Virus record (IMG/VR): IMGVR_UViG_3300046787_000675
Span: 32,001-96,000 of that record
Length of the DNA: 64,000 bases
DNA from: a virus
Direction: 5' to 3' (one strand)
Shown here: in pieces, positions 1 to 64,000 of the stretch
Layout of the letters: each line of letters starts with the position of its first letter
How positions within the stretch are numbered: position 1 is the stretch's first letter
Made by a program: the position numbers and the translations under genes
Notes under the pieces: model-generated
What the model saw: only the letters and a program-made list of their open reading frames with translations
What the model was told of the DNA's origin: nothing
The model's database searches: none

Positions 1-719
1 CCTCCCCAATTTCCTATTTGAAACTGCTCACTCAAGAACGGCCAAAGGGATTTAAGAGAAGGGACTTTACTAAAGGGCAACTTACCTATGGTGATCTTAT
101 CACCTAACAAAAAGCCGAACCCAGCAGACTTGTAAATGTCTGCGAAATTGTTCTCCCCATCACGAGAGAATACAATTTCTCCTTTCGGGGAGAGGCCAAT
201 TGCTGTTCCTTTGAACTTGTGGAGTTTGTCTCTCCGATAGAGAGTACCCTCGGTATATTCCTTACCGACTCTCTCCACTAGGGAGAGTAAAATCTCGGTC
301 GATGGAACGACCCCGCGTTCGGGGCGAGCCCATCCAAAGATGGAAAGACCCTCTACGTTATCGGCTGCTGACGCGCCGTTCGCGTCTATCTGACTAACTT
401 CGCGAACGAAGTTAGCAAATTGCGGGTCGTCCGCCGCAGCGGGGTTTAAAACCAGCCACGTACTCAATATAGAGTCCGCATCGATCGAGCTAACCCGCAT
501 TTCCTCAATGTCCGGGAGGAATTGTCTCAGCCCAAGCCTCAGGGCATTCAACACCTGCAAGCAGGTTGCCGACAGAGGGAATCGTTCCCCTTCGCCATGA
601 TGGTCGAAGGAGAAACTATTTGTCTCTGGTTTCGCGGCATAGCCTCGGTAGGCACCATCAATGTATATGGTGTTGTTTTCCATTTCATTTACGGGATCAG
701 TTAGTAGTTGGATATTCAT
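1..719 (-). CDS. DHH-superfamily phosphoesterase-like protein, partial (runs off left edge; not in ORF track)
   Basis: ATG at 719 behind AAGGAG. My translation: MNIQLLTDPVNEMENNTIYIDG...SFDHHGEGERFPLSATCLQV...SSIDADSILS...QIDANG...GNWG. It has DHH and DxD motifs plus a WG(G)-like end. Confidence 0.55.
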   Translation of the reverse strand, partial: MNIQLLTDPVNEMENNTIYIDGAYRGYAAKPETNSFSFDHHGEGERFPLSATCLQVLNALRLGLRQFLPDIEEMRVSSIDADSILSTWLVLNPAAADDPQFANFVREVSQIDANGASAADNVEGLSIFGWARPERGVVPSTEILLSLVERVGKEYTEGTLYRRDKLHKFKGTAIGLSPKGEIVFSRDGENNFADIYKSAGFGFLLGDKITIGKLPFSKVPSLKSLWPFLSEQFQIGNWG

Positions 720-798
720 AATTTTCTCCTTATAAGACGGGCTATGACTGCCCTTATTTTTTCAAAACAACCCGCCTTGCATACACAAGCCAGAGTTT
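720..798 (-). promoter_or_regulatory. Conserved structured 5' leader and RBS downstream of ribozyme copy 1
   Basis: Near-copy of 1697-1773. Hairpins CUUGU-GUAU-GCAAG and GGGC-N7-GCCC, followed by AAGGAGAAAAUUAUG. Confidence 0.7.
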
Positions 799-861
799 AT
801 TACCCCCTGTAGTACAGGGACGCACTAAGCTTAAAATCTATTTATAGTCGCTTAGTCGACT
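799..861 (-). ncRNA. Pistol self-cleaving ribozyme, copy 1
   Basis: AGUCG-ACUAAG-CGACU-AUAAAUAG-AUU-UUAAG-CUUAGU-GCG-UCCCUGU-ACU-ACAGGGG-G^U-AAU. Shows P1, 6-bp pseudoknot, AAA linker, AAG, GCG, U.G-closed P3, GU site and P2. Predicted cut between 803 and 802. Confidence 0.9.
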
Positions 862-1307
862 TCCTCCTCATCCTCATCCAGAGCAGGGGCATTCTCCCAC
901 CACTCGTAGATCAACGATCTTAAATCCGACAGTCTGTCGGACTGTTCTCGTTGGAGATGAAGACGAGGATCTTCCTCGTCTAGGATCGGGAGACCTACAC
1001 GACTTTTTAAATCGTCAGGTAATTCTTCAAATCCTAGGTAGTTGCAATAGCTTACAGTCAGGACATCCTTTACATCCTGCTCTGTTACTTCCCCAACTAC
1101 GGGGAAGGTTTTAAATATATCTTTCGGGATGTCGAGGAATACCCCCGAAAGAGTTAAGTTGTTACTTACAGCCACTTCTTGGGAGGAACATGGCGGTCTT
1201 GTAGTTATTACAGGAGCGACGAGATAGGTCTCGTCGTTATCCCGTACAGCGCAAAGGAGGGCTTCGCGCCATTTAACTACCTTCAATCGAGGAGTTCCCA
1301 TAACCAT
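852..1307 (-). CDS. Hypothetical protein with acidic C-tail; last codons overlap ribozyme P1
   Basis: ORF track; GAGG RBS near the start. Confidence 0.6.
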   Translation of the reverse strand: MVMGTPRLKVVKWREALLCAVRDNDETYLVAPVITTRPPCSSQEVAVSNNLTLSGVFLDIPKDIFKTFPVVGEVTEQDVKDVLTVSYCNYLGFEELPDDLKSRVGLPILDEEDPRLHLQREQSDRLSDLRSLIYEWWENAPALDEDEEEVD

Positions 1308-1696
1308 TCCTCGTTGAATTCCTCAAAATCCTCTCTGAAGAATCTATTCGGAGTGGGCCCACCCCCTATGATTAGCCCTGAGGCGAGCATAAATATGCTA
1401 CCAAGTCCTTTCCCTAGAGAGCGGGAGGAGCCTCCCTCCTTCCAGAATTTCTCTGGAATATAGAGGGCTTCTTCATCGCCCTCTATATTCTCTCCTGGTA
1501 GACATGTGTAATGCTCCAGCTCATTTTGAGCATCCTCCTCTTCCCCTACGGCAGTAGGGTCATAGGTATACCCCTTTTTACGGGGTGTTTTCAATTTTAA
1601 CCCCGCAGGGGTTATAATTATAGATCCACCCTCTGGGGTGGGCAGTACGGAACCGCCCGCGGCGTAAAACTTATAATTTAGGTTTCTTTTATTCAT
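1283..1696 (-). CDS. Hypothetical protein
   Basis: ORF with strong AAGGAG RBS in the conserved leader. Confidence 0.7.
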   Translation of the reverse strand: MNKRNLNYKFYAAGGSVLPTPEGGSIIITPAGLKLKTPRKKGYTYDPTAVGEEEDAQNELEHYTCLPGENIEGDEEALYIPEKFWKEGGSSRSLGKGLGSIFMLASGLIIGGGPTPNRFFREDFEEFNEEWLWELLD

Positions 1697-1773
1697 AATT
1701 TTTCTCCTTATAAGACGGGCTTATGAAACCCTTATTTTAAAACAACTCGCCTTACCTACGTAAGCCCAAGTTT
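1697..1773 (-). promoter_or_regulatory. Conserved structured 5' leader and RBS downstream of ribozyme copy 2
   Basis: Hairpins CUUAC-GUAG-GUAAG and GGGU-N7-GCCC, covarying with 720-798. Confidence 0.7.
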
Positions 1774-1836
1774 ATTACCCCCTACAGCGTAGGGACGCAC
1801 TAGGCTTAAAATCTCTTTATAGTCGCCTAGTCGACT
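1774..1836 (-). ncRNA. Pistol self-cleaving ribozyme, copy 2
   Basis: AGUCG-ACUAGG-CGACU-AUAAAGAG-AUU-UUAAG-CCUAGU-GCG-UCCCUAC-GCU-GUAGGGG-G^U-AAU. Compensatory changes versus copy 1. Predicted cut 1778/1777. Confidence 0.9.
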
Positions 1837-1871
1837 GCTACGTTTTACGCCCAGCTCGGCGCGGACGGTTT

Positions 1872-2150
1872 TTACATCAAGTCTTCCTTAGATGCGATTC
1901 CGTCTGCTATTTTAATAGCAGTGTGTCGGAACCATCCGAGAAGACTGTCCACGTCTTGGCTATTTTGCCAGTGGTATTCCTGGCAGGTTAGCCCTCTGGC
2001 GGGACAGCCCTTAATGTAGAACCTATACCCTTTGTACAGGATATAGATTCCATCCGCCTCTACTCTAAGATCGTAGTCCTTTTCAGGTAATACATTAGAG
2101 TAGAAGGCGATTTCTTGGATTAGATCCAAGGTATCTTTGTTATTTAACAT
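1872..2150 (-). CDS. Hypothetical protein
   Basis: ORF with AAGGAG RBS. Confidence 0.7.
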   Translation of the reverse strand: MLNNKDTLDLIQEIAFYSNVLPEKDYDLRVEADGIYILYKGYRFYIKGCPARGLTCQEYHWQNSQDVDSLLGWFRHTAIKIADGIASKEDLM

Positions 2151-2184
2151 GGATACTCCTTGTAGGCTGGTCAGGCCTGTTAAA

Positions 2185-2649
2185 TTATTTTTTTAAGAGC
2201 ATAACGCGACCTACGTTAAACACTTTGACATGGTAATTTAGAGCCCTCGTTTCAGCCTCATCGGCTTCTGCTAAGTACTCCGGTGTGACCCATACTCCTT
2301 TGTTCAAAACCCTTTCAAGTTTTTGCACATAAGGTGCGGAGTCATGTCCATGTCCACCGAAAAATATTACAGCCTCGGTGTGGCTGTTGGCTTGTTGCCA
2401 TGCCGCACATCCGCTGTGGCTACGCCGTTTAACTTGAACCGGGTAAACGATACCGGTGCTCTTGTTTGCAAGAGCTACGTCCACTCCCTGATGATCCAGG
2501 TCATGAGTGATGAACGCCTCCCAGCCTCTAATCTGGTCGATTACCCTTACGAGGATTTCCTCGTTTAGATAACCAACCTCTTGAGCACGGCTGGCGTTCA
2601 CTGGGATACGTGCTTTTTTATCCCAATCATACGACTTAAAAACTTTCAT
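2185..2649 (-). CDS. Possible PD-(D/E)xK-fold nuclease-like protein
   Basis: E...DHQGVDVAL...PVQVKRR resembles the D...(Q/E)xK core; AAGGA RBS. Confidence 0.45.
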   Translation of the reverse strand: MKVFKSYDWDKKARIPVNASRAQEVGYLNEEILVRVIDQIRGWEAFITHDLDHQGVDVALANKSTGIVYPVQVKRRSHSGCAAWQQANSHTEAVIFFGGHGHDSAPYVQKLERVLNKGVWVTPEYLAEADEAETRALNYHVKVFNVGRVMLLKK

Positions 2650-2666
2650 AAAAAAATCCTTATAAT

Positions 2667-2729
2667 ATTACCCCCTACAGCGTAGGGACGCACTAAGCTT
2701 AAAATCTATTTATAGTCGCCTAGTCGACT
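2667..2729 (-). ncRNA. Pistol self-cleaving ribozyme, copy 3
   Basis: AGUCG-ACUAGG-CGACU-AUAAAUAG-AUU-UUAAG-CUUAGU-GCG-UCCCUAC-GCU-GUAGGGG-G^U-AAU. The pseudoknot has a G.U wobble that pairs only on the minus strand. Predicted cut 2671/2670. Confidence 0.9.
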
Positions 2730-2737
2730 GTTAAGAA

Positions 2738-3070
2738 CTACCAGGGGTAGCGGTAGTTCTTTGTTCCGGACCATTTAAACCTAGGGTTCCTAGGCACCCC
2801 CCGTAGGTCCATATACGGGAGGTGAAAAGATATTTGATGCCCTTTCCAACATACGTATAGTATGTCAGAAAAGGCATCTCCACCAATTACTACCTTAGGT
2901 AGATCGGGGAGATTTTTATCTCTTTTTATTTTCCATTCTTTTATGAACAGATCAAGGTATTTCTCCTTGTGTTCATAAAAGAATGTAGAGTCTTCCTTGG
3001 CTCGTATATTGGCCAAGAAAGCTCTTTTTAGTAAATAATTCAGGAATTTATCCATCCATAGATACTCCAT
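2738..3070 (-). CDS. Hypothetical phage protein (QISFH motif); true start may be 3055
   Basis: ORF track; GGAG lies 9 nt before the internal Met (MDKFL). Confidence 0.6.
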   Translation of the reverse strand: MEYLWMDKFLNYLLKRAFLANIRAKEDSTFFYEHKEKYLDLFIKEWKIKRDKNLPDLPKVVIGGDAFSDILYVCWKGHQISFHLPYMDLRGVPRNPRFKWSGTKNYRYPW

Positions 3071-3500
3071 TAAGGTTGTTACATAGTAGAGATAGCATCC
3101 GCGCTATTTCTACCGACATGTACTCACCTTGTTAAGTACACAGCTAAGGTTTTTTATGGGTCATATAGAGGATACCTGTAAAACCCCTACTAGAAAGTCT
3201 TTCGCGCCTTCTTTCGCGCCCCCTTGGGGGAACTGTGGTACACATGAGCCTGTACCAAGCCCCGGGGAAACTAGTGATCCTTCACTAGAGACTGATGTCC
3301 CGGAATTTTTCATTTGTATCCCGCCCCGCTTTGCGGTCGGCGGATAATTACTGTTTCATAATTTCGCTCCTTATTAAAGACGGGCTTATGAAACCCTACT
3401 GAATTTATATACTTCTACTCACCCACTGTAGTAAATAGAAGGGGCTACAAGTTCAGTTACTACTTGTAGCCCTATTCAAAGATAACTATGCGCTATCTCA
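3070..3500 (-). ncRNA. Candidate structured noncoding RNA or long leader
   Basis: No convincing minus-strand CDS. At least 8 hairpins, e.g. 3236-3257, 3271-3288, 3320-3344, 3412-3441, 3442-3472, 3480-3498. Confidence 0.45.
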
Positions 3501-3525
3501 TTATATTATGACCGTTTTTACCTAA
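3500..3525 (-). promoter_or_regulatory. Putative promoter (-10 TATAAT at 3505-3500)
   Basis: CATAATATAAT immediately upstream of the hairpin cluster; no canonical -35. Confidence 0.35.
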
Positions 3526-3803
3526 AAATTAAGGCTATATAATCCTGTTACTTTAGGAGTATTATAGCCCCTAGTAAGCAGGTTAGAAAAAACGATAAAA
3601 CACAAAATAACTGATAGTTATCGAGTTTTTTATTTAGAGATGCAATATCGTTTTTATTGACTTCATAATTAGTTTTAATATCTGTCAACCGATAATCTAT
3701 ATCGTTTCTATGATCTATATTTAACCGAAGGTCTCTTTGGATGCCTTCAGAAACTGTCTTGATTTTATCTATATTTTTATGAAGCTTCTTTAAATTTTTT
3801 TTC

Positions 3804-4274
3804 TTATTTTTCATCGTCTACCTCTACGGCATTATACAATAGAGAAACTGTATTTTCAAACGCTGTTCGAAGAAGCGTGTCGCTTATTACGAAAGGATAT
3901 ACCACTCCTGTACGTGCTTTGCCAGCCATAACACCGTCCACAATAAAATCCAGTATATCAATAAGATGTATATCTTCCGGTATACCATCCTCTGCTGTTA
4001 AATGGTGCCTGTTTACTTTCCTATGGTTATCCCACCAGGTAGTGTTCTTAAAGCCCCCGACGAAATCTCTATGGAAACCGTCGATGTCCGAGAACTTGTC
4101 ATGATCATGGTGTTTAACCTGTTCATCAATCAGCTCTTTAAAGAAGTCAAACCCTTTACGGATATCCCCTACATGCTGCTCAGAGCTTTTTAACAGTTGT
4201 TCTTTCGTTACCTTTGTGTAATCGCAGCTTCGTGTGTCAGCTGTCTCGCTTTTGCGAATTGTTATTTTTTTCAT
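3804..4274 (-). CDS. His/Asp-rich HD-like phage protein (DUF5662-like)
   Basis: H...HHDHDK...HRKVNRHH...D motif pattern. Confidence 0.45.
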   Translation of the reverse strand: MKKITIRKSETADTRSCDYTKVTKEQLLKSSEQHVGDIRKGFDFFKELIDEQVKHHDHDKFSDIDGFHRDFVGGFKNTTWWDNHRKVNRHHLTAEDGIPEDIHLIDILDFIVDGVMAGKARTGVVYPFVISDTLLRTAFENTVSLLYNAVEVDDEK

Positions 4275-5218
4275 ATTTTACCTTTTTTGAAATATTCCCA
4301 CAATGGCTGAGGAAATTTAACATTACTTTTTATAAGCTTTGCCACTTCATCGTTGCCATTAACTAATGACTGGGCTATTATATTTTCTGCCAGCTTTTTA
4401 GAGGCTTTACAGTTTACTGTTGAATCACAAATAGGTGTATACCAGAACAGGTATGAATCTCCTAACTTTATGAAATTTATACATCTTATTACACTTTTTG
4501 GATTTTCTAAACGAACAAATGCTACACAGCCCGAATAACTACAAGATACCTTGGTATTATACTGGGCAAAAGGATTTAGCTCTTCTACTATACTTTTTGC
4601 AATATCACCTGATTTTGTTCCTATTTCCAGTTTTTGAAGCTCTGTATCTTCTTTCTTCTTAACTACTGACTCATATATTTCTTTTAAGCTCATACTTTTA
4701 TCTTTTCCTTATTCTTTAAACCATTTATGGAAACCGCATAGTTCCCAATTAACCGGTTCTATCTCTTTTGCGAATTTTATTACTCGAATCTTATTAACGG
4801 ATCTAACTATAGACTGCCAAATAGTTTCATTATCGTAGTCGTATACTACCTGCAAGGCAATACATATACCAGAGTAGAAAGATATTTCCGATGGTGCATA
4901 AGGTAGTTCTTTATCTTGCTCATTCATATCCTCGTCTGACATGCCTATTAGACTGTATTTATCATCTTCAGCCATAATCTACTCCTTTTTCTTTTTTGTC
5001 AGTATTTTCATTTTATTTCCTTTTCCTGTTGTTTAATACCATCCTGTTAGTAGCAATGGCATCCCTCGCATGTTCCAGAGTAGAGATCAGACACTTATCT
5101 TCGGGAGATAAGTCGCCGGCTTTCTGCAGCTTCTCTATTTCCTCTGTGTAGTAGTATATCTGCCTGTTCATCTGCTCCAGCTCCTTTGCATGCTGTTCGC
5201 GTGTCAGAGCATTGTTGC

Positions 5219-5638
5219 TCATTGCTTATCTTCCTTTGCTTTCAGGTTGTTTATCAGTTTAAACCACTCTGCGTCATCCCCTCTTCTCAGTCCTTGTTTA
5301 TCGATACCGTTATACATATCGTTATACAGACGGGTAAGCCCTGTAACCGGTCCGTTTAATCTCTGTACGAGTACGTATATAATTCTTACGTTGTCTGCAC
5401 GTATGGCGTCTATAAGCTCAAGCTTATTACACCATTCAGTGCCCATGTCGCGAGGGTACAGGTGCTTAGATATATCACAGTTCAGGGTCTTTGCCATAAT
5501 AGATCCTGCTATACATACATGACACTTGTCTCCTTCAACTATATGGAATGCGTCCGGGTCGAAGATATATCTACTGTCCTGCTTCACGAGCATCATATCT
5601 CTATAGGCTGTCTCCAGGAGTTCAATTAATTCTTTCAT
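5219..5638 (-). CDS. Hypothetical protein, paralog of 6416-6826
   Basis: Shared LIELLETA-RDM-LVK-D--YIFD--AFH---G-KCHVC-AG-IMAKTL. Confidence 0.75.
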   Translation of the reverse strand: MKELIELLETAYRDMMLVKQDSRYIFDPDAFHIVEGDKCHVCIAGSIMAKTLNCDISKHLYPRDMGTEWCNKLELIDAIRADNVRIIYVLVQRLNGPVTGLTRLYNDMYNGIDKQGLRRGDDAEWFKLINNLKAKEDKQ

Positions 5639-5667
5639 TTTATAAACACCTTTAGTTGTTATTACTT

Positions 5668-6267
5668 TTATACACAGTAGAGCAGCGTAGGGTTGTTTTT
5701 ATGTATTCCTACATCCTTCCACTCCGGTTTTAGGGCGGTAAAAGAGGCTAGGTTAAAAGGAGTTGTAAGTATATGGCAACCGTTCTTTGTCGGAATAGTC
5801 GTCAAGATCTTATTCTTCTCTAGAGGCTCTATCTTGGATAGAATATCTCTTAACTCTACGATATTTATATCGTACCATTCAGGGTCATCGATATCCAGTA
5901 TCCATACTTTAGATGCGTCGGGTGCGTTTACCGACCCGGACGCAGAGTCAAATAAATGATCATTCCGTAGTTGCCCGCACGAAATTCCTTTAGCCAGTTC
6001 TGTTAACATAAACATCGTAGACTTGTAGAATGACTTTTTATTAAGGTTCAGATACGCCCGACCTTTAATAGCTTTGCAGATATTTACAATGTCGTCTTTC
6101 ATCTTCCATAGCTTCTCTACACTTGTTATTGTGAAAGAGCACACCTTATGTGTACTCTGCGTCATTTCCGGATTATCTTTCCGTCGCTTTATGATTTGTA
6201 TAAAATAGTAGTCGTCTGGAGACTTAAAATCCAGGAGAGGAGCTATTCTTTCAAAATTATCTATCAT
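5668..6267 (-). CDS. Conserved phage protein with AEP/prim-pol-like motifs
   Basis: WILDIDD (DxD) and PTKNGCHIL (T-xx-G-x-H) motifs. Confidence 0.45.
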   Translation of the reverse strand: MIDNFERIAPLLDFKSPDDYYFIQIIKRRKDNPEMTQSTHKVCSFTITSVEKLWKMKDDIVNICKAIKGRAYLNLNKKSFYKSTMFMLTELAKGISCGQLRNDHLFDSASGSVNAPDASKVWILDIDDPEWYDINIVELRDILSKIEPLEKNKILTTIPTKNGCHILTTPFNLASFTALKPEWKDVGIHKNNPTLLYCV

Positions 6268-6415
6268 ACCTTATTCCTTTTTGTCTTGTTTAATTTCTTC
6301 CGGCTTTTAAGTATTTCTACATCGTAGAAAAGACTGCCGTCAGTATGTCTCTTATCCGTATGTATGTTCAGCACATAACGGGCCTTTCCAATATTCTGAT
6401 GTACGTAAAAATGTT

Positions 6416-6826
6416 TCATTTATTTAATCCTTTTAGATTGTCTATTATATGGAACCAAGCATCGTCGTCTCCGTTTTTTATATCTTGGAGGTCTATACCT
6501 GCGTACATGACTTCTAAATCAGGTATTTCCCAGTATAGCCTTCGCAAGGTATCTCGTATACTGCAGCGATTGTCGAGCCTTATCTCATCTATAAGACATA
6601 ATTTTAAATCCCATTCCCTACCCAGCTGCCAGGGATACTTTGTATCGCGTCTATAACAATGTAAAGTCTTTGCCATAATAGCACCTGCCACACATACATG
6701 ACATTTATTCCCTACTGCAGTATGAAACGCATTTACATCGAAAATGTATTTAGTATCTTTCTTCACTAGTTTCATATCGCGATGAGCTGTCTCCAAAAGC
6801 TCTATTAGCCCTTTCATAAACAACAC
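6416..6826 (-). CDS. Hypothetical protein, paralog of 5219-5638
   Basis: Clear sequence similarity over the full length. Confidence 0.75.
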   Translation of the reverse strand: MLFMKGLIELLETAHRDMKLVKKDTKYIFDVNAFHTAVGNKCHVCVAGAIMAKTLHCYRRDTKYPWQLGREWDLKLCLIDEIRLDNRCSIRDTLRRLYWEIPDLEVMYAGIDLQDIKNGDDDAWFHIIDNLKGLNK

Positions 6827-7032
6827 CTCTTATATTTCTTTCCACTGCCACATAGGCAAGGGTCGTTTCTACCGAGTTTATTAGGGGCGTAGTACTGCTC
6901 TACTCTACAGGTGAGGACTCTATTAAAGTTCTCAATTTCAGAGTTATATTGTCGCCTAGTCGCACACTTTATACATAGTTCTTCGCTTTCTATTCTAGGA
7001 GGGTAATACCCGCACTCAGCACACACTTCCAT
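6814..7032 (-). CDS. SEC-C metal-binding motif protein
   Basis: C-terminal GRNDPCLCGSGKKYKRCC; N-terminal CxxC...CxxC. Confidence 0.85.
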   Translation of the reverse strand: MEVCAECGYYPPRIESEELCIKCATRRQYNSEIENFNRVLTCRVEQYYAPNKLGRNDPCLCGSGKKYKRCCL

Positions 7033-7243
7033 AATGTTCCTTTAAATTATTTGTTTCTTCGGAAGATACATACCTGCTATTCCAATCTGTTATTACCGAC
7101 CTCTTAGTAGACCGCTTCATACTGCAGCACCATGTCATGCAAGTTATCGTCCATGTAGGTCTTTTACCTGTACGTGATGTCTTCTCCGGGTCGAAAGCAT
7201 TCGAACCGCAGAAAGGGCATTTTTTTAATTTATAGTTACACAT
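7016..7243 (-). CDS. Lar-family (restriction alleviation-like) zinc-ribbon protein
   Basis: LKKCPFCGS...I-C--WC...WNSR. Confidence 0.7.
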   Translation of the reverse strand: MCNYKLKKCPFCGSNAFDPEKTSRTGKRPTWTITCMTWCCSMKRSTKRSVITDWNSRYVSSEETNNLKEHYGSVC

Positions 7244-7384
7244 ACTTCTTCACCTATATACCATTGAAACAGTTCTGTGTGCAAAGGGTACAACAGTTAC
7301 ATAAGGTCTTATCACTGTGTATATTATCCTGATTTATTTTTTATATCAGGTTCTTTTATACCGAACCATTGTCAATCTCCTGCT

Positions 7385-7939
7385 TTATTTTTCCTTTTGT
7401 TGTTTGTTAGGTGACATATCCGCAAGTGCTTGCACACCTGTTTTAAACTCGCCGTTAATAACGACACCGGAGGGTGCCCATCCAGCACCGTAAACGAAGG
7501 CCTCAGCTTCTTTACGAGTCCAGGGGTCACAAGGCATCTGAAATAAGCCTGTCCCTCTTTTTCTTCTGGCTTGGTCACAAAAGTCCACGTTTCCCACAAG
7601 GTACTCTACGAGCTCTTCTTTTGTCGCAAAAGGAGGCGTTACAGGAGTTCCTTCCGAAACAGTTTCGTATACTTGGTACCAAGTCATTTCTTCAGGCTTC
7701 CAGTCCGGGCGGTAATACTTGACGCTAGGGGGCTCTCCTGCCCACTCGGCGTAATAGCGATATTCTGAACGGTTATCTGTTTTCTGGTCTGGATGTTCTC
7801 CACGCTCCCATTGGAGGTGCTCCGATATCCATTCAGCTATATCCTCTGTGTAGGGTCGGTCGCACAACGGTTGGTAGTTTCCGTCTTCTTTTTTAGGGTG
7901 CTCCCAATCAGGGGGCACTCGTCTGATTTCTCTTCCCAT
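7385..7939 (-). CDS. Conserved hypothetical phage protein
   Basis: MGREIRRVPPDWEHP...YQVYETVSEGTPVTPPF; AAGGA RBS. Confidence 0.7.
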   Translation of the reverse strand: MGREIRRVPPDWEHPKKEDGNYQPLCDRPYTEDIAEWISEHLQWERGEHPDQKTDNRSEYRYYAEWAGEPPSVKYYRPDWKPEEMTWYQVYETVSEGTPVTPPFATKEELVEYLVGNVDFCDQARRKRGTGLFQMPCDPWTRKEAEAFVYGAGWAPSGVVINGEFKTGVQALADMSPNKQQKEK

Positions 7940-9766
7940 GTTTTTTATTCCTTACTGTGTTGTTTTGTATTAATCCACGTCACCGGTGGTAGTAAATGAA
8001 AAATCTTCGTATCGAGGGTCATCCCACTCAACATCCGATGTCTTAATTTCCCCAGAATCTATCTGACGCTGTACTAGTTCTATTGCCTGTTCTTCCGTAT
8101 CACATTCCACTGTAACTGATCCAGTTGAACGTGTTACTTTTTCCACACTAACTATGTATTTCATTTATTTGTCCTTATTTATTTATTTATTTATTTAGTT
8201 AACCGAGCCCGTCCTGTAATAGTGTAGAGATACATCGTCTTATACGTTCCTCTCCGAAGAACGGGATTAGCTTAGTTTTCATTTCGGTTGCTGTTATTTG
8301 GTTGGTTCCACCCGAACACCCTCCCATAGCCCCTAGTGAAAGGATCTTAGTACACAACTCATCTAACGGGTCCCCAACTTCAGCGGGAACAGGAGGTACG
8401 TACTCCGCTATTATAATCCAAGGGTCTCCTGGGTTTTCTCCATGCACCCTCTCTTTGGCGTCTCGACAATCCTTGGCATTGTGTTGCCAAACAATTTTGT
8501 CGTCTAACTCTAAAGGATGACACCAGCATATTTTCTGTGCGGAGTGTATGTGGGTATCACCTAAAGGGAGCACGTGTAACCTACGTGTATAAGACTTCTC
8601 TAGACACCCGGGATCTTCAGATGTTATATCATCCATAACACTGTACAACCTTGTTGTTTCGTCTTCTCGATTAGTTTTACCAATCCCTTGCAAGGAGGGG
8701 TAGAGGACTCTTCAATGTCTTGGATGCAGACTGCTACGTCTGTATCTGTAGACGTCAGACAGTTGTAATGTTCTATTACAAAGTCCCTGACACTATCAGG
8801 GGATTTTTCCATATAGGCTTGTATTACCATTCTTTCACCTTATACCTTTTTGAGTTGTTGATGTTCTCTAAACATTTGCTATACAGATCTTGTAATAGCT
8901 CGTCTAAACAGTAGCAATCGTCTAAGGTTACCTTAGCGGATTTTATTTCCTTAGTTGGGCTATAAGCTACGAACTTTCTGAAGGCTCGTTGCAAGATAAA
9001 CACCGTTAAAGAGTGTTTGTTTTCAGTGTCTGTAATCGGAATGTTTAAAGATACAGCTCTGCTTATGTAGCTGTCGCATTCCTCTTGCAGTCCTTTAATG
9101 TTCTGATGTATCATCTTCGTCACCTAATATATCCGCATGAAGTTCTATAATCTCTTCATTGCTGAAGTTATCATAACCAGTGCAGCCCTCTCGCATGATG
9201 TCGTACAAGGAGCCTTCATCTAGGGTGTCTACATCGTGCATTGCCAGCTCGTGGCGCATTTTTTCTATTTCTTGTTCTGTAGGTTTATTCATTTTATTTT
9301 TTCCACTTAGTTTAGATTAATTTATTACCCGTCATGAACGCATTCTTCCCATGTTGTCATATTCTATTCCTTATATTAACCATAGCATTGAACAACCGCT
9401 TTCGCGGGCTAATTCTATTAGTTTTGTTATTTCTGGGTGTGGTTTTACTGGAGGTATCTCCTGTATATCTTGGAGGTCAAGGATATAATCACCATCATCG
9501 CAGCTTTTATATTTGTAGTTACCTTCCAGAGCATCTTTTGTATTGGCAGACACTTTTATCATGAAGACCTTAACAGTGTTTATAGCACTGTCTTCTCTTA
9601 TAGACAGTTCATCTATTACCTCATCGTAATAGAGATGACCTTTTTTATAAGGATATTCAAGTACCTGGAGTTCTCTTCACGATAACAGCTCAGGAGTACC
9701 CACTGGATAACTGCTACTACTGTTAAACCACATATTATTGTTATTAACATTGTTATTTCCTTATGT

Positions 9767-10159
9767 TTATCTTGTTAAGAATTTACCTATATACGGAGGA
9801 ACCTCTGCCCTATATTTCATAGCCAGCTTTTCCAGCTCGTATACTGCATTTTTATCTAAACCTCCTTCTTCTATCAGACAAGTGTCGTGCCAATATTGTA
9901 GATCTTCTAACAAATCTAAAAAATCATAAAATCGTTTAATACCCGTAGTCTCTAACATAGTTCTTACAGGATCATGATTACAGTTATACTCATCCATTAC
10001 CCTGCATAGTTCTTTCTGTGTTAATAAAACACCTACTCCGCATTTATCTCCATTAGGAGAGCGATACATACACCGGTTGTTTTCTTTCGATTTCGAGACT
10101 CTAAAGTTTTGTTTGGCTAGTCCTTTTAAGGACTTATAAAATAATACTTGTTCAGTCAT
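9767..10159 (-). CDS. Hypothetical phage protein (CMYR...KCGVG...LQYWHD motif)
   Basis: Motif pattern is common in phage hypothetical proteins. Confidence 0.6.
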   Translation of the reverse strand: MTEQVLFYKSLKGLAKQNFRVSKSKENNRCMYRSPNGDKCGVGVLLTQKELCRVMDEYNCNHDPVRTMLETTGIKRFYDFLDLLEDLQYWHDTCLIEEGGLDKNAVYELEKLAMKYRAEVPPYIGKFLTR

Positions 10160-10170
10160 ATTTTGTTTCC

Positions 10171-10830
10171 TTATTGTAATAGCTTCTCGTACATTGTAGC
10201 TACTTCGTTGTCAAATAGAAATTCTAAACGCTCGCGCATCTGTACAGGAAAGTTGTCTTCATTTGTCACGCCATTTACCGCTACATGGTGGTTCCACAGT
10301 AAAGCGTCATCCGCCATTGCATCTATGTAAGGGTTTGTAAGGAAAAAGACGCATAGTGTGTAACAAGGGGAGACTTTGAATAGATCACTTGTCCATACAT
10401 GCTTACCTTGTCTTGTAGTTTGTACACTATCTACAGATATATCCACGCCGTGTTTGTCTAAGGTAATAGTTCTTATCTTGTTGTTTATATCATTTACTTT
10501 TTGCGTAAAAGTCTCTACAACATCAAACCCTAACGCCACAGCACATTTAAATTCATTCTCCACGTATCGACCCCGATACTCCGAACCTAGCTTTTCTCCT
10601 GTCAAAGCATAGAATAGACAGAATTTACCGTATTTATTTAGGTACTCTGTCTTATCCCCGTCCGGTTGTATTGTAGGTATGGTTTGTGCTTTTTTATACG
10701 TTAACCATCCTTTACCGTACACAAATAGCTCTTTTCTGCGTCTCGATGTTTCACAAGGATACAGTACATCATCTATCAGCGCTGCTTTAAAAGGACTAGT
10801 CACCTTTGTTTCTTTATCTAAGTAATACAT
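10171..10830 (-). CDS. Hypothetical protein
   Basis: 219-aa ORF in the tightly packed minus-strand operon. Confidence 0.6.
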   Translation of the reverse strand: MYYLDKETKVTSPFKAALIDDVLYPCETSRRRKELFVYGKGWLTYKKAQTIPTIQPDGDKTEYLNKYGKFCLFYALTGEKLGSEYRGRYVENEFKCAVALGFDVVETFTQKVNDINNKIRTITLDKHGVDISVDSVQTTRQGKHVWTSDLFKVSPCYTLCVFFLTNPYIDAMADDALLWNHHVAVNGVTNEDNFPVQMRERLEFLFDNEVATMYEKLLQ

Positions 10831-12640
10831 CTACTTCCTGCTTGTTGTTATTTTGTCTAGTCTGCTTTGTAGTCGCTCAGCAATAGCATCTAGATAAGGT
10901 TTATTATCTTCACATTCCATTCCAATGGAAGCCTCAGCTACATCTTCTTTATCTAACCATCCACCGGCCTCCTTACAGAGGACAGTGCCGTCTTCATAGT
11001 AGAAAAGATGGTCACCTACAAGGAAAGTACCGTCGTCACTTTCCTTGGTTACTATTTTTGCTGCTGTTAGCATACATTTACTAGTTCTTTATGTATTTTT
11101 TTGCACAAGGTTGTCGTCTTACGTATCTCTTCCTTAAGTGATTTACCCTTATCTTGTAAATTCTTCTTAAGACACTTCAGCATCTTCCTGCGGATGCTTC
11201 CTGTGCCTATACTCTGATTTAAAGTAAAGAAGTACACAGTCTGTGTTGTAGCCGATACGCTTGTTTTATCGACCTCATTTATTTTTATAATAGGGCAGCC
11301 ATTATATGCGGAAGTAAAGAAAGATCCCTCTTCGTAGACCTCTATTATGTCCATTGACAATTTAAGATCTATGTCTAGTTTAAATCTATGTAATGCTTTT
11401 TTCATTTTGATTTCCTTGTAATTAACTCTTGTATCTTTTCGGACACGTCTTTGTGCATACCTTGTTTAAGCTCTAAAGCAAGTATTCGCAGAGCACAGTT
11501 ATGAAGTTTTTTCTCGAGTTTTTTAATTCGGCTCTTGGTTTTCATTGTCTTACTTTTTGTATATTCTGTGGATCGTATACTCGTATCCTTGACAGTCGGT
11601 TATCATATAAGGTGTTTTAATTTTACCTTCAAATAACCCTTCCTGTTCTAAGGCTTCTGCAAGGGCAAAGTCCGAGATAGACATATCCTCGCCTACTAGG
11701 TCATCGGCATAATTTCTTGTATATCGGACTCCGTAGGATTCAATATCTAACATTATATCGAAGTAACGTATCCCCAGTTTACGGGTGTCCGGGGGATTGC
11801 TATTGCGTATCTTCTCAAGTATTCTCGCGTCTAATTGTCTATTGAGTATGAAAAGCCTAATTGTAAATACTACAAATATAAGGACGCTCATTATCGATAC
11901 GGTAAGGGATATTAATGTGAGTGTAGTCATTTTATTCCTTTGTGCTGTCTGCACGTTTTAGTTTTGCTAGTTCTTCGAAGGTAGCTCTTCGAGATCTTTA
12001 GCGCGTTTTTCTTATAGTATTCGCGCTTACGTTTTCTCGCCTCCTCGTTATGAATACGGTAGTGTTCGCGCCGTTTTGTATTCCGCTCTATACGGCGCTC
12101 TTCAGGAGTTTTTTTATCCATATAAATTATTTATCGGTTATTTTGTTTCTGTAGGGAAGTCTATATAATGTTCGGAGTCTTCTTGAGCACATCCTTCAAC
12201 ACCGCATATACCGCTTCCGATATATTCAGATATAGTCGCTTCTTCTAATTGTTCCTCGTGTTTAGTTAAACATTTATCACATATCTGACTCCGAGTACCT
12301 TCGTCACCTACGGTAACATCATCAAATGTAACACCGTTAAACGCGTATACAGCTTTGTGTTCGACTCTCCTTCTCCTTTCCTGCTCGCGGATTTCACTTA
12401 GTGTTTCCTTCGCGATGTCTCCCTCTAGTATCATTTTATATAACATAAACCATTCCTTATTGTTTAAGGACTCCGGCTTATCTCTGAGAAGTCTGCTTTC
12501 GTCATTATCGTATACATCCTCCCCGTCGATAAGTCTTTGTAGTATATCGATATCTGTTATTGTAGAGCATGAATAATACTTTGTATAATTTTTCTCTATT
12601 GTGTTATTTATTTCTGTGTCCATAGTCTCTCCTTATGGTT

Positions 12641-12886
12641 TTATTTTCTAATTTGTTGTTTATAATATTGCCATTTCTGGGCTTCCCGGATTTTAAGTTC
12701 TCTCCTGCTGTCTACTTTTTCACTTCCAGGCAGTTCCGGGGCTTTCTTTACGATATTCATCTTCAGGTAGGACTTATGGGCGTGTATAGGGTATTTAAAC
12801 TCTATAAGCCCTGCATGATCCGGGATATCTCCCAGAGATACTAATCCCTCTGGAACACAGAAATAGAAATGCTTTAGTTTAGACTT
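12641..12886 (-). pseudogene. Start-less C-terminal fragment of an MmcB-like (PD-(D/E)xK) phage nuclease
   Basis: 81 open codons KSKLKHFYFCVPEGLVSLGDIPDHAGLIEF...KKAPEL..., beginning exactly at the IS right end. Confidence 0.6.
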
Positions 12887-12900
12887 CCGATCACTTTTTA

Positions 12901-14493
12901 TTAATTGTTATTAACAATGCATGCTCGCATTTCTGCGAACAAGGGCTGATCTGCCAACGCACGTAGGAAAATCCCACGCGCTCCATTTATATCTCGGCAC
13001 ATACTCTGTCCGAGACTCTTGATGGTCTTACGACCACCTAGATTTTGGATAACTTCTCCTGTCCAACTAGCGGTTTTACTTGTGTATGCTTCGCATTGTC
13101 TTATTATTATTTTTCCTGCCTCGTTAGCTTTACTTAAAAGCTTTTGAGAGAACTTGTAGTGGGATAAGGTAAGCATTTGACGTACTGACTTTTTGCGTAG
13201 CTTACGAGCAGCTTTACAAACCATATTACTTACTTCGAAAGGAGGTAGGATTATAACATCAAAGTTATTAACAAGCATAGCTACAGCTTTGTTGTGTAGT
13301 TCGGCTATTAAGTCTTTGATTTTCCAACGCATCCTATCTGCAGCTTTCTTAAGCCTATATCGTTGCTTAGCTGTACATTTAGTTTGTCGACTTATCAAGT
13401 CGTCTAAATAAATACACAATCTTGTTATTCTGCTCATAGCGCCTGAACCTATTTTAAAAACACCTGCAGGAGAGTAGCCTGTTAAGAATGTTCGTACACC
13501 TGGATCAAGAGCTACAATCCTACCTTGGTTTTCGGCAGGTACTGTAGTTACTTGTTCCGGTATACAGACAAACCATCTACCTTGTTGGTAAATAAGTCTG
13601 CTGTCCATAGGGGAATTTGGAATAGCTTCAGAATAGCGCAATACGCCTGACAATCTTTGATAAATACCTTTATCGCTTATCGCGCTCTTAGGGATGTAAC
13701 AAGAGTGTACAGGCTCTTTCTTACTTTTAAATTTAGGTACTTGGGGTACCCCTGTCTGCTTAGTAGTCATACGGCATTTAACAAGGCAAGAGTGCGCTTC
13801 TTTTACAGCTATAGACTTTATTTGATATGGTATTTCTTTCGACCATACAGGAGCGTCTTTGAAAAGAATATTTCTAAGATCCATCCAAGACACTCTTTCT
13901 GCAGGGTTTTTGTTTAACCAATCTAAAGCTAAGTTGTAGAAGAAACGGAAAGAACCTAGCCATTTCTTAAAGGCTATTTTCGTCTCTTTCAACGGATAGA
14001 TTCGTATCTTTCTCGATTTTGTTAGCGTACTTCCCAAATCGTGCGAAGCTGCTGGAGAAGTATTGTGATAATTCATTAACGTTTGTTGTGAGTTCTTCTT
14101 TGGAGCTAAAGCGGTGGTCATTGAGAACCACGATTTCTCCGCCGTTCTTCCTAACCATGGACTCAATGAGGTCAAATCCAAGTCTAACAAGTCGGTCTTT
14201 ACTGGTAACCACAAGCGTGAGCTTATCTCCCTGCATAAGTCGTTCCAGTAAGGCTTGAAGTCCTTTTCTTTTGAAGTTAAGAGCACTTCCGGTGTCTTCG
14301 ATGACTTCAGCGTTTGGGTACAGCTGTCTAAGTTGCGCGGTTTGTCGGACGAGGTCGTCCTTTTGTTCCGGCGAGTGGACTCTGCAGTAAAGGACGATAG
14401 AACTGTCTGCTTGTCCTCGAATGTACGATTTGACATCGTACAATCGCTGACCTGCTTCATTTTTGACTGTTCTAATCTTTCCTTCATCTGCAT
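12901..14493 (-). CDS. tnpB: TnpB with rearranged RuvC (pro-Fanzor/Fanzor2-like); start uncertain
   Basis: ALDPGVRTF (RuvC-I); IILPPF (Pro at the canonical Glu site); CEAYTSKT (alternative Glu); RDINGARGI (RuvC-III). Confidence 0.88.
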   Translation of the reverse strand: MQMKERLEQSKMKQVSDCTMSNRTFEDKQTVLSSFTAESTRRNKRTTSSDKPRNLDSCTQTLKSSKTPEVLLTSKEKDFKPYWNDLCREISSRLWLPVKTDLLDLDLTSLSPWLGRTAEKSWFSMTTALAPKKNSQQTLMNYHNTSPAASHDLGSTLTKSRKIRIYPLKETKIAFKKWLGSFRFFYNLALDWLNKNPAERVSWMDLRNILFKDAPVWSKEIPYQIKSIAVKEAHSCLVKCRMTTKQTGVPQVPKFKSKKEPVHSCYIPKSAISDKGIYQRLSGVLRYSEAIPNSPMDSRLIYQQGRWFVCIPEQVTTVPAENQGRIVALDPGVRTFLTGYSPAGVFKIGSGAMSRITRLCIYLDDLISRQTKCTAKQRYRLKKAADRMRWKIKDLIAELHNKAVAMLVNNFDVIILPPFEVSNMVCKAARKLRKKSVRQMLTLSHYKFSQKLLSKANEAGKIIIRQCEAYTSKTASWTGEVIQNLGGRKTIKSLGQSMCRDINGARGIFLRALADQPLFAEMRACIVNNN

Positions 14494-14557
14494 ACTTCCT
14501 TAATGTGTTAGGATGCATTCCTAATTCTTTACTCGCCTTTCTACTTGGTAGTAACAT
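13967..14557 (-). CDS. tnpA: IS607 TnpA serine recombinase with MerR-type HTH; catalytic motif reads YCRVHS
   Basis: LGMHPNTLRKYADEG...GQRLY, DTGSALNFKRKGL, KDRLVRLGF; GGAGG RBS. Confidence 0.9.
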   Translation of the reverse strand: MLLPSRKASKELGMHPNTLRKYADEGKIRTVKNEAGQRLYDVKSYIRGQADSSIVLYCRVHSPEQKDDLVRQTAQLRQLYPNAEVIEDTGSALNFKRKGLQALLERLMQGDKLTLVVTSKDRLVRLGFDLIESMVRKNGGEIVVLNDHRFSSKEELTTNVNELSQYFSSSFARFGKYANKIEKDTNLSVERDENSL

Positions 14558-14637
14558 TATTACCTCCTTTCAATAGGTTACTTAATAGTAACATAGTAAA
14601 TGTTAATTTCAAGTAGTATTTGTTAATAAAAAATCAT

Positions 14638-15300
14638 TTAGTTAAAATCCTCTTCCTGCGGGACATACTTTTTCTTATCGCTGTCGTAGCACATGGTAAA
14701 AGTTATATCGAGAGCTACAGGTATTTTTAGTATAGACACGACTTTGTCTATTACATCATCGTCCAATACAACACATCCCTGATCTTCATAATAGGTCTGG
14801 TGTTTTATAAACATATCCCATTCCGCTCTAGGTACCTTAGGGATAGGGTGGTTTCTATTCCCATAAACACTTTCGTACTCATAAGAGGTCATAAGTCTTG
14901 TATTTAATTTATGCAATCTGCGAATCTCCGGATATGCGCCTACATCTGTATCTAGTGTTAAGATCATACCTTCAGACTTCCAGGTTATACCTATGCGATG
15001 TTTATTTTTTTCCTTACTTCTATTTTTATAGAATACGCTTATTTGATATACGAACTTTTTACCGGATTGGTTTATCTGAGTAGTACCGTCAGTAGGAAAT
15101 ACCTCAAGGGCTTTTGCCAGCTGCTCCCTTGTAGCAGATGCTATATAGGTATTATGTCCGTACCCTCCTGTAGACTCAATACCGGTCTTATCGTAGATAA
15201 GTTTCTCCTCCGTGGCTACGCGTATATCTTCTTTATACTTCTTTTCCAAACGTACCAAGGCTTCTGCGTGTTCCTCGTGTACCTGTTGTATTGTTTTCAT
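14638..15300 (-). CDS. Hypothetical protein; its last codons may derive from the IS left end
   Basis: 220-aa ORF with AAGGA RBS. Confidence 0.65.
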   Translation of the reverse strand: MKTIQQVHEEHAEALVRLEKKYKEDIRVATEEKLIYDKTGIESTGGYGHNTYIASATREQLAKALEVFPTDGTTQINQSGKKFVYQISVFYKNRSKEKNKHRIGITWKSEGMILTLDTDVGAYPEIRRLHKLNTRLMTSYEYESVYGNRNHPIPKVPRAEWDMFIKHQTYYEDQGCVVLDDDVIDKVVSILKIPVALDITFTMCYDSDKKKYVPQEEDFN

Positions 15301-15979
15301 AATTTTCCTTTGTTATTCTTATTATTTAGAACTACGGCCTGTACATGGGAATTTATACTGACATCATTTATACTATCTCTTACGTTGTCCAGTGCTGCTA
15401 TAGATACACCTACAGGTAAATTTGCTGAATTAAGATATAATGTTAAATGTTCAACAGCTTTATCTACTGTTAGGTCTACGCTTCTCATATTTTTCCTTTT
15501 TTGTTATATTTGTTTACTTATTATTGCGACTAAGGAGGATTTGTATACGGGGGATGTTTTACATAAATCTCCCGCTGCTTTAGCTAGAGATTGTTCCAGA
15601 CTTAAGACCTTAGCTTCTTTAATATTTGTTATACAGAATGAGTCGTTTCCCTTATATCCTCCAATATCATAGATCTTGAAGGACGGAATACTTTGGTGTA
15701 AATAGATGAGCCTATTTTCTTATTTATTATACACATATAGAAGTACTATGCACGATATTAACCCGACTATCTATCACAGGTGCCTTGACTTTTTCGCTAA
15801 CAGAATACCATGGTTTATCAGTCACTTTGTGATATACTAACTCGCTCGATAGTTTTCTTACATTAAAACCCCCAGACTCTTCTATTCTCTCTGATATGTT
15901 ATTCATGTATGACCTCTTCTGCTTCAGACGATGTATCTTTGCATATTTTAGAGAGGGTCGTTAAAAGTTAAAATATCAG

Positions 15980-16007
15980 TTGACATTTGTTGATTCCTAT
16001 TTATATT
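15980..16007 (+). promoter_or_regulatory. sigma70-like promoter of IS607 element 2
   Basis: TTGACA-N16-TATATT upstream of GAGG RBS and tnpA. Confidence 0.6.
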
Positions 16008-16036
16008 CGTTGTATGGTTAAAACAACGAGGTTTAT

Positions 16037-16609
16037 ATGTTTTTAAAAAAGTGGGCTAAACAGCAACAAATAAGCTACTGGACAGCCCTTAGGTGGTTTC
16101 ATTCTGGTAAGTTACCTGTTAAAGCTATCCAAACTGAAACAGGGTCTATTTTAGTAATTGAAGAGTCTTCTGCACCGTTATCTAATTGTGTAGGAGTACA
16201 CCTGTACGCTAGGGTAAGTAGTCACGACCAAAAACAAGATCTCAATAGACAGCTACAGAGGTTGCGTGACTACTGCGCTTCTAGAGGTTTTAATATACTT
16301 AGTGAAACAGCTGAAATTGGTTCAGGGTTAAACTCTGAACGCAAAGGTCTGGCTAAGATTCTTAAAAAAGAAGCTGGGGATATTGTCGTCGAACATAGAG
16401 ATAGACTTGCACGCTTCGGTGTCCCTTACATAGAAGAGGCGCTGTCTGCTAGACATAGAAAACTTGTAGTTATCAATGAGACTGAAAGTTCTCAAGAACT
16501 TGTACAAGACTTTATTGATATTGTCACATGTATGTGTGCTCGAATCTATGGAAAACGATCTGCCTCTAATAAAGCTAAAAAAGCTTTAGCAGCCACTCAA
16601 CAGGATTAA
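16037..16609 (+). CDS. tnpA: IS607 TnpA serine recombinase
   Basis: N-terminal HTH, YARVSS, EIGSGLN, EHRDRLARFG. Confidence 0.95.
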   Translation: MFLKKWAKQQQISYWTALRWFHSGKLPVKAIQTETGSILVIEESSAPLSNCVGVHLYARVSSHDQKQDLNRQLQRLRDYCASRGFNILSETAEIGSGLNSERKGLAKILKKEAGDIVVEHRDRLARFGVPYIEEALSARHRKLVVINETESSQELVQDFIDIVTCMCARIYGKRSASNKAKKALAATQQD

Positions 16610-16610
16610 T

Positions 16611-17684
16611 ATGAAAAGGTCTAGTAAATGCTCTATTAAGTTTACTACTAAGAGTAAACAACACAAGCTTTCTCTTATTTTAGACGAATATGCCCGTGTA
16701 GTAAATTCATTTATAGACCTCTTTTGGACATCCTGCCCAAGTAAGGCTGCCCTTTTAAAACCTGTTGTAGACTCTGTTAATTCTTATTTTTCCGCACGTC
16801 TTAGAAAAGTAGCTGCTCGCGAAGCTATAGATATGGTAGTAGCCATGAAGCAACGAGGCGGGAATAAACCTGTACATACAGGTAAACGTATGTGCCTTTC
16901 CGAAACAATTGCAAACTACAAACCTTCGAAAGCAAAGCATTTCGAAGGTTGGATAGAGTTGCGGTGTATAGGTGCTAAAATAGCTATTGACCTTCCTATA
17001 AAGCTGCACAAACACTTTAATAAGTTACATGCTTCGATGGATTTATGTAAATCCATCGTACTTACGCCTACCTACGCGATGTTCTCTTTTTCTAAAGAAA
17101 TAGAGTACCCTGCGGTTGTGTCTGCACCTCTAGCTATAGACTCCGGAATAAAAGCTCTTGCTTCGTGTTCGGACAACACCCAACTAGGTGCCGATATAGA
17201 AACATACATTAAAAGAGTTAGACGTTGTAAACAGAACTCTAGAGGGCAGCAAACTGCTCGAAGAGCCTTAAAACAACGAATAGACGAAGTAGCTAAACAA
17301 GTTTTACAGAAGGGCGCTGATGTTGTCATCGTAGAAAACTTAAAGAACATAACAAAAAACACTAAAGTCAAACGACGCTTGACTAAAAATATGCGTTGCG
17401 TTCTCGGTACTTGGAACCTGAGATATTGGTTAAGCAGATTAGAACAGCGCTGCGAATCGAACCGTGTTCGATTCGTTAGCGTTCCTGCTTACTACACATC
17501 TCAGAAATGTTCTAAGTGCGGTCACACCGAGAAGAGAAACAGGCAACAAGAAATATTCCGATGCTGTGTCTGTGATTACACAGCTAACGCTGACGTGCAA
17601 GCGTCTATGAATATTTTAGGTCTGTTTCTTGCCGGCACCTACGGTTCCGGCTGCAAAGACAAGTTTGCTATAAAAGTAAACTGA
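16611..17684 (+). CDS. tnpB: TnpB RNA-guided nuclease (canonical D-E-D, zinc ribbon)
   Basis: AIDSG, VIVENL, YTSQKCSKCG...CCVC, NADVQASMNI. Confidence 0.92.
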   Translation: MKRSSKCSIKFTTKSKQHKLSLILDEYARVVNSFIDLFWTSCPSKAALLKPVVDSVNSYFSARLRKVAAREAIDMVVAMKQRGGNKPVHTGKRMCLSETIANYKPSKAKHFEGWIELRCIGAKIAIDLPIKLHKHFNKLHASMDLCKSIVLTPTYAMFSFSKEIEYPAVVSAPLAIDSGIKALASCSDNTQLGADIETYIKRVRRCKQNSRGQQTARRALKQRIDEVAKQVLQKGADVVIVENLKNITKNTKVKRRLTKNMRCVLGTWNLRYWLSRLEQRCESNRVRFVSVPAYYTSQKCSKCGHTEKRNRQQEIFRCCVCDYTANADVQASMNILGLFLAGTYGSGCKDKFAIKVN

Positions 17685-20600
17685 TTGTCAACGGTTAACC
17701 TTATCTGTTACACCCTTCGTAACTATATCCTCTACACTCTGGGGTATTTTTTCTAAAAAACGACACCACTTGTTCTCCTTCTCTAAAATACGGTTCCACA
17801 CTATTTCATTGACGTTGCGCATATTTATTACCTCGTTTTGTTTATTATGTATGTTTCAGTACTTTATATTTCTTTAAGATTGAAAAAAGAGTTGTCTGGT
17901 TTTATAAAGTATGTCGAGAGACCTCACACATACTTCTCGATATACTAACATGTGTGTACTTGTATGAACTTCCTGGGATACTACCTTAGATTTTTCTGTG
18001 CTTAAAGGTGTACGCAATCCTTCCCAGATTTCCGTAGCTATCTTTTCATTAATATTATCCATTAGCTTTCTCTATTATCGTTTAAATTCATTACGACATC
18101 TGTAATCTGTAGATGTATGGTGTTTATAGGTATTTCCGTGAAATGGTTACGACCTACCAGATATAATGTATTCTGGTGTATCTGTTCCTCGAATATTTTA
18201 TCTATAGGCTTTCGTATATAATCCCTCACTGTGTTAAAGGGAATAACATCTATGTTTTGCAAGTAGTATTACCTCATGGATGTAGGGTGTTATGATCTTT
18301 GTAGTATGATTTTTGACGGTACATATGTTATGTATTACTTCTCGCATCATCGGATGCTTCTCTATTGATCTTCTTATGTCGACTACAGTTGTTACAACCT
18401 TGGATGAAACGTTAGTCATACTTTCGCTACCTCTTCCATAAACCCTCCGCTGTTGCTGTAGCGATATCATCTATTCCTCCTATCTCGGTGTCGCGTAAAC
18501 CGTGTCTGACATACAGATTTACATCTATATTGACGGATTCCCTTACTTGAGGATATAATTTAAATTCCATTATATCCTCTATTGTAGTTGTCACTTTTTT
18601 ATCGACTTTTCTCATAGGTTATAGTTTATCCTAGCTACCAATCCTTCATCCTCACCGTCTATTACACTCCACGTATTGTCCATTGTAAAAAAGTATACAT
18701 AGTCACTTACATCTTCTTTTAGACTTATTATTTCCTCAAATCTTTTTGTCATTACTTTACCTATAATTTTTGTTACGTTTTTCATAGTTTATCCTTCTGT
18801 ATCCCCTCGCGAGTGTCCATAACCACCCTGCTCTTAAGACCGTGTGTCACCGCCAGGTACTCGGTAAAGATATATACCGGTAATATTTTAGGTATAGTGT
18901 GTTTTAATTCATTGAGGGGTACTTGCGGGCTTTCTTTTATTAGCTTTTGTATATTTTTCATATTCAGATATTTTTTTCAATGTTAAGGGCATTACCCACA
19001 AACCTGTCTACCTTGTTTTTTTTGGCTAAATAGTTCGGTATATGTTTTCATAGGGACAGTAACCGTGCTTGTAATTGAACCTCTAAGGTCGTAACAACTT
19101 ACGGTACATATCTGTTCATGAGTCCTCCTGCGCATAATACCCTCATATTTGTATGTTTCGAAGTCTTCCCGGTCATTTCTGTTTACCAGATTTAAGGGAT
19201 CTAGAGGAGCCGTCTCTATAGATAGTCTCGTTAGGTACCTTAATCTATTTTTAATATTACCGTTTACATTAATCATAAACCATCTCACCTAATGTCTGTA
19301 GATAGGATCTTATTATCGCGTGTTCTTTATTGGAAGTAACTGTGTTTTTTACGATAAATACTACGTTAGCAATATCCAAACTCGTAGACACTTTCTCATT
19401 GCCGAGGCTTATAATACAATACTGCGTATTGCGGTATATAGGTTCGCAAGGTGGGTAAGGTTTATATATATTTAAATCATAACCATTGCCGGAACCGTCA
19501 TTAAATTCTACAGATATTTTAAATCGCTTATGTATTTCGTTTTGTACGGTGTTTTTTATGTTTTTCATAGCATTGTCCTTTCTAAACGGAGTCTATATCC
19601 TATAGATATCTTTATTATCTCTTGTAGTATAGAGTTCTGTACTTTGTTTCTAATGTCCGATACTTTTATAACATCATCCATATACATCATTACATTCTGC
19701 TCACCTTGAGGTGTATAAAAAACGTAGATTTCTCTATCTATTTCTTGTTTTCCGCTTCTGTACGATGGTGATGTTAGATCAATCACCGTTGTCAATACGA
19801 AACACTTTTGTAGTTTTTCTAATACTTTATCGCTTGTGTTTTTCAAGATATATTCCTTATACAGGAGGTTTCTTAGTATATATGTTTTCCGATAAGCTGA
19901 ATTTGTAGCTGTCTACAGTATCCCATATAGCGTCGCTCACGGTAGACCTTGTCTTTTCTGATACAGAGTTCTCCAAGTCTATCTTGACCTGTTTAAGGAG
20001 TCCTTTAAATATTGTATTGAATACTATTCTGTTGTTGTTTTTCATATGTCCTTACCTAAAAAAAAGGGAACTTTCTTCTTTTTATAAAAAGAGAATTCGG
20101 TGTTTGGTAGTCAGTGTGGGGAGGTAGCTTCAAACATGTATCTACCCTGTGTGCGATGTTTATTCGGAGGTTTATCTCTATCTCTTTAGATAAAGAGTTT
20201 ATGACCCCACATATGATTTTATGATGATAGAGTTTGTAAGCTACGATATCATGTACAGTTCGCATATTTATCATTCCTTTATTATTACTTCTTTTAGATC
20301 TCCTTTATTACTACGTTGGATATGCTTGTAGCCTTATTGTATTTGTTGACTTTATCCCTAACATCCCAGTGTATACTGTGCCATGCTGTACTCAGCGACA
20401 CTTTCTCATCGCCGCAGCTTATAATACAATACTGAGTATTTAACTGCTCATTAAAGTCTACAGATATTTTAAATCGCTTATGTATTTCGTAGTGTACAGT
20501 GTTTTTTATGTTTTTCATATCATTGTCCTTTCTATACCTTTAGATGTTCCTATAGGTAAAGTTCTAGGTGTTTTTTCGTGTACGGCTGTCTGTACCTCGC

Positions 20601-21225
20601 TCCATATACCATTAGAGTCACATACGGTGTTAAGTTTATTTGTTAGTGAGGCATCTAATGCTATTAACCTGTTGGTAATTTTATGCTCTACGTTGTTCAT
20701 AATCACATATCCTTTAAATTATTAGAACCTAGAATAGTTCTTCTAAACTCTTCTGCATTTACCGGCATAGGAGGGGCGATCAACCGGAAAGGTCTATATG
20801 TTATGGCATCGTCTGTTTTTGCAATAATGTCTATAACAGTTATTTTATCGTCTATTTCGATCCACATATGTTTAGTAATAGCCTCAGATACGTCAATAGC
20901 ATTTTCAAATACCAAAAATCTGACTTTTAAACGGATACTTGCGCTTACGTTTCTCATTATATCTCTTCTTTTTCTATGACATGTAGTCTTATTATTTGAT
21001 GTCGTGCAAGTTCACGATCCACCGGTACCCTAACCTTTCTATACACAGCGTTAGAAACACCCATTGTCATTAGATTAGCTGTATCCGGATATATCTTTTT
21101 ACTTAGCTCCTTTAATACATGAATACTTCCCACATTAATCATTGCTTACCTCTGTACATATGGGTTTTATATCTATTTCTGTTCTGTTTTCCGGTCCTAT
21201 GTTGTACATACGGATCCTCTCTGTT

Positions 21226-21260
21226 AAAAAAAAGCCCTGTTTTTAGGCAGGGCTTTTTTT
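21226..21260. terminator. Bidirectional intrinsic terminator
   Basis: A-run, GCCCTG, loop, CAGGGC, T-run. Confidence 0.8.
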
Positions 21261-21278
21261 GTTTATATAATATGGAGA

Positions 21279-21635
21279 TTAGTCTTTAACTAGCTCCTTA
21301 GACATTTTGAAGTAGTCAAACTGCTTGGCTACTTTCTTCTTATAGATTCCGGGATTAATGATCATATCATCATGTCTACCTGTTATAACGCAGCCGGCGA
21401 TTACCGGTTCTTTTACTTTCATGTATAACTGTCCGTCTTTCTCGTAGAACTCGATTTTACTCGGATCTGTTTCGACTACATGATGGTTTCCGGTTGTCTC
21501 GGATTTACCTACGATCAGTTTATCTCCTACCATCTCCTCTTTCGCAGGGATGTAAGATATTACATCTCTAGGTAGTTCGTTTACTTGATAAAAGATTACT
21601 TCCCCATGGAAGCTTGTTTTTAGTTTGCTTTGCAT
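21279..21635 (-). CDS. His-rich beta-protein, the usual partner of DUF6745 proteins
   Basis: HGEV...SETTGNHHV...HDDMIINPGIY...QFD matches the (Q/H)GDV...GE-TGH-H...H..I.LP.G.Y...QREY pattern. Confidence 0.65.
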   Translation of the reverse strand: MQSKLKTSFHGEVIFYQVNELPRDVISYIPAKEEMVGDKLIVGKSETTGNHHVVETDPSKIEFYEKDGQLYMKVKEPVIAGCVITGRHDDMIINPGIYKKKVAKQFDYFKMSKELVKD

Positions 21636-21701
21636 CTTTTTGTTCCTTGTTTTTTGGGTAATTAGTATACCTGTGCCTTCTGTTTAGTAAATAAGAAGAC
21701 T

Positions 21702-22640
21702 TTATTTGATGTCTTCAATAACATGTCCTGTCATATCCTCTTCCGCACGGTCTTCTAGAGCCTGGGGGATAGTGCGTACATTTGGCGATACGCCTTCTAT
21801 GGCATAAATACCCATGGTCTGGTGTTTCATAAACAGGTGTGGAGCATATTGTACTTTATCGAATAGTCTGGCCATATCATAGAGTCTATACTCAGATTTC
21901 GCGTACCACTCATTTCCGGGATAGTTTTTATAGGTGTCGATCAATTTCCCTAGTTCTACCATCCTGTCGATACCATATTTCCGCACAAACTCCATTTTAA
22001 TGTCCGAAGATTGGATCTTATGATAATCCGACAGCTTTAGTTGAGCGGTCGGTGTCATAACAAGCCATTCTGGGACATGTATCCCGTTTAACCAATACTG
22101 ACAATATCCGTCGCGCCATACGACAGCAGGGCCCATATCTTTATGGAGAACATCTCTTTGCAAGGTGTGTGTCACTACAGGAGACTCACATACTACCCAG
22201 GCTCCGTCGAGCTGTATGGTATCCCATATACCGGTTTCCAGAGATTCTTTATATCTTTCGAACTCCTCGTGTTTTAAAACACTTATTTCGCGAAAATAAT
22301 CATAGAACGCAAGCCATCCGAAATCCTTAACGCCCCCGTAGGAACCAAAACTCGTACGGGCATTCGGATCCGGAGTAGCCTTACGCAAGTCTTCCAGACT
22401 CATTTCATCCAGGATATCCTGCCGGATTAACGGCAGATCGGCAATTAGGTAGTTACCTAGATATTGGGCGGCCATAGGAGATTTAACGAAAAATACCGGG
22501 GCTTTCTTTAAACCCGATAGCTGCATTATGTATTGGCAGTATACTGTCGCCAATTCTCTATTTAGGGGTTTTATTGTGGACCATTTATCTACGATCGGCG
22601 CAAAGAGTGCTTTTTGCTCTTTTGTTAGTTCTGTAATCAT
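21702..22640 (-). CDS. DUF6745-domain protein
   Basis: MITELTKEQ..., SPMA, WLAFYDYF, LHKDMGPAVVWRDGYCQYWLNGIHVPEW, YAIEGVSP. Confidence 0.7.
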   Translation of the reverse strand: MITELTKEQKALFAPIVDKWSTIKPLNRELATVYCQYIMQLSGLKKAPVFFVKSPMAAQYLGNYLIADLPLIRQDILDEMSLEDLRKATPDPNARTSFGSYGGVKDFGWLAFYDYFREISVLKHEEFERYKESLETGIWDTIQLDGAWVVCESPVVTHTLQRDVLHKDMGPAVVWRDGYCQYWLNGIHVPEWLVMTPTAQLKLSDYHKIQSSDIKMEFVRKYGIDRMVELGKLIDTYKNYPGNEWYAKSEYRLYDMARLFDKVQYAPHLFMKHQTMGIYAIEGVSPNVRTIPQALEDRAEEDMTGHVIEDIK

Positions 22641-23780
22641 CGGTTGTTCCTTTTGTTGTTTTGCATGTAGGTTTTTATGAATGTCTCGATATTAGGGTCC
22701 TCGAGATCTAATTTAAAATAGGCAAAGCCTGCGTCCTCCGACGGTTCGTCGGCGGTGTAATGCAGAAACTTAGCGCCTTCTTTTGTGTATGCCAGGTAGT
22801 ATATCTGGACAGGTCCATCCGAGGGGATTGTTGTGTAGAGGTGTAGTCCTTCGACTTTTACGCCGTTAAAATACACGCTCTGCACACCTGTCTTTCTATT
22901 TACAGGCTTTGTATCTCCGTATGTTATGATAGGCATACTCAACCCTCGTTAGGTTTAAACGGAAAGCTCGCGACAATATAGGTCTCGTCGTCGTACTTCC
23001 AATGCAGCTGAAACTTATATCGGTTAACCATGGCGTAGGTTAAAGAAGCTTTTACAGGAAGATTAAGCTCTTCATCCATTATACTTGCTTCTACAGAAGG
23101 TAGGTTAGTGATACCTATCTCTCCTGGAGCTTCCGATGCCTGTATATAAGGAGATAGTATCTCCGCCATGTGTTTTATGTCTTTTTCTTTCACATGGAGG
23201 GTAACATGCCCTATACAAGGACCTTCCGTATTGTAACCTTTATACAGAATATACGGACGATCTATCTTCAGAAACTTTTCTGCTCTTTCTTTATCTACGA
23301 TATCTAATATCGCCTCTATCTCACGATGTAGATGCTCCTTGGTTATAGAAGTATTATCTATATCGCGAATTAAAACAAAGAGTGCCTCTAGATCTTTAAC
23401 TGCCGCTGTGCGTAGAAAATTCTCTATACATTTACTCTCTGTTATAGTTTTATACAGGTACCGGTGTACATCTTGTTTGTGTACAGAATCGTACTCTATT
23501 CTATCCAGCTCCTCTTTCGATAAGCGCCGTACATGTATAGAAGATGCAGAACTATCCAGCTCTATTTCTATTCCGTGTGCATGTATACCGGAGCCTATGT
23601 TATGGATATCATAGATACTTTTCATAGGATCATACAACTCCAGGAAGTGCGTGTTTCTCGGAGATATATCCGGGATAACCATACGTAGCTCCCGGATAGG
23701 CACATCCCGCCATTCAGCCGGCATTTCGTCGAATGCCTTTCTCAGGTCTGCCTGTAGCTGATCTAAGTCTTTTTGCATAT

Positions 23781-24347
23781 CTACTCCTTTGTTTGTTCTA
23801 CGACAACAGACGAACGATCTTCAATAACCCATTTACCCTCGTGTATATAAGCACGCGTTGTCTGTTCGTATTCTATTTGGGCTTTGTCTAAGTCGGCGAG
23901 AAGCTCTGTATAGACCTTCGAGCCTTCTTCCTCGGCATACAGATCTTCTCTTTTCTCTATTACATTTACTAGAGCGGGCGGCGCTCCTTTTAGATATCCG
24001 CATTTCGAAGAGAAGAAATGATTCTCTCTAAGGGAGGTATATTGGGAGAGCATGCTTTCGGATAGACTATAGGCACATATACCCGGTTTTTTATCCTGCA
24101 ACATACATACATTATCTCCTTCCAGAAAAGGACAGGTAAATACGATGCGTTTAGCCTCTACAGCCATTTCCGCCGCCTGTTTCCATTTTTCCATAAAATC
24201 CGGAGTATAATTACCTCTATCCCTATCCCGCTTGTCCATTTCCTGCATTTTCTGTACGTACTCCAGGGTATTGGTTGCTACAAGGTTTTTGCAGCAACCT
24301 CCTGTTCGCATACAGCGAGGAGTGTTTTCAGATATGTCTTTACTCAT
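23781..24347 (-). CDS. YkgJ-family cysteine-cluster protein
   Basis: CMRTGGCC...CPFLEGDNVC...KPGIC...C. Confidence 0.75.
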   Translation of the reverse strand: MSKDISENTPRCMRTGGCCKNLVATNTLEYVQKMQEMDKRDRDRGNYTPDFMEKWKQAAEMAVEAKRIVFTCPFLEGDNVCMLQDKKPGICAYSLSESMLSQYTSLRENHFFSSKCGYLKGAPPALVNVIEKREDLYAEEEGSKVYTELLADLDKAQIEYEQTTRAYIHEGKWVIEDRSSVVVEQTKE

Positions 24348-24808
24348 TTAAAACGCACTCCGTCTGAATTAAAGAACACATCGTTTAGAATAAGTTTATC
24401 TCCTTCGCGCATTATATTACGCCGGGATATCTCAAACGATAAGCTATTACATTCTATGTAGTCACATACTCTGTCTAAAAGCTCGAATATCGCGTCCTTT
24501 AATTCCTCGAAAGGTATTTTATCGAATTTTTCGTATATTCTGGGGTATGTATGTATGCAGGGAGTACGCATTAAATATCTGTAATACATATAATCCTGTT
24601 TACATAATTCTCTGCGCGGGGACTTTACTTTATCATATTTCTTACCGAATATATGGAATTCTTTATCTCTCCATAGTTTAGGCAATAACCTATGTTCTAT
24701 GTCCATCTCCGCCAGACAGTATTTTACAGGGTCTATTGTTGTTATCTTGACTGTATTCTCGTCTGCTAGATATACCCTGGAAAAGGCTCCTTTACCTATT
24801 AACGGCAT
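24344..24808 (-). CDS. Minimal protein-kinase-like protein
   Basis: LIGKGAFSRVY Gly loop, VK, EISRRNIM, LILND. Confidence 0.55.
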   Translation of the reverse strand: MPLIGKGAFSRVYLADENTVKITTIDPVKYCLAEMDIEHRLLPKLWRDKEFHIFGKKYDKVKSPRRELCKQDYMYYRYLMRTPCIHTYPRIYEKFDKIPFEELKDAIFELLDRVCDYIECNSLSFEISRRNIMREGDKLILNDVFFNSDGVRFK

Positions 24809-25616
24809 GTTCTTTCCTCAGTTTATTCCAGATAGACAGTTCCTTACGGGTACTGTTATCCGGTGTTTTTATCTCTGTACCGTCCTTATTCCAATAGGTT
24901 GTATAGTTATAAGGAGTACAGTAGTTCCGCTCTACACGTGTAATGCTTTTAGCAAAACCGTCGGTATACACATATATTTTAGTATTGTAGTTACAAATAA
25001 AAGGTGTCTGCCTTTTATGTCGATATCCGTAGGATGTAGGCACGGCTACCGAAGAGTAGTGACCTTTCTCACAGAAGTCTTCAGCAGCATCTACCCGGAA
25101 CTTTTCTCTCCATGTCTCAGCCATCTTTAGATAACTCCTTGTTTAGTCTTTCTAGCTCATCTAAAAAGAAAGTAGCTTTCTCTCCTTTAACGAGACTTTT
25201 TTCAGGTTCTTTCTTCTCCGGTTCAACCATTATAATATCCTGCGGGTTTTTACGGTACAAAGCCTCTGTCAGGAGGGCAATTTTAGCTACATTGCCTAAC
25301 CCTACAATACCCAGGACTTTATTCTTCATTTTTAGACAGATCCTCTTCCTGTATATGTATTTCCTTATCGAGGTTAGGTATAACTTCCGTCAGATTCATT
25401 TTTATTAGTTCTGTACTCAACATGTCTCCGTATGAATCTACTAAAGCCAAACAAGATAGAGTATATATAATTGTCTTATTATACTCCGTAGATACTCTCC
25501 CCCAAATCTCCCCTGTATTTACTTTAGCAATCAAATCTTCTCTATTAAGACTTAAAAGGTCTGTTACAAATGCTTTTAGTTTATTTAACAACTCTATTTG
25601 TTGTTCTATTCTTTGT

Positions 25617-26216
25617 TTAGTAGTTTTCATTTTCTTGTTCCTTATTGTTTGTTATTTTGTAAATGTATAGTCTATCATGTAGTCCGTACCAAGTAGGTAT
25701 ATCAATGCAGGTTATAATCTTTTTATTCTTAAATAGAAAAAAGGAATCTGCTGCTGTACAACCTCCTCGGCTTTCTCCTATATAATATAGAAGTCTGCCG
25801 GGCTTCATACGCTTTACCGCTCTTGTAAACCACTCGCCTTTGTAACTAGGCCAGGAGCAGAATACATCACTGTCGGGATTAGCTGACACGGCTGTCTCCG
25901 CGCCCATTTCTGTAACAGCTTCCCGGTGTTTAAACCCGTACTGACCTGTTTTATCGTCATAAGCAGGTATACTCAACATTTCCTCCCAATAACCGGTACC
26001 AGATCCTATTCCTATAAGATTTTCGGATTGTTTTATTCTGTCGAAAGCTTCCTTACAAGGGATAGAAAATCCAAACTTTTCTCTAAAAGCGTCTCGGTCA
26101 CGATGTTGATCATACAGAGATATGTTATTTAATAACTTCTGTATTTCAGCACGAGGCATTGTTATAAGATTTTCAAAAGACAAATCTCTAAACTCTACTT
26201 GTTTTTCGTCGTCCAT
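25617..26216 (-). CDS. Class I SAM-dependent methyltransferase-like protein
   Basis: IGIGSGTGYW, CSWPSY, YIGESRGGCTA. Confidence 0.7.
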   Translation of the reverse strand: MDDEKQVEFRDLSFENLITMPRAEIQKLLNNISLYDQHRDRDAFREKFGFSIPCKEAFDRIKQSENLIGIGSGTGYWEEMLSIPAYDDKTGQYGFKHREAVTEMGAETAVSANPDSDVFCSWPSYKGEWFTRAVKRMKPGRLLYYIGESRGGCTAADSFFLFKNKKIITCIDIPTWYGLHDRLYIYKITNNKEQENENY

Positions 26217-27506
26217 ATTTAATCCTTTGGGTTGTCTTCCCCGTCCTGTAGGTGTTGAGGAAGTTGTTCATTGTTTTTAGACCAGATATATATCTCAAAC
26301 TCTTGGTCACCCGTACACTCACACAACCAGCCAGATATCCATCCGGATAAGTCCTCTAGCTGTATGCGTGCTTTAACCATACTCGACTTACAATCAGGGC
26401 ATTCCATATAGAAATTTACCCTAATCTATGAGAAACGGAATGTAAGAGTATTATTACGTCATTTATAACCTTCGTATTTTGAATAAGTTGCAATCCAGAC
26501 ACAATATGTCTCAGCGACCTCTTTACAATAACGTCGTCAGTGTCTACCTCTAACGCTTTTTTACAGAGTTTCGACGTATCCGGACACCGCAATATTTTAT
26601 TTCGCTGTTCCTGACTAGTTGCTTTTAAAGCTGCCTCTGCTGCGATAAGTAAAGAAGATACTATCTCTTTTACAGATATAGAATCAGGTACATTTTTAGC
26701 TTCTCCTAAACTCATTCTGTATTCGAGGGATTGTTTGATAACTTCATCTATGACATGATCGGCAGCAGTTGTAAGTGCGCTGTGTAAACCAGTAACCGAC
26801 GATCCTGCTACATCCGACCCTATTAATATATTCATCGATGCCCCTACCGCTTTACTATTATTGTCTAAAGCTACGAGAACAAATGTTGTTTCAGGGAATT
26901 TGTCTTTTAGACACTTGTCCATTTCATGGAGTACATGGTTATCCATATATTTTTCCTTTATTTATTTTTCTCTATTGTGTCTATAAGAAGGATTATCGCT
27001 TCCATAGCTGCATCCGACCTATGGTTTAATAAACCTTCGACGATATGATCCAGAGACTCTTGCAGGAACGCGTCGCCGTCGGTATGATTGGATGCTAAGT
27101 CGCATACAGTCATTGTTTCCTCACTGTCGAGTATCTTCTTTTTAACCTCTTCCGGTGCTTCCAAAACAGAACGGGCTGTCTCTTTAAGAGTTTGCAGGAG
27201 TATATCTGTAGGGATATCATTTCTCTGTGTTGTTCTAACTACCTCTACAATGTCCTTGAGTCTATGCTGTGCTAGTACTCTCTTTAAGTTATCCTTCATT
27301 TTATGTGCTATGTGCTCTTCGCTCATATCTATACCTTGTGTTTAATTTGCTTTATACGGACATAGTTTTTTACGTCCTGCTCGAATAAGTACTTAGCATG
27401 TCCTTTAGAGTTTGCTGTACATACATATTCCTGCCTTTTACCTGTGCTATCCTGATAATGGATAACCCAAGCACGGGCTAATTCTTCCGACATATTTTTT
27501 CCTTTT

Positions 27507-28205
27507 TTAGCTATTACTTGATTCTTTCATGCGTCGGCATATCTCGTCGAACGCCTCGAACACAACCCGTAGTTGAGGGTGTGTATCGAACTCTTCCGGA
27601 AGCTCCATACATAAGTGATCCGGTCTATTCTTCATACAGGCCATGTAAACTAAATGACCTTCGTTAAGAGTCTCTTTAGCGTCTATAAGCCACTCTAAGG
27701 CTTCTAGTATGTCCTCCGGACAATCCGGCACCACATCCTGTACCTTATGTGAACTACAGGTCTCCAATCTACTCAGCACAGTTACATCTGGAGCCCCTAT
27801 ACTGTACGCGTCCCATACATCTTCCCGTAAAATTTCGAGAAGTCTTTTCCGGGTTCTCTCTATGTTGAAGACCAGTGGGTTTTGGGTAGAATTGTTTTGT
27901 AACTTTTCTATCCAATAAGCCTCGCTTACCTTTTCACCGGCTTCCGGATGAAACTCTCTGCAGAACGTCCATCGACCGTAATACCCTGTTACCAGCAGTG
28001 TTCCAGCCACATTTATAAAATGTACGGCATACATATTTCTGTCAGGTATGCGGAGACTTACGCAAGAGAACCCAGGAGAGCTTTCTTCTTCTACTACATG
28101 TTTTGACCAATCCATAAAGTGTTCCTTATTATTTTTCTTTTTGCATTCTTTGACATATCTCGTCAAAAGCATCAAATACGGCAAGCAGTTGAAAGTGTAT
28201 TCCAA
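27507..28205 (-). CDS. Hypothetical protein, tandem paralog of 28129-28830 (true start probably MDWSKH)
   Basis: Shared DWSKH...FIN--G-L-VTG-YG-W-F--EF-P...YWI-KL...F-AFDEIC-RM. Confidence 0.75.
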   Translation of the reverse strand: MEYTFNCLPYLMLLTRYVKECKKKNNKEHFMDWSKHVVEEESSPGFSCVSLRIPDRNMYAVHFINVAGTLLVTGYYGRWTFCREFHPEAGEKVSEAYWIEKLQNNSTQNPLVFNIERTRKRLLEILREDVWDAYSIGAPDVTVLSRLETCSSHKVQDVVPDCPEDILEALEWLIDAKETLNEGHLVYMACMKNRPDHLCMELPEEFDTHPQLRVVFEAFDEICRRMKESSNS

Positions 28206-28830
28206 ACTTCTCGACTATGCTTTCGGAGTCTAAAGACCCTGGTAGTTCATCGGCAGCATATGTTATATATGATCTGTGACTACCTACGTTTAATTCATCT
28301 AAACATCCTTTCAGATACTCAATTTCTTTAATTAGGGGTGTATGGTAGCCTTTGAGCAATTCTTCTAAGTCGTAAGTAGAACAATCCTCGATTTCCCCTA
28401 TATTATTAGGGATACTCTCTCCATAACACTCCCATATCTCTTCTCTCAGCATCTCTAAGAGTTTTTTTCTTGTAGCTTCTTCACTAAAGACAACCGGATC
28501 CTGTATAGAATTGTCTTCTAGTTTCTGTATCCAGTATCCGTCGTCGACGCACCCTTCTACACTAGGTTGGAATTCTTGGGAGAATATCCAGTTACCGTAA
28601 GCCCCTGTAACTACTAACACGCCTGATGTGTTAATAAAGTTTACAGAGTTCTCCTCTTCTCTGTCCGGTATAGTAAGACTTGTTTTTAGAAAGTTTTCCG
28701 ATTGTATTGTCTTTACGATATGCTTGCTCCAATCAATTTTCGGATTTCTTTTTTTATTCATCTTTTTGTTCCTTATTATTTTACGAAGTGAAAAATAATT
28801 CACCCGGTTTGTATATTTTACTCGGAACAT
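28129..28830 (-). CDS. Hypothetical protein, tandem paralog of 27507-28205
   Basis: Same motifs as 27507-28205. Confidence 0.75.
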   Translation of the reverse strand: MFRVKYTNRVNYFSLRKIIRNKKMNKKRNPKIDWSKHIVKTIQSENFLKTSLTIPDREEENSVNFINTSGVLVVTGAYGNWIFSQEFQPSVEGCVDDGYWIQKLEDNSIQDPVVFSEEATRKKLLEMLREEIWECYGESIPNNIGEIEDCSTYDLEELLKGYHTPLIKEIEYLKGCLDELNVGSHRSYITYAADELPGSLDSESIVEKFGIHFQLLAVFDAFDEICQRMQKEK

Positions 28831-30418
28831 CCCCCTGGATTCCTATCATTATCATTGTACCGTTGCGAAGACCGGTAGCGTATTTGTTTTCTCCTGCTTT
28901 TGCATAAGCCTCTGCATAAAGCTCATTCAGGTCAGATCTATTTTGAACATTATGCATAGGTTGGTTGGTTAAGTCTATTCTTAAGGAGCCTTGGCTTATG
29001 GGTTTTGCGAGGTCGGCCGGCAACTTATCTAATACTTCCGGCAATCTATATTCTCCTGCCATATTTTTTTCCTTATTATCTTCTTTGTTCATATAAAGGA
29101 GTCTGTAGAAAATCTTCATCTACTATTCGGGTATAAGTATGTATATCCAGCTCCTGTAGCAGCTTGTCTACAATTTCGATTAATTCCTCATCCCCTAGAT
29201 CTGTTTCCATTACAATGGACCCGGAGTACTCATACATAATGCGACAGCCTTCTTGCGACAGTCTATGACATATACGAGCCATTACAGCCGGGACTTTATC
29301 CGACCATACTCCTCGGATGAACTTGGCGAATCTATGAGAAGTGGTTACCTCACTGTATAGGGTATGTTGAATTAGATACTTTTTCATTAGAACTGCCTGA
29401 AGGCAATCATCTTGTTCCATACCGTCCAGTCTATCTCCTTCTAACATCGACAGAAGAGCTCTTTTAGCTTGCTCCCTTGTTATTCTCGGTACTTGCGTAC
29501 CTGCTTTTACATTAAACCAATCTGCAAGTACCTTCCAGAAATCTTTCTTGTTAGAATCTGTTAGTAATTTATCCAGGGCAGGGTTTAGAAGGTAGTTTAA
29601 TTCTCGAGCTATTACAGCTATCTCGTTTAATACTATTTCTATTGCTTTTGTTTTCATATGTTTTCCTTATTGTTAGTAACAGTATTTATCACACAGGTTA
29701 GCGATAAAATGCTTAGCTGCTCTCTCTGTGTTAAACTTCTCGTACCATGTGCAGTATCCTCCTACATTCCCTTGTAAGGAATAATCCATTTTTCTATTGG
29801 AATAAGATACGACGAAGAAAGGAACGTCCAGTTCTACTTCTTCATAGTCTGATACTAGATCGTCGTCTTCATTCCACTCCCCTCCTTCTCTATCTAAATC
29901 CTCAGGGTTGTAGATATTATCGTCGATAATACCTTCCGAGTGTTTTCCGCGATATTGTATGTCACGGAGCCTGCCGCACAGGGAAGGCTCTATAGATTGT
30001 AAATTAGGCGGATCCTGCCACCATTGTCCATTGTACAGATAGCAACCGCTATCCTTATGCCGGGCTATAGTTACTGATTTTTTCATATTGTGTTCCTTAT
30101 TGTTAAGTTGTTCTTTTGCCGAAGACTTCTTCTTCGGTTTTATAGCCGCTATATACGGCTGCGTCCTGCAGAGCGTCTATAAGGTGTACAACACCCTGTA
30201 TCTTCTCTACAACAGATACATCCTGCACATTCAGACTATGAAGTATCAAGGTATCTTTCTGTACCCGTAGCTGTTCCCAGTCTATGGGTAAATCACTAAA
30301 TAAGACTGGAGATAATTCCTCTTCTGTTATTTGATCCATAATAGGTCCTTTTATTTAATTGAATAGGTCGACAAAAGATATGTCGGCTTATATATTATAA
30401 AAAATTAAAGTATAAAAA

Positions 30419-31876
30419 ATGAGCATCGACAATAAACAATTATTAAGCTTCCTATTTAAACAGGCGGACAATAATAATCTCCTAACTACTTTGCAGTACC
30501 AGCAACAGAGAGTAGTGGATAAGATGAATGAGCCCGCTAGAACGGGACTTGTTGTTGCTCATGGGTTGGGGTCAGGTAAAACACTGACAAGTATTGCAGC
30601 TATTAATTCTCTTAATTTACCTGCAGATGTTGTGGTTCCTGCGGCTTTAAAAGATAACTATCTTAAAGAACTTAAAAAACATCTAAAAAAAGAACTAGAT
30701 ATATCCCTCCATAGTTTACAAAATACAGCATTAAATAAAGGAGAACACTTAAATAAACAGTTATTAGTAGTTGACGAGGCACATAGACTTAGAAATCCGG
30801 GCAAAGCATCAACAGCTTTAAAGACACATACACCGTCTAAGATTATGGCATTGACCGCCTCTCCTTTCTATAATCATCCGGCGGATATAGCAAGCCCTAT
30901 AAATCTGGTTGCGGGGGAAAATATTTTACCGGAGAATGTTAAAGATTTCGAAGAAAAATACATAACATCTGTCCGTATTCCTCCTAGTTTTCTAGAACGT
31001 CTTCAAGGTATTAAAGGTTATACTGCACAAACTATAAAAGAATCCAACAAAGAAAAACTTCGTAAAATTCTAAATAAGTATGTCGATTATTATCCTGGCT
31101 CGGCCGAAGGTTTTCCGACACGAACAGATGAAACTATAAAAGTCGAAATGTCGCCGGATCAAGTCGAAACATACGATAAAGTAATGAAGGATATACCCCC
31201 AGAACTACTTTATAAAATAAGACAGAATATGCCGGCTAATGCACGCGAGACAGCAAATTTAAATGCCTTTCTTACTGCGGCCAGGCAAGTGTCAAATACT
31301 ACGGCTAAATACACGTCTGCAATAGAGCAACCCAAAATAGATACTGCTGTGTCTTATCTGATGGATCACTTGAAAGAAAATAATAAAAATAAAGCTATAG
31401 TCTATTCTAATTTCCTAGATTCCGGGATTAATCCTTACAAACAAATGCTGGATAAGAATAAAATACCTTATGGGGAATTCACCGGTGAAATGCCGCATGC
31501 TGTACGCGACCAATTAATCAGGGATTACAATAAAGATAAAATAAAAGCTCTTTTATTATCTAGTGCTGGTGGGGAAGGGTTAGATCTTAAGGGTACCAGT
31601 TTAATTCAAATACTCGAACCTCACTGGAATGATGAGAAGATAAAACAGGTAATAGGAAGAGGTATTCGCTATAAAAGTCACGAACACCTCTCCCCAGAAG
31701 AACGGAAAATAAAGATTCAAAAATTTATTTCTACCTTACCTCGTAGCGGCTTGTTACAAAAACTAAGGCTTAAGGATCCGGACACATCTACGGATGAATA
31801 TCTCCAAGAAATGTCGGATAGGAAAGAAAGATTATTGAATCAATTTAGAGAACTTCTTAGCGAGAAAATCTCTTAA
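30419..31876 (+). CDS. SNF2-like SF2 helicase/ATPase
   Basis: HGLGSGKT, DEAH, TAS, SSAGGEGLDLKG, EPHWN, QVIGRGIR. Confidence 0.9.
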   Translation: MSIDNKQLLSFLFKQADNNNLLTTLQYQQQRVVDKMNEPARTGLVVAHGLGSGKTLTSIAAINSLNLPADVVVPAALKDNYLKELKKHLKKELDISLHSLQNTALNKGEHLNKQLLVVDEAHRLRNPGKASTALKTHTPSKIMALTASPFYNHPADIASPINLVAGENILPENVKDFEEKYITSVRIPPSFLERLQGIKGYTAQTIKESNKEKLRKILNKYVDYYPGSAEGFPTRTDETIKVEMSPDQVETYDKVMKDIPPELLYKIRQNMPANARETANLNAFLTAARQVSNTTAKYTSAIEQPKIDTAVSYLMDHLKENNKNKAIVYSNFLDSGINPYKQMLDKNKIPYGEFTGEMPHAVRDQLIRDYNKDKIKALLLSSAGGEGLDLKGTSLIQILEPHWNDEKIKQVIGRGIRYKSHEHLSPEERKIKIQKFISTLPRSGLLQKLRLKDPDTSTDEYLQEMSDRKERLLNQFRELLSEKIS

Positions 31877-32299
31877 TTACCTGAGGATCTGTTTCTTCCT
31901 GCAAATCCTCTTCCTTTGGTCCAGAATAACTGTAAAATACGTGTTCGTATTTATATTTTGCGATTGTTATCGCTATATTACGGAACATTCTTTGTGTGGT
32001 TCCCATAACTACAGCAACCAAGACCATCAATACTAATACTGCGTACATATTTTTTCCTTTTGTTTTTATGTTATTTAATAAACCATACAAGTAAATTTGT
32101 ATGGGTGGTAGAGGACAATTTGTGGTTGTCTGCTACAATACCTACTGCCGCTACAACATCGTGTTTGTGGAGCAGTTTTTTTACTTCGTCAATTAATGTC
32201 TGTGCCATTTAGCACCTCACTTTGTTATGTTTTTTTGTTAAGTTTGTCTCCCTTTAAAAAAGAAAGAAAGACAATGGAGAATCTCACATACTAATTATC

Positions 32300-33232
32300 T
32301 TAATTATGTTTATTTTCAAGTATTTCCGCAACTTTGTCGAAGAAATTCTTATAACACATAGCTAATTTTAAGTAGTTATCGTAACTTGGTTGTGCGTACT
32401 TTTTAATATCTTCCTTTGTAGAATTAAATACATCTTGAATAGTATTATCCGGTACGGGAAATGTTTCTTTTTTACATATTGGAGGTAGACCTCTACCTAT
32501 ATCAATAACCATCTGAGGGTCTTGCATATACATATTGCTTATATGTTTTAGCAACTCCACCCTTTCAATAGATATCCGAATATTGTCTACAGCTTCTGTC
32601 CTTACGCGCTCCAGCGCCCTGTATATTCCGTCAACAGTGCACCTATCCATCACATTAGATGTAAGCAACCACTCAGTTATATTTTTAGCTTGACTAGTAT
32701 AATTTCTGCCGTACTCGTTTCGGAGTTTAGAAATCATTTCTTTAAGGCACTGCGCGTGTTCCTTTTCCAGGGTTATTAAATCACGCGAAGCGGTAACATT
32801 TGTTGCATGTTTTTTATTGTTTTCCCACATTGCGTGTGTGAACGCGACAAATTGATTATTTGGTTTAAAGCCTAAGGGGGAGAAATAACCAATTGACCAT
32901 AAATGCTCAATAATGTAAATTGCTTCCTTAGGAGCTTTAGTTTTCCTTAAAAACCAATTATAAATTACTGATCTAAATCGGGGTAAATATTCTTTACCCG
33001 GATATCTACTGTGTTGTGTACAGAAGTATTCGAATATACCTTCTACTAGTTTTTTGTATGTGGGATAGTCTTCTTTATGTATCTTCACAACATATTCGGT
33101 TATTTCTTTCGCTAAGGGTCTGTTTTTTATATTACGGACTTTTATCAATTCCTTATCATCTACAGTAAAGGATATTGCTGTTTTTATTCCTCTCTCCAAA
33201 GAGGCTTCTAAATTAGGGGGATCATTTACCAT
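32300..33232 (-). CDS. Hypothetical protein
   Basis: 310-aa ORF. Confidence 0.6.
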   Translation of the reverse strand: MVNDPPNLEASLERGIKTAISFTVDDKELIKVRNIKNRPLAKEITEYVVKIHKEDYPTYKKLVEGIFEYFCTQHSRYPGKEYLPRFRSVIYNWFLRKTKAPKEAIYIIEHLWSIGYFSPLGFKPNNQFVAFTHAMWENNKKHATNVTASRDLITLEKEHAQCLKEMISKLRNEYGRNYTSQAKNITEWLLTSNVMDRCTVDGIYRALERVRTEAVDNIRISIERVELLKHISNMYMQDPQMVIDIGRGLPPICKKETFPVPDNTIQDVFNSTKEDIKKYAQPSYDNYLKLAMCYKNFFDKVAEILENKHN

Positions 33233-33408
33233 TGTTTTTTTCCTTTAAGTAAGGGTGTCTTTTTTTTAATTCTCTAATAAATTCCTCAATATCCTGTTTA
33301 GATAAATCACTATGGACTAAATCATCGATTAGAGAGTCCACAGCTACTCTAGTGGAGTCGTCTACGGAAAAACGAAGCGTTATCTTATTTAGCACGTTTA
33401 CTCTGCTT

Positions 33409-33520
33409 CCTTCTTTGTGTACTTTTGTACAGTTTTTAAGTTCCTGCTTCGTCCCTTTGCTAACGCAAAGATCCACAGGCTCTTCCGGTTAAGCCAACCG
33501 GGATAAGTTTATAGCTGCAT
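33409..33520 (-). ncRNA. Putative omega/reRNA scaffold of the solo TnpB
   Basis: After the stop: CCTGTGGA-CTTTGC/GCAAAG hairpin-GAAGCAGGAA...AAAGAAGG, a typical TnpB right-end layout. Boundaries approximate. Confidence 0.55.
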
Positions 33521-34538
33521 TCAGGTCTCTATTAATTGAAAGACTGCAGCTTGTACATTTATATGTACGCTCGGAAAGTAGTAGCACATCTTTGATGTTC
33601 CCGCAACCCGAGCAAGTTTTACTGCTTGGGTAGAAACGAGGTGCTTCTACAACTTTCCTGCACTTGTATAATAACTGACGCTTAAACTCGTAGAATCCGC
33701 AATCGGAGATTGCTCTGGATAACCTAGAGTTTTTAAGCATATTCGATACACCTAAAGTTTCTACAACTACAGTGCCGTGGTTTTTGGCTATTGTAGTGGT
33801 AGCTTTATGTATGTTATCGTTGCGTACGCAACTTATTTTGTAATAAAGTTTACGTAACTTAGTTACAGATTTAACCCAGTTCTTAGAACCTTTAAGTTTC
33901 CGGGACATAGCCTTTTGTAGTCTATGCAGCCTTTGGAGGTTAGTCTTAAGCGGTTTAGGGTTAGGTACTTCTGTTTTGTCTGATAGGACAGCTAAAGACT
34001 TAATTCCTAAGTCGATTCCTACAGTTCCTGTAGTAGCTCTTGTATCTTCTATTTCTGTTTGTACGGAAATAGAAAGAAACCATTTATCTCCTTTTCGAGA
34101 AACTGTACCAGACTGGATTTTACCTTCGAAACGAAGGGATTCTGTCATTTTAACTTTACCTATTACAGGTAGCCGAACCTCCTTCCCATTTATAGAAAAC
34201 TTATCGTTGCTTACATAGAAGCTATCTCTCTGCCCTTTCTTCTTAAAAGAAGGGAAAGCAGAGAGCTTGCTAAAGAACTTAGAAAAAGACGCTTTAAGGT
34301 TTGTAAAGGGCTGCTGATTTGCATCTTTAGGAGACTCGTACACCCATTCTGGTTTACTCGCATTCCATTGCTTTTTAAGGGCGTCGATGTTAGGTTTCTC
34401 TCCTTTATCTAAAGCTTCTTTATAACAGGCTAACGCCCAGTTGTAAGTAAACCGAGCAGTACCGCAAGCTTTTGCAAAAGCTTGCTTTTGCTCTGCTGTA
34501 GGTTTAAGTTGGATTAAGTGTGCTCGGTTTAAGTTCAT
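33489..34538 (-). CDS. tnpB: Solo TnpB (no adjacent transposase)
   Basis: CGTARFTYNWAL, GIDLGI, VVETL, SSKTCSGCG...CTSC, RDLNAAINL. Confidence 0.93.
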   Translation of the reverse strand: MNLNRAHLIQLKPTAEQKQAFAKACGTARFTYNWALACYKEALDKGEKPNIDALKKQWNASKPEWVYESPKDANQQPFTNLKASFSKFFSKLSAFPSFKKKGQRDSFYVSNDKFSINGKEVRLPVIGKVKMTESLRFEGKIQSGTVSRKGDKWFLSISVQTEIEDTRATTGTVGIDLGIKSLAVLSDKTEVPNPKPLKTNLQRLHRLQKAMSRKLKGSKNWVKSVTKLRKLYYKISCVRNDNIHKATTTIAKNHGTVVVETLGVSNMLKNSRLSRAISDCGFYEFKRQLLYKCRKVVEAPRFYPSSKTCSGCGNIKDVLLLSERTYKCTSCSLSINRDLNAAINLSRLA

Positions 34539-36023
34539 AAATTACTGGTAGTTAGGTGTTAAAGGTTGTGGTACTGTGTACATTAAAATACACTATTTAA
34601 GGAGCTAAGTCAAGCTTCTCACATAATTCTTTGAATTTATTCGATTTTACTGAAGTATCCACATAGATATCTAATTGATTCATATGTGTATATTTTACTT
34701 TATTAGTGCTATCCACTGTTTTGAATTCAGGGAATACTTCAGTAGTCTGTGTATTTACGATATATGCTATCTTGGTATACATACATTTATGTAATTCTAA
34801 CACATCTGTTAAATTACATATGTATGTAGGAGGTTTTATTTCTTCGTCTGGTACCATCGTGTCTTCCAGAGGAGGTGCCACATTCATACCTGTAGGTATT
34901 TCTTCGAACTCGACATTTACAATATCTGCTTCTTGATATTCGGTAGTATGTGCCTGGATACGCTCATTCATGCATTTAGCTATATTATCATGAAAATCAG
35001 GGGAGTCGGAAGAAATAGCCTCGATATCATAGAAACTATTATGTAGTCTGGTTATCTTTATTTTGTAGTTTTTCATTTTTATCTCTCAGTTGTTGTAGCC
35101 CTTTTTTGTTATCTCTTAGATGAGTTATGTTCTCAGCCCTTTTAAATTTTCGCACTTCTAAGACAGATAATGTTGCCATTCCTACCGGTCTACTTACGTA
35201 CTTGCCCCTGGATCGCATAATTAACGTTGTAGATAGATTAACTACTAAATCAGGGACATCGTACCATGGTCCGGAAGGATGATATAATTGACCGATATAT
35301 TGCAGTTCTATAATATAAGGCACGCCTCCTAATATTATTCCTATAAAAAGATCAGAACTGCTTTCGGCCATTAGTTGTATATCCTTGTTATTGAGAGATG
35401 TTAATAAAAATATAATCTGTCAATTTGGGATACACAATAGGTTGCAGAAATAAATATGTATATTTATTGTATTTTATCTGCATGTTTCTCTTTTAACATA
35501 AGATTTATAAAGGAGTCTATAATAGAGTTATCTATCTCTTTGTTTTTATGATCCTTTATGCTGTCCTTTATAAGTATAACATTGTCTTTTTCATCTACAT
35601 GAGTACTGAACTGTATGCACATGGGCTTATCTGTGTCTCTTTGTTCTATTGTACCTGTATCTTCTCTATATTTTATTGTTGTCTCTACTTTCCCTAATCC
35701 AGTAGGTTTAAAATAGAGAACGGCCGTTACAATATGTTTCACGTTCCTCCTTTGAGTCTAACTCGGTTATTAGGCTCCCGTCGACTACAGCCTCCCTATC
35801 GGAGGAAGGCTGAATTATTATGGATATTATTTTTAGGTTGTTCATTATGTGTTTATTGATTTCTTCGTCCTTGTTATCAAATTCCTTAGCAAAGGCTTCT
35901 ATGGCTATTCTTTTTATATTCTCTATTTTGTTTTTATGGTTTATACCACAATACACAGGAATCTTATAAAATGTCTCATCTTCGTCTTCATTTAAAGGAG
36001 GTAATCTAACAATGACGTCGTGC

Positions 36024-36884
36024 TCAATTAACATATGTAACCTCTGGAATATCTCCTGCAAGTGCTTTCCTGGCTATATCTTTTGTATCTTCAGGAAAAT
36101 CGTTTTTTATTAACCAATTCAAAAACCCAGGCTGTTGTTTAGCCAAGTCATTTAGAGACATACCAGAATGTTTACCGATACATATTACAATTCTATTTGC
36201 TGAAGTTACCTTGAATATACCTTGCGAGTCATGCCAATTAGGATCTTTAGATAAATCGGCAAGTATCTTATTACTCTCTTCATCGGCGGCATATAATTTT
36301 CGCTGTGCATCTACTACTTTCAAGGTAGATATCACGTCTCCGAGGGCATTATGGGCATCTTCAATCTCTTCACCACAGTATGTTTTTACCGCCGCAGCTA
36401 GAGTTCTAGGATGGTTCCGGATAAATATCTGGAAGGCATCGATAAGATTTCTATTATCTAGATCTATTGTTTTCCCTAATCGCTTAAGGTTATTTTCCAG
36501 AATGTATCGGTCAAACTTATTGGAGTTAAAACCGGCAATATCTACTTGGCTATATTCCTTTCCATTTTTATGTGTCTTGTTGTTAAATATATGTAGTATC
36601 TGTTCAACTACTGCTTCTAAAGGATTCGCGCCGTCTAATTGTGCTTGTGTTATCCCTGTAAGTGTAAGAACCTCGGCGTCAACTTGCATTCCTGGATTAA
36701 CATACACGTTTATAAGTCTATCGTGCAATAGAGATTGTTTATCCTTATAAGCATTTAAGTTTTCAAGGAGGATATTTATATTCTCTCCCGGCCAAATCTT
36801 AAGTGCACATATTTGAATTATTCGTGCTGTTTGCTTATCGAGACCTGTTGTTTCCAAGTCATAGATTACTAAGGGGTTTTCCAT
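36024..36884 (-). CDS. DEDDh 3'-5' exonuclease (DnaQ/epsilon-like)
   Basis: YDLETTG, GFNSNKFD, HNALGD; C-terminal GKH-G...WL domain. Confidence 0.9.
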   Translation of the reverse strand: MENPLVIYDLETTGLDKQTARIIQICALKIWPGENINILLENLNAYKDKQSLLHDRLINVYVNPGMQVDAEVLTLTGITQAQLDGANPLEAVVEQILHIFNNKTHKNGKEYSQVDIAGFNSNKFDRYILENNLKRLGKTIDLDNRNLIDAFQIFIRNHPRTLAAAVKTYCGEEIEDAHNALGDVISTLKVVDAQRKLYAADEESNKILADLSKDPNWHDSQGIFKVTSANRIVICIGKHSGMSLNDLAKQQPGFLNWLIKNDFPEDTKDIARKALAGDIPEVTYVN

Positions 36885-37583
36885 CCGTTTTCCTTTTTAA
36901 TTTTTTCCCATTCGTTTAAGTTATGTGCATCTAGATATTTAAATCTAAGTGGGCACGATGACATACGAAAAGACATAGCACCTTCAGATAATTCTCTAAA
37001 AAATCTACCGTTTGCTAACAGAAGAATCTTAGCGACTTCCAAGACACTTAGAGGTATAGATATAACACAAGATGTAGCTGTATAATAGATACTGTTTGTT
37101 TTAAAGCCGTATTCCTCAATGTATTGTTTAGTTAAACGAGGAAGCAAACCAAAGATATCTTCTAGTTTTCTAAGTACATCTTCGTGCTCTCTCGCTGTTA
37201 AATAGTGTGTGTCTGGAGTAGGGTTATCTTCCATGAATTTTTTCAATTCTTTTAGATTATTTTTTGTCTGGATAGTTATTAATAATTCATGAGTTATAAC
37301 ATTATTAGATAATAACATATTTGCAGCCACTTCTTCCAGAAAAACAGTTAGATTGCTTCGCAGTACAAAAAAATCCTGCATATCTTCTTTTAACGTCTCG
37401 GTATTTATGTGTTTCTCTTCTAGTTTCTTTCTAGCTGCGCGTTCAGCGGACGTGGCCATAAGAACTAAATATTCATAAACAATATCCCCTACTTCAGCTA
37501 TATTTTTATAAGCTGTACCTGCAAGATGGGATTCTCGCAAGTACTCCACCTGCTTAAGTAGATCGGCTTTTTTATCCATTCCT

Positions 37584-39200
37584 TTATTCCTTTAATTTTG
37601 TTCTGTAATGATTTTCAATTAAGATGTTTATATCCTCCGGAATATATAACGCTTTTTTGGCTCTTGTACAAGCAACATACAATAAATTAGCTTCTTCTGT
37701 TCTAGAAAAAGAATACACAGTTGGAAGTAGATAATTCTTACTTACCTGTTTATTTTTTCTATTATCAGCCTCAATAAATGTATCAACGAAGTCTGTACTT
37801 ACTTCAACAACATCCCATTCTAGGCCTTTAGATCTATGTGCTGTTGTTAGAAGTATAACTGCTTTGTTTTCGGGGACTGCCTCAATCATTATTTTATTAA
37901 CAAGATTCGGAATGTCTTTCCCGTATCGTGCAGTTACTGATAATAATATCTGTGTAGCTACATCATCCGCCCCGGCAGCATAGGCTGCTAGAGATTTAAC
38001 CGCATCAAATGTTCTAATAAAAGAATTCTTTATATGTGCTTTTTTTCCTTCCGATAAATAGTGGACATCCAATACATCTTGCAATAAATCGGACGGCTTT
38101 CCTCCGGAAAAACCAAATGGGATTTTTTTAGCTAAACATATAGCAGCATTATCGAATAACTTGGCATTAGTACGCGTCAAAACAGTTCGTTTAAGCATTC
38201 CTATTGATGATCCTGGATATACAATATGCACACCCGGAGTAATAAGAGGATCAACTATATCGTTAGTTATGGTAGAGCTTAGCGGTACATCCTCATCCTT
38301 CCAGGACTTAAGGATTTTTGTTGCTAATCCGGCAATATAAGGAGGGAAACGGAATGTATACGAAAGTCTGTATTCTTCTGTTATGTTCTCTATATTGTCA
38401 AAGGCATTACAGCTACCTCTCCAGGAATAGATTTGTTGGTGCGGGTCTCCTACATAAAATTTGCATGAACTGGCTCTATTCACAATATCTAATGTAGCTG
38501 CATTAGCATCTTGTGCTTCGTCGTACATTATGTAGTCGTAATGTTTACCTAAATCCATACCTTTTAATTGATATAACTTTAAATAACCATCGTGTGTTAA
38601 TGGGAACGAATCCTCAAAGCTGATCATAACATTCCAGATATTTTTCGCTATGGTAAGGATGACAGCGTCTGGTATTTGTATACCCAATTTAGTCATATAA
38701 CTGTACGGAATGTTATTTTCATTTATTTCGCGGTCAGCTGATTGAGTATATTTATTAACTGTTAGCCAAGCTATATTTGTTAGGCCCCAGTCGACTATGT
38801 ATCGCGAACACCACAAATATACTTCCGATGACGCCTCTATCTCTTTAGATATTATTTTTCTAAGGATATACTCGACACATGTTTTTATTGATGTTTTATA
38901 AGGGTCGGTTATCATTTTGCCGGCTTCCCGGTATTGAGTACCTACGCTGGCGTATGCCAGTTGATGTGTGGTTACAACAGTAACTGTTCTAGGGAACTTT
39001 TGTTTGGCTTCTACTACAATATCTTTATTGTATGCCAAGTATAGTCCTTTCCACGAAGGCATTTTTTTACTTATGCTTTTAGTTAGTTCTACCAGTATAG
39101 TTGTTTTGCCACATCCGGCATAAGCTTTTATAGCTATTGTGTCGTCTTTATTGTACGACCGCTGGATAACAGCATTCTGTTCTGGTGTGTAGGATTTCAT
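37584..39200 (-). CDS. UvrD/Rep-like SF1 helicase
   Basis: AYAGCGKT, DEAQD, VGDPHQQIYSWRG, TAHRSKGLEW, YVACTRAK. Confidence 0.92.
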   Translation of the reverse strand: MKSYTPEQNAVIQRSYNKDDTIAIKAYAGCGKTTILVELTKSISKKMPSWKGLYLAYNKDIVVEAKQKFPRTVTVVTTHQLAYASVGTQYREAGKMITDPYKTSIKTCVEYILRKIISKEIEASSEVYLWCSRYIVDWGLTNIAWLTVNKYTQSADREINENNIPYSYMTKLGIQIPDAVILTIAKNIWNVMISFEDSFPLTHDGYLKLYQLKGMDLGKHYDYIMYDEAQDANAATLDIVNRASSCKFYVGDPHQQIYSWRGSCNAFDNIENITEEYRLSYTFRFPPYIAGLATKILKSWKDEDVPLSSTITNDIVDPLITPGVHIVYPGSSIGMLKRTVLTRTNAKLFDNAAICLAKKIPFGFSGGKPSDLLQDVLDVHYLSEGKKAHIKNSFIRTFDAVKSLAAYAAGADDVATQILLSVTARYGKDIPNLVNKIMIEAVPENKAVILLTTAHRSKGLEWDVVEVSTDFVDTFIEADNRKNKQVSKNYLLPTVYSFSRTEEANLLYVACTRAKKALYIPEDINILIENHYRTKLKE

Positions 39201-39279
39201 TATTATTTTTCCTTTTATGATAAATATAGCCTATATAAATTCTATATCTGGGGTATATTACCTTACCTCATTTATAAAT

Positions 39280-39309
39280 AAAAGAGCCGGAGATCTTCTC
39301 CGGCTCTTT
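39280..39309. terminator. Intrinsic terminator (perfect 13-bp stem)
   Basis: AAAGAGCCGGAGA-TCT-TCTCCGGCTCTTT. Confidence 0.8.
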
Positions 39310-40743
39310 GTTTTTAGCCTATATCTGGATATTCTTCTACAGATTCGTCAGCTGTATATTCAACTAGATCCTTTGCGATTTGCGTAGCAATCTTAATTAG
39401 ATTATCGTCGCTTTCACTAATCGATCTACTCAGAATATCTTTTATTTTTTCAATAGAGTTTTGTAGTTTAACCTGTTTACTGATTCTGTCCACCAAGATA
39501 GGCTTACAACTATCAAAGTTTATAGATTTCAAAACATCTAGTAATTGATTTAATTGGTCAATTGATAGTGTATTTATACCTGTATAAAAGCTATCTACTA
39601 AACGACATAAATCTCGTGATTCTTTGTATACTTCATAGGGTATACCTGATTCGTCAGGGGAATTTACAGGTTCAATTTTATCTTCTTTAAGAAGATCTTC
39701 TTCTGCATATAAAGGTATATTAATATGGTTTTTATCGTTTTCTAAACTAATTTCTATACCGTTATTCGATACAGCGATATTTACATCTACGTGCGTGAAT
39801 ACCCCGTCAGATGTTATTGCCGGTACATTCAGTTTACTCTTTTTAGGTTTACCGTCTGTCATGTTGACTATGGTTAATATTTTGTCTCTGTCTTTTACAG
39901 TTATGTTTTTACCTAACTTATCTACAACAGCATATATCGTTTTTTCTTGCATACTATTTCCTACTTTCTTTTCCGCTTTTATAATAGGTGTTATAGATTT
40001 TAATCAACTTAGTTTGATTACTCTCTGTAAGCTGTTTCCACTCTTTCCACGTATTTTCCGAAGGAGGGACGTTGTTTTCACCAGAACTACCATGTATATG
40101 TCCTAACCATTTGGCTTTATCTGCCAATATATCCATTATAGATCTATCTTTAACAATATCCTCTTCCTGTTCCTCCGGATTATGTTGTCTTTTTCTTTTG
40201 GGGGGATGTCTATGATTTTTGTTTTTAGGGACATCATCTGTAACGTCTTTAAACCTATTGAGTAACTTGTTTCGTCTTTTCTTGTTACTTAATAATATTT
40301 TTTCATTTCGACCCTCCTCTTTTTTTTCTATGTCCATTATTATACCTTATTTAGCCATTTTTTTAGGGGGAATATATCCGAGCTCTTCGGCTTTTTTATC
40401 GGAGAGGATATTGAATCCTTTGCGCTCCTCGTCGATTCTCATTGTCCTTTCAATACGATTAGCGTAGTCCGCTAAATTAAGATGAGCCATCGTCTCTTTT
40501 GTTTTTAGATAAACAGTCCCATCGGACGCCTGCCAATGCGTATTGTCCGGGATTTGTTCGACGGCTTGTCTACACTCCTCTTTAAATGTACTGCTTAAGT
40601 GTTTATAGACTGTATCACTAACAACTACCAGTGCTTGTTCTTTGCTACATTTAGTTGTTGTCATTTCTTCGTTTATAAATGCTTCTGTAACGATTTTTAA
40701 AGTGTCCGCTAATGTGTTAACGGAATTAATATAATTTGTTAAA

Positions 40744-41823
40744 TTACTGCTCATTTTTGATCCTTGTATTTAACCATTCGGTCATTTCTTTTTTAGTTTC
40801 TTCATAGTTATGTATTGTTTCATTAGCATAGTGTTCAACTAATTCCTGCAATACTTTTTCAAATAGACATAGATTATCCATATGGATAAGCTGAGTATCG
40901 TCTGACGGGTCTGGGTTATCTATACCGGGTAATTGTAATCCGCTTATAGTTCGATTAATAGCATTAAAAGAACATGTGAATAAATCACCATTATCCCCAT
41001 GATAAATATGTAACATAAGAGATGCAGAACAAAGTAATTTACCTTGAGCTAATGCCATGGTTAATTCTTTGGACTGTGTTGGTCTATTCTCTGTTACTTT
41101 TATCTCTTTTCCGGATGTAGTCGAATTATCATCTGCTTTCACAGCTAAAGGTCCGTCTACAGCTGCAACAATAGTGAAATTAGTTGTTTTGATATATCGG
41201 TCGGTCTCTGCCCGGAATAATAACCATGTCAGCATCTCTGCCTCAATACCCTGATGTGATGCTTCGTCTGTATCTACAAGGCTTATTTTATTGTAAGCTT
41301 CGTTGTAAGACGTAAAGAAAAACATATTATCAAAAGATTCACTCAATAAATAAGAAACACTATCTGCTGTCTTTTCTGATGTAGTACAGATAAAGGCTTC
41401 TCCTCTCGAAGGAAATAAAAGCACAGTTACTGTTTTTACTTTTACAGGGGCATCTTTCTCTAATGTTTCTCTTACAGACTCTTTTATCTGTTTTAATTTA
41501 CTCTTAGATACATAAGATACATTGAATTCTTTTTTGAATCCTTCTTCTTGACGTTTAACTAATGCATCCATAGTCCCTTTATCAATCTGTTTTTCTACTG
41601 AGACAAACAGAAAGTTCAAACATCCGCCTATTTCTGTTTTGTCCTCTGTAAATTCGACATCACCAGGGAATGATGCAGACCATCCGCAACCTTCTTTTGT
41701 GATATCTTCTTTTCCGTGTTTTTTTAGTGCCTCGATTATACTTTCAGTATCAGTATATGAGGGAGTCCATCTATAATGGCTGTATCCTATTTTAGGGTAC
41801 TTGTCTTGTGTTTTCTTTCTCAT
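40744..41823 (-). CDS. RdgC-like recombination-associated protein
   Basis: GW...EKQID...KLKQIKESVRETL...EMLTWLLFR...ALAQGK pattern. Confidence 0.6.
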   Translation of the reverse strand: MRKKTQDKYPKIGYSHYRWTPSYTDTESIIEALKKHGKEDITKEGCGWSASFPGDVEFTEDKTEIGGCLNFLFVSVEKQIDKGTMDALVKRQEEGFKKEFNVSYVSKSKLKQIKESVRETLEKDAPVKVKTVTVLLFPSRGEAFICTTSEKTADSVSYLLSESFDNMFFFTSYNEAYNKISLVDTDEASHQGIEAEMLTWLLFRAETDRYIKTTNFTIVAAVDGPLAVKADDNSTTSGKEIKVTENRPTQSKELTMALAQGKLLCSASLMLHIYHGDNGDLFTCSFNAINRTISGLQLPGIDNPDPSDDTQLIHMDNLCLFEKVLQELVEHYANETIHNYEETKKEMTEWLNTRIKNEQ

Positions 41824-42201
41824 GTTTACTCACTTTTTTGTTTTTGACCATATTACGTGCATATACACCGTAAATACAAGCAACGGATAAAAAATAAAGA
41901 AAGCAAGTATATGTAACACAATGAATAAATAATTGACCATGTTTTTTTTACTTTCTTTATGCTTTTTATTTTTATAGTTGGATAAGATGACCATCTACTT
42001 TGATGGTATCTTTTTTATCACTGTCGAAGTCATCATAACTTATAGCTTTTACGGGTTTAAAATTCGTAATATTAAAAAATTGCTGGGTAAATTTTACTCC
42101 GTACTCTTTTTTAAATTTTTCCATTTTTATAATCCGTTTGTCAGTTATATCGGGAACTTCTTTCCAATCTATCATATTTTTTACCTTTCTTTATGTTAAA
42201 T

Positions 42202-42232
42202 AAAAAACCAGCAGTTTTTACATTGCTGGTTT
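42202..42232 (-). terminator. Intrinsic terminator
   Basis: AAACCAGCA...TGCTGGTTT followed by a U-run on the minus strand. Confidence 0.65.
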
Positions 42233-42236
42233 GTTG

Positions 42237-42821
42237 TTATATAGTATCTACAAAGATATTACCTATTTTTGTAGTTACAGCTGCATATAGAATAGAGATG
42301 CTTAAAGTAGCACATTGCCAGGCTTCTGGGGTTGTTGTTGACAATATCCATCGTTTATTATATCTATCGTAAACAACGTAATAATGCTCTTTATCAGAAT
42401 CCTCGACTATATCGCCATCGTACAACTCCTGTCCTTTCTTATCTCGTGCAAAGGAATTCTCCATAACAATAAACATGTTATCTAGTGGCATTATAAAATA
42501 ATACACACCGGCTATTACTGCTGTTTCGAATGAATGCCAGGAAGATGTATCTTCTCCTGCAGATGCAGGGATCAAAACTTTGTTACCCGATAATAACACC
42601 CCGTAATCCATTTTCTTATATTCCTTATCCCATAACCTGTATACAGCTACTCGATGAGGCATATATGCAGGTGTTTCCGGGAAAGGAAGATTATCTAAGT
42701 TTTCTTTTTTATACTTAGCGTAGTCATTTATAAGAGCATTAAATACAGGAGTGTTTTTTATCTTAGGTACATGAGCTGCGTGTACAATATCTTGTACTTT
42801 TTTACTCGTTGTACTAATCAT
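42237..42821 (-). CDS. YopX-like protein
   Basis: YRLWDKE...DKKGQELYDGDIV...IGNIF. Confidence 0.65.
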   Translation of the reverse strand: MISTTSKKVQDIVHAAHVPKIKNTPVFNALINDYAKYKKENLDNLPFPETPAYMPHRVAVYRLWDKEYKKMDYGVLLSGNKVLIPASAGEDTSSWHSFETAVIAGVYYFIMPLDNMFIVMENSFARDKKGQELYDGDIVEDSDKEHYYVVYDRYNKRWILSTTTPEAWQCATLSISILYAAVTTKIGNIFVDTI

Positions 42822-43958
42822 TGCGAATACGTCTTCGTTTTTATTTTACAGTAACAAGATCTTCTGTTTTACATGAAGAGTATTCATCTAGTTTAGTAGG
42901 GAGATCAACAAACTTTAAAACACAAGTATCCTGAGGTTTGGTTTTTTCTGCTTTTACAACAGTCTCTGTTATAAAACTTACTTCCCATCCTTTTGTTCCT
43001 AGAATCGCGGTAAGAACAGATGCATAGAAAGCATATTGGACCTTCAATGTCTCCAGATATTCTTCTGATGTCGCTTTTAAAGAAACATAGATACTTAATT
43101 TATCGTCTTTCACATAATGGTGAATACAATCTACGATCATAGCTATAACACACGATTTTACTTCTGCAATATTAACTGTGTGTATAGTTACACCGTTACC
43201 CTCTTTTAATGCAGGCAAAGAATTAATTAGATTCTGTAACTGGTCGATGTTGTCTGCGGGTTCCCAGAGCTCTGTTTTATTATCTTTTGTACCTACGTCC
43301 GTTACATACGAATAACTACTCCAGGCTCGAATATTTTTACCGTAGTAGGATCCAATATTATCTGTTTGTTGTAATATCATGAGCTGTTCCGGATATAGTT
43401 TTTCACCTTTAACGTAAGCAGCTAAAGATGCCTCGTATTGGCTTTGTGTAGGGAGTTTATCTTCACTGTTTCCTAATACACGTAATAAACGCACGACTAG
43501 TTCGTGACCTAGAGATACAAAGCCTTTAGCTCCGTTTCTATATAATTCAGATAATTTTGTAGATCCATTGATATTCCACAACATTTCCCCTACTGCATCT
43601 ATGGCTGTCTGTTTAGACAGAGCTACACTCAATAAGCCATTTGTTGAATTTATTTTAATCATTCCAGTTCCTTTTCTACTTTGTGTAAGCCGGTCTTTAA
43701 TTTTTTAATTTTTGATGCGGTATACACTTTATTGTTTGTGATTATAGGTATATACCCTATATGTTTGTTCAACATAGGTATATCTATTTTTTCTGCTCGA
43801 ATATAAAACGATGTTATAGTTGTTTCCGGATTATGTATTCCCCCTTCGGCTAATTGTTGTCGGAAAGAAGTGTCATCGGATAATGGATATAACTTTTTAC
43901 TTATCTCTACAAAGCTATTTACATAAGGTAGTTTATTAGTAGTCATGCTCTGTACCTC

Positions 43959-44660
43959 CTAATGTAACGGGTAAGAAATAATTTTATGTTTTGTACTCCA
44001 GCACTCTCGGCAATCCCCGCATACTCCTCCCTGTGTATAGGCCTTACATTCCTGTACGCCTTCTACATTTACTCCGGAGAAAAGTAAGTTAGGTATTCGT
44101 TGAAAATAAGAATACTGCTCTCTAGGATCTTTTCCAATAGTTGTAGCAGATAATCTTATTGTTAAATTCGACGGAATTGTATTACCGGAAGCTAAAAAAG
44201 CCTTAAGTATATTTACCTCTCGTGTAGGCAGCCAATGTCTTACTGTCGGCGTATTTCTAACCACAGACACTATCTTATACAAATGCTGAATACTTTGTAG
44301 GTCACCGGAATCATGCCATCTAAATACAGAGGTATCTTTACCCCTGGGGTTGTTTTTCTTGAAATTTATAAGAAAAGACATAGCAAATACCCAATAAGGC
44401 TTACTAATCGAAATTAGGCGCTTTTTATGGGCATTTACAGTGTTATCAAATACATACCTGCCTTTTAATGCATAGCATTTTGAACACACGCTGTTTTTTA
44501 CTTTCCTTAATTTACTTCCGGTTATGCAGTTTTTTGCTGATATTCCATAACCGTAACCCGGCATCTTAGATGGCTTAGATAAGCCTCCGACATATTCCCA
44601 TGCCGATTTTAGGTTTATGGTTTCCAGATCTAATTCTGTTTGTGTTTGTACTTCTATCAT
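43959..44660 (-). CDS. Gp88-family protein
   Basis: LSKPSKMPG, C--GSKL, CSKCYALKGRY, FRWHDSGDL, HWLPTRE, CGDCRECW. Confidence 0.8.
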   Translation of the reverse strand: MIEVQTQTELDLETINLKSAWEYVGGLSKPSKMPGYGYGISAKNCITGSKLRKVKNSVCSKCYALKGRYVFDNTVNAHKKRLISISKPYWVFAMSFLINFKKNNPRGKDTSVFRWHDSGDLQSIQHLYKIVSVVRNTPTVRHWLPTREVNILKAFLASGNTIPSNLTIRLSATTIGKDPREQYSYFQRIPNLLFSGVNVEGVQECKAYTQGGVCGDCRECWSTKHKIISYPLH

Positions 44661-45899
44661 GTTCTTTTATCATATTACATATTTCCTTTTCTTTATGTTT
44701 ATTCTTTTTTATAATAACGCTTTTAGAGTCCCGTCGGACATATAACCCGGGAAAAAACTAAATTTTCCCGGGCTACAGTTTTATCTAGATATACGTGCCA
44801 GCACCGATGTAGATAAGGTCATACTCAAATGCATCGGAAGAACATGTGTTCTATCTTTTTTATATCTATCAATAATTTTTTTATTGCGTTCAGGCAATAA
44901 ATCGATTTCATTTTTTAGTTCCCATTTATAAGGTAGAGTTATTTCGTTTTTCATAATTTTTTTCCTTATTTTGTAAAAAGTAAAATTAAAAAAACCAACA
45001 GCGCTGCAAGCGCTAAATATCCCATGTAATAAAATGAGAATCCGAAGAGAAAACAAAGATATAGCTTTGTCATTTTGTATCCTTTAATTTATGCGCCTTT
45101 CGGCATTTTTTATTAATAGCAGTTTTTATGCTGTCGGAGACAACATAGACTGTAACTTTTCGGCTGCCTCATTACGCGAATCAAATGCTTCACTTACTAA
45201 GACATACGCTCTTTGTTTCCACCCCATAACCCGGAGGCGTTTTATGTCTTCTGCTTTATACACAGATTCTAACATAGATCTATGTACTGCAGCGGCAATA
45301 ATCCACCATTTCCCTTTATTACTCCATAGTTTGAGTTTTATATTGTTGGTAGGTTTAGGGGGCTCAGAAACTACAACAGCATTTTGTAGGTTTATTTTCT
45401 CTGGGGGATTTTTTAGTACGCCTTCTTTTAAGGTCGCAAATACAATTACCTCACCTTCAACTTCTACACCTACATAGAAATTACCCTCTGCTGATGGTCT
45501 GTAGTACTTCCAGTTATCTTTGACAACGGAAGCGACTTCCAGTGCTGCTTTGTAATCTTTGACTTCCAGACTTTCATCAAGAAGTCCGTAAACAAGGGCT
45601 TTCGCCTTATACTCTTGGGGGAGTATTTCCTTTAGTTTACTTACATATTGTTTAGGATTACTGCGGAAATTTAAACAAATTTCCTGTAGTTCTTTGATGT
45701 ATTTGGACATGTTAGTTCCTTTTTATTATATTACTTCGTTAAGGTGAAGTATTACCTGCAGCGCCTCTTACAAGTTGAAGACGACATCTGCGAAGCCGAT
45801 TTTATATTATCTATAACAAGTGCATTAGATTTACATCTAGTGCACTTGGTAGGTGTTTTATTTACATACTCATAATTTTTACATTTAGAGCATGTATAT

Positions 45900-47195
45900 C
45901 TATAAAGTGCACTCATTTGAAAACTTCCTGCATAAGTATTCTAATCCTTTAGCTTTTATCGTATGTTTATCCTGCCAGAAATCATCATTCTCCACTACAT
46001 TTGCAATATAACGAACTAAGTCAGGCATAGGTGCAGAACTGCGTGTTAAATATTTATCTAGCAAAGAACAAATATATGCTTCCGGTTTTTTAATGGAAGA
46101 CGGCATTATTATCTTTTTACCGGTATATGTCTCCATATACCATATAAAGACATCAGACCGCGTTGTATACTTAGATAAAGCATTGACATCCTTTACAGTG
46201 TTAAGATATCGATTGGCGAGATAAGAATACGAAAGTTTGGTGTCTTTATTTCTGTCTAGGAAATTCTGTATAACTAAAGCAAAGATCTTATGTGCATTCT
46301 GCTCAATTAATTCACTGGAATTACCAAACTCTGAATATATAACCTGGGAAAGGTAATTATCTGTACTGTTTACCAGATATTCAAGAAGAGTATTATAGAT
46401 TTTTCCATCTACCGATATTTCTACAGGAGTCGAAATCATTTCCCTAGCAATTTGACTTAATTTTTCTCGTTGCGAGGATGTGTTAACATCTATAAAAAAT
46501 TTAGGTCTTGGAATCGTTTTCGATTCTACTCTTTTTTCTTTTTTAAGAATAATAGACTCTTTTTTAATTTTACTTGTAGCAGTTTTCTTGTTGCTATCGC
46601 AACAGATAGTAGTTACAGGTTCTTGTTCGGTACAGTTATTACGTGCATTTACAGGTGAATCTACTGTAACTGGATACTCTATATGTAATCCCTGCGGTAG
46701 GGTCTCTACAAAGGGTTTACTATATAGAGTAAGAGTGCGGACATTTTTGTCCTCACTAGATAGGACATTTGTGTCCTCACTAGATAGGACATTTTTGTCC
46801 GCAGTAAATTTTTTTTCTAAATTATTATCAACTAGTGCATTAGATAAATTATTTAAATAAGGTAACATGAACTTATAACAATGAAAAATATAACTGTTTG
46901 TCAGTCCTGCATACCCTTTTCTTCTCTGTCGATTGATTAGTTTTTTGGTACATAATTCCTGCACACATCTTCGTACAGTCCGCTGTGTTTTGTTTGTCAG
47001 TATACTTAATTTATTTATCGACGGGTAGCAGTTACCCAACGAGTCTATATTTTTCTGCAAGGCAGAGTAAACAAGTATTGTCGTCGACGATAATTTTAAT
47101 TCCGGATGCAGTAACCATTCAGGAAATTTATATTCTCGGAATTCTTTAGAGGGGTTTATATCGCCAGTGTATTCTTTTTTATCTGTGATATTCAT
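45900..47195 (-). CDS. Winged-HTH replication initiator-like protein
   Basis: CYPSINKLS...RTVRRCVQEL...TNSY HTH, followed by a repeated DKNVLSSE linker. Confidence 0.7.
   Translation of the reverse strand: MNITDKKEYTGDINPSKEFREYKFPEWLLHPELKLSSTTILVYSALQKNIDSLGNCYPSINKLSILTNKTQRTVRRCVQELCTKKLINRQRRKGYAGLTNSYIFHCYKFMLPYLNNLSNALVDNNLEKKFTADKNVLSSEDTNVLSSEDKNVRTLTLYSKPFVETLPQGLHIEYPVTVDSPVNARNNCTEQEPVTTICCDSNKKTATSKIKKESIILKKEKRVESKTIPRPKFFIDVNTSSQREKLSQIAREMISTPVEISVDGKIYNTLLEYLVNSTDNYLSQVIYSEFGNSSELIEQNAHKIFALVIQNFLDRNKDTKLSYSYLANRYLNTVKDVNALSKYTTRSDVFIWYMETYTGKKIIMPSSIKKPEAYICSLLDKYLTRSSAPMPDLVRYIANVVENDDFWQDKHTIKAKGLEYLCRKFSNECTL
46739..46800. repeat. Three palindromic GGACA-N4-TGTCC boxes with 24-bp period (iteron-like)
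   Basis: Boxes at 46739-46752, 46763-46776 and 46787-46800 with identical spacer TCACTAGATA; adjacent AT-rich tract. Confidence 0.85.
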
Positions 47196-47201
47196 ATTTA
47201 C

Positions 47202-47813
47202 CTATTGCTTATTCAATTTCGATTCCAGGTAACTGTTTTTTGAACCTTTACCTAAAATTCGTTCTTGTTTTTTTATCTTTTCCTGTTTTCTATTTTCTCG
47301 TCTCTCTTTAAATAGATCAGACGCTGTATAGAAAGGATCCCATAGATATGTTTCTAGGCAGTTATTTTCGTATGCTTTATATGCCGCTAATAACGTTCCT
47401 AAAGCCTGCCAGCAATGTGTTGTTATACCTTTTAACTCAATACTATCTTTGCCGTATATTTTTATTACAGCTTGACGTATTGCAGCGTCATTGCCGGCAC
47501 CGCTATTAAGTAATAATTTTCTAACATTTAAACGCGATATACCTATAGGTGCTTTACCGACATTCTCAATAGATGACCAGAACCTGCCCACCCAAAAAGT
47601 AGTATCCAGCACCTCTTGTCCTACAGATCCATATGCCACTATAGATTCAAATACGACTGTAGAAGCATTGTTGTCTTTTAATACGGTCAACATCTCATCG
47701 TTTTTAATTTGCGTTGACCATAATACTTTTGGAGGGTTATACGCTGTATCTACACAAACTGCTGCACTTTTAAAACAGCCGGCATCCACACCTATAAGTA
47801 TCGCGTTTTTCAT
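47202..47813 (-). CDS. RuvC-like Holliday junction resolvase
   Basis: IGVDAG, VVFE, GRF, NDAAIR, HCWQAL. Confidence 0.65.
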   Translation of the reverse strand: MKNAILIGVDAGCFKSAAVCVDTAYNPPKVLWSTQIKNDEMLTVLKDNNASTVVFESIVAYGSVGQEVLDTTFWVGRFWSSIENVGKAPIGISRLNVRKLLLNSGAGNDAAIRQAVIKIYGKDSIELKGITTHCWQALGTLLAAYKAYENNCLETYLWDPFYTASDLFKERRENRKQEKIKKQERILGKGSKNSYLESKLNKQ

Positions 47814-47817
47814 ATTA

Positions 47818-48921
47818 TTATGTCAACATGTTATTGATTGCAGCTTTTGCCTTTTCCAACTTTGCGCACACGTCTTCGTAATCTTTTACAGGTACGCCGC
47901 GAGGAATCTTGGCAATGCAGCTGTCTAGCATAGCAAGATAACCGTCTTGACATGCAGCCAACATTTTTAATTTCTCCTGTACAGTAGCTACATCAAGTAA
48001 TTCATAAGGAGCAGGAACACACACCCACCCTTTTTCGATTAATTTATTTGCAGAGTTTATTTCTGCTTTTGACGGAGGATTTTTTGTATCGAAAACAGGC
48101 GTTATTTTAATTTGCCCTGTGCTGTCTTTTGTTATTTCCGGAGAACAAACTGCTTCCATTACACGAGAAACTTTTTCCTTTAGTGTACTTTCTTCCTGTG
48201 TACTCTCTTCTTGTGTACTCTCTTCGAGAAGAGTATCTTCCTCTTCTGTATAGATAAGATCCTCTTTTAATGCATTTTTTGGCGGAGGGGCTGCAGGTTC
48301 CATATCCATATCTGGAAGTATCATTACCGGAGGAGGTAGCATTTCTTCTTTTCTAGTTTCGCCTCTGACTCTTCTTGCTGTTTCCATTTTTTGTTCCTTT
48401 GTTTGTTTTGTTTTGAATATTTCTTTTATTTGGAGATAATCCTCTTTTACCAGCTTTACAGGGCTAACTGCTAATACTCGATAATCATCGTTTATTAGTA
48501 TGTCCATTTTGAAATCTGATATTATTCGACTATCTACATTGATACGATCTAGATCCCCTAATATATGGAAGGTAGGGATAACTTTTACAGGGAGTGTGTG
48601 TTTCTCGAACCGGATATTTGATTTACTGTACAGGAAGCAACCTTCGAGCGCAGTACTTTCCAGTAAAACACTATACAGTTTAGAAGGATTAATTATTTTT
48701 AGAGATGTCTCTATTCCTTCTGTATCTGCGTCAATTTCTCTGTAAACATACAACTCTATGTTATATTTCTTATCATCCGTTTCTACGGGTAATAATATTT
48801 TAAAAATACCTACCAAACTATTTTTATGGAAATCAAGATATACATCTTTAACTCGCTTGTCTACCTTAACTATTTTTAGAAATCTTGTCAAGGCAGGCAA
48901 ATCAAATTTACAGTACTTCAT
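47818..48921 (-). CDS. Hypothetical protein with EEST(Q) repeats
   Basis: 367-aa ORF. Confidence 0.6.
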   Translation of the reverse strand: MKYCKFDLPALTRFLKIVKVDKRVKDVYLDFHKNSLVGIFKILLPVETDDKKYNIELYVYREIDADTEGIETSLKIINPSKLYSVLLESTALEGCFLYSKSNIRFEKHTLPVKVIPTFHILGDLDRINVDSRIISDFKMDILINDDYRVLAVSPVKLVKEDYLQIKEIFKTKQTKEQKMETARRVRGETRKEEMLPPPVMILPDMDMEPAAPPPKNALKEDLIYTEEEDTLLEESTQEESTQEESTLKEKVSRVMEAVCSPEITKDSTGQIKITPVFDTKNPPSKAEINSANKLIEKGWVCVPAPYELLDVATVQEKLKMLAACQDGYLAMLDSCIAKIPRGVPVKDYEDVCAKLEKAKAAINNMLT

Positions 48922-49629
48922 TTACAATTGTAAGTTATTCCAGATAATATTACTTTACTTATAGAGGACGTGAACCATTCACCAATGATATCTATTTCAG
49001 CAGCTATTACGCCTTTACCGTAAAAATGTTCAAACGGATAAGCCACCTTTCCGTTAAGCATTTTTTCTTTTATTTTATCCGCGATTTCCATTCCTGCTGC
49101 TTGTATATCGGAATTCTCAAGATCCGCCCCTTGTTCCTGTAGCCAGGTACAGGTACTACCTGTTCCCCTTACAAGTAAATTAGTTTTTGTGTCTTCTCGA
49201 ACTAAAAATAATTTAGGGGATTTTTGTTTTATAGCGAACTCTTTTATATCTTCCTCTTCCCGGAGTAACGACAATAGATCTAAGGCACTTTTATCGCCAG
49301 CGCGTTTAACCATTAATTGATTACCGTTCCTGCCTAATTCCAATTTTTTGCAGATTCCTGCTGTAACGAAGCTTTCATCTTCATATATAAACTCCAAAGG
49401 AAGTATATGTCCTTTTCGCCTTCCGGACGTTATCTTGATTATGTTCTTTGTAGCATAAAGAAGTTCTGACCCGCCGGATAAACCTTGTCGTATAATACAA
49501 GGTGATACACGTCTATACACAAATTCATTATTCTCAAATCGAACTATATTAAGGAATAGTAGATCTCCCCGGATATATTTATTTATTTCATCGTTGTATA
49601 TACCCGACCAACAACAATAGGTTTTATCT

Positions 49630-50613
49630 CTAGAAAGATTCGTCTTGAGATGGTCTAGCATCTCTGTTATTTCTTTTTTCATAAGTATCCTTATATCTAC
49701 CTGCCTTCATACAGAAGAAGCAGACTTTTTTATTATCTTCCCGGAATAAACCAGTATGTCCATGTACACAATTTTCTGTTAAGTTAAATGTCTTATCTAT
49801 GCGAGATAAAGCACAGTAGTCTCTTCCGATAGGACAGGCTGTGCATTTTTTATTTTTAAAAGGAGGGTAGATCCCAGAGCATCCTTTTAATCTTTCTTTA
49901 TTTACTGTTTTGTTGCGTTCTTTCTGGGAATTAGATGTATGAATATCTTCCATGTTGATACCATTAAAGGAAGGCTGCAGAATGGCTGTAAAACACATTC
50001 CTCCTAGATCTTCATCTTCATATTCTTCGTATCTAGGTATCCCTATATCGCGGAGAATGTGTTGAATATATGCTCCGCTTCTTACCATGGTAAATACCAT
50101 TCCAGCCGAAGGCCCGGCTAAAGACAGTAAAGAAAGTAAATGCTTTCTACCTTCCACAGGAAGACGGAGACACTCCTTAACATATAATGGTGCCCAGAGA
50201 TTTGTTTTTCTATCCCATACAATACAGTTTTTAGAATTTATCTCGTGAATATTGCCCGAAATCTTGTATGCCACTTCTTTTATTATGTCAGAGGTATAAC
50301 GCTCAGAAGTATAAGAAGATAAAATACCTATTACAGTTTCCTCTTGATACTTCTTTACGTCATTTATTTCGTCCTCGGCATCTTCATAACGCTCATCCTC
50401 TTCCGTAAAAGGGTTATTAAGCTTATTAGATTTTCTAAGTATAGTGTCGCATATAAATTTAGCAATCTCAAGTAGTGTTTTTCCTACTACATAATCATCC
50501 TGTACACAAAAGACATTTTTAAATACATTTTCAACATCCACCCTTTTTTGTTTTAACTGGTTAATGTTATATTCTGGGTGCTTATTTATATCGAAATGTA
50601 TGTTATTCTTCAT
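49630..50613 (-). CDS. Hypothetical protein with Cys-rich C-terminus
   Basis: C...CTAC...C...CVHGH...CFFC. Confidence 0.6.
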   Translation of the reverse strand: MKNNIHFDINKHPEYNINQLKQKRVDVENVFKNVFCVQDDYVVGKTLLEIAKFICDTILRKSNKLNNPFTEEDERYEDAEDEINDVKKYQEETVIGILSSYTSERYTSDIIKEVAYKISGNIHEINSKNCIVWDRKTNLWAPLYVKECLRLPVEGRKHLLSLLSLAGPSAGMVFTMVRSGAYIQHILRDIGIPRYEEYEDEDLGGMCFTAILQPSFNGINMEDIHTSNSQKERNKTVNKERLKGCSGIYPPFKNKKCTACPIGRDYCALSRIDKTFNLTENCVHGHTGLFREDNKKVCFFCMKAGRYKDTYEKRNNRDARPSQDESF

Positions 50614-51433
50614 ACCTTATACGATCTACTAATTTTTTGTATTGGGTATACATCAAATTTTCTATCCCTTTAATATCTGTACTGTTCTTCAAGGCATCTA
50701 GACTTGATATAAGCCTATCTGCATTTTCAGCTATTTCTTTGACAGATATACACAAGGTATTGAATTGATCGTCGTTTACAACCTTTTCATCGCTGGATAA
50801 ACCTACCATAGTATTTATATGTTTAGCCAACTCTATCAGTTCTTTATTGATTGTATTTAACTGGTTGTTGGTACTTTCAATTTTTTTCTCTGCCTCATTT
50901 ATTTTTGTAGATAGCAGAGCGAAGAACCCTACAGGGTGTTTCGGGGTTATACGTGCGGGTTGTTCATTTAAAGGTTCCTGTTTTCTAACAGGTGTAGATG
51001 TTACCTTTTTCACCAGGTTCTCTGTTTCCCGGACAGACATCTTTTTATCCAACACCTCTTCGATAACTTTTATCCTTTGTTCGTCATTGGATATTTTATT
51101 TATCGAGCGAATCTGACTCCATTCAATACCTTTAGAGATGTACTCCAGCATTGCGTCATGATCTGGGCACCGGGTATAGGCTCTGTGTGCTTCCTCGACC
51201 ATTCTCTTAGATATTTTTTGTCCGGCATTAGTTAGTGCTTCCGCCACTCTATCTGTTATAGCTGTACCGTAGACACCTTCTCTTTTCTGCATCTCACCTA
51301 CGATTCTGCCTATTTGCCAATACCCGTATGCAGCCTGGTACCGAATCATTGTATGGATGTCGCATATTAGTTTTGATGCGTCCTCGAAATTATTCGGGAT
51401 CTTTACATCCTTTAAATTGATTAAATCATTCAC
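50603..51433 (-). CDS. DUF1016-N/ParB-HTH-like DNA-binding protein with coiled coil
   Basis: YWQIGRIV...YG...WSQIR...MSVRETENLVK. Confidence 0.5.
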   Translation of the reverse strand: MNDLINLKDVKIPNNFEDASKLICDIHTMIRYQAAYGYWQIGRIVGEMQKREGVYGTAITDRVAEALTNAGQKISKRMVEEAHRAYTRCPDHDAMLEYISKGIEWSQIRSINKISNDEQRIKVIEEVLDKKMSVRETENLVKKVTSTPVRKQEPLNEQPARITPKHPVGFFALLSTKINEAEKKIESTNNQLNTINKELIELAKHINTMVGLSSDEKVVNDDQFNTLCISVKEIAENADRLISSLDALKNSTDIKGIENLMYTQYKKLVDRIRYEE

Positions 51434-51952
51434 TTTGCATTTCCTTTATGTATACATCTAAGGTGTATATAAAAACATTATTACTATTTTGCGTAGGGAT
51501 TAAAATCCTCGGTATAAGAAATAATGTTTTTCCTCTATGTTGTCCATTATCGTTAGCTAAAACAAAGTATTCTTTGTAGCCTTTTATTTTAAACAAAATT
51601 ATAGGTAGTCCGTCACACTCCTCCCAGACATCAAGTAAAAACTTCCATAGCGGTGTTTTTATAATGTCCTTAGTTAGGATGTTACCTATACTTTTAACTA
51701 AAGAAGGATATACCCGCACACGATTTAAACCGTTTTTAGGGAATATCTCTTTAAGTTCTTTTACGAAGTCGTTCTTTAGATTTTCAACTTCGTACATCCG
51801 ATCTTTTACCTGTTTAGCGGTTAATCCGAAAGCAGGAGCAATAAGAGGATACGCCTTTAATATCGACGAATCCTCTTTATGTTTTTTAGTCTCTGCTTTG
51901 GTTTTTTCGACCGCTAAACTCATCATTTCTTGAGGAGTTAGAGGTCTATCCA

Positions 51953-53383
51953 TTATTTTCTCCGTCTTGGTTTAATACCTGGTTTCTGGTCTATGTTTTC
52001 CATAGATTCTTCTGGATCACTTGTTGCAGTTCCTAGTTTGTTATCTGACTCTTCCCGGAACTTACCCATTAGAATATTCTTCTCTTCTGCAGATAATTTA
52101 GTACCTGTTCCCGGCGGTTTGAAATCCTGCTTTTTATATTTCTTTTTAGTATTAATCCACAGTATTTTTTTCAATTTACTGTAGAATTCAGGATCTTCTT
52201 CGCAACGGGCAATTATAGCAGCTCCTACTTCCGAAGGACTTACATCCTTTAAACCAAATGTTTTCGAACTGCATTTTGCAGCACTTTCTCTAGTTATATC
52301 TAGGATTGCATTTAATTCTGATGCAGCTACTACAGATTCGCCACTACCCCAACCGACAGTTCCGCCGGCAAGAATATCAACAAGCGCTCTTTCCCAGTCG
52401 AAATCAACAGTAATCGTTGTTCTTTCTTCCTGACTCTCTTTATCTATATAAGAATCCCGGACAGTCTTCATCAACAAACCTATTTGTCGACCTTGCTCCG
52501 AAAAACATGACTTTAATGTTTTTAGAGTAAAACCTTGCCGTTTTTCACCTACACCATGTTTACCTATACTGTTAGCACGGGAAACCTGTATCCATAGAGA
52601 ATACATAAAGTCTTTATGTACGCCCCCTGGAGTATAGATTTCTTTTTTTGCAAAGCCGGACGGAGGGGCTCCACCTTCTTTATTATCATCTTTATCATGG
52701 TTTATGGCCAGAAGTATTGCCGGCCATTTATTGACAAAGTGAGGTACAAATATTTTTAGGTAATGTGTTAAATTACCTGCCTGCTTCATACCTGAATACC
52801 CTGGAACATGTTCTCCTTTTTCTAACGACTTTATTGCGGAGTCTTCTGAAGATAGACATGATAGGGAGTCTACGTAATACAGTAAGGGTATACCGTAACT
52901 AGGATTATCATCCAGTTTCCCTGTCTTAGGATTTTTTATATGGGTCTTAGCACAGACAGATGTCATGGTAGAGCTAATTGTAGTTAGATCACTAAACATA
53001 TCTTCCTGTGTTTTAGGGGCCACACGCCAGAAGTTACCGTCTGCTGTAGGTTTACCCATACCTCTGTAGATACCATGGACTTGGTCCCATGTTGTTTTAT
53101 TTTCTGCATCCACAAAGCCGGTATATCCTCCTTTACCGGAGATAAAGGAAGATAGGAACCATCCGAAAACAGATTTACCTGCCCCTTGTTTACCCGTTAA
53201 GGTAATGGATCTCTCCAGGGGCAGGACATCGATTCCGATTAGAAATTGAAGGGCTAAATATCTAGGAGGGATCTCAATACCATAAGTTAAATTCATGGTA
53301 TCTTGCGTATCTTTTATATACTCACTACCATTCTTCATCTTACAGAATTGATCTATAAGTGCGTTCTCTAGAATTTCATGCAT
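51953..53383 (-). CDS. RecA/UvsX-like recombinase
   Basis: GKQGAGKS, FVDAENK, YVDSL, AINH, TPGG. Confidence 0.8.
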   Translation of the reverse strand: MHEILENALIDQFCKMKNGSEYIKDTQDTMNLTYGIEIPPRYLALQFLIGIDVLPLERSITLTGKQGAGKSVFGWFLSSFISGKGGYTGFVDAENKTTWDQVHGIYRGMGKPTADGNFWRVAPKTQEDMFSDLTTISSTMTSVCAKTHIKNPKTGKLDDNPSYGIPLLYYVDSLSCLSSEDSAIKSLEKGEHVPGYSGMKQAGNLTHYLKIFVPHFVNKWPAILLAINHDKDDNKEGGAPPSGFAKKEIYTPGGVHKDFMYSLWIQVSRANSIGKHGVGEKRQGFTLKTLKSCFSEQGRQIGLLMKTVRDSYIDKESQEERTTITVDFDWERALVDILAGGTVGWGSGESVVAASELNAILDITRESAAKCSSKTFGLKDVSPSEVGAAIIARCEEDPEFYSKLKKILWINTKKKYKKQDFKPPGTGTKLSAEEKNILMGKFREESDNKLGTATSDPEESMENIDQKPGIKPRRRK

Positions 53384-53386
53384 ATC

Positions 53387-55072
53387 TTAGTCCTCGTTAT
53401 CTATTTCACCTGCCATCATACTTGCCGCTAAATCCTCATCGAAAAACTCATCGGAGTCTTCTTCTGGAATAGACATAGGAAGCGGTGGAGGCGGAGGTGT
53501 TTGTGCTTTGCTTCTAGTTGCTGTTACCGGCGGAGGTGTTGCTTGTCCTGCTTTAGGTGCCACGGGTAAACTTGGGAGGTTAGGTAATCCAGGCAAACTT
53601 GCCGGCGCTGCTTTATTAACAGGTGCTGCCGTAGTCTGCTGTGTTTTAGGTAACGCAGGCAAACTCGCAGGTGCAGCTGCTTTAGGGGCAGGTGTTGCAG
53701 TAGTCTGCTGTGTTTTAGGTAGTCCCGGTAATCCTGGAAGTTGCGGAGGTAAAGCCGGACCTCTTTGTACCGCAGCGTTTGGATCTGTATAGGTTGGAGG
53801 AGGCATAGTAGAGGTTTGTGTCGTATTATGTCCCGGCACCTGTTGGTTGTTTCTTTGTAAAGGGTGTACACCTTTCGCAACCATATCCTTTGCCCCATAT
53901 ACAGGATCGGAAATATTTTCGGATGTCCCTATTACAGGAGTGTCTCCGTTTAAATATTCCAGATAAGGAGAATACTGTTTTACATTACGCAACGCAAAAT
54001 CAACAGCTTCCGGCGAGTACACTTTTACAAGTGTTTCCAGTACATCTTCAATAGCAGCAGGCAATAATATTTCATCCCACGTTCTATACACTTGTTTAAG
54101 ATAATCCAATGAGATTGGACAGGCTAAACCGGAATCCTCTAAAGTATATTCGACTTTAGTTGATCCTTGTGCAGCGTTTATCTGTGTATATGCAGTAAGA
54201 ACTACAAGGTTACCGCCTAAACCGATATTACCGAATTTATTGTTCTCGAACGTGGCAATACCTTCTTCATCCATACTGATCATTTGTGCCGGTCTAAGGA
54301 GATTACGTAAGAATGCTGTTACTGCATTTCTAGGAATTATAAGAACGCCTAGTTCCGGAGTATCCAGCTTTACACCGTTCTCCTGATACACTATACATCT
54401 TACCATTACTTCCCTGATACCGGGACCAGATAAAGATATAGGTCGACCATCGGCGCTAATAAAATCATTACCAAGAGGTGATTTATTAGAACAACTGCAA
54501 CTGGCGCAATCCATATTTAACCATTTAAGCCATTTAGCAGGAACGTCAGGTTGTACCTTTACATTCAGTAATTCTTTTGCTTCGAGTAATTTTATATAGA
54601 TATTACGAACAACACGTTGTAGTGGTGACATGTAGTAACTGACAGCTCTACCTTGTCTATCTAACCACCCCAGTTTTGCTCCTTTACTCGGGTCTGCCTC
54701 GTCCTGTAACTCGCCGGCTTCGCTATACCCGTATGTTCCACCGAGGATAGATGCATTAGTCGTACCGCAGCCCTTTAATACATCCGCGGATACTAACCAA
54801 TCCCCCATTTTATCTTGCGGGGATGTCTCATCCGGATACATAACCATGTCTTCTAATGCCACACCATCCTCTGCTATGGAAGGAAGTATCTTGATTAGAG
54901 TTTTATTATATACCGGTGCTTCCGGTTTACTCTTATCTTTATTTTTAGTTACTTTTGAACTAACCAGTCTGTACCCGCATCCGGGTTTTAATACATAGTC
55001 AGTAATAGGCATTAAACTACCTTCTTCCCATGTTTTTGCAGCTTGCTGCTGCGGTCTCGGTCTTCTATACAT
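53387..55072 (-). CDS. Probable ssDNA-binding/annealing protein with Pro/Ala-rich linker and acidic tail
   Basis: Position between RecA and PolA, IKILP motif and acidic C-terminus. The function is inferred. Confidence 0.4.
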   Translation of the reverse strand: MYRRPRPQQQAAKTWEEGSLMPITDYVLKPGCGYRLVSSKVTKNKDKSKPEAPVYNKTLIKILPSIAEDGVALEDMVMYPDETSPQDKMGDWLVSADVLKGCGTTNASILGGTYGYSEAGELQDEADPSKGAKLGWLDRQGRAVSYYMSPLQRVVRNIYIKLLEAKELLNVKVQPDVPAKWLKWLNMDCASCSCSNKSPLGNDFISADGRPISLSGPGIREVMVRCIVYQENGVKLDTPELGVLIIPRNAVTAFLRNLLRPAQMISMDEEGIATFENNKFGNIGLGGNLVVLTAYTQINAAQGSTKVEYTLEDSGLACPISLDYLKQVYRTWDEILLPAAIEDVLETLVKVYSPEAVDFALRNVKQYSPYLEYLNGDTPVIGTSENISDPVYGAKDMVAKGVHPLQRNNQQVPGHNTTQTSTMPPPTYTDPNAAVQRGPALPPQLPGLPGLPKTQQTTATPAPKAAAPASLPALPKTQQTTAAPVNKAAPASLPGLPNLPSLPVAPKAGQATPPPVTATRSKAQTPPPPPLPMSIPEEDSDEFFDEDLAASMMAGEIDNED

Positions 55073-55083
55073 TTTTTTTTCCT

Positions 55084-57201
55084 TTAATATACTTTTGCTT
55101 TTGGGGGTTTATTTAATTGTAATTGACTCTCGGGTATTTTTAGTTTTTTATCGACTACCCAGCCAAACTCTACAGCATCTTCCCAAATTAATGTTTCCTT
55201 CAATACTGGATGAATAATTTCTTTTGCTTCTTTTCTCCAGCGTCTCATTAAAGTTCCTTCACATTTTAGTCCTGTCACATTCGGTAATACGATGCGCATA
55301 CCAAAAAGCATAAGCTCTTTAATTCTTTTGATTTTTTCTTGTAGCTTCGGGTCGTTCTCCTCTAGTTCAAATAACAATTCGTCGTGCACCATATTTACCA
55401 TTTCGAATCCTTCCAGCCACAAATACCACATAGCGAGTTTTATCCCGTCGGCAACTAATCCCTGGAAAGGATAATTACAGGCAGCACAGTAGCCGGATTT
55501 GGTTTTGATACGGTTTGTTATTGTAGATGCGATATAGGCTTTTTCTATCTTTTTTTCGGTCGAACTTATCTTTACTTCGCGAGTTCCGCCTTCAAGCGGA
55601 GACAGGTGATACTTCATTTCAGGGAAACTTGTTACCCATAAATCCAGTAACTCTTCCGCTTCTTCTATTGTTATATCTACGCCGTAATTTCGAGCATAAG
55701 TAACAAAGGTTTTTGCGGATAATCCTCCCGGTTTTCCGAAGTTTAGGGCTTTTGCTATTTGTCTGTACCATGCTTTTCCTCGAACACCTTCTGAGTCATC
55801 TGCAGGAAGTTTTTCCCAATCCTCATCTGTTGCTCTTTCGAATAACTTGAAGATCTTTTGACCAAGCCATACATGCAGGTCTACTCCGGAATTAATAACA
55901 TCCAGCATCACAGAGAAATTGTACCGCGTGTAACATGTCTGAGCTAAAGCACATAATTCTGCCTGTGAATAGTCGCAGGCGAATAACAGCTTTCCTTCCG
56001 GTGCCTTATATATTCCTCTTAGACCTTCTTTCCTAGGTACGTTTTGGAGATTAGGGTAAGAACACGAAGTTCTACCTGTCTTAACCATGTCCCTGTATGT
56101 AGGGTGTACCCGACCATCCCTGCCTATTCTATCATAAATAATTGTCCCGTCTTCCTGGACAGTATTATCGGACAAATAGGTAATAAGCATTTTATTAAGA
56201 TGCTTATATTCTTTATACAATTTAATGAATGTGTAATCGTTGGGAATAGTTGCCAACGCTTCATCCGTTGTCTTTATCCTGGGTGGTTTAGGAGGTGTAG
56301 CGCGAATTATAGTTCCATCTGCTTTCTTTCTCGCGACAGTACCTTTATTTCCTGCTGTTCTAGGTAGAGTGATATTAAATACTTGTTCCATGAACTCCAG
56401 GCGTCGTTGCAGCTCTTTATCCGAGGACTCTCCCGGACGCCAGTTAAAGTATTCTAATTCTTTTAGCTTTAACTGTATCGAATCGTTAATTTTTGTGTAT
56501 AGGCGCTGTCGTTCGTTACTATCTACATACATTCCCCGTAAGGATATATCGTAGAGAACTAACTTCCCATATAAACATATAAATTCAGTAGGATACTCTC
56601 TATTTAACATCTTATACAATTGACATGTATAAGCTGTATCCAGACAAGCATATACAAGATGCTCTGTTGAAGGCATCCAGTACTTATCTCCATCCATTAA
56701 TTTAAATGTTAATCGTATGTTTTTATCTTTATCTACTTTAATGCGCAACATAGTAAGACATGCATAATCGAGCGACGATAATCCTACAAACGTTCCATGC
56801 GCCATGGTATGTAGTATAAACTTAACCTGGGTATCTATGATTTCTTTATCGAGTAATTTTTTCAAAAGATACCGACAATCTGTTCTAGGATCGCCTAATA
56901 CAAAAATATCAAAAGGAGCATTATGAAATATCCATTTACTTCCCGGGTTATTTTCATCGAGTTCCCGGAAGTAATCCCCCCAGTAGGCTACATGTACTAT
57001 ATGTATAACCCCAGCATTATCGTCGCATACTGTAGCTAATACAGGTATTATAGGAGACCCTTTTTGTATTTCTTCGGTCTCCGAGTCAATACCTATAAAA
57101 TCAGCATTTTTTATTGGTTTAGTCACCCCTGGTATATACCACTCAGCACTATATGATTTGTCCCGGGTATGTATTGGTATGACGTAACTATCTACCGACA
57201 T
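55084..57201 (-). CDS. polA: Family A DNA polymerase with 3'-5' exonuclease
   Basis: DSETE, HNAPFD, TGRTSCSYPNLQN, DYSQAEL, RQIAKALNFG, NYPFQG, VHDEL. Confidence 0.95.
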   Translation of the reverse strand: MSVDSYVIPIHTRDKSYSAEWYIPGVTKPIKNADFIGIDSETEEIQKGSPIIPVLATVCDDNAGVIHIVHVAYWGDYFRELDENNPGSKWIFHNAPFDIFVLGDPRTDCRYLLKKLLDKEIIDTQVKFILHTMAHGTFVGLSSLDYACLTMLRIKVDKDKNIRLTFKLMDGDKYWMPSTEHLVYACLDTAYTCQLYKMLNREYPTEFICLYGKLVLYDISLRGMYVDSNERQRLYTKINDSIQLKLKELEYFNWRPGESSDKELQRRLEFMEQVFNITLPRTAGNKGTVARKKADGTIIRATPPKPPRIKTTDEALATIPNDYTFIKLYKEYKHLNKMLITYLSDNTVQEDGTIIYDRIGRDGRVHPTYRDMVKTGRTSCSYPNLQNVPRKEGLRGIYKAPEGKLLFACDYSQAELCALAQTCYTRYNFSVMLDVINSGVDLHVWLGQKIFKLFERATDEDWEKLPADDSEGVRGKAWYRQIAKALNFGKPGGLSAKTFVTYARNYGVDITIEEAEELLDLWVTSFPEMKYHLSPLEGGTREVKISSTEKKIEKAYIASTITNRIKTKSGYCAACNYPFQGLVADGIKLAMWYLWLEGFEMVNMVHDELLFELEENDPKLQEKIKRIKELMLFGMRIVLPNVTGLKCEGTLMRRWRKEAKEIIHPVLKETLIWEDAVEFGWVVDKKLKIPESQLQLNKPPKAKVY

Positions 57202-58322
57202 AATTTTCTAGCTTCTGTTATTAGGTTAGTGATCTCTTCTCTAGAGTAGTTATCCGGGTCGTAACCCTCGGCTAATCTCAATGCAGTTATTCCGTTTTTG
57301 AATATTTTCTGCTCTCTACATATTGTTTCAATCTCTTTTGCTTTTGCATACGCTTCCGCTTCCCCGTCAAAAACTATAACGCAGGAGGCAAAAGAACCCC
57401 ACACTAGTTTTAATATTTTTAACTGTTCTTCAGAAACAGATTTTCCGAATGTAGCTACGGCGTTTTTACCTATGCGCCATACATCTGTTACTCCCTCAAC
57501 TATTACAAGATCTGTACAGTAAGATGCAGCAGACATGTTATATAACCATTGAGACTTACCTTCTGTAGTTACCGATAAAGGAGGGAATATGTATTTTTTA
57601 TTCAGATGTTTAATAGGGTGAGGTTTTATAGCCCGGGCTTGCCAACCTATTATTTTATATGCCCGTGTTATAGGTATCAGTAATCTGTCGTCCCAGGATA
57701 TAATATCTTTCCCGGTTTGACCCGTCCATAATTTACTTCCTTTCGGCAGGTACCGAACATCGAAATCAGCATCCAATTCTGAAGGCGTGTACCTTCTTGA
57801 ATAGATATACTGTATTACTTCTTCCGGAACAAGGGGAGAGGTTAGAGGGTAGTTCACCGGTAAATCTACCTTATCGATAAGACCACCAAAATATTTACCT
57901 GGTTTTGTCTTTATTATCTGTTCCGGGGATATTTTGTATCCTTCTTCTACAATCTGTTTAAGTAAAGGATTAAGATAACACCCTTCATTCTTACAGTCAT
58001 ATACAAGACCAAATAGATACCATCCACCGCTTTTCTCGATGCCTGTTTTTTTGCATTTTGTTTTCGATGTAGATGTTTTCGTACCGGTAAAGTGCGAGAT
58101 ATATAACCGTTTTCGGGTGTCTCCGCAATTAGGACAATCTACATGGTATGTCTCTCCCCAATCAGATACTTTGGCATAGGGTTTTGTTTTATCTTGTTTA
58201 AACCTACCTATTGCAACTTCCGACGGGCAGCTATATGCCCCCTCTTTTCCTACACCTGTAACCTCTACATATTTGAACCGATTAACTAATGCTGTATATA
58301 GACCTGGATTGCGTATTTCCAT
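57192..58322 (-). CDS. DnaG-type TOPRIM primase with zinc finger
   Basis: CPNCGD...C--EGC, GWQAR, VEGVTD, FDGE, DPD. Confidence 0.88.
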   Translation of the reverse strand: MEIRNPGLYTALVNRFKYVEVTGVGKEGAYSCPSEVAIGRFKQDKTKPYAKVSDWGETYHVDCPNCGDTRKRLYISHFTGTKTSTSKTKCKKTGIEKSGGWYLFGLVYDCKNEGCYLNPLLKQIVEEGYKISPEQIIKTKPGKYFGGLIDKVDLPVNYPLTSPLVPEEVIQYIYSRRYTPSELDADFDVRYLPKGSKLWTGQTGKDIISWDDRLLIPITRAYKIIGWQARAIKPHPIKHLNKKYIFPPLSVTTEGKSQWLYNMSAASYCTDLVIVEGVTDVWRIGKNAVATFGKSVSEEQLKILKLVWGSFASCVIVFDGEAEAYAKAKEIETICREQKIFKNGITALRLAEGYDPDNYSREEITNLITEARKLCR

Positions 58323-59767
58323 TATAATCCTCCTAGATCTAGTTTTCGTTGTCCGGACATTATATTCGTTATATCCGCATGATAGGAATTAACATCGCTA
58401 TCGAAGTTGTCCGGATCTTCGAACCGACAGAATGCACCATTTAATTTTTGCTTCCGGGTTGTTTTTGCCGTCGATCTCGCTTTATCCGTATGTACGGTAG
58501 CAATGTTATCACTATCCCTATTTCCTATTATAAAACAAAAGTCGAACATATTAGGGAATGTTTTATTTTCCTGCGCATGTGCACCGGTCAATTTTGCTTT
58601 AGGACCTTTCTCATTGGCAACACCCGATAACTGGTGTAGAACTATAATAGGACAGTTAAATTCCTCGGCAAACTGTTTAAGTTTGTGCAGGTTATCTCTA
58701 TCGTGTCTTCTTGCTTGTGGATCTGATTTTATTGAAGGATTGTTTATATTTAACTGGTCGGATAACCTGCCCCACCAATCTATGACTATACATCCCGGAG
58801 GTTCATTATTCGCTATATCCTTATGCACCTCTTCGAATAAACCGTCGAGCGATTGATATTTAGTAGTAGATACATCTGCAAACTTAGAATATTTAAGATA
58901 ACGCGGTTTAGCCTTTGTAAGTAACTCTTTTGTATCTGCAGGTACAGCCTTCCAACCTGCAGAGAAAACCTTACGTTGTAACCCTGTGGCCAGGCAACAG
59001 AACCTTATAAACAAATCACCTTTTAATTTCTGCTCTGTTGAATAATACCAGCAATTTCTAGATGTAGCGACACATGCTGCTAAGATCATACAGCCTATGG
59101 TTGATTTACCTCCGCCGGACGGTGCCAGAATACCTATTAATTCGCCGGGTGCTACGCCGCCGTCTAACATCTCATCTATAAACTTAACACCTATAGATTT
59201 ACGCATAGCTGCAGCAAGCATCTCCTCAAAATCTTGTGCGAAGATAGGTTCTACTTTAGCCCGGGTAAACGGGTCGTTTTCGTATTTTAAAACATATTTT
59301 TTTGCTCGTTCGTAAATATCATCTACTTCAAGATCTTCAGCACCGGTTAGCTCAGTTTTAAACGAGTTACTTATAAAAGATACATAATCTGATTTAATTA
59401 TGGTTATAACGTCATCGTTATTTATTTCCGTTACAGGAGCATTGAATGCATAACGAATAAAATCAGTGTAATATAATGTATCTGCTTCAGATAACTCGTA
59501 GTAGGTAAACCACGCCGGCATATCCAGTGTATATGAAGATAGATTCGGTAGCTTGTGTGTCCTCTCATAATACATATTCATATAATTAAATATTATATTA
59601 GCGAATGGGTAATTATTGAAATATCCCATCTCCAATAATAATTCTTTGGAGGCCTCATATAAAGCTTGATCACGCATTACATGTCGAATTACAGTTTTTA
59701 CATCTCTGTAATCGGAGTCACTGTCTCTTCCGCTACCGAAAGAAGTCAGCGAAAAATTGTCGGGCAT
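58322..59767 (-). CDS. DnaB-like replicative helicase
   Basis: APSGGGKST, STEQ, VIDW, LHQL, KARS. Confidence 0.85.
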   Translation of the reverse strand: MPDNFSLTSFGSGRDSDSDYRDVKTVIRHVMRDQALYEASKELLLEMGYFNNYPFANIIFNYMNMYYERTHKLPNLSSYTLDMPAWFTYYELSEADTLYYTDFIRYAFNAPVTEINNDDVITIIKSDYVSFISNSFKTELTGAEDLEVDDIYERAKKYVLKYENDPFTRAKVEPIFAQDFEEMLAAAMRKSIGVKFIDEMLDGGVAPGELIGILAPSGGGKSTIGCMILAACVATSRNCWYYSTEQKLKGDLFIRFCCLATGLQRKVFSAGWKAVPADTKELLTKAKPRYLKYSKFADVSTTKYQSLDGLFEEVHKDIANNEPPGCIVIDWWGRLSDQLNINNPSIKSDPQARRHDRDNLHKLKQFAEEFNCPIIVLHQLSGVANEKGPKAKLTGAHAQENKTFPNMFDFCFIIGNRDSDNIATVHTDKARSTAKTTRKQKLNGAFCRFEDPDNFDSDVNSYHADITNIMSGQRKLDLGGL

Positions 59768-60371
59768 ATTCGTTTTCTCCTTCGTTTTGTTTTATTTTTT
59801 CAGTTAGCAGAGGACAAACTATAACCATTTCTGGTGATATTCTATAGTGCTCTCCGATCGCAACGGACAATTTAAAAAATATATCATCTATGAATTTTTT
59901 AGGTAAACTATGCCAGTAGATGCATAGTGTTTCGGCAAGTTGCCAGGGTCCAAGTTGCACTTGTCTATTGCCTATTATTTGCTCAACAGACATACCCATC
60001 TCTTCCCACATCCTTATATTTTCCAAAGCGACATTAAAACTTATCTGCATACGCTGTAGTCTTGTTTTTTTAAAGTCCATGAAATCTTTAACTATTTCTT
60101 TAGAGCACATTGCTGCGTAGTAATTTGCTCGTTGTCTATTCTTTTCATCGTCATCATGAAAGAAACAATAATAGCCTGCGTACTCCATACCGGAATAACC
60201 GACCTTCTTTAGGTAATTATCAATAGGTGCCATTATTTCTAAATTTTCTTTCCGTCGTGTCTTGTGCGGATACCCGCCTAATTTCTCTACCGCTTCCGAT
60301 ATCGAAATAGACAGGTTTAAAAATTTAGATAAACTCCCAAGGTTGTTTAATACTCCATCGTTGTTCCGCAT
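59733..60371 (-). CDS. Hypothetical protein
   Basis: ORF overlapping both neighbours in the operon. Confidence 0.55.
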   Translation of the reverse strand: MRNNDGVLNNLGSLSKFLNLSISISEAVEKLGGYPHKTRRKENLEIMAPIDNYLKKVGYSGMEYAGYYCFFHDDDEKNRQRANYYAAMCSKEIVKDFMDFKKTRLQRMQISFNVALENIRMWEEMGMSVEQIIGNRQVQLGPWQLAETLCIYWHSLPKKFIDDIFFKLSVAIGEHYRISPEMVIVCPLLTEKIKQNEGENEYARQFFADFFR

Positions 60372-61782
60372 AGTGTTTTATTCTTTTTTTAGATTTAACT
60401 AGAAACCCGTCACCGAAGTCATCTAGAAAATCGTATACTATTCCTTTTTCTTTTCCCGGAGCCACTCTACTTAACCGACCAACTATTTGTATTGCATCAA
60501 TAGACCCGCCACTTCCGTCTGCACGGATAAGCACATTTAAGTTAGGGAAGTCGACTCCCTCTCGCCATGCCGGTGTAGCTATAACTTTCTTTATTGCGCC
60601 GGCGCGGAATAGCTTTTTCATTCGTGTTAGATCTATATTTCTAATGTTATCTATAAACGGTTTAGTGTCTGTTACTAAACCTAATTTACAGAATTCAGCC
60701 CACTTCTCGTTACCTTCAACAGTATTCGGAATACCTCTATGGGCTATGTAGAAATCCGGCAATAACAAACGCAAGAATAAAGCATGTTCTAAAGTTTTGA
60801 CAAGTATAATAATGCTGTCTTCTTTATGTTTATTTGCTGCCCGGGCAATGGTTTGATTTCTGACATCATTTCGCCAATAACCATATCTTGCTCGCTTTGT
60901 ATCGGAGACATTTCGCTGCTTATCCATTGGCCAAGATGACCATGGCATTACAGTTTTAACAGCGACTATACGTGCTTCGATAGGGCAGACAAGATCAAGA
61001 TTTTCCGCTTGCTGATAAGACACAGTGTATCGTATCGGACCCAGCATTGCTATTATCTCTAAATCACACCCATCTGGTCTACCGTCAGGGGATGCAGATA
61101 AACCGTATTTACGACACTCTATTCTGCTTATAAGAGGTAATTGAATGTCGGATGCGCACCCATGGCACTCATCATAAATAAAAATATCCGGCCAGTTAGA
61201 AGGGAGCTTGTGTAAACTTTTAGATGTTATTACGGCCACTCTACAGGAAGGTTTAAATCCTTTACCCCCTGAAACCATGTGAACTTCTGCGGGTTTAGGA
61301 ACATTCTCTTTTATCCGGCTATATATCTCTTCAAGTACAGCAGCTCTAGTTGTAACTATTGCTATCCTTAATGTAGGATACATTTTTACCATCTGTACAA
61401 TCAAGTAAGTTTTACCAAAACCAGGAGGACATTCTATAATACCCATGCGATTTTTTATTACGACATCAAGAGCTTCGGGCTGAAGCTCTCTCAGTTCGCC
61501 GATATTACTTTTATCTGCAGGTTCTAAGGCCGGTCGATCATCTACAATATTTAAAGTATATCCCTTCTCTTTCAAGTGCTCAACAGCAATTTCCAGTACG
61601 CCTTCGTATGTAATGGCGGAGTTATCTTTGGCTACAGTGTATATTGTCCTTAATTCGGACGTAAACCCATAAGGCCACTTCATTGATTTCTTAACTTTTT
61701 TATAGCTAAGTACAGTAGATAACGACGCCACCCATGGCTTTATATGGACTATTCCTTTAGATACGTAGATGTTGATTAACAT
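60325..61782 (-). CDS. SF2 DExH helicase (UvsW/ResIII-like)
   Basis: PPGFGKT, DECH, SAS, EGVDFP, QIVGRLSR. Confidence 0.9.
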   Translation of the reverse strand: MLINIYVSKGIVHIKPWVASLSTVLSYKKVKKSMKWPYGFTSELRTIYTVAKDNSAITYEGVLEIAVEHLKEKGYTLNIVDDRPALEPADKSNIGELRELQPEALDVVIKNRMGIIECPPGFGKTYLIVQMVKMYPTLRIAIVTTRAAVLEEIYSRIKENVPKPAEVHMVSGGKGFKPSCRVAVITSKSLHKLPSNWPDIFIYDECHGCASDIQLPLISRIECRKYGLSASPDGRPDGCDLEIIAMLGPIRYTVSYQQAENLDLVCPIEARIVAVKTVMPWSSWPMDKQRNVSDTKRARYGYWRNDVRNQTIARAANKHKEDSIIILVKTLEHALFLRLLLPDFYIAHRGIPNTVEGNEKWAEFCKLGLVTDTKPFIDNIRNIDLTRMKKLFRAGAIKKVIATPAWREGVDFPNLNVLIRADGSGGSIDAIQIVGRLSRVAPGKEKGIVYDFLDDFGDGFLVKSKKRIKHYAEQRWSIKQPWEFI

Positions 61783-63842
61783 TGCGCTAATTCCTCCATA
61801 TCTATTACTTGAGACTTAGCTGCCTCCATTTCCGGAGAGTGCGTAGGAATTATAATGTATAATCCTTTCTCGGCATATGTCCGGGCAATCTTTAGAACTT
61901 CGATAAGTCCGCGTAGTGCTTCATTATCGAGACCTTCTGTAGGCTCGTCCAATACAATAAGAGGGAGATTAGAACCTTTAACCTCGGCAATAGCTAATCT
62001 GTACGCCATTGCCAGTGCCATTTGTTCGCCGCCAGATAATAACCCTGCCCGGAAATCCGGATTAGTGGGTTTGGATGCACGGAACTCGAAATCAGCATCT
62101 ATCCACGCGGTGTAATCTTTACCGAAGTGAGTTAGATAAGCATCGATGATCGCGTTCAATGCGCCTAGAGCAGTCTGCATAACTCTTTTTTGTAAGTTAT
62201 CTTTATGCAATAGTTTTCTGGCATTCTCGAATTTCTCTAAGGTAGTTATTACAGAGCTTCTTTTTTCCTGCTCGGATTTGTACTCTGTCAGTCTCCGTGT
62301 TTCAGCTTTTATCTCTGCATCGATAGCACTAATATTAGAATTTATATTACTTAATTCTGTTCTTAGCTGTTCGATTTGCTGTTTAAATTTAACGGCTGCG
62401 TCTATCTCTTCTGCCGTAGAGAAAGGCTGAGACTGGGCATTGGCAAGGTTGGCTTGAGCAGTAGTCAAAGTATCTTTAAGAGATTGACCATAACTTATAA
62501 GCCTGTTATACTCGCTGGTAGCGGTATAATAAGCTGTCCATTCTTTTTGGATTTCTGCTACTTCTGCTTCATCGAAATTATCGAGACCCTCGTTGATAAG
62601 CGGTTGAATTTGTAACTTGGCAGTATTTAACCTGTTTTTGGCTAAATTGAAATTATTTAGTTTAACCGTGTAAGCACCTACCTTGGAAGTATAATCTGTC
62701 ATCTCTCTATTGTAGCTTAACTTTCTGTCTTCTACCGCTTTCTTTAAGGTGGTAAGCTCGACAGTTATATCTTCTACAGATCTTGTTAAAACATGTGGTC
62801 GTTTACATGTAGGACACACCCCTTCTTTTGCTAACCGGTATAATGCAGTCAAAGAAGAGATTTCCTGATCTTCAGGAAAAGCAGGTTCCGTAGGTTTAAC
62901 CGGGGCTTTTTCCTGTTCGACGCTTTTCCATTTATCCACTTCCGCAGTCTGTGTAGCTACGTCTTTCTGTAGGTGTAAGAATTGTTGTTTCTTCCTTACC
63001 TTATCCAGAGCATCTGTTGCCAATTCTCTCGTAGGGGCGACAGGGGCCGTTAATATATTAGCACAGAAACTATTATACTTAGCTGTAGCGTCGTCGACTT
63101 TAGCCTGTACTAATGCAATACTATGTGCTAATTGAGTTTGTGACGGTTTAGCTAGAATAGCCTCATATGTAGGTGCTGCTTTAGTATGTTCCTCATAACT
63201 GGCTTTATACGCTGTTAGGAGTTCATCTACCTTTACCCTGCTTTCTTGTAGCTGCGCTATTCTTTCCTCAGTCTCTTTAATAGCTACAAGTCTATCAACA
63301 TAATTAGGCAGTTTATTCTGATAATCCAGTAACATACCGCGAAGTTTCTCTGCTCTTTCCGTTTCAAATAGTTGTTGGAAATATGTCATTCTCTCGGAAT
63401 GCGTCATCTCAATAACATCTGTTAATTTCTTTTGAGCAGAAAAACATGTCTTATATAATGTTGAAGCTGACATACCAAGCATTTCAAAAACACGGTCATT
63501 GGCTTCTGATTGCTGTAAAGCCACTTTAGGCTCGATGTTATCTACAGATCTTAACGATACGGCGCTGTTATGTAGATTCCGAATTAATTCGTACTCCCTA
63601 CCGTTATAATTAAAATATAGAGCAGTGTAACCTGAGCTTGCTGTCCAAGCTAATAATTCTTTCTTTATTTGTTTTTTAGGAGGTGTTTCTCCTGTCAAAG
63701 AAAAGTATAACAAGGTATGGGTAAAGTTTGATTTACCGCATCCGTTTTTACCTACTACTATGGTGATACCTGTAGTAAATTCCATTACAGTGTCATAATG
63801 TTGACACCCATTTTTTACCTTAAGTTTTTTTAAGGTTATCAT
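61776..63842 (-). CDS. SbcC/Rad50-like SMC ATPase
   Basis: GKNGCGKS, coiled coils, CPTC zinc hook, LSGGE, VLDEPT, TH. Confidence 0.92.
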   Translation of the reverse strand: MITLKKLKVKNGCQHYDTVMEFTTGITIVVGKNGCGKSNFTHTLLYFSLTGETPPKKQIKKELLAWTASSGYTALYFNYNGREYELIRNLHNSAVSLRSVDNIEPKVALQQSEANDRVFEMLGMSASTLYKTCFSAQKKLTDVIEMTHSERMTYFQQLFETERAEKLRGMLLDYQNKLPNYVDRLVAIKETEERIAQLQESRVKVDELLTAYKASYEEHTKAAPTYEAILAKPSQTQLAHSIALVQAKVDDATAKYNSFCANILTAPVAPTRELATDALDKVRKKQQFLHLQKDVATQTAEVDKWKSVEQEKAPVKPTEPAFPEDQEISSLTALYRLAKEGVCPTCKRPHVLTRSVEDITVELTTLKKAVEDRKLSYNREMTDYTSKVGAYTVKLNNFNLAKNRLNTAKLQIQPLINEGLDNFDEAEVAEIQKEWTAYYTATSEYNRLISYGQSLKDTLTTAQANLANAQSQPFSTAEEIDAAVKFKQQIEQLRTELSNINSNISAIDAEIKAETRRLTEYKSEQEKRSSVITTLEKFENARKLLHKDNLQKRVMQTALGALNAIIDAYLTHFGKDYTAWIDADFEFRASKPTNPDFRAGLLSGGEQMALAMAYRLAIAEVKGSNLPLIVLDEPTEGLDNEALRGLIEVLKIARTYAEKGLYIIIPTHSPEMEAAKSQVIDMEELAQC

Positions 63843-63878
63843 ATTTTCCCTCGCTGAAAAATATCTAGTGTTAGATAT

Positions 63879-64000
63879 TTAAATTATGCATTTTTTGAAT
63901 TCGTCTTCTAGAATATCTAGCGGATTTTGCGCCATCAATAGGGACAACACAAAAGTACAGGTATCCGGATAGGTTTCCCTAAATGCTTCCACCTCCTGTT
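63879..64000 (-). CDS. C-terminus of upstream gene (possibly SbcD/Mre11, by synteny only)
   Basis: Open frame QEVEAFRETYPD...EFKKCII*. Confidence 0.35.
   Translation of the reverse strand, partial: QEVEAFRETYPDTCTFVLSLLMAQNPLDILEDEFKKCII

Follow-up and report, generated by a model that had tools for sequence, protein, structure and literature searches.

Pistol ribozymes were described as a class by Harris et al. in 2015, with representatives from Lysinibacillus sphaericus and Alistipes putredinis; they cleave at ~10 per min under physiological Mg2+, and their association with phages is already known (PMC4604425). For hammerhead ribozymes, Perreault et al. reported in 2011 that clustered copies in prophages flank genes or short gene blocks and proposed that they cut transcripts into operon- or gene-length mRNAs; clustered phage hammerheads do cut 2-kb polycistronic constructs in vitro (PMC3088659). 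The early polycistronic mRNA of phage T7 is processed by host RNase III at five sites in a ~7000-nt precursor (PMC3867540), and the synthetic insulator RiboJ combines a hammerhead-type ribozyme with a 23-nt hairpin, leaving a 5' hairpin ahead of the ribosome-binding site (PMC6206723). In bacteria and phages, the role of self-cleaving ribozymes is not yet settled (PMC6765202, PMC6155905).

Here we analyze a 64,000-nt stretch of DNA (the window; positions 32,001 to 96,000 of IMG/VR record IMGVR_UViG_3300046787_000675) with three pistols along a run of small genes of a large, uncultured phage. The locus is a further, clear-cut case of a phage arrangement known since 2011, and not a new class or principle. 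It shares with the pistol class (RF02679) the P1 helix, the 6-bp pseudoknot that the P1 loop forms with the P2-P3 linker, P2, a P3 closed by a U.G pair, the GU cleavage junction, all highly conserved nucleotides and the phage association; there is no structural difference, P2 being here at the short end. As with the clustered hammerheads of Perreault et al., several same-sense self-cleaving ribozymes are found between unrelated small phage genes and the same role is proposed, whereas here only pistols occur, two junctions share a two-hairpin leader, and the block has its own bracketing tandem-hairpin modules. As in T7, a phage polycistronic transcript would be divided into separate messages by cuts at structured sites between genes; T7, however, needs a host protein enzyme and obtains 5'-phosphate and 3'-OH ends, whereas here the RNA itself would cut, giving 5'-OH and 2',3'-cyclic phosphate ends. 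At pistols 2 and 3 the elements are arranged as in RiboJ: the ribozyme and its cut come first, next a short single-stranded 5' end and a hairpin, and last the ribosome-binding site. Different genes would therefore receive the same 5' leader. In contrast to RiboJ, the arrangement is natural, its ribozyme is a pistol and not the sTRSV ribozyme, and it stands between operon genes rather than after a promoter. By this analogy, the pistol-leader units may be functionally equivalent to RiboJ.

Three pistol ribozymes in the phage record

Searching with cmscan and the Rfam Pistol model RF02679 (gathering score 34.5 bits), we found three matches, each spanning model positions 1-68 of 68:

2666-2729, minus strand: pistol ribozyme 1 (RF02679, full model, 67.5 bits)
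1773-1836, minus strand: pistol ribozyme 2 (RF02679, 64.5 bits)
798-861, minus strand: pistol ribozyme 3 (RF02679, 69.3 bits, E 1.5e-10)

The initial annotation had assigned three 63-nt intergenic repeats to the pistol class and proposed an Rfam model check; the full-model matches at 64.5-69.3 bits bear out this assignment. The position and minus strand of the repeats held, whereas the match is 64 nt long and pistol 3 is not strictly intergenic, its P1 loop containing the stop codon of the gene o151. The P1, P2, P3 and pseudoknot pairings listed there, together with the compensatory and G.U changes, are correct as read from the sequence. A scan of the rest of the genome, also suggested at that stage, returned no copy beyond these three in the 160.7-kb record; they are the only Rfam matches across the whole phage record, and the Rfam models detected no other ribozyme class there (e.g. 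hammerhead or twister). Beyond the 64-nt match, the repeat reaches 105 nt and more in copies 2 and 3; identity to copy 3 across these 105 nt is 84% for copy 2 and 69% for copy 1.

P1 is formed by AGUCG/CGACU. In all three copies, a 6-bp pseudoknot joins the P1 loop to the linker between P2 and P3 (ACUAAG/CUUAGU, ACUAGG/CCUAGU and ACUAGG/CUUAGU; 6 of 6 positions paired in every copy). P3 comprises 7 bp, UCCCUGU/ACAGGGG or UCCCUAC/GUAGGGG, with two compensatory pairs between copies. The junction 3' of P3 is exactly two nucleotides (GU), followed by the 3' strand of P2, which consists of AUU/AAU (AAUA against GAUU, i.e. three A-U pairs plus a G.A). The highly conserved pistol nucleotides are present, namely AUAAA.A following P1, UUA.GC ahead of the pseudoknot and GCGU behind it, and the G that precedes the scissile GU. 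Copy 2 has a G in place of a U in AUAAAUAG; this variant and the short P2 both occur in other confirmed phage pistols, the short P2 in several.

We aligned 12 phage pistols (alignment A2) and found that every column invariant among them is retained in the three copies. In this alignment, 98.5% of the P1 and pseudoknot cells are paired, against 24-38% in the slid alignments used as a control, with compensatory changes in 8 of 11 pairs. Between the three copies themselves, all six differences at paired positions preserve pairing: P3 has two compensatory pairs, and the pseudoknot has one as well as a G.U. Such pair-preserving substitutions indicate selection on the RNA fold and not merely on DNA identity. 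On covariance-model scores, conserved nucleotides and compensatory changes, the identification of the three minus-strand repeats as pistol ribozymes is, at the sequence level, fully supported.

Genes, leaders and boundaries of the block

The pistols lie on the coding strand, spaced two genes apart, and every flanking gene lies on the same, minus strand. The features around them, in the direction of the genes, are as follows:

3355-3476, minus strand: upstream boundary module, consisting of tandem hairpins T1 (3472-3442) and T2 (3441-3412), then a leader copy (3396-3357)
2738-3070, minus strand: o110, gene upstream of pistol 1
2185-2649, minus strand: o154, first gene of cassette 1
1872-2150, minus strand: o92, second gene of cassette 1, an ORFan with its own AAGGAG ribosome-binding site
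1744-1772, minus strand: hairpin H1 after pistol 2 (MFE fold), followed by UUGUUUU
1694-1731, minus strand: shared leader after pistol 2, with hairpin GGGUUUCAUAAGCCC, then GUCUUAUAAGGAG and the o137 AUG (repeat families D4-D6, alignment A1)
1283-1696, minus strand: o137, first gene of cassette 2, an ORFan
852-1307, minus strand: o151, second gene of cassette 2, overlapping o137 by 25 nt and ending within pistol 3
769-797, minus strand: hairpin H1 after pistol 3 (MFE fold, alignment A1)
717-753, minus strand: shared leader after pistol 3, with hairpin GGGCAGUCAUAGCCC, then the identical GUCUUAUAAGGAG and the o272 AUG
1-719, minus strand: o272, gene downstream of pistol 3, extending past the window edge (272 aa; L004 9901-10719) and with a DHH/DHHA1-like fold
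L004 9790-9660, outside the window: second boundary module, downstream of o272

The pistols are tightly packed between stop and start codons. Pistol 1 begins 8 nt past the o110 stop and ends 16 nt before the o154 start codon; pistol 2 begins 35 nt past the o92 stop, with 76 nt to the next start; for pistol 3 these distances are -10 and 78 nt, the o151 stop codon (854-852) lying in its P1 loop.

The cassette proteins showed no match in Pfam, PHROGs or PADLOC, and comparison with one another revealed no paralogues. No homologue of o154 was found among 5.8 billion proteins, and its possible nature as a PD-(D/E)XK nuclease is only a lead. A structure model of o272 gave nothing significant against the PDB (Foldseek); a wider structural search returned DHH-family matches that were consistent, if modest. 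Homologues of o272 share 30-53% identity with it, and relatives of the DNA polymerase only 24-26%. The record is assigned to a phage on the basis of its replication genes and an RNA polymerase gene.

Two of the three pistols, 2 and 3, are followed by the same two-hairpin leader. In both cases H1 starts 5 nt from the predicted new 5' end, and its two copies differ by one compensatory pair (A-U after pistol 2, G-C after pistol 3) and one C-G/U.G change. H1 with the following UUGUUUU could be a weak terminator instead of a stabiliser. As a general rule, a 5' hairpin following a pistol is unsupported: among 18 other pistols having long spacers, z was below -1 in just 7.

The upstream boundary module contains the fourth leader copy (3396-3357), which opens a 3-codon ORF. 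Modules combining tandem hairpins with the leader covary and number exactly two in 160 kb, one on each side of the block; the leader and hairpin elements of the block are absent elsewhere in the 160 kb. The GC content of the genome also peaks in this 4-kb block, at 0.45 (genome mean 0.387, SD 0.019). If the block is read as an expression island (see below), every gene bearing the shared leader follows an element that would generate an RNA end, namely a pistol or a tandem-hairpin module.

A sigma-70 scan identified no consensus promoter on the minus strand within the block, which is weak evidence either way given that a multisubunit RNA polymerase is encoded by the phage itself; the scan yielded no more sites than shuffled sequence and is thus uninformative. 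A terminator scan gave 18 sites against 7.5 expected. Terminator-like hairpins inside the block are few, all within coding sequence and with poor U-tracts, and we judged them to be chance matches.

Relatives of the locus and pistols in other viral contigs

No match to the locus was obtained by blastn among GenBank phages, or in IMG/VR with the exact pistol subtype pattern or with back-translated o272, o154 and o151. We examined one related contig, L006, which encodes an o272 homologue of 51% identity, and found no Rfam match and hence no pistol; on this one contig, the association of pistols with these particular genes is therefore not conserved.

We also surveyed 113 pistols located in other viral contigs. 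Nearly all (98 of 113) lie on the gene-rich strand, and a single one lies inside an ORF of the same strand. The pistol starts no more than 20 nt after a stop codon in 43 of 105 cases and overlaps a stop codon in 12 of 105. Stop-pistol-start packing is the rule among phage pistols in this small survey, which supports mRNA processing as a general role. The layout of the present locus was seen again in this survey, and same-strand arrays of 2-4 pistols were found in contigs L017, L020, L061, L063, L079, L094, L108, L109 and L124; the last of these also carries pistols of the same subtype as ours, in a genome with no detectable protein similarity to the present one.

Predicted processing and competing readings

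From the known G^U junction of the class, the cuts are predicted at G2671/U2670 (pistol 1), G1778/U1777 (pistol 2) and G803/U802 (pistol 3), with released RNAs of 893 nt and 975 nt. Recalculation confirms these lengths, already given in the initial annotation, and two ORFs lie on each fragment. We consider it probable that all three are functional self-cleaving pistols, transcribed in the sense direction within one ~3.6-kb transcript of small accessory genes and cutting it into separate messages. Self-processing of one polycistronic mRNA would best account for the locus; co-transcription, cleavage in vivo and an effect on expression are what this reading predicts, and the first two fit with the sense orientation, the tight stop-pistol-start packing and the bracketing tandem-hairpin modules.

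Each pistol would fold during its own synthesis and cut itself at the G^U between P3 and P2. The ribozyme body, ending in a 2',3'-cyclic phosphate, would remain as a structured cap at the 3' end of the upstream message, and the downstream message would begin with a 5'-OH. Behind pistol 1, this downstream message would have a short leader of 21 nt; behind pistols 2 and 3, it would carry a standard leader made of the 5'-proximal hairpin, the second hairpin and an identical ribosome-binding site. The outcome would be the two-gene mRNAs of 893 and 975 nt plus two flanking messages, whose stability and translation may become independent of neighbouring sequence, a task equivalent to that of host RNase III on T7 early RNA and of the RiboJ part in engineered circuits. 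The locus offers a compact and unambiguous test bed: only one ribozyme class is involved, its three copies are nearly identical, the product sizes are defined, the downstream leaders are of two kinds, and one of the ribozymes contains a stop codon. A 3-kb synthetic construct could test the effect of cleavage on the stability and translation of the flanking genes, as well as the protection of the 5'-OH end by the hairpin leader.

The pistols may also be active and yet serve mainly for graded expression control rather than simple maturation, a reading that we regard as unlikely. Cleavage would then mark one product for faster decay (e.g. by an RNase J-type exonuclease acting on 5'-OH RNA that lacks a protective 5' hairpin), which would set differing protein levels along the operon or make cleavage depend on translation of the upstream gene. 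The junctions are indeed unequal, the leader after pistol 1 being unstructured and those after pistols 2 and 3 presenting a hairpin close to the new end. Moreover, a ribosome terminating at the o151 stop would unfold P1 of pistol 3, the survey counts above show the same proximity to or overlap with stop codons in other phages, and regulated cleavage has been raised as possible for phage hammerheads (PMC3088659). Nevertheless, these 64-nt pistols are minimal and show no evident ligand-binding or switch element, and graded control largely overlaps with the preferred reading, differing in emphasis alone.

On a broader and rather speculative reading, to which we give little weight, the 4-kb GC-rich block would be a self-contained, horizontally mobile expression island in which pistol, 5' hairpin and leader form a natural modular insulator cassette, the counterpart of RiboJ, letting unrelated accessory or anti-defence gene pairs swap at a fixed expression level. 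It is more doubtful still that the pistol plus leader chiefly serves as a portable junction within a horizontally acquired island of shuffling cassettes, RNA cleavage being secondary or selfish and the repeated units of 64-140 nt acting as recombination points or travelling with incoming genes. The genes between the pistols are mutually unrelated and have neither families nor near relatives, the block stands out in GC content and in its unique leader and hairpin elements, a distant relative carries an o272 homologue without cassettes or pistols, and L124 bears same-subtype pistols in a dissimilar genome; all this would suit such an origin. However, we found no recombinase, target-site duplication or non-RNA cassette boundary, and the pair-preserving substitutions point to selection on the RNA fold.

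It is very improbable that a host RtcB-type ligase joins the 893-nt and 975-nt RNAs into circular or spliced RNAs. The ends made by pistols, a 5'-OH and a 2',3'-cyclic phosphate, do match RtcB substrates. Perreault et al. considered splicing or circles for clustered hammerheads as well, but sought such products and detected none (PMC3088659); furthermore, the phage record encodes neither RtcB nor an RNA ligase, and we noticed no complementarity bridging the fragment ends. Equally hard to credit is that the pistols are inactive relics or lack sense transcription: P2 is very short and their activity is here a prediction, but the scores reach double the gathering threshold, none of the invariant nucleotides is altered, every paired change preserves pairing while the adjoining downstream leader has diverged more, and the neighbouring genes are all on the same strand.

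Three pistol ribozymes in the window

Searched against Rfam 15 at gathering thresholds, the whole window (bases 32001-96000 of the 160,705-bp IMG/VR virus record) matched Pistol (RF02679) three times and no other family; each match lies on the minus strand and spans model positions 1-68 of 68.

Pistol ribozymes (window positions)
2729-2666, minus strand: pistol 1, RF02679, 67.5 bits
1836-1773, minus strand: pistol 2, RF02679, 64.5 bits
861-798, minus strand: pistol 3, RF02679, 69.3 bits, E 1.5e-10

The initial annotation had described three repeats of the pistol class, and both points hold: the minus strand of window 600-3000, read directly, carries the repeats where they had been placed, and the full-model scores stand against a gathering score of 34.5. 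The scan for further copies elsewhere in the genome that it had suggested gave none, as a pistol search over the entire record returned these three only. With the E cutoff relaxed to 1, Rfam matched nothing further in 16 kb surrounding the pistols, a gathering-threshold scan of the remaining 87 kb of the record matched no Rfam family, and ARAGORN detected no tRNA in the window.

In each copy P1 is AGUCG/CGACU, and the 6-nt loop pairs with the linker before the GCG (ACUAAG/CUUAGU, ACUAGG/CCUAGU, and ACUAGG/CUUAGU), with the conserved GCGU directly after this pseudoknot. P1 is followed by AUAAAUAG, which in copy 2 reads AUAAAGAG, and by UUUUAAG. The 7 bp of P3 include a closing U.G pair; copies 1 and 2 have UCCCUAC/GUAGGGG, and copy 3 has UCCCUGU/ACAGGGG. 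This stem is followed by a two-nucleotide GU junction and by AAUA paired with GAUU (three A-U pairs and a G.A). The pistol class cleaves at the GU junction (PMC4604425), and the predicted cuts are therefore 2671/2670, 1778/1777, and 803/802, giving computed internal products of 893 and 975 nt, identical to those proposed initially.

To the three local copies we aligned nine pistols, all Rfam-confirmed, of other viral contigs. All invariant columns of this 12-pistol alignment are retained locally, and the short P2 with its G.A and the G in AUAAAGAG are present in other confirmed pistols too. Across P1 and the pseudoknot, 98.5% of cells are paired and 8 of the 11 pairs show two-sided changes; sliding the partner by 1-3 columns as a control lowered pairing to 24-38%. 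Among the local copies, all six substitutions at paired positions preserve pairing; of the other two differences, one is in the loop of P3 and one at a linker position that is variable. Over the 105-nt repeat, copies 2 and 1 are 84% and 69% identical to copy 3, respectively, and the adjoining downstream leader has diverged more than the pistols. Selection has therefore maintained the pistol fold since the copies arose.

The gene block and its leader modules

Every gene in the region lies on the minus strand. ORFs are named by their length in amino acids, and L004 denotes a stretch of the same record reaching past the window edge.

Features of the gene block, with the phage polymerase domain (window positions unless stated)
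genome 31350-35480 (window about -650 to 3480): pistol block, GC maximum
3476-3355: T1/T2 and leader module
3396-3357, minus strand: leader copy, opening a 3-codon ORF
3070-2738, minus strand: o110, upstream of pistol 1
2649-2185, minus strand: o154, between pistols 1 and 2
2150-1872, minus strand: o92, between pistols 1 and 2
1772-1744, minus strand: hairpin H1 (29 nt) of pistol 2, beginning five nt past the predicted cut
after pistol 2, minus strand: leader copy
1696-1283, minus strand: o137, between pistols 2 and 3
1307-852, minus strand: o151, between pistols 2 and 3, overlapping o137 by 25 nt
797-769, minus strand: hairpin H1 of pistol 3, likewise five nt past the cut
after pistol 3, minus strand: leader copy
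719 to past the window edge, minus strand: o272, after pistol 3 (272 aa in L004, 9901-10719)
L004 9790-9660 (outside the window): T1/T2 and leader module, after o272
L004 about 9700-9660: leader copy, upstream of the gene following o272
genome 997-1356 (outside the window), minus strand: multisubunit RNA polymerase domain (PF00623, 47.9 bits) within a 2102-aa open frame

The distances from upstream stop codon to pistol are 8, 35, and -10 nt for pistols 1, 2, and 3, and those from pistol to next start codon 16, 76, and 78 nt. The UAA stop codon of o151 lies within the P1 loop of pistol 3, upstream of the predicted cut, so the ORF is left intact.

The repeat of copies 2 and 3 continues beyond the ribozyme into H1, which differs between them by one compensatory pair and one one-sided change and has UUGUUUU directly on its 3' side; a second hairpin follows, then an identical start region, GUCUUAUAAGGAG-N-AUUAUGAA. 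All four leader copies in the 160 kb are inside the block. Those at 3396-3357 and after o272 are preceded by two abutting hairpins, T1 and T2, whose differences between the two modules are compensatory; the upstream module has a folding energy of -31.7 kcal/mol. The T1/T2 module occurs exactly twice in the 160-kb genome, bracketing the pistol-containing genes, and could combine a terminator with a promoter for the phage polymerase, or serve in RNA processing or as a switch. Within it, CUUCUAUUU can pair either upstream or downstream.

The minus strand within the bracket has no consensus promoter, a scan that is weak evidence since the phage encodes its own polymerase, and its few terminator-like hairpins, all in coding sequence, were judged to be chance matches. 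The PF00623 domain makes it probable that some of the genome is transcribed by the phage's enzyme from non-sigma-70 promoters.

Between the 3-codon ORF and o110, the minus strand of window 3065-3350 forms a 286-nt stretch folding at -93.8 kcal/mol (z -3.06, 0 of 200 shuffles as good), with no Rfam match; it includes the direct repeat GGCGCGAAAGA and an ORF of 50 aa that is of low complexity and doubtful, and may be an undescribed structured RNA heading the operon.

Pistols in other contigs and transcript processing

A loose core pattern matched more than 117 stretches in IMG/VR, and Rfam confirmed pistols in 7 of 11 scanned loci, two contigs (L017 and L020) each carrying one same-strand pair about 0.9-1.1 kb apart. 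When the core was combined with a minimum of 4 of 5 pairs in P1 and of 5 of 6 in the pseudoknot, the resulting descriptor picked up the three local pistols along with 113 more. These others mostly lie on the strand with greater ORF coverage (98/113), and only one is within a same-strand ORF; 43 of 105 begin no more than 20 nt past a same-strand stop codon, 12 of 105 overlap one, and a start codon follows within 30 nt in 41 of 102. Same-strand arrays occur at eight loci. In one of these, on contig L109 (306-4313), four same-strand pistols in 4 kb each begin at or 1-2 nt past a stop codon, and on L124, a 1.6-kb JGI metagenome contig, two pistols of the subtype seen here flank two small genes. 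The four contigs compared (L124, L109, L017, and L020) have no detectable proteins in common with this phage.

The second L124 pistol (1266-1330) carries UAAAAUAG in place of the class AUAAAUAG, the two conserved positions being swapped; its P1, AGCCG/CGGCU, shows a compensatory change, and the copy is possibly weakened or a variant. That a hairpin directly follows the pistol was discarded as a general rule, with z < -1 in only 7 of 18 long-spacer pistols. On a further contig, L014, a type-P5 twister (1059-1113) lies near a pistol-like core match below the Rfam threshold.

In our best reading, for which we infer co-transcription, in vivo cleavage, and any effect on expression, the block would be transcribed as one RNA and every pistol would cut itself shortly after synthesis; the published rate for pistols is about 10 per min in physiological Mg2+ (PMC4604425). 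The upstream product would end in the compact ribozyme, its 3' terminus bearing a cyclic phosphate, and the downstream product would start with a 5'-OH, followed after pistols 2 and 3 by a near-terminal hairpin and a standard ribosome-binding region. The parts of RiboJ, a synthetic insulator, come in this same order, and the 5' hairpin that remains there is believed to increase mRNA stability (PMC6206723). We propose the block as an RNA-only functional counterpart of the T7 early precursor cut by RNase III (PMC3867540).

Alternatively, the pistols might exert graded control of decay, or their cleavage might be coupled to translation. They might also be junctions of an acquired, shuffling cassette island; no 4-kb window of the genome is richer in GC than the bracketed block (0.45; 4-kb windows average 0.387, SD 0.019), a composition that suggests a separate origin. 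Ligation or circularisation of the excised pieces is disfavoured, as the record encodes no RtcB or RNA ligase and Perreault et al. sought spliced or circular products of clustered hammerheads and found none (PMC3088659). Lastly, a view of the pistols as dead relics has to be set against their pair-preserving substitutions.

That long phage transcripts are cut in this way, into mRNAs the length of an operon or a gene, was itself proposed by Perreault et al. in 2011, who found single genes or short gene blocks in prophages often flanked by multiple hammerheads and observed in vitro cleavage of about 2-kb polycistronic constructs (PMC3088659); reviews take this up again, emphasising that the biological role has yet to be solved. 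The pistol class is established and known to be associated with phages (PMC4604425), and because punctuated gene blocks are also published, the block represents a known class in a known arrangement. Local details worth recording, none of which alters this category, are a shared leader resembling RiboJ, a stop codon lying in the P1 loop, the hairpin modules on either side of the block, and its island of raised GC.

Gene products and the phage genome

The six block proteins matched no family in Pfam, PHROG, or PADLOC and are not related to one another. For o154 no homologue was found, and the sole lead is to PD-(D/E)XK nucleases. The o272 family has seven members with invariant D21-G22, SFDHH 37-41, DAD 80-82, and D112. 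Its AlphaFold model (mean pLDDT 85) had no significant Foldseek match in the PDB; a wider structural search placed DHH/DHHA1 enzymes on top over the full length, with pAp phosphatase, RecJ/Cdc45, PggH, and NrnA as best matches, at Z of only 5-6, a likeness that is a lead rather than an assignment. We regard o272 as a candidate nucleotide or oligonucleotide phosphodiesterase, possibly with an anti-defence role. An mCpol-domain gene adjoins one o272 homologue.

The phage also encodes a family-A DNA polymerase, DnaB-type and other helicases, and SbcC; no near relatives were found among GenBank phages or in IMG/VR. A 166-bp direct terminal repeat (genome 1-166 and 160540-160705, 99.4% identity) joins the ends of the record, which is labelled linear without end repeats; possibly, this is a complete genome that was assembled as a circle or is terminally redundant. 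One further gene encodes a transposase.

Transposase gene (window positions)
12901-14493, minus strand: transposase, 530 aa, PHROG 506

Pleurocapsales-type cyanobacteria and Candidatus Uabimicrobium carry its closest genomic relatives (43-50% identity), a weak hint as to host or habitat.

Follow-up and report, generated by a model that had tools for sequence, protein, structure and literature searches.

Three complete copies of the self-cleaving Pistol ribozyme are found on the minus strand in the DNA of a large, uncultured phage (virus record of 160,705 bases, 84% complete), within a window of 64,000 nucleotides of that record. Comparison with the family model confirms the three loci as intact Pistol ribozymes, for which self-cleavage to a 5'-OH and a 2',3'-cyclic phosphate end is predicted, and they probably act in cis as processing sites of one leftward polycistronic phage transcript. 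The locus is a clean new example of a known and still unexplained arrangement in which ribozymes punctuate a phage operon. In such an arrangement phage genes are flanked, singly or in short blocks, by at least two ribozymes on one strand, which in this case are three Pistols. Read leftwards, the features of the locus are the following:

3346..3480, minus strand: probable unit head, with two strong adjacent hairpins ("motif C"), a leader of the hairpin 2 plus Shine-Dalgarno type and a 3-codon ORF
2738..3070, minus strand: ORF of 110 aa that stops 9 nt ahead of Pistol A; no family match
2666..2729, minus strand: Pistol A, RF02679 at 67.5 bits; predicted to cut at 2671 (G)|2670 (U), with G.U as pseudoknot pair 10/34
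2650..2670, minus strand: 21-nt leader of segment 1, in which AAGGA precedes AUG; essentially unstructured when folded
2185..2649, minus strand: cargo gene A1, 154 aa; only itself recovered in the homologue search
1872..2150, minus strand: cargo gene A2, 92 aa; weak homologue in contig L008 (33% over 57 aa)
1773..1836, minus strand: Pistol B, RF02679 at 64.5 bits; predicted to cut at 1778|1777, with G-C as pseudoknot pair 10/34
1697..1777, minus strand: leader of segment 2, with 5 free nt, hairpin 1, an A-rich spacer, hairpin 2 (GGGUUUCAUAAGCCC) and UAAGGAG
1283..1696, minus strand: cargo gene B1, 137 aa; no family match
852..1307, minus strand: cargo gene B2, 151 aa, overlapping the end of B1; only itself recovered in the homologue search
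798..861, minus strand: Pistol C, RF02679 at 69.3 bits (E 1.5e-10); predicted to cut at 803|802, with A-U as pseudoknot pair
720..802, minus strand: leader of the third product, with two hairpins and a Shine-Dalgarno site as in the segment 2 leader
1..719, minus strand: cargo gene C1, 272 aa in all, extending 99 nt beyond the window start; DHH-type phosphoesterase-like

The three matches obtained with Rfam cmscan cover model positions 1-68 of 68 and score 64.5-69.3 bits, the gathering score of RF02679 being 34.5 bits. A permissive Rfam search returns the same three Pistols, and the whole record holds no others. Members of other Rfam families were found neither in positions 1-9000 (E up to 1) nor in the 18 kb upstream in the genome. 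In the cmscan alignments the strongly conserved consensus letters are matched in all three copies, except at covarying positions. The copies are near-identical repeats, as the earlier note had described them (A-B 62/64, A-C 58/64 and B-C 56/64). Six of the eight differences between B and C fall at paired positions (10/34, and 47/53 and 48/52 in P3) and the pairing is preserved at all three, while the other two affect the P1-P2 linker (position 22) and the P3 loop (position 49). The P1 loop forms the pseudoknot with the P2-P3 junction (ACUARGC with GCYUAGU); P3 pairs 47/53 and 48/52 covary, and Pistol C carries two compensatory pairs in P3 relative to A and B.

Cleavage of Pistol ribozymes takes place at the GU junction between P3 and P2, with fixed length (PMC4604425). 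This GU is present in 3/3 copies in the cmscan alignments, and therefore the bounds given in the earlier note for two ribozyme-flanked segments, one of 893 nt (2670-1778) and one of 975 nt (1777-803), are correct, as the predicted cuts between G and U produce exactly these ends. Both end types claimed for each segment (5'-OH and 2',3'-cyclic phosphate) follow from the confirmed Pistols and would be present if the ribozymes are active. The leader with a ribosome-binding site, said to stand at the head of each segment, is also borne out by the sequence.

Each block between consecutive Pistols consists of two genes (A1 and A2; B1 and B2), the Pistols being 893 and 975 nt apart. Stop codons of the upstream genes are located 0-36 nt ahead of the ribozyme or within it, and the Shine-Dalgarno site and AUG come 21-80 nt past the cut; the TAA of B2 (ORF end 852) is placed inside the P1 loop of Pistol C. 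Segment 1 begins with UAAUAUUAUAAGGA, followed by 7 nt and AUG. The leaders of segment 2 and of the third product (leaders B and C) are longer, around 80 nt, with two hairpins and UAAGGAG situated 8-9 nt ahead of AUGAAU, and they are 71/86 identical when aligned. The repeat within the window starts at Pistol position 1 and ends at ATGAAT. In both leaders the fold sets a hairpin 5 nt from the predicted new 5' end. A search of viral contigs for relatives of these leaders by the pattern GCCCGTCTT..AAGGAG gave chance matches only, without the extended hairpin or a Pistol. A general hairpin stabiliser at the 5' end after a Pistol cut was also considered and rejected: 90 unique leaders have a z of -0.40 vs -0.42 for coding controls (p 0.73). 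The two hairpins described here are therefore a local feature. The motif C hairpins of the probable unit head fold with z values of -5.7 and -5.0, and a second copy of motif C is found after C1, just beyond the window (L001 about 345-460).

Related to the genome setting, the cargo genes occupy the longest GC-rich stretch of the genome (GC 0.45-0.51 vs 0.387 +/- 0.035). No tRNAs were found within the window, and a nucleotide search of phage records returned nothing useful. A1 and B2 have zero other homologues among 5.8 billion proteins. The earlier note raised the possibility of early host-takeover proteins in the cargo. C1, the sole cargo gene that can be classified, looks like a DHH-type phosphoesterase: its six homologues keep invariant DGA, SFDHH, DAD and GG..GGSP motifs, and in a wider structural search its predicted fold gives Z 5-6 to PAP phosphatase, RecJ and PggH, a consistent DHH-family signal. 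Compared by sequence with solved structures the C1 family has no match, the Foldseek signal is weak, and no C1 homologue was found in viral contigs.

We infer co-transcription, cleavage in vivo and an effect on expression in the following way. Each Pistol would fold once transcribed and then cut itself; for Pistol ribozymes a rate of about 10 per min or more has been reported at physiological Mg and pH (PMC4604425). Four RNAs would result, one with the operon head and the 110-aa gene and the others with A1 and A2, B1 and B2, and C1, respectively. At each cut, the upstream piece would retain the stop codon of its gene and terminate in the folded ribozyme, with a 2',3'-cyclic phosphate at its 3' end, and the downstream piece would start with a defined 5'-OH leader that leads to a Shine-Dalgarno site. 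The advantage is likely to be insulation, by which translation and decay of each accessory block would become independent of the upstream RNA, as in RiboJ, whose use has raised the expression of insulated genes in E. coli (PMC6206723). The ensemble of Pistol, leader and start codon could thus be regarded as a portable expression head, duplicated in this genome and inherited with the downstream gene in other phages. The proposal is supported by full-model Pistols with compensatory changes between copies; in addition, a scan of the minus strand from 3500 to 1, directed for promoters at sigma-70-type sites, gave no promoter or terminator consensus. Processing has likewise been put forward for ribozyme clusters of prophages (PMC3088659; PMC6765202). 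Against the proposal stands contig L008, the one among the six C1 homologues with surrounding DNA to compare. Four other genes separate its A2-like gene from its C1-like gene, and it has no Pistol; the ribozyme is therefore dispensable for that C1-like gene.

The same packing of stop codon, ribozyme and start codon is found in ten other Pistol arrays. Counted from the ribozyme start, a same-strand stop is placed at about -10 to +30 nt in 90/171 Pistols. In a set of 90 unique leaders, 60 have a Shine-Dalgarno site and a start within 200 nt (median 40 nt). Two or more Pistols occur in 10/50 Pistol-bearing virus records, always on one strand and clustered 0.3-3 kb apart. When 118 de-duplicated Pistol loci were compared, 18 of 184 homology boundaries fell at Pistol gaps, a figure not clearly above the expectation for any intergenic gap; the skew is confined to direction. 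In 16/18 homology starts at the 5' edge of the ribozyme and in 0 it ends at the 3' edge, these cases belonging to at least nine independent groups. A ribozyme kept with its downstream gene, together with this onset of homology at the 5' edge, points to the head of a portable expression unit. In metagenome contigs, close relatives of the present Pistol lineage numbered 0 with a strict pattern and 2 contigs with a looser one, and what these have in common with the locus is the ribozyme alone.

These comparisons also bear on the possibility that the repeated ribozyme DNA serves as a homology patch for recombination between phages or between copies, so that blocks between Pistols are gained, lost or swapped. 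The copies have exact runs of 22-36 nt in common, a Pistol core of 19-32 nt is identical in unrelated phage contigs, and the cargo combines its raised GC content with two genes, A1 and B2, devoid of homologues; besides, the A2-like and C1-like genes stand apart in L008 and Pistol edges coincide with homology boundaries. Nevertheless, mosaic phages should show boundaries at gene borders in any case, and their number here is near that expectation. Crossovers inside the ribozyme should leave the 3' and 5' edges with similar numbers of boundaries, whereas the de-duplicated set has 0 vs 16, respectively. The three copies have diverged by compensatory changes without homogenisation, and the Pistol lineage was not found in any close relative. 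An integron-like array of mobile gene cassettes would have a dedicated recombinase and recombination sites beside it. In the neighbouring ORFs no recombinase domain was found: no Pfam or PHROG recombinase match was obtained for ORFs from about -1900 to 4700 nor for ten larger ORFs upstream in the genome, the nearest transposon-type gene being a TnpB-like ORF at 12901-14493. Recombination at the ribozymes is improbable as an explanation of the array. The suggestion of the earlier note that the repeats allow cargo genes to be swapped between phages is partly and indirectly supported, since the GC-rich island, the cargo homologues of L008 with other genes between them and the homology starts at 5' edges agree with exchange of cargo, the ribozyme DNA itself being a hypothetical crossover point.

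It is unlikely, although conceivable, that cleavage lowers expression, with 5'-OH ends routing the downstream messages to RNase J1-type decay and limiting possibly toxic accessory proteins. The sampled Pistol-bearing genomes are mostly from Bacillota, where RNase J is common, but the DNA polymerase of this phage is only 24% identical to those of the closest cultured phages, whose hosts are mixed. 5' stem-loops hinder 5' exonucleases, and the hairpins next to the new ends of leaders B and C would be expected to do so. Constitutive loss of the phage's own messages is, moreover, hard to square with a strong Shine-Dalgarno site on every block. It is true that RNase J1 degrades the 5'-OH product of the glmS ribozyme in B. 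subtilis (PMC11780869), which favours decay and makes host-dependent the premise of the earlier note that a 5'-OH protects. That the ribozymes are passengers without a phage role, either mobile-element leftovers or neutral duplicates, would suit the relative L008, which lacks a Pistol at its C1 gene, and a literature that has yet to define what self-cleaving ribozymes do in bacteria and phages (PMC6765202). This is very improbable given that conserved positions are kept in all three copies apart from the covarying ones, that pairing is maintained at the 6/8 B-C differences in paired positions, and that the tight stop-to-start placement recurs in many unrelated phages.

The idea that the segments are long-lived or circular mRNAs finds no support. 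The doubly cut segments would be joined into circular, exonuclease-resistant and translatable mRNAs, either through an RtcB-type ligase of the host or through the ribozyme reaction run in reverse. Both segments are predicted to have RtcB-substrate ends, and because the copies are near-identical the 5' UAAUA left by one cut could base-pair with the next ribozyme's P2 strand, rebuilding a nicked Pistol fold. However, this P2 consists of 3 base pairs and a G.A mismatch, with no further complementarity between the ends. When duplex energies of the 5' 60 nt with the 3' 90 nt were set against shuffles, segment 2 was not beyond them (fraction 0.77) and segment 1 was marginal (0.04), so that no base pairing beyond the 3-bp P2 was found to hold the ends of the excised segments. 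A search of the phage record (84% complete) for RtcB, Rnl1, an Rnl2-type ligase or a PNK-like kinase gave none. RtcB is encoded in 1/50 Pistol virus records and in 0 of those bearing arrays, complete genomes with 2 and 5 Pistols included. As regards hosts, 19 of 40 Pistol-bearing bacterial genomes encode RtcB and 21, isolate genomes among them, do not. Perreault et al. (2011), who proposed processing of long phage transcripts for hammerhead clusters, raised circular or spliced products as an alternative, looked for them and detected none (PMC3088659). Circularisation is very improbable. Equally improbable is its extension to the single-gene segments of the 5- and 7-Pistol arrays of other phages, re-joined like these segments into circular or re-assorted mRNAs during infection; if true, it would represent a natural ribozyme-made circular mRNA in a bacterial virus.

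Processing and insulation of a single transcript are the preferred reading. The locus is of interest in that no biological role has yet been settled for Pistol, nor for most other self-cleaving ribozymes of bacteria and phages (PMC6765202). With about 3.7 kb, three copies that look active, two of them with a repeated leader, and defined gene pairs bracketed, it is a compact test case, suited to asking how cleavage affects stability and translation and whether circles form. The comparison across phages provides a testable rule: the ribozyme travels with the downstream gene and homology begins at its 5' edge.

As in the Pistol class in general (RF02679; Weinberg et al. 2015; Harris et al. 2015, PMC4604425), the present copies have the P1 hairpin and P3, the AUAAA linker, the GU cut junction, a pseudoknot of 7 bp joining the P1 loop to the P2-P3 junction, and a phage context. 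They differ from it as a lineage-specific variant, in which the P1 loop reads GACUARGC and P2 is weak, rich in A-U and ends in G.A; the nearest copies elsewhere have the ribozyme alone in common with them and differ in their flanks. Retrozymes, viroid-like RNAs and RtcB-dependent expression systems (PMC7229834, PMC7761336) also have two like ribozymes bracketing a segment with 5'-OH and 2',3'-cyclic phosphate ends. Those systems rely on extensive end pairing and a known ligase, whereas this phage encodes no ligase, the ends pair over 3 bp and the segments are coding messages of about 0.9-1.0 kb. The prophage hammerhead clusters (Perreault et al. 2011, PMC3088659) are alike in having one or two genes, which vary in identity, flanked by several ribozymes on the same strand. 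In those clusters ardA is found repeatedly just downstream of a ribozyme, while here the ribozymes are of the Pistol class and two copies are fused to a two-hairpin translation leader that is itself repeated. RiboJ (PMC6206723) resembles the present units in that a self-cleaving ribozyme just ahead of the ribosome-binding site removes the upstream RNA and leaves a context-independent leader. It has a hairpin of its own after the ribozyme, a feature that natural Pistols do not generally show past the cut. RiboJ is, on the other hand, an engineered hammerhead-type part tested in E. coli, and its analogy with the phage Pistols is a proposed one.

Three complete ribozymes of the Pistol family (Rfam RF02679; gathering score 34.5), termed A, B and C in transcript order, lie on the minus strand of the window, and they are the only Pistols in the whole 160,705-base record, of which the window covers bases 32001-96000. 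A permissive search of 1-9000 gave no further Rfam match, and the next 18 kb of upstream genome yielded no other Rfam family. The surrounding island is laid out as follows, from 5' to 3', with L001 denoting same-genome DNA that includes the stretch beyond the window start.

About 3476-3400, minus: motif C, a pair of strong hairpins
3346-3357, minus: three-codon ORF (AUG AAA CAG UAA), preceded by a short leader
3070-3345, minus: about 270 nt with no convincing gene
3070-2738, minus: ORF of 110 aa
2729-2666, minus: Pistol A, complete, 67.5 bits
Between Pistols A and B, minus: genes A1 (154 aa) and A2 (92 aa)
1836-1773, minus: Pistol B, complete, 64.5 bits
Between Pistols B and C, minus: genes B1 (137 aa) and B2 (151 aa)
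861-798, minus: Pistol C, complete, 69.3 bits
1-719, minus: gene C1 (272 aa), extending 99 nt beyond the window start (L001:604-1422)
L001 about 385-460, minus: motif C again, followed by the same leader
After the second motif C, minus: ORF of 75 aa and a terminator-like hairpin

In Pistol ribozymes the cut falls at a GU junction that separates P3 from P2 (PMC4604425). Applied to the alignments, this rule predicts cuts at 2671|2670, 1778|1777 and 803|802, so that the segments 2670-1778 (893 nt) and 1777-803 (975 nt) proposed in the earlier note are exact. For a representative Pistol, a physiological cleavage rate of about 10 per min or higher is reported (PMC4604425), and we infer that the three copies are active. 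They are identical at 62/64 (A-B), 58/64 (A-C) and 56/64 (B-C) positions. Six of the eight B-C differences fall at paired positions, with pairing retained at all three pairs: the pseudoknot pair 10/34 is G.U, G-C or A-U across the copies, and the P3 pairs 47/53 and 48/52 change jointly. The other two are at position 22 (P1-P2 linker) and position 49 (P3 loop).

Upstream genes stop 0-36 nt ahead of the ribozyme or within it; for B2, the TAA is part of the Pistol C P1 loop. Each segment is headed by a ribosome-binding leader, as had been claimed, with a Shine-Dalgarno (SD) sequence and AUG 21 nt past cut A and about 80 nt past cut B; the distance is also about 80 nt for C. B and C share a repeat running from Pistol position 1, via two hairpins, to ATGAAT, and the genome has four copies of hairpin 2 with its SD, all inside this 4-kb stretch. 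No sigma-70-type promoter or terminator consensus was found on the minus strand from 3500 to 1, which fits a single transcript across the island without proving it. The Pistols are probably processing or insulator sites at the head of accessory gene blocks. Cleavage would strip the RNA upstream of each block, leave the upstream message its stop codon and a folded ribozyme as 3' end, and supply the downstream block with a fixed leader. A hairpin beside the new 5' end, tried as a general Pistol feature, failed its test on Pistol leaders, and the hairpin pair in leaders B and C is a local feature.

Motif C (two copies of roughly 80 nt, no Rfam match) consists of two adjacent strong hairpins of 11 and 12 bp. 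The copies (fold z -5.7 and -5.0) differ by compensatory changes, and their P1 loop ACUGAA is complementary to a downstream UUCAGU. They form direct repeats on both sides of the GC-rich island, each followed by the hairpin-2 and SD leader, and may represent a terminator-promoter unit or else an RNA of unknown kind. The three-codon ORF sits where a gene would follow the leader copy at about 3400, and represents a remnant or else a tiny upstream ORF. The stretch 3070-3345 (minus) has a largest frame of 50 aa, contains numerous GC-rich hairpins as well as a tandem GGCGCGAAAGA, and matches no Rfam family at E values of 1 or below.

The earlier note also considered the segments as shuffling cassettes with the repeats as recombination points, and the cassette part gains partial, indirect support. 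The longest GC-rich run of the record, about -250 to 2750 (genome 31750-34750), coincides with the Pistol cargo; its GC is 0.45-0.51 versus a genome mean of 0.387 (sd 0.035), and it contains 9 of the 25 richest 500-nt windows, which suggests foreign origin. It lies between a long small-gene run that follows the replication module and a glycosyltransferase and structural region. All five cargo genes lack matches to Pfam and PHROG families, and 5.8 billion proteins include no homologue of A1 or B2. The one relative with DNA to compare, the 84-kb contig L008, carries a homologue of C1 (51% identity) and a weak one of A2, separated by four unrelated genes, and has no Pistol. When 162 phage and bacterial Pistol loci were condensed to 118 clusters, 18 of 184 internal homology boundaries fell at a Pistol. 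In 16 of these, from at least nine independent groups for the Pistol-edge boundaries as a whole, homology begins 10-29 nt before the conserved core, at the ribozyme 5' edge, and runs on downstream; none ends at the 3' edge. In several groups the difference is confined to the small gene immediately upstream, and in about eight pairs homology passes straight across the Pistol. This pattern says that a Pistol is inherited together with its downstream gene; in parallel, ardA recurs just downstream of hammerhead ribozymes (PMC3088659). It does not make the ribozyme DNA itself the crossover site: the number of boundaries at Pistol gaps is near that expected for any intergenic gap, crossovers within the ribozyme should yield both edge types, and the three window copies have diverged through compensatory change instead of being homogenised. 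Closely related genomes do give a few junctions directly 3' of the ribozyme. Such a junction is seen at L010 and some 16 related viral loci, where identity falls from about 97% on the upstream side to 87-93% on the downstream side and a small indel lies 90-100 nt past the core start.

The proposal that the segments become circular mRNAs is very improbable and, like stabilisation, finds no support here. Their ends could re-form a nicked Pistol via P2, but this helix is weak (three A-U pairs and a G.A mismatch) and no other complementarity between the ends stands out. The virus record, estimated as 84% complete, yielded no RtcB, Rnl1-type or Rnl2-type RNA ligase or PNK-like kinase. RtcB is present in 19 of 40 Pistol-carrying bacterial genomes and was not seen in the other 21, isolate genomes among them; of 50 virus records with a Pistol, one has RtcB, a record with a single Pistol, and the gene was not found in complete genomes with two and five. 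Stabilisation by a 5'-OH depends on the host: RNase J1 degrades the glmS 5'-OH product in B. subtilis (PMC11780869), and RiboJ, a ribozyme part, raises transcript and protein levels in E. coli (PMC6206723). The phage DNA polymerase is 24% identical to those of the closest cultured phages, whose hosts are varied.

Regarding cargo function, the C1 family conserves the motifs DGA, SFDHH, DAD and GG..GGSP. A structure model made from this family (mean pLDDT 85) gives full-length alignments to the DHH-family enzymes PAP phosphatase, RecJ, PggH, NrnA-like and GdpP (Z 3.5-6.0, moderate values). A C1 homologue in another contig (ENA) has a gene with an mCpol domain as its neighbour, a hint of cyclic-nucleotide signalling or counter-defence. 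Together this fits a putative nucleotide or short-oligonucleotide phosphoesterase. Elsewhere in the window, 12901-14493 (minus) holds a TnpB-like gene within the phage, a 530-aa ORF with Cas12f1-like TNB and OrfB_IS605 HTH domains.

Pistols between genes are not unusual. Among 50 Pistol-bearing virus records, 40 have one, seven have two, one has five and one, deliberately added to the sample, has seven; multiple copies always cluster on the same strand with 0.3-3 kb between them, each Pistol of an array occupying a stop-to-next-start gap. For 90 of 171 Pistols a same-strand stop falls at about -10 to +30 nt relative to the ribozyme start, and 60 of 90 unique leaders have an SD and start within 200 nt of the cut (median 40 nt). 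The seven-Pistol array of another phage (L196, G050:C1:24500-32500) spans 4.3 kb with one small gene between neighbouring Pistols, and one of these genes is a homologue of the DNA polymerase beta-clamp; five Pistols lie across the terminal repeat of a complete 75.8-kb phage genome (L197/L198, G034). The prophage hammerheads of Perreault et al. (2011) have the same architecture as the window array; processing into single-gene or operon-length mRNAs was proposed for them, and spliced or circular products were suggested, neither of which could be detected (PMC3088659); the circular idea is thus an old one. A 2019 review still described the purpose of such ribozymes as undefined (PMC6765202). The locus is a clean new example of an arrangement already known and as yet unexplained.

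Follow-up and report, generated by a model that had tools for sequence, protein, structure and literature searches.

The window, that is, the whole 64,000-nucleotide stretch of phage DNA analysed here, carries what is probably an IS607-family element inserted in a phage gene, whose TnpB belongs to the Fanzor2 lineage, retains an intact catalytic triad, has no zinc finger, and derives its N-terminal arm from the +1 frame of the transposase gene tnpA. Such an element would spread by RNA-guided homing, and the copy present in the window would be stranded.

The tnpB gene and its catalytic site

The tnpB gene (12901..14493, on the minus strand, as is every other feature mapped below) is an open reading frame of 530 codons whose product matches PF07282 (37.8 bits, cutoff 26.3), PF12323 (27.8 bits, cutoff 21) and NF040570 (99.9 bits, 0.1 under the cutoff of 100); the Pfam/NCBIfam match region begins at about residue 158. 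The protein is a member of the TnpB/Cas12 superfamily, with WED-REC-RuvC architecture and a split D-E-D triad. A reading made earlier from the sequence only had pointed to a DPG motif in RuvC-I, a proline at the canonical RuvC-II glutamate, an alternative glutamate farther on, and an RDxNGARGI motif, and all four are borne out by comparison with relatives. The RuvC-I motif is D330-P331-G332 (VALDPGVRTF; 13498..13506). P417 (IILPPF; 13243..13245) stands at the canonical RuvC-II position, where both canonical TnpBs of the window have Glu (as in VVVETL). The alternative catalytic glutamate is E468 (CEAYTSKT; 13090..13092), and D501 (CRDINGARGI; 12991..12993) is the RuvC-III aspartate. In alignments with 25 and 40 relatives of 30–66% identity, D330, P331, G332, E468 and D501, together with P417 and F419, vary little or not at all, with no substitution among relatives at the DPG motif, E468 or D501; these motifs are not due to chance.

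The nearest solved relative by both sequence and fold is the mimivirus Fanzor2, ApmFz2/L79 (PDB 9B0L). It is the only PDB match of the single sequence (E 1.4e-19), and when a profile is used it is matched at 3.6e-54, versus 1.5e-14 for ISDra2 TnpB. The best Foldseek match of the model is 9b0l_P (E 7.2e-22), and VIA-align superimposes 408 residues on that chain (Z 25.6) versus 337 on ISDra2 TnpB (Z 25.5). ApmFz2 D324, G416, E467 and D501 align residue-for-residue with D330, P417, E468 and D501; the roles of the ApmFz2 catalytic residues have been established experimentally, and E467A is its catalytic-dead control mutant (PMC11832414, PMC10530073). These alignments agree with the earlier recognition of the DPG and alternative-Glu combination, here on an IS607 TnpB, as the signature of Fanzors and pro-Fanzors. 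It might be supposed instead that this is an ordinary canonical TnpB, its odd motifs produced by misalignment, or that E420 (PPFE), which is indeed a glutamate three residues past the canonical position, is the true RuvC-II residue. We give this almost no credence: E420 is Lys in the close relative P0002 and Asp in P0017, and since it is not conserved it is not a rival to the invariant E468, the single sequence finds only ApmFz2 in the PDB and the profile favors it over ISDra2 TnpB, and both trees described below set the protein apart from the window's two canonical TnpBs.

A C4 zinc finger between RuvC-II and RuvC-III is a feature of most TnpB/Cas12 members and is missing here; as had been noticed earlier, its CxxC pairs are replaced, and there is no CxxC pair anywhere in the 530 amino acids. 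E468 is followed by six residues (AYTSKT) and then by position 475, the first zinc-finger position. The remnant, residues 475–499 (ASWTG...KSLGQSMC; 12997..13071), has lost all four Cys ligands, and the former ligand positions now read A475-S-W-T478 and K492-S-L494-G. AF2 models it with a pLDDT of 87–91, indicating that it still folds, and the SWTG tryptophan is near-invariant across a whole group of zinc-finger-less relatives (see below). P0001, which is 95% identical to the phage TnpB, agrees with it in both the catalytic motifs and those of the zinc-finger remnant.

An N-terminal arm overprinted on tnpA

The tnpA gene (13967..14557) lies upstream of tnpB on the same strand and encodes an IS607 serine recombinase of 196 amino acids with a MerR-type HTH and a resolvase domain (NF033518, 133.9 bits, cutoff 110; PF00239, E 3.6e-16; PF00376 also matched). 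The first ~175 codons of tnpB are overprinted in the tnpA +1 frame, giving a dual-coding stretch of 527 nt (13967..14493). In 81 distinct tnpA genes, counted from tnpA codon 51 to the stop (12,288 codons), the +1 frame contains 8 stops versus 716 in the +2 frame, and 78 of the 81 keep it open over 400 nt or more; the tnpA gene of element-2, which served as control, has 6 and 22 stops in the same two frames. Third-codon positions of tnpA are invariant at the arm's S-W-F, P, W and L, while the TnpA residue varies. The likely tnpB start is the ATG at 14493 or 14487 (+64 or +70 nt relative to that of tnpA), and the first in-frame tnpB ATG is at +64, +70 or +73 in 54 of 80 relatives.

These observations bear directly on the possibility that the true TnpB has only ~391–406 amino acids, beginning at Met140 or Met125, with the 125–140 codons upstream open for some tnpA-level reason and untranslated. 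Such a protein would suit the position at which Pfam/NCBIfam homology begins, some database gene calls of 375–391 amino acids, and the predicted disorder of residues 1–78. It is nonetheless very improbable, because the invariant S-W-F (residues 121–123) and a conserved PYWND..LWLPT motif both lie upstream of Met125 and Met140, the frozen tnpA third-codon positions fall exactly at the arm motifs, and the stop counts, the conserved ATG at +64 to +73 and a fold superposition on ApmFz2 that begins at residue 79 all argue for the longer protein.

Within the long TnpB that we prefer, the structured part of the arm is formed by residues 79–133 (14095..14259), which include PYWNDLCREISSRLWLP, the SWF and a strand at 125–129, and is the putative counterpart of the Fanzor2 N-terminal domain. 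AF2 pLDDT values are ~78–86 at residues 79–102 and 117–133 and below 50 at 1–78, and confidence is low at arm residues 103–116 and 134–153, the latter being thumb-equivalent. The VIA-align span runs from 79 to 518 of the model on 53 to 518 of the 9b0l_P chain, and VIA matches to other TnpB and Cas12f structures begin at model residue ~155, apart from a few low-ranked ones at 114–153. The HMM alignment with L79 begins at KTVEkSWF, L79 residue 78. The Fanzor2 N-terminal domain (RuvC-R and thumb) has been described as absent in other TnpB structures. An arm-only profile found no PDB match at E up to 10, so the homology of the arm with ApmFz2 rests on the contiguous alignment, the fold superposition, and a match of the arm profile to the overlapping open reading frame of the giant-virus IS607 locus L050 (hhalign probability 98.7%, E 4.2e-16), which could be partly inflated since both frames overlie homologous tnpA genes. 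The giant-virus sequences L047 and L048 were considered as carriers of a ~140-aa arm without tnpA and were set aside; hhalign gives them only ~54 pre-core residues, and the rest are REC insertions. The arm is overprinted on tnpA in zinc-finger-bearing relatives as well (L026, L028, L031, L036, L040 and L052), and for pro-Fanzors/TnpB2 the papers searched make no mention of the tnpA overlap.

We lean towards the view that the Fanzor2 N-terminal domain arose not in eukaryotes but in bacterial IS607 elements, as ~175 codons overprinted in the tnpA +1 frame, and that it is still encoded in this way in hundreds of bacterial and phage elements and at least some giant-virus elements. The basic disordered leader would then have offered material ready for conversion into the Fanzor2 nuclear localisation signal, and, in the same view, natural TnpBs can do without the zinc finger, as the large zinc-finger-less clade would show. 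The domain would thereby gain both a prokaryotic counterpart and a concrete origin. For a mobile element of bacteria, ~530 nt of dual coding makes a long overlap between genes, and a well-conserved one; it couples the transposase and nuclease genes physically.

The element, its ends and its insertion site

The whole element is ~1762 bp long (12887..14648); its right end is GATCGG and its left end follows ..GAAGAGG, each boundary being ambiguous by 2 nt because of the GG crossover dinucleotide. It has the end traits of IS607 elements, namely subterminal direct repeats (TTAAC-type, at both ends) and GG at both junctions, without terminal inverted repeats. The right-end terminus (12887..12916) contains two TGTTAAT/CAATTAAT-type repeats, an A-run and the GATCGG, a layout common to most of 99 distinct loci (TGTTAGC-N4-TGTTAGC-AAAAAG-TATCGG), and ~99 related elements terminate in xTCGG and diverge directly past it. 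In the left end (14558..14648) lie the ribosome-binding site of tnpA and subterminal repeats of the TTAACA/TTACT type. The AGG that flanks this end (14649..14651) is the TAM predicted for the site before insertion; in multi-copy relatives the left flanks mostly terminate in RGG (AAGG, AGGG, GAGG, GGGG), in keeping with an earlier prediction that the TAM should end in GG.

When the empty site is rebuilt (..CAG GAA GAG GAA GTC TAA), the upstream phage open reading frame stays open to a stop 8 nt on. The interrupted gene is a small one of a large uncultured phage (160 kb), and the insertion falls within its last codons; the host record contains PHROG replication genes, and the element is phage-borne, as first read. 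No related sequence could be found for the upstream phage gene, megablast against phage records gave no match, and exact-pattern scans of IMG/VR and a metagenome collection found neither an empty site nor a second copy of the exact element.

The TnpA of this copy has a His codon (CAC; 14375..14377) at the position of the nucleophile Ser, YCRVHS in place of YxRVSS. Of 27 distinct relatives, 26 have Ser in this alignment column (61), the window copy being the exception, and the element-2 TnpA in the same window has YARVSS. With His for the nucleophile, TnpA is probably unable to move the element, and the phage copy is probably stranded. One could go further and regard it as a decaying or domesticated copy, an immobile relic whose TnpB either is inactive or has been retained by the phage, TldR-like, for RNA-guided DNA binding or repression and not as a nuclease. 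The unusual TnpA is consistent with this, as are the loss of both the zinc finger and the nucleophile, the lack of a second exact copy in the scans, and the repeated exaptation of TnpB known from published work. The loss of the zinc finger is, however, group-wide, and the group is multi-copy and mobile; in addition D330, E468, D501 and all group-invariant residues are intact in an open frame of 530 codons, neither the right end nor the structured 3' region shows damage, and P0001 shares the catalytic and remnant motifs. We consider decay or domestication unlikely, and take the window's copy to be an ordinary group member that has probably been immobilised.

Predicted RNA, guide and homing

The predicted reRNA (omega RNA) scaffold (12887..13096) consists of the tnpB 3' end plus 14 nt and folds with an MFE of -70.8 kcal/mol (z -5.82, with 0 of 200 shuffles as good). 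When sequences are folded individually, ~80% of 95 loci show a hairpin of 5 bp or longer directly after GGNAGATNNNCC, and stems recur, with covariation, despite differing sequences; RNAalifold on a MAFFT alignment gave 3 pairs only, because indels misalign the variable hairpin. A simple search upstream for the complement of xTCGG revealed no pseudoknot partner, and Rfam had no match in 12100–18200, neither to RAGATH-18 nor to a group I intron. The putative 20-nt guide, AAGTCTAAACTAAAGCATTT (12867..12886), is phage flank, made up of the first bases past the xTCGG terminus; in sister copies the flanks are unrelated from the guide start onward. Its role as a guide is inferred by analogy with ISXfa1 and ApmFz2. 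The sequence-only reading had put the guide at 12886–12867, and the boundary given by ~99 related right ends coincides with it exactly. The same ~99 right ends identify a 277-nt GC-richer intergenic stretch (12624–12886), which had been a candidate reRNA, as phage flank.

The element may work as follows. Its TnpB, of a DPG/alternative-Glu lineage shared with eukaryotic and giant-virus Fanzor2 and with the D330-E468-D501 triad intact, would have an arm of ~175 residues in which a disordered Ser/Thr/Lys-rich leader gives way to short structured elements packed against the core much as in Fanzor2. On the model of ISXfa1, ApmFz2 and CboIStron (the IS607 IStron of Clostridium botulinum), a scaffold of ~210 nt would form from the right end and the 3' portion of the tnpB transcript, the ~20 nt of flank next to it (12886–12867) would be the guide, and the complex would cut element-free copies of the site that carry a 5' RGG (here AGG), after which recombination would restore the element. 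In a phage, cutting and recombination would amount to homing into co-infecting relatives. The invariant C of the right-end CGG, versus A or G in the left flanks, would shield the donor junction.

Relatives and distribution

Trees were made by FastTree and IQ-TREE quick searches, with only the window's two canonical TnpBs as outgroup. They place the phage TnpB with Fanzor2 and apart from canonical-Glu TnpBs. The zinc-finger-less proteins are nested within the DPG/alternative-Glu clade as a derived branch, and the two giant-virus sequences sampled fall, with weak support, among the zinc-finger-bearing relatives. Because the giant-virus sequences group with the zinc-finger bearers, the phage TnpB is no nearer the Fanzor2 ancestor than other members are, and its earlier description as close to that ancestor was overstated. 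The zinc finger may have been lost in one change; a tree built without the zinc-finger columns needs 3 changes for the zinc-finger state.

The zinc-finger-less group is very large, with members in cyanobacteria, Poribacteria, Latescibacteria, Chloroflexota, Bacteroidota, Synergistales, Chromatiales, Thiomargarita and phages, and it is also present on ~50 IMG/VR contigs; the phage TnpB is one member of it and no rarity. Near-identical copies with differing flanks occur in several phages and also within single genomes. The Fanzor2-related bacterial lineage is broader in taxa and in architecture than has been described, extending beyond cyanobacteria, common in phages and including this very large clade. 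For engineering, the clade offers predicted nucleases that occur naturally, need no zinc and have an active site of the Fanzor type, a type of site reported to be without collateral cleavage (PMC10530073).

Comparison with known systems

Certain zinc-finger-less TnpB branches are known to be enriched in viruses (Altae-Tran et al. 2023, PMC10691335). One zinc-finger-less branch, RIIIr-4, resembles the phage TnpB in its natural C4 loss and its conserved rearranged catalytic site (PMC10691335), but there the rearrangement is in RuvC-III and here it is in RuvC-II.

Pro-Fanzors/TnpB2 are, like the phage protein, bacterial IS607 TnpBs with DPG and the alternative Glu, and fall with it in one clade in the trees; they share the GG crossover and a G-rich TAM (predicted for the phage element). 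They have been described as exclusively cyanobacterial (Yoon et al. 2023, PMC10711439; Jiang et al. 2023), whereas the zinc-finger-less group spans further phyla and phages. The published pro-Fanzor search pattern demands CxxC-x(12,18)-CxxC (Yoon et al. 2023, PMC10711439), which is missing throughout the zinc-finger-less group, and by that working definition the phage TnpB is not a pro-Fanzor. The label "pro-Fanzor type" given to it at first is thus apt with regard to DPG, the alternative Glu and tree position, and inapt with regard to the two CxxC pairs.

ISXfa1 (PMC10711439) and CboIStron (bioRxiv 10.1101/2023.11.20.567912) have, like the phage element, a serine-recombinase partner and a GG-dinucleotide crossover, and in both the guide starts at the right-end flank, as is predicted here. 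Their TAM, GGG or TGGG, overlaps the TnpA target, and the phage TAM is predicted to be likewise G-rich; these two systems have been characterised experimentally.

ApmFz2 differs from the phage TnpB in having a C4 zinc finger with bound Zn, in a scaffold that extends ~200 nt beyond the open reading frame (the right end of the phage element is 14 nt past the stop), in a TAM of GGG where RGG is predicted for the phage element, and in sequence, the two being only ~20% identical; ApmFz2 moreover belongs to a giant virus of amoebae and the present protein to a phage of bacteria, whereas Fanzor2 proteins as a class are encoded by eukaryotes or their viruses. Both nevertheless come from IS607 loci, have the DPG motif and lack Glu where canonical TnpBs have it in RuvC-II; they are also alike in an alternative Glu six residues ahead of the first zinc-finger position, in the RD..N.A motif, in a G-rich TAM with terminal GG (predicted for the phage element), and, as the phage protein is modelled, in the succession of a disordered N-terminal leader, a putative structured N-terminal domain and the WED/REC core.

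Genomic context

The source record, of which the window covers bases 32001-96000, is a 160.7 kb IMG/VR virus (84% complete according to CheckV). Large open reading frames match phage DNA polymerase, a DnaB-type helicase, SbcC and further PHROGs for replication, so the host is a large phage. The window contains three TnpB genes. The target (12901-14493, minus strand) encodes 530 amino acids and belongs to an IS607 element; a second IS607 element (16037-17684, plus strand) encodes a 357 amino acid TnpB with a canonical zinc finger, and the third is a solo IS200/IS605-type gene (33489-34538, minus strand; 349 amino acids) that matches phrog_506 (E 8e-108) and has the canonical Glu and a CxxC zinc finger. 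In the second IS607 element the tnpA gene has an intact YARVSS motif, tnpB begins 2 nt past the tnpA stop codon without a long overlap, and the left flank, ..TTAGAGAGG, is similar to the AGAGG flank of the target element. Three Pistol ribozymes (RF02679; 798-861, 1773-1836 and 2666-2729, all minus strand; 64-69 bits, gathering score 34.5) are placed between small genes of a single phage operon.

Catalytic residues and the lost zinc finger

The target protein contains VALDPGVRTF, DVIILPPFEVSNM and RQCEAYTSKTASWTGEVIQNLGGRKTIKSLGQSMCRDINGARGI, and CxxC is absent from all 530 residues. In an alignment that also includes 18 relatives and both canonical TnpBs of the window, the canonical RuvC-II Glu position is occupied by P417; D330, P331, G332, E468 and D501 are invariant among relatives down to 30% identity. 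Nearby E420 is not an alternative catalytic residue, since close relatives have Lys or Asp there. The only match in a PDB sequence search is the mimivirus Fanzor2 L79 (ApmFz2, 9B0L; E 1.4e-19), in which D324, G416, E467 and D501 pair with target D330, P417, E468 and D501, respectively. The ApmFz2 triad is published, and D324A and E467A served as catalytic-dead mutants (PMC11832414, PMC10530073). The features named in the sequence-only reading (DPG, Pro at the RuvC-II Glu, an alternative Glu, RDxNGARGI and no CxxC) are thus confirmed by the ORF, its relatives and the ApmFz2 alignment. The target, whose extent was correctly given, is a zinc-finger-less member of the lineage that comprises Fanzor2 and the pro-Fanzors (bacterial IS607 TnpBs with DPG and the alternative Glu), in a phage IS607 element (12887-14648, minus strand).

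An N-terminal arm overprinted on tnpA

Known-family homology of the target begins at residue ~158, and the 157 codons upstream stay open across tnpA (13967-14557). In nearly all relatives the tnpB frame likewise extends 140-180 codons upstream in the tnpA +1 frame, which encodes an N-terminal "arm" (~175 residues in the target). From codon 51 to the stop of 81 distinct tnpA genes (12,288 codons) there are 8 stops in the +1 frame versus 716 in the +2 frame, and in 78 of the 81 an open +1 frame extends over 400 nt or more; in the control, the tnpA of the second IS607 element, the stops number 6 and 22, respectively. The first in-frame ATG is at +64, +70 or +73 in 54 of 80 cases, and the arm has the conserved motifs KSSKTS..STS.EK..PYWND.C.EISS.LWLPT.TD....KTVEKSWFST. 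Across 27 distinct loci aligned by codon, the tnpA third positions opposite arm S-W-F are invariant and the TnpA residues there vary (Ile 59%, Val 74%, Val 96%); third positions opposite the arm Pro, Trp and Leu columns are likewise invariant. This stop deficit, the conserved ATG, the motifs and the frozen third positions are evidence, from sequence comparison, that the +1 frame is under selection. The S-W-F motif (residues 121-123) precedes both Met125 and Met140, which means that translation must begin within tnpA and that the 530-codon extent proposed earlier is right. We found no mention of the tnpA/tnpB overlap in the Fanzor and IS607 literature searched, including a search for IS607 with "overprinting".

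Element ends, predicted guide and TAM, and mobility

In ~99 distinct loci the DNA past tnpB closes with two TGTTAGC-type repeats, an A-run and xTCGG (mostly TATCGG), and sister copies differ from the first base thereafter. The corresponding terminus in the window is TGTTAATAACAATTAATAAAAAGTGATCGG (last base 12887), and the guide predicted before any database search, AAGTCTAAACTAAAGCATTT (12886-12867, minus strand), is in exact agreement with this boundary. Directly downstream of the guide, ahead of the next phage gene, is a single-copy stretch with GC above its surroundings (12640-12866, minus strand); its predicted folding is moderate (MFE -56.1, z -2.39) and includes a 9-bp CCAGAGGGA/UCUCUGGG hairpin. 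This stretch matches no Rfam family and is phage flank outside the IS.

The left ends of multi-copy elements follow AAGG, AGGG, GAGG or GGGG, which agrees with the predicted TAM ending in GG. The left flank in the window is ..GAAGAGG, with GG at 14650-14649, and the rejoined flanks read ..CAG GAA GAG GAA GTC TAA; the insertion therefore lies within the final codons of phage ORF 14638-15300, whose C-terminus it changes from EEEV to EEDFN. The base before GG is always C at the right end and A or G in left flanks, from which we infer a predicted RGG TAM that would spare the donor junction. Among tested systems, the TAM is GGG for ApmFz2 and the IS607 element ISXfa1, and TGGG for CboIStron (PMC11832414, PMC10711439, bioRxiv 10.1101/2023.11.20.567912).

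The predicted reRNA (the TnpB omega RNA; 13096 to 12887, 210 nt) has an MFE of -70.8 kcal/mol (z -5.82) and three recurring stems: a hairpin spanning the ARGIFLRA codons, a GGN-AGAT-NCC stem, and a hairpin of locus-variable sequence with at least 5 bp in ~80% of 95 loci, which has, for example, compensating changes between phage loci L020 and L022.

Several IMG/VR phage contigs (L020, L021, L032, L022, L023, L027) carry a single zinc-finger-less IS607 element in near-identical copies with different flanks, which suggests recent movement within or between phages. The serine after RV is the nucleophile of resolvase-type serine recombinases. It is present in 26 of 27 aligned TnpAs, and the window protein, with YCRVHS, is the exception, so this copy is probably unable to move itself.

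Abundance and phylogeny

A word-indexed search matches 4,533 of 8,000 scored candidates to the target at E <= 1e-5, the named ones being from cyanobacteria, Chromatiales and Competibacteraceae, and an exhaustive search of 50%-identity representatives gives 883 clusters at E <= 1e-30. With one genome per species, the matches listed include more than 536 loci, frequently several per genome, in Cyanobacteriota, Poribacteria, Latescibacteria, Chloroflexota, Bacteroidota, Synergistales, Chromatiales and Thiomargarita. In IMG/VR there are 55 related loci; phage contigs, the longest of 312 kb, carry most of them and giant-virus MAGs a few.

None of the closest relatives has the zinc finger; DPG/alternative-Glu proteins that bear it turn up at 35-44% identity. 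The zinc-finger-less sequences form one clade (121 of 199 rows, FastTree support 96; SH-aLRT 99 in an IQ-TREE quick search with LG+C20 and 69 rows), nested in FastTree within a zinc-finger-bearing grade. A tree without the zinc-finger columns requires three changes, although one change remains compatible. In the IQ-TREE analysis both sampled giant-virus sequences (L047 and a part of L050) group among zinc-finger-bearing lineages, with long branches and weak support. With only the window's two canonical TnpBs as outgroup, the nesting places the target in the Fanzor2/pro-Fanzor lineage but on a derived branch; the suggested closeness to the Fanzor2 ancestor is overstated.

Yoon et al. (PMC10711439) described pro-Fanzors as exclusively cyanobacterial and named them by a pattern requiring both CxxC pairs, a filter that would have removed the zinc-finger-less group. 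Altae-Tran et al. (PMC10691335) noted that some large TnpB branches have lost zinc fingers. The target is an ordinary instance of a very large group, and the interest lies in that group: a zinc finger that can be lost, a broad host range and a Fanzor2-type arm overprinted on tnpA.

Comparison with Fanzor2 and TnpB structures

The L050 IS607 locus (3286-5224 of giant-virus MAG GVMAG-S-1017244-26) has a +1-frame ORF over tnpA that reads EPFW..LWPTETD..HSWFKT..RKIRLFPT and matches the arm profile (hhalign probability 98.7%, E 4.2e-16), a match that could be somewhat inflated, as both overlie homologous tnpA genes (32% identity). Its Fanzor2-like gene is in two ORFs, 3368-4189 (arm and start of the core, +1 over tnpA) and 4217-5224 (the rest); an intron, a frameshift or an assembly error could account for the split. 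A profile of the arm alone has no match in the PDB. The long-form profile matches L79 (E 3.6e-54) in an alignment that begins KTVEkSWF = EIETNSWY and enters L79 at residue 78, within RuvC-R.

In an AF2 model (40 long forms; mean pLDDT 76.3, pTM 0.70) residues 1-78 are disordered, 79-102 and 117-133 are confident, and the core (155-519) is mostly above 85 pLDDT; the former zinc-finger segment folds even so. The top Foldseek match is 9b0l_P (E 7.2e-22), and VIA-align (Z 25.6, 408 residues covered) aligns model 79..518 over chain 53..518, ranges that give the first and last aligned residues only. The resolved part of the ApmFz2 N-terminal domain begins at residue 53, and according to Schargel et al. 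this domain (residues 53-130, RuvC-R and thumb) is unseen in any other TnpB structure. VIA-align matches to ISDra2 TnpB, ISFba1 TnpB and Cas12f begin at model residue ~155, and a few low-ranked rows begin at 114-153. ISDra2 TnpB is level with ApmFz2 in score (Z 25.5), but its coverage is 337 residues versus 408.
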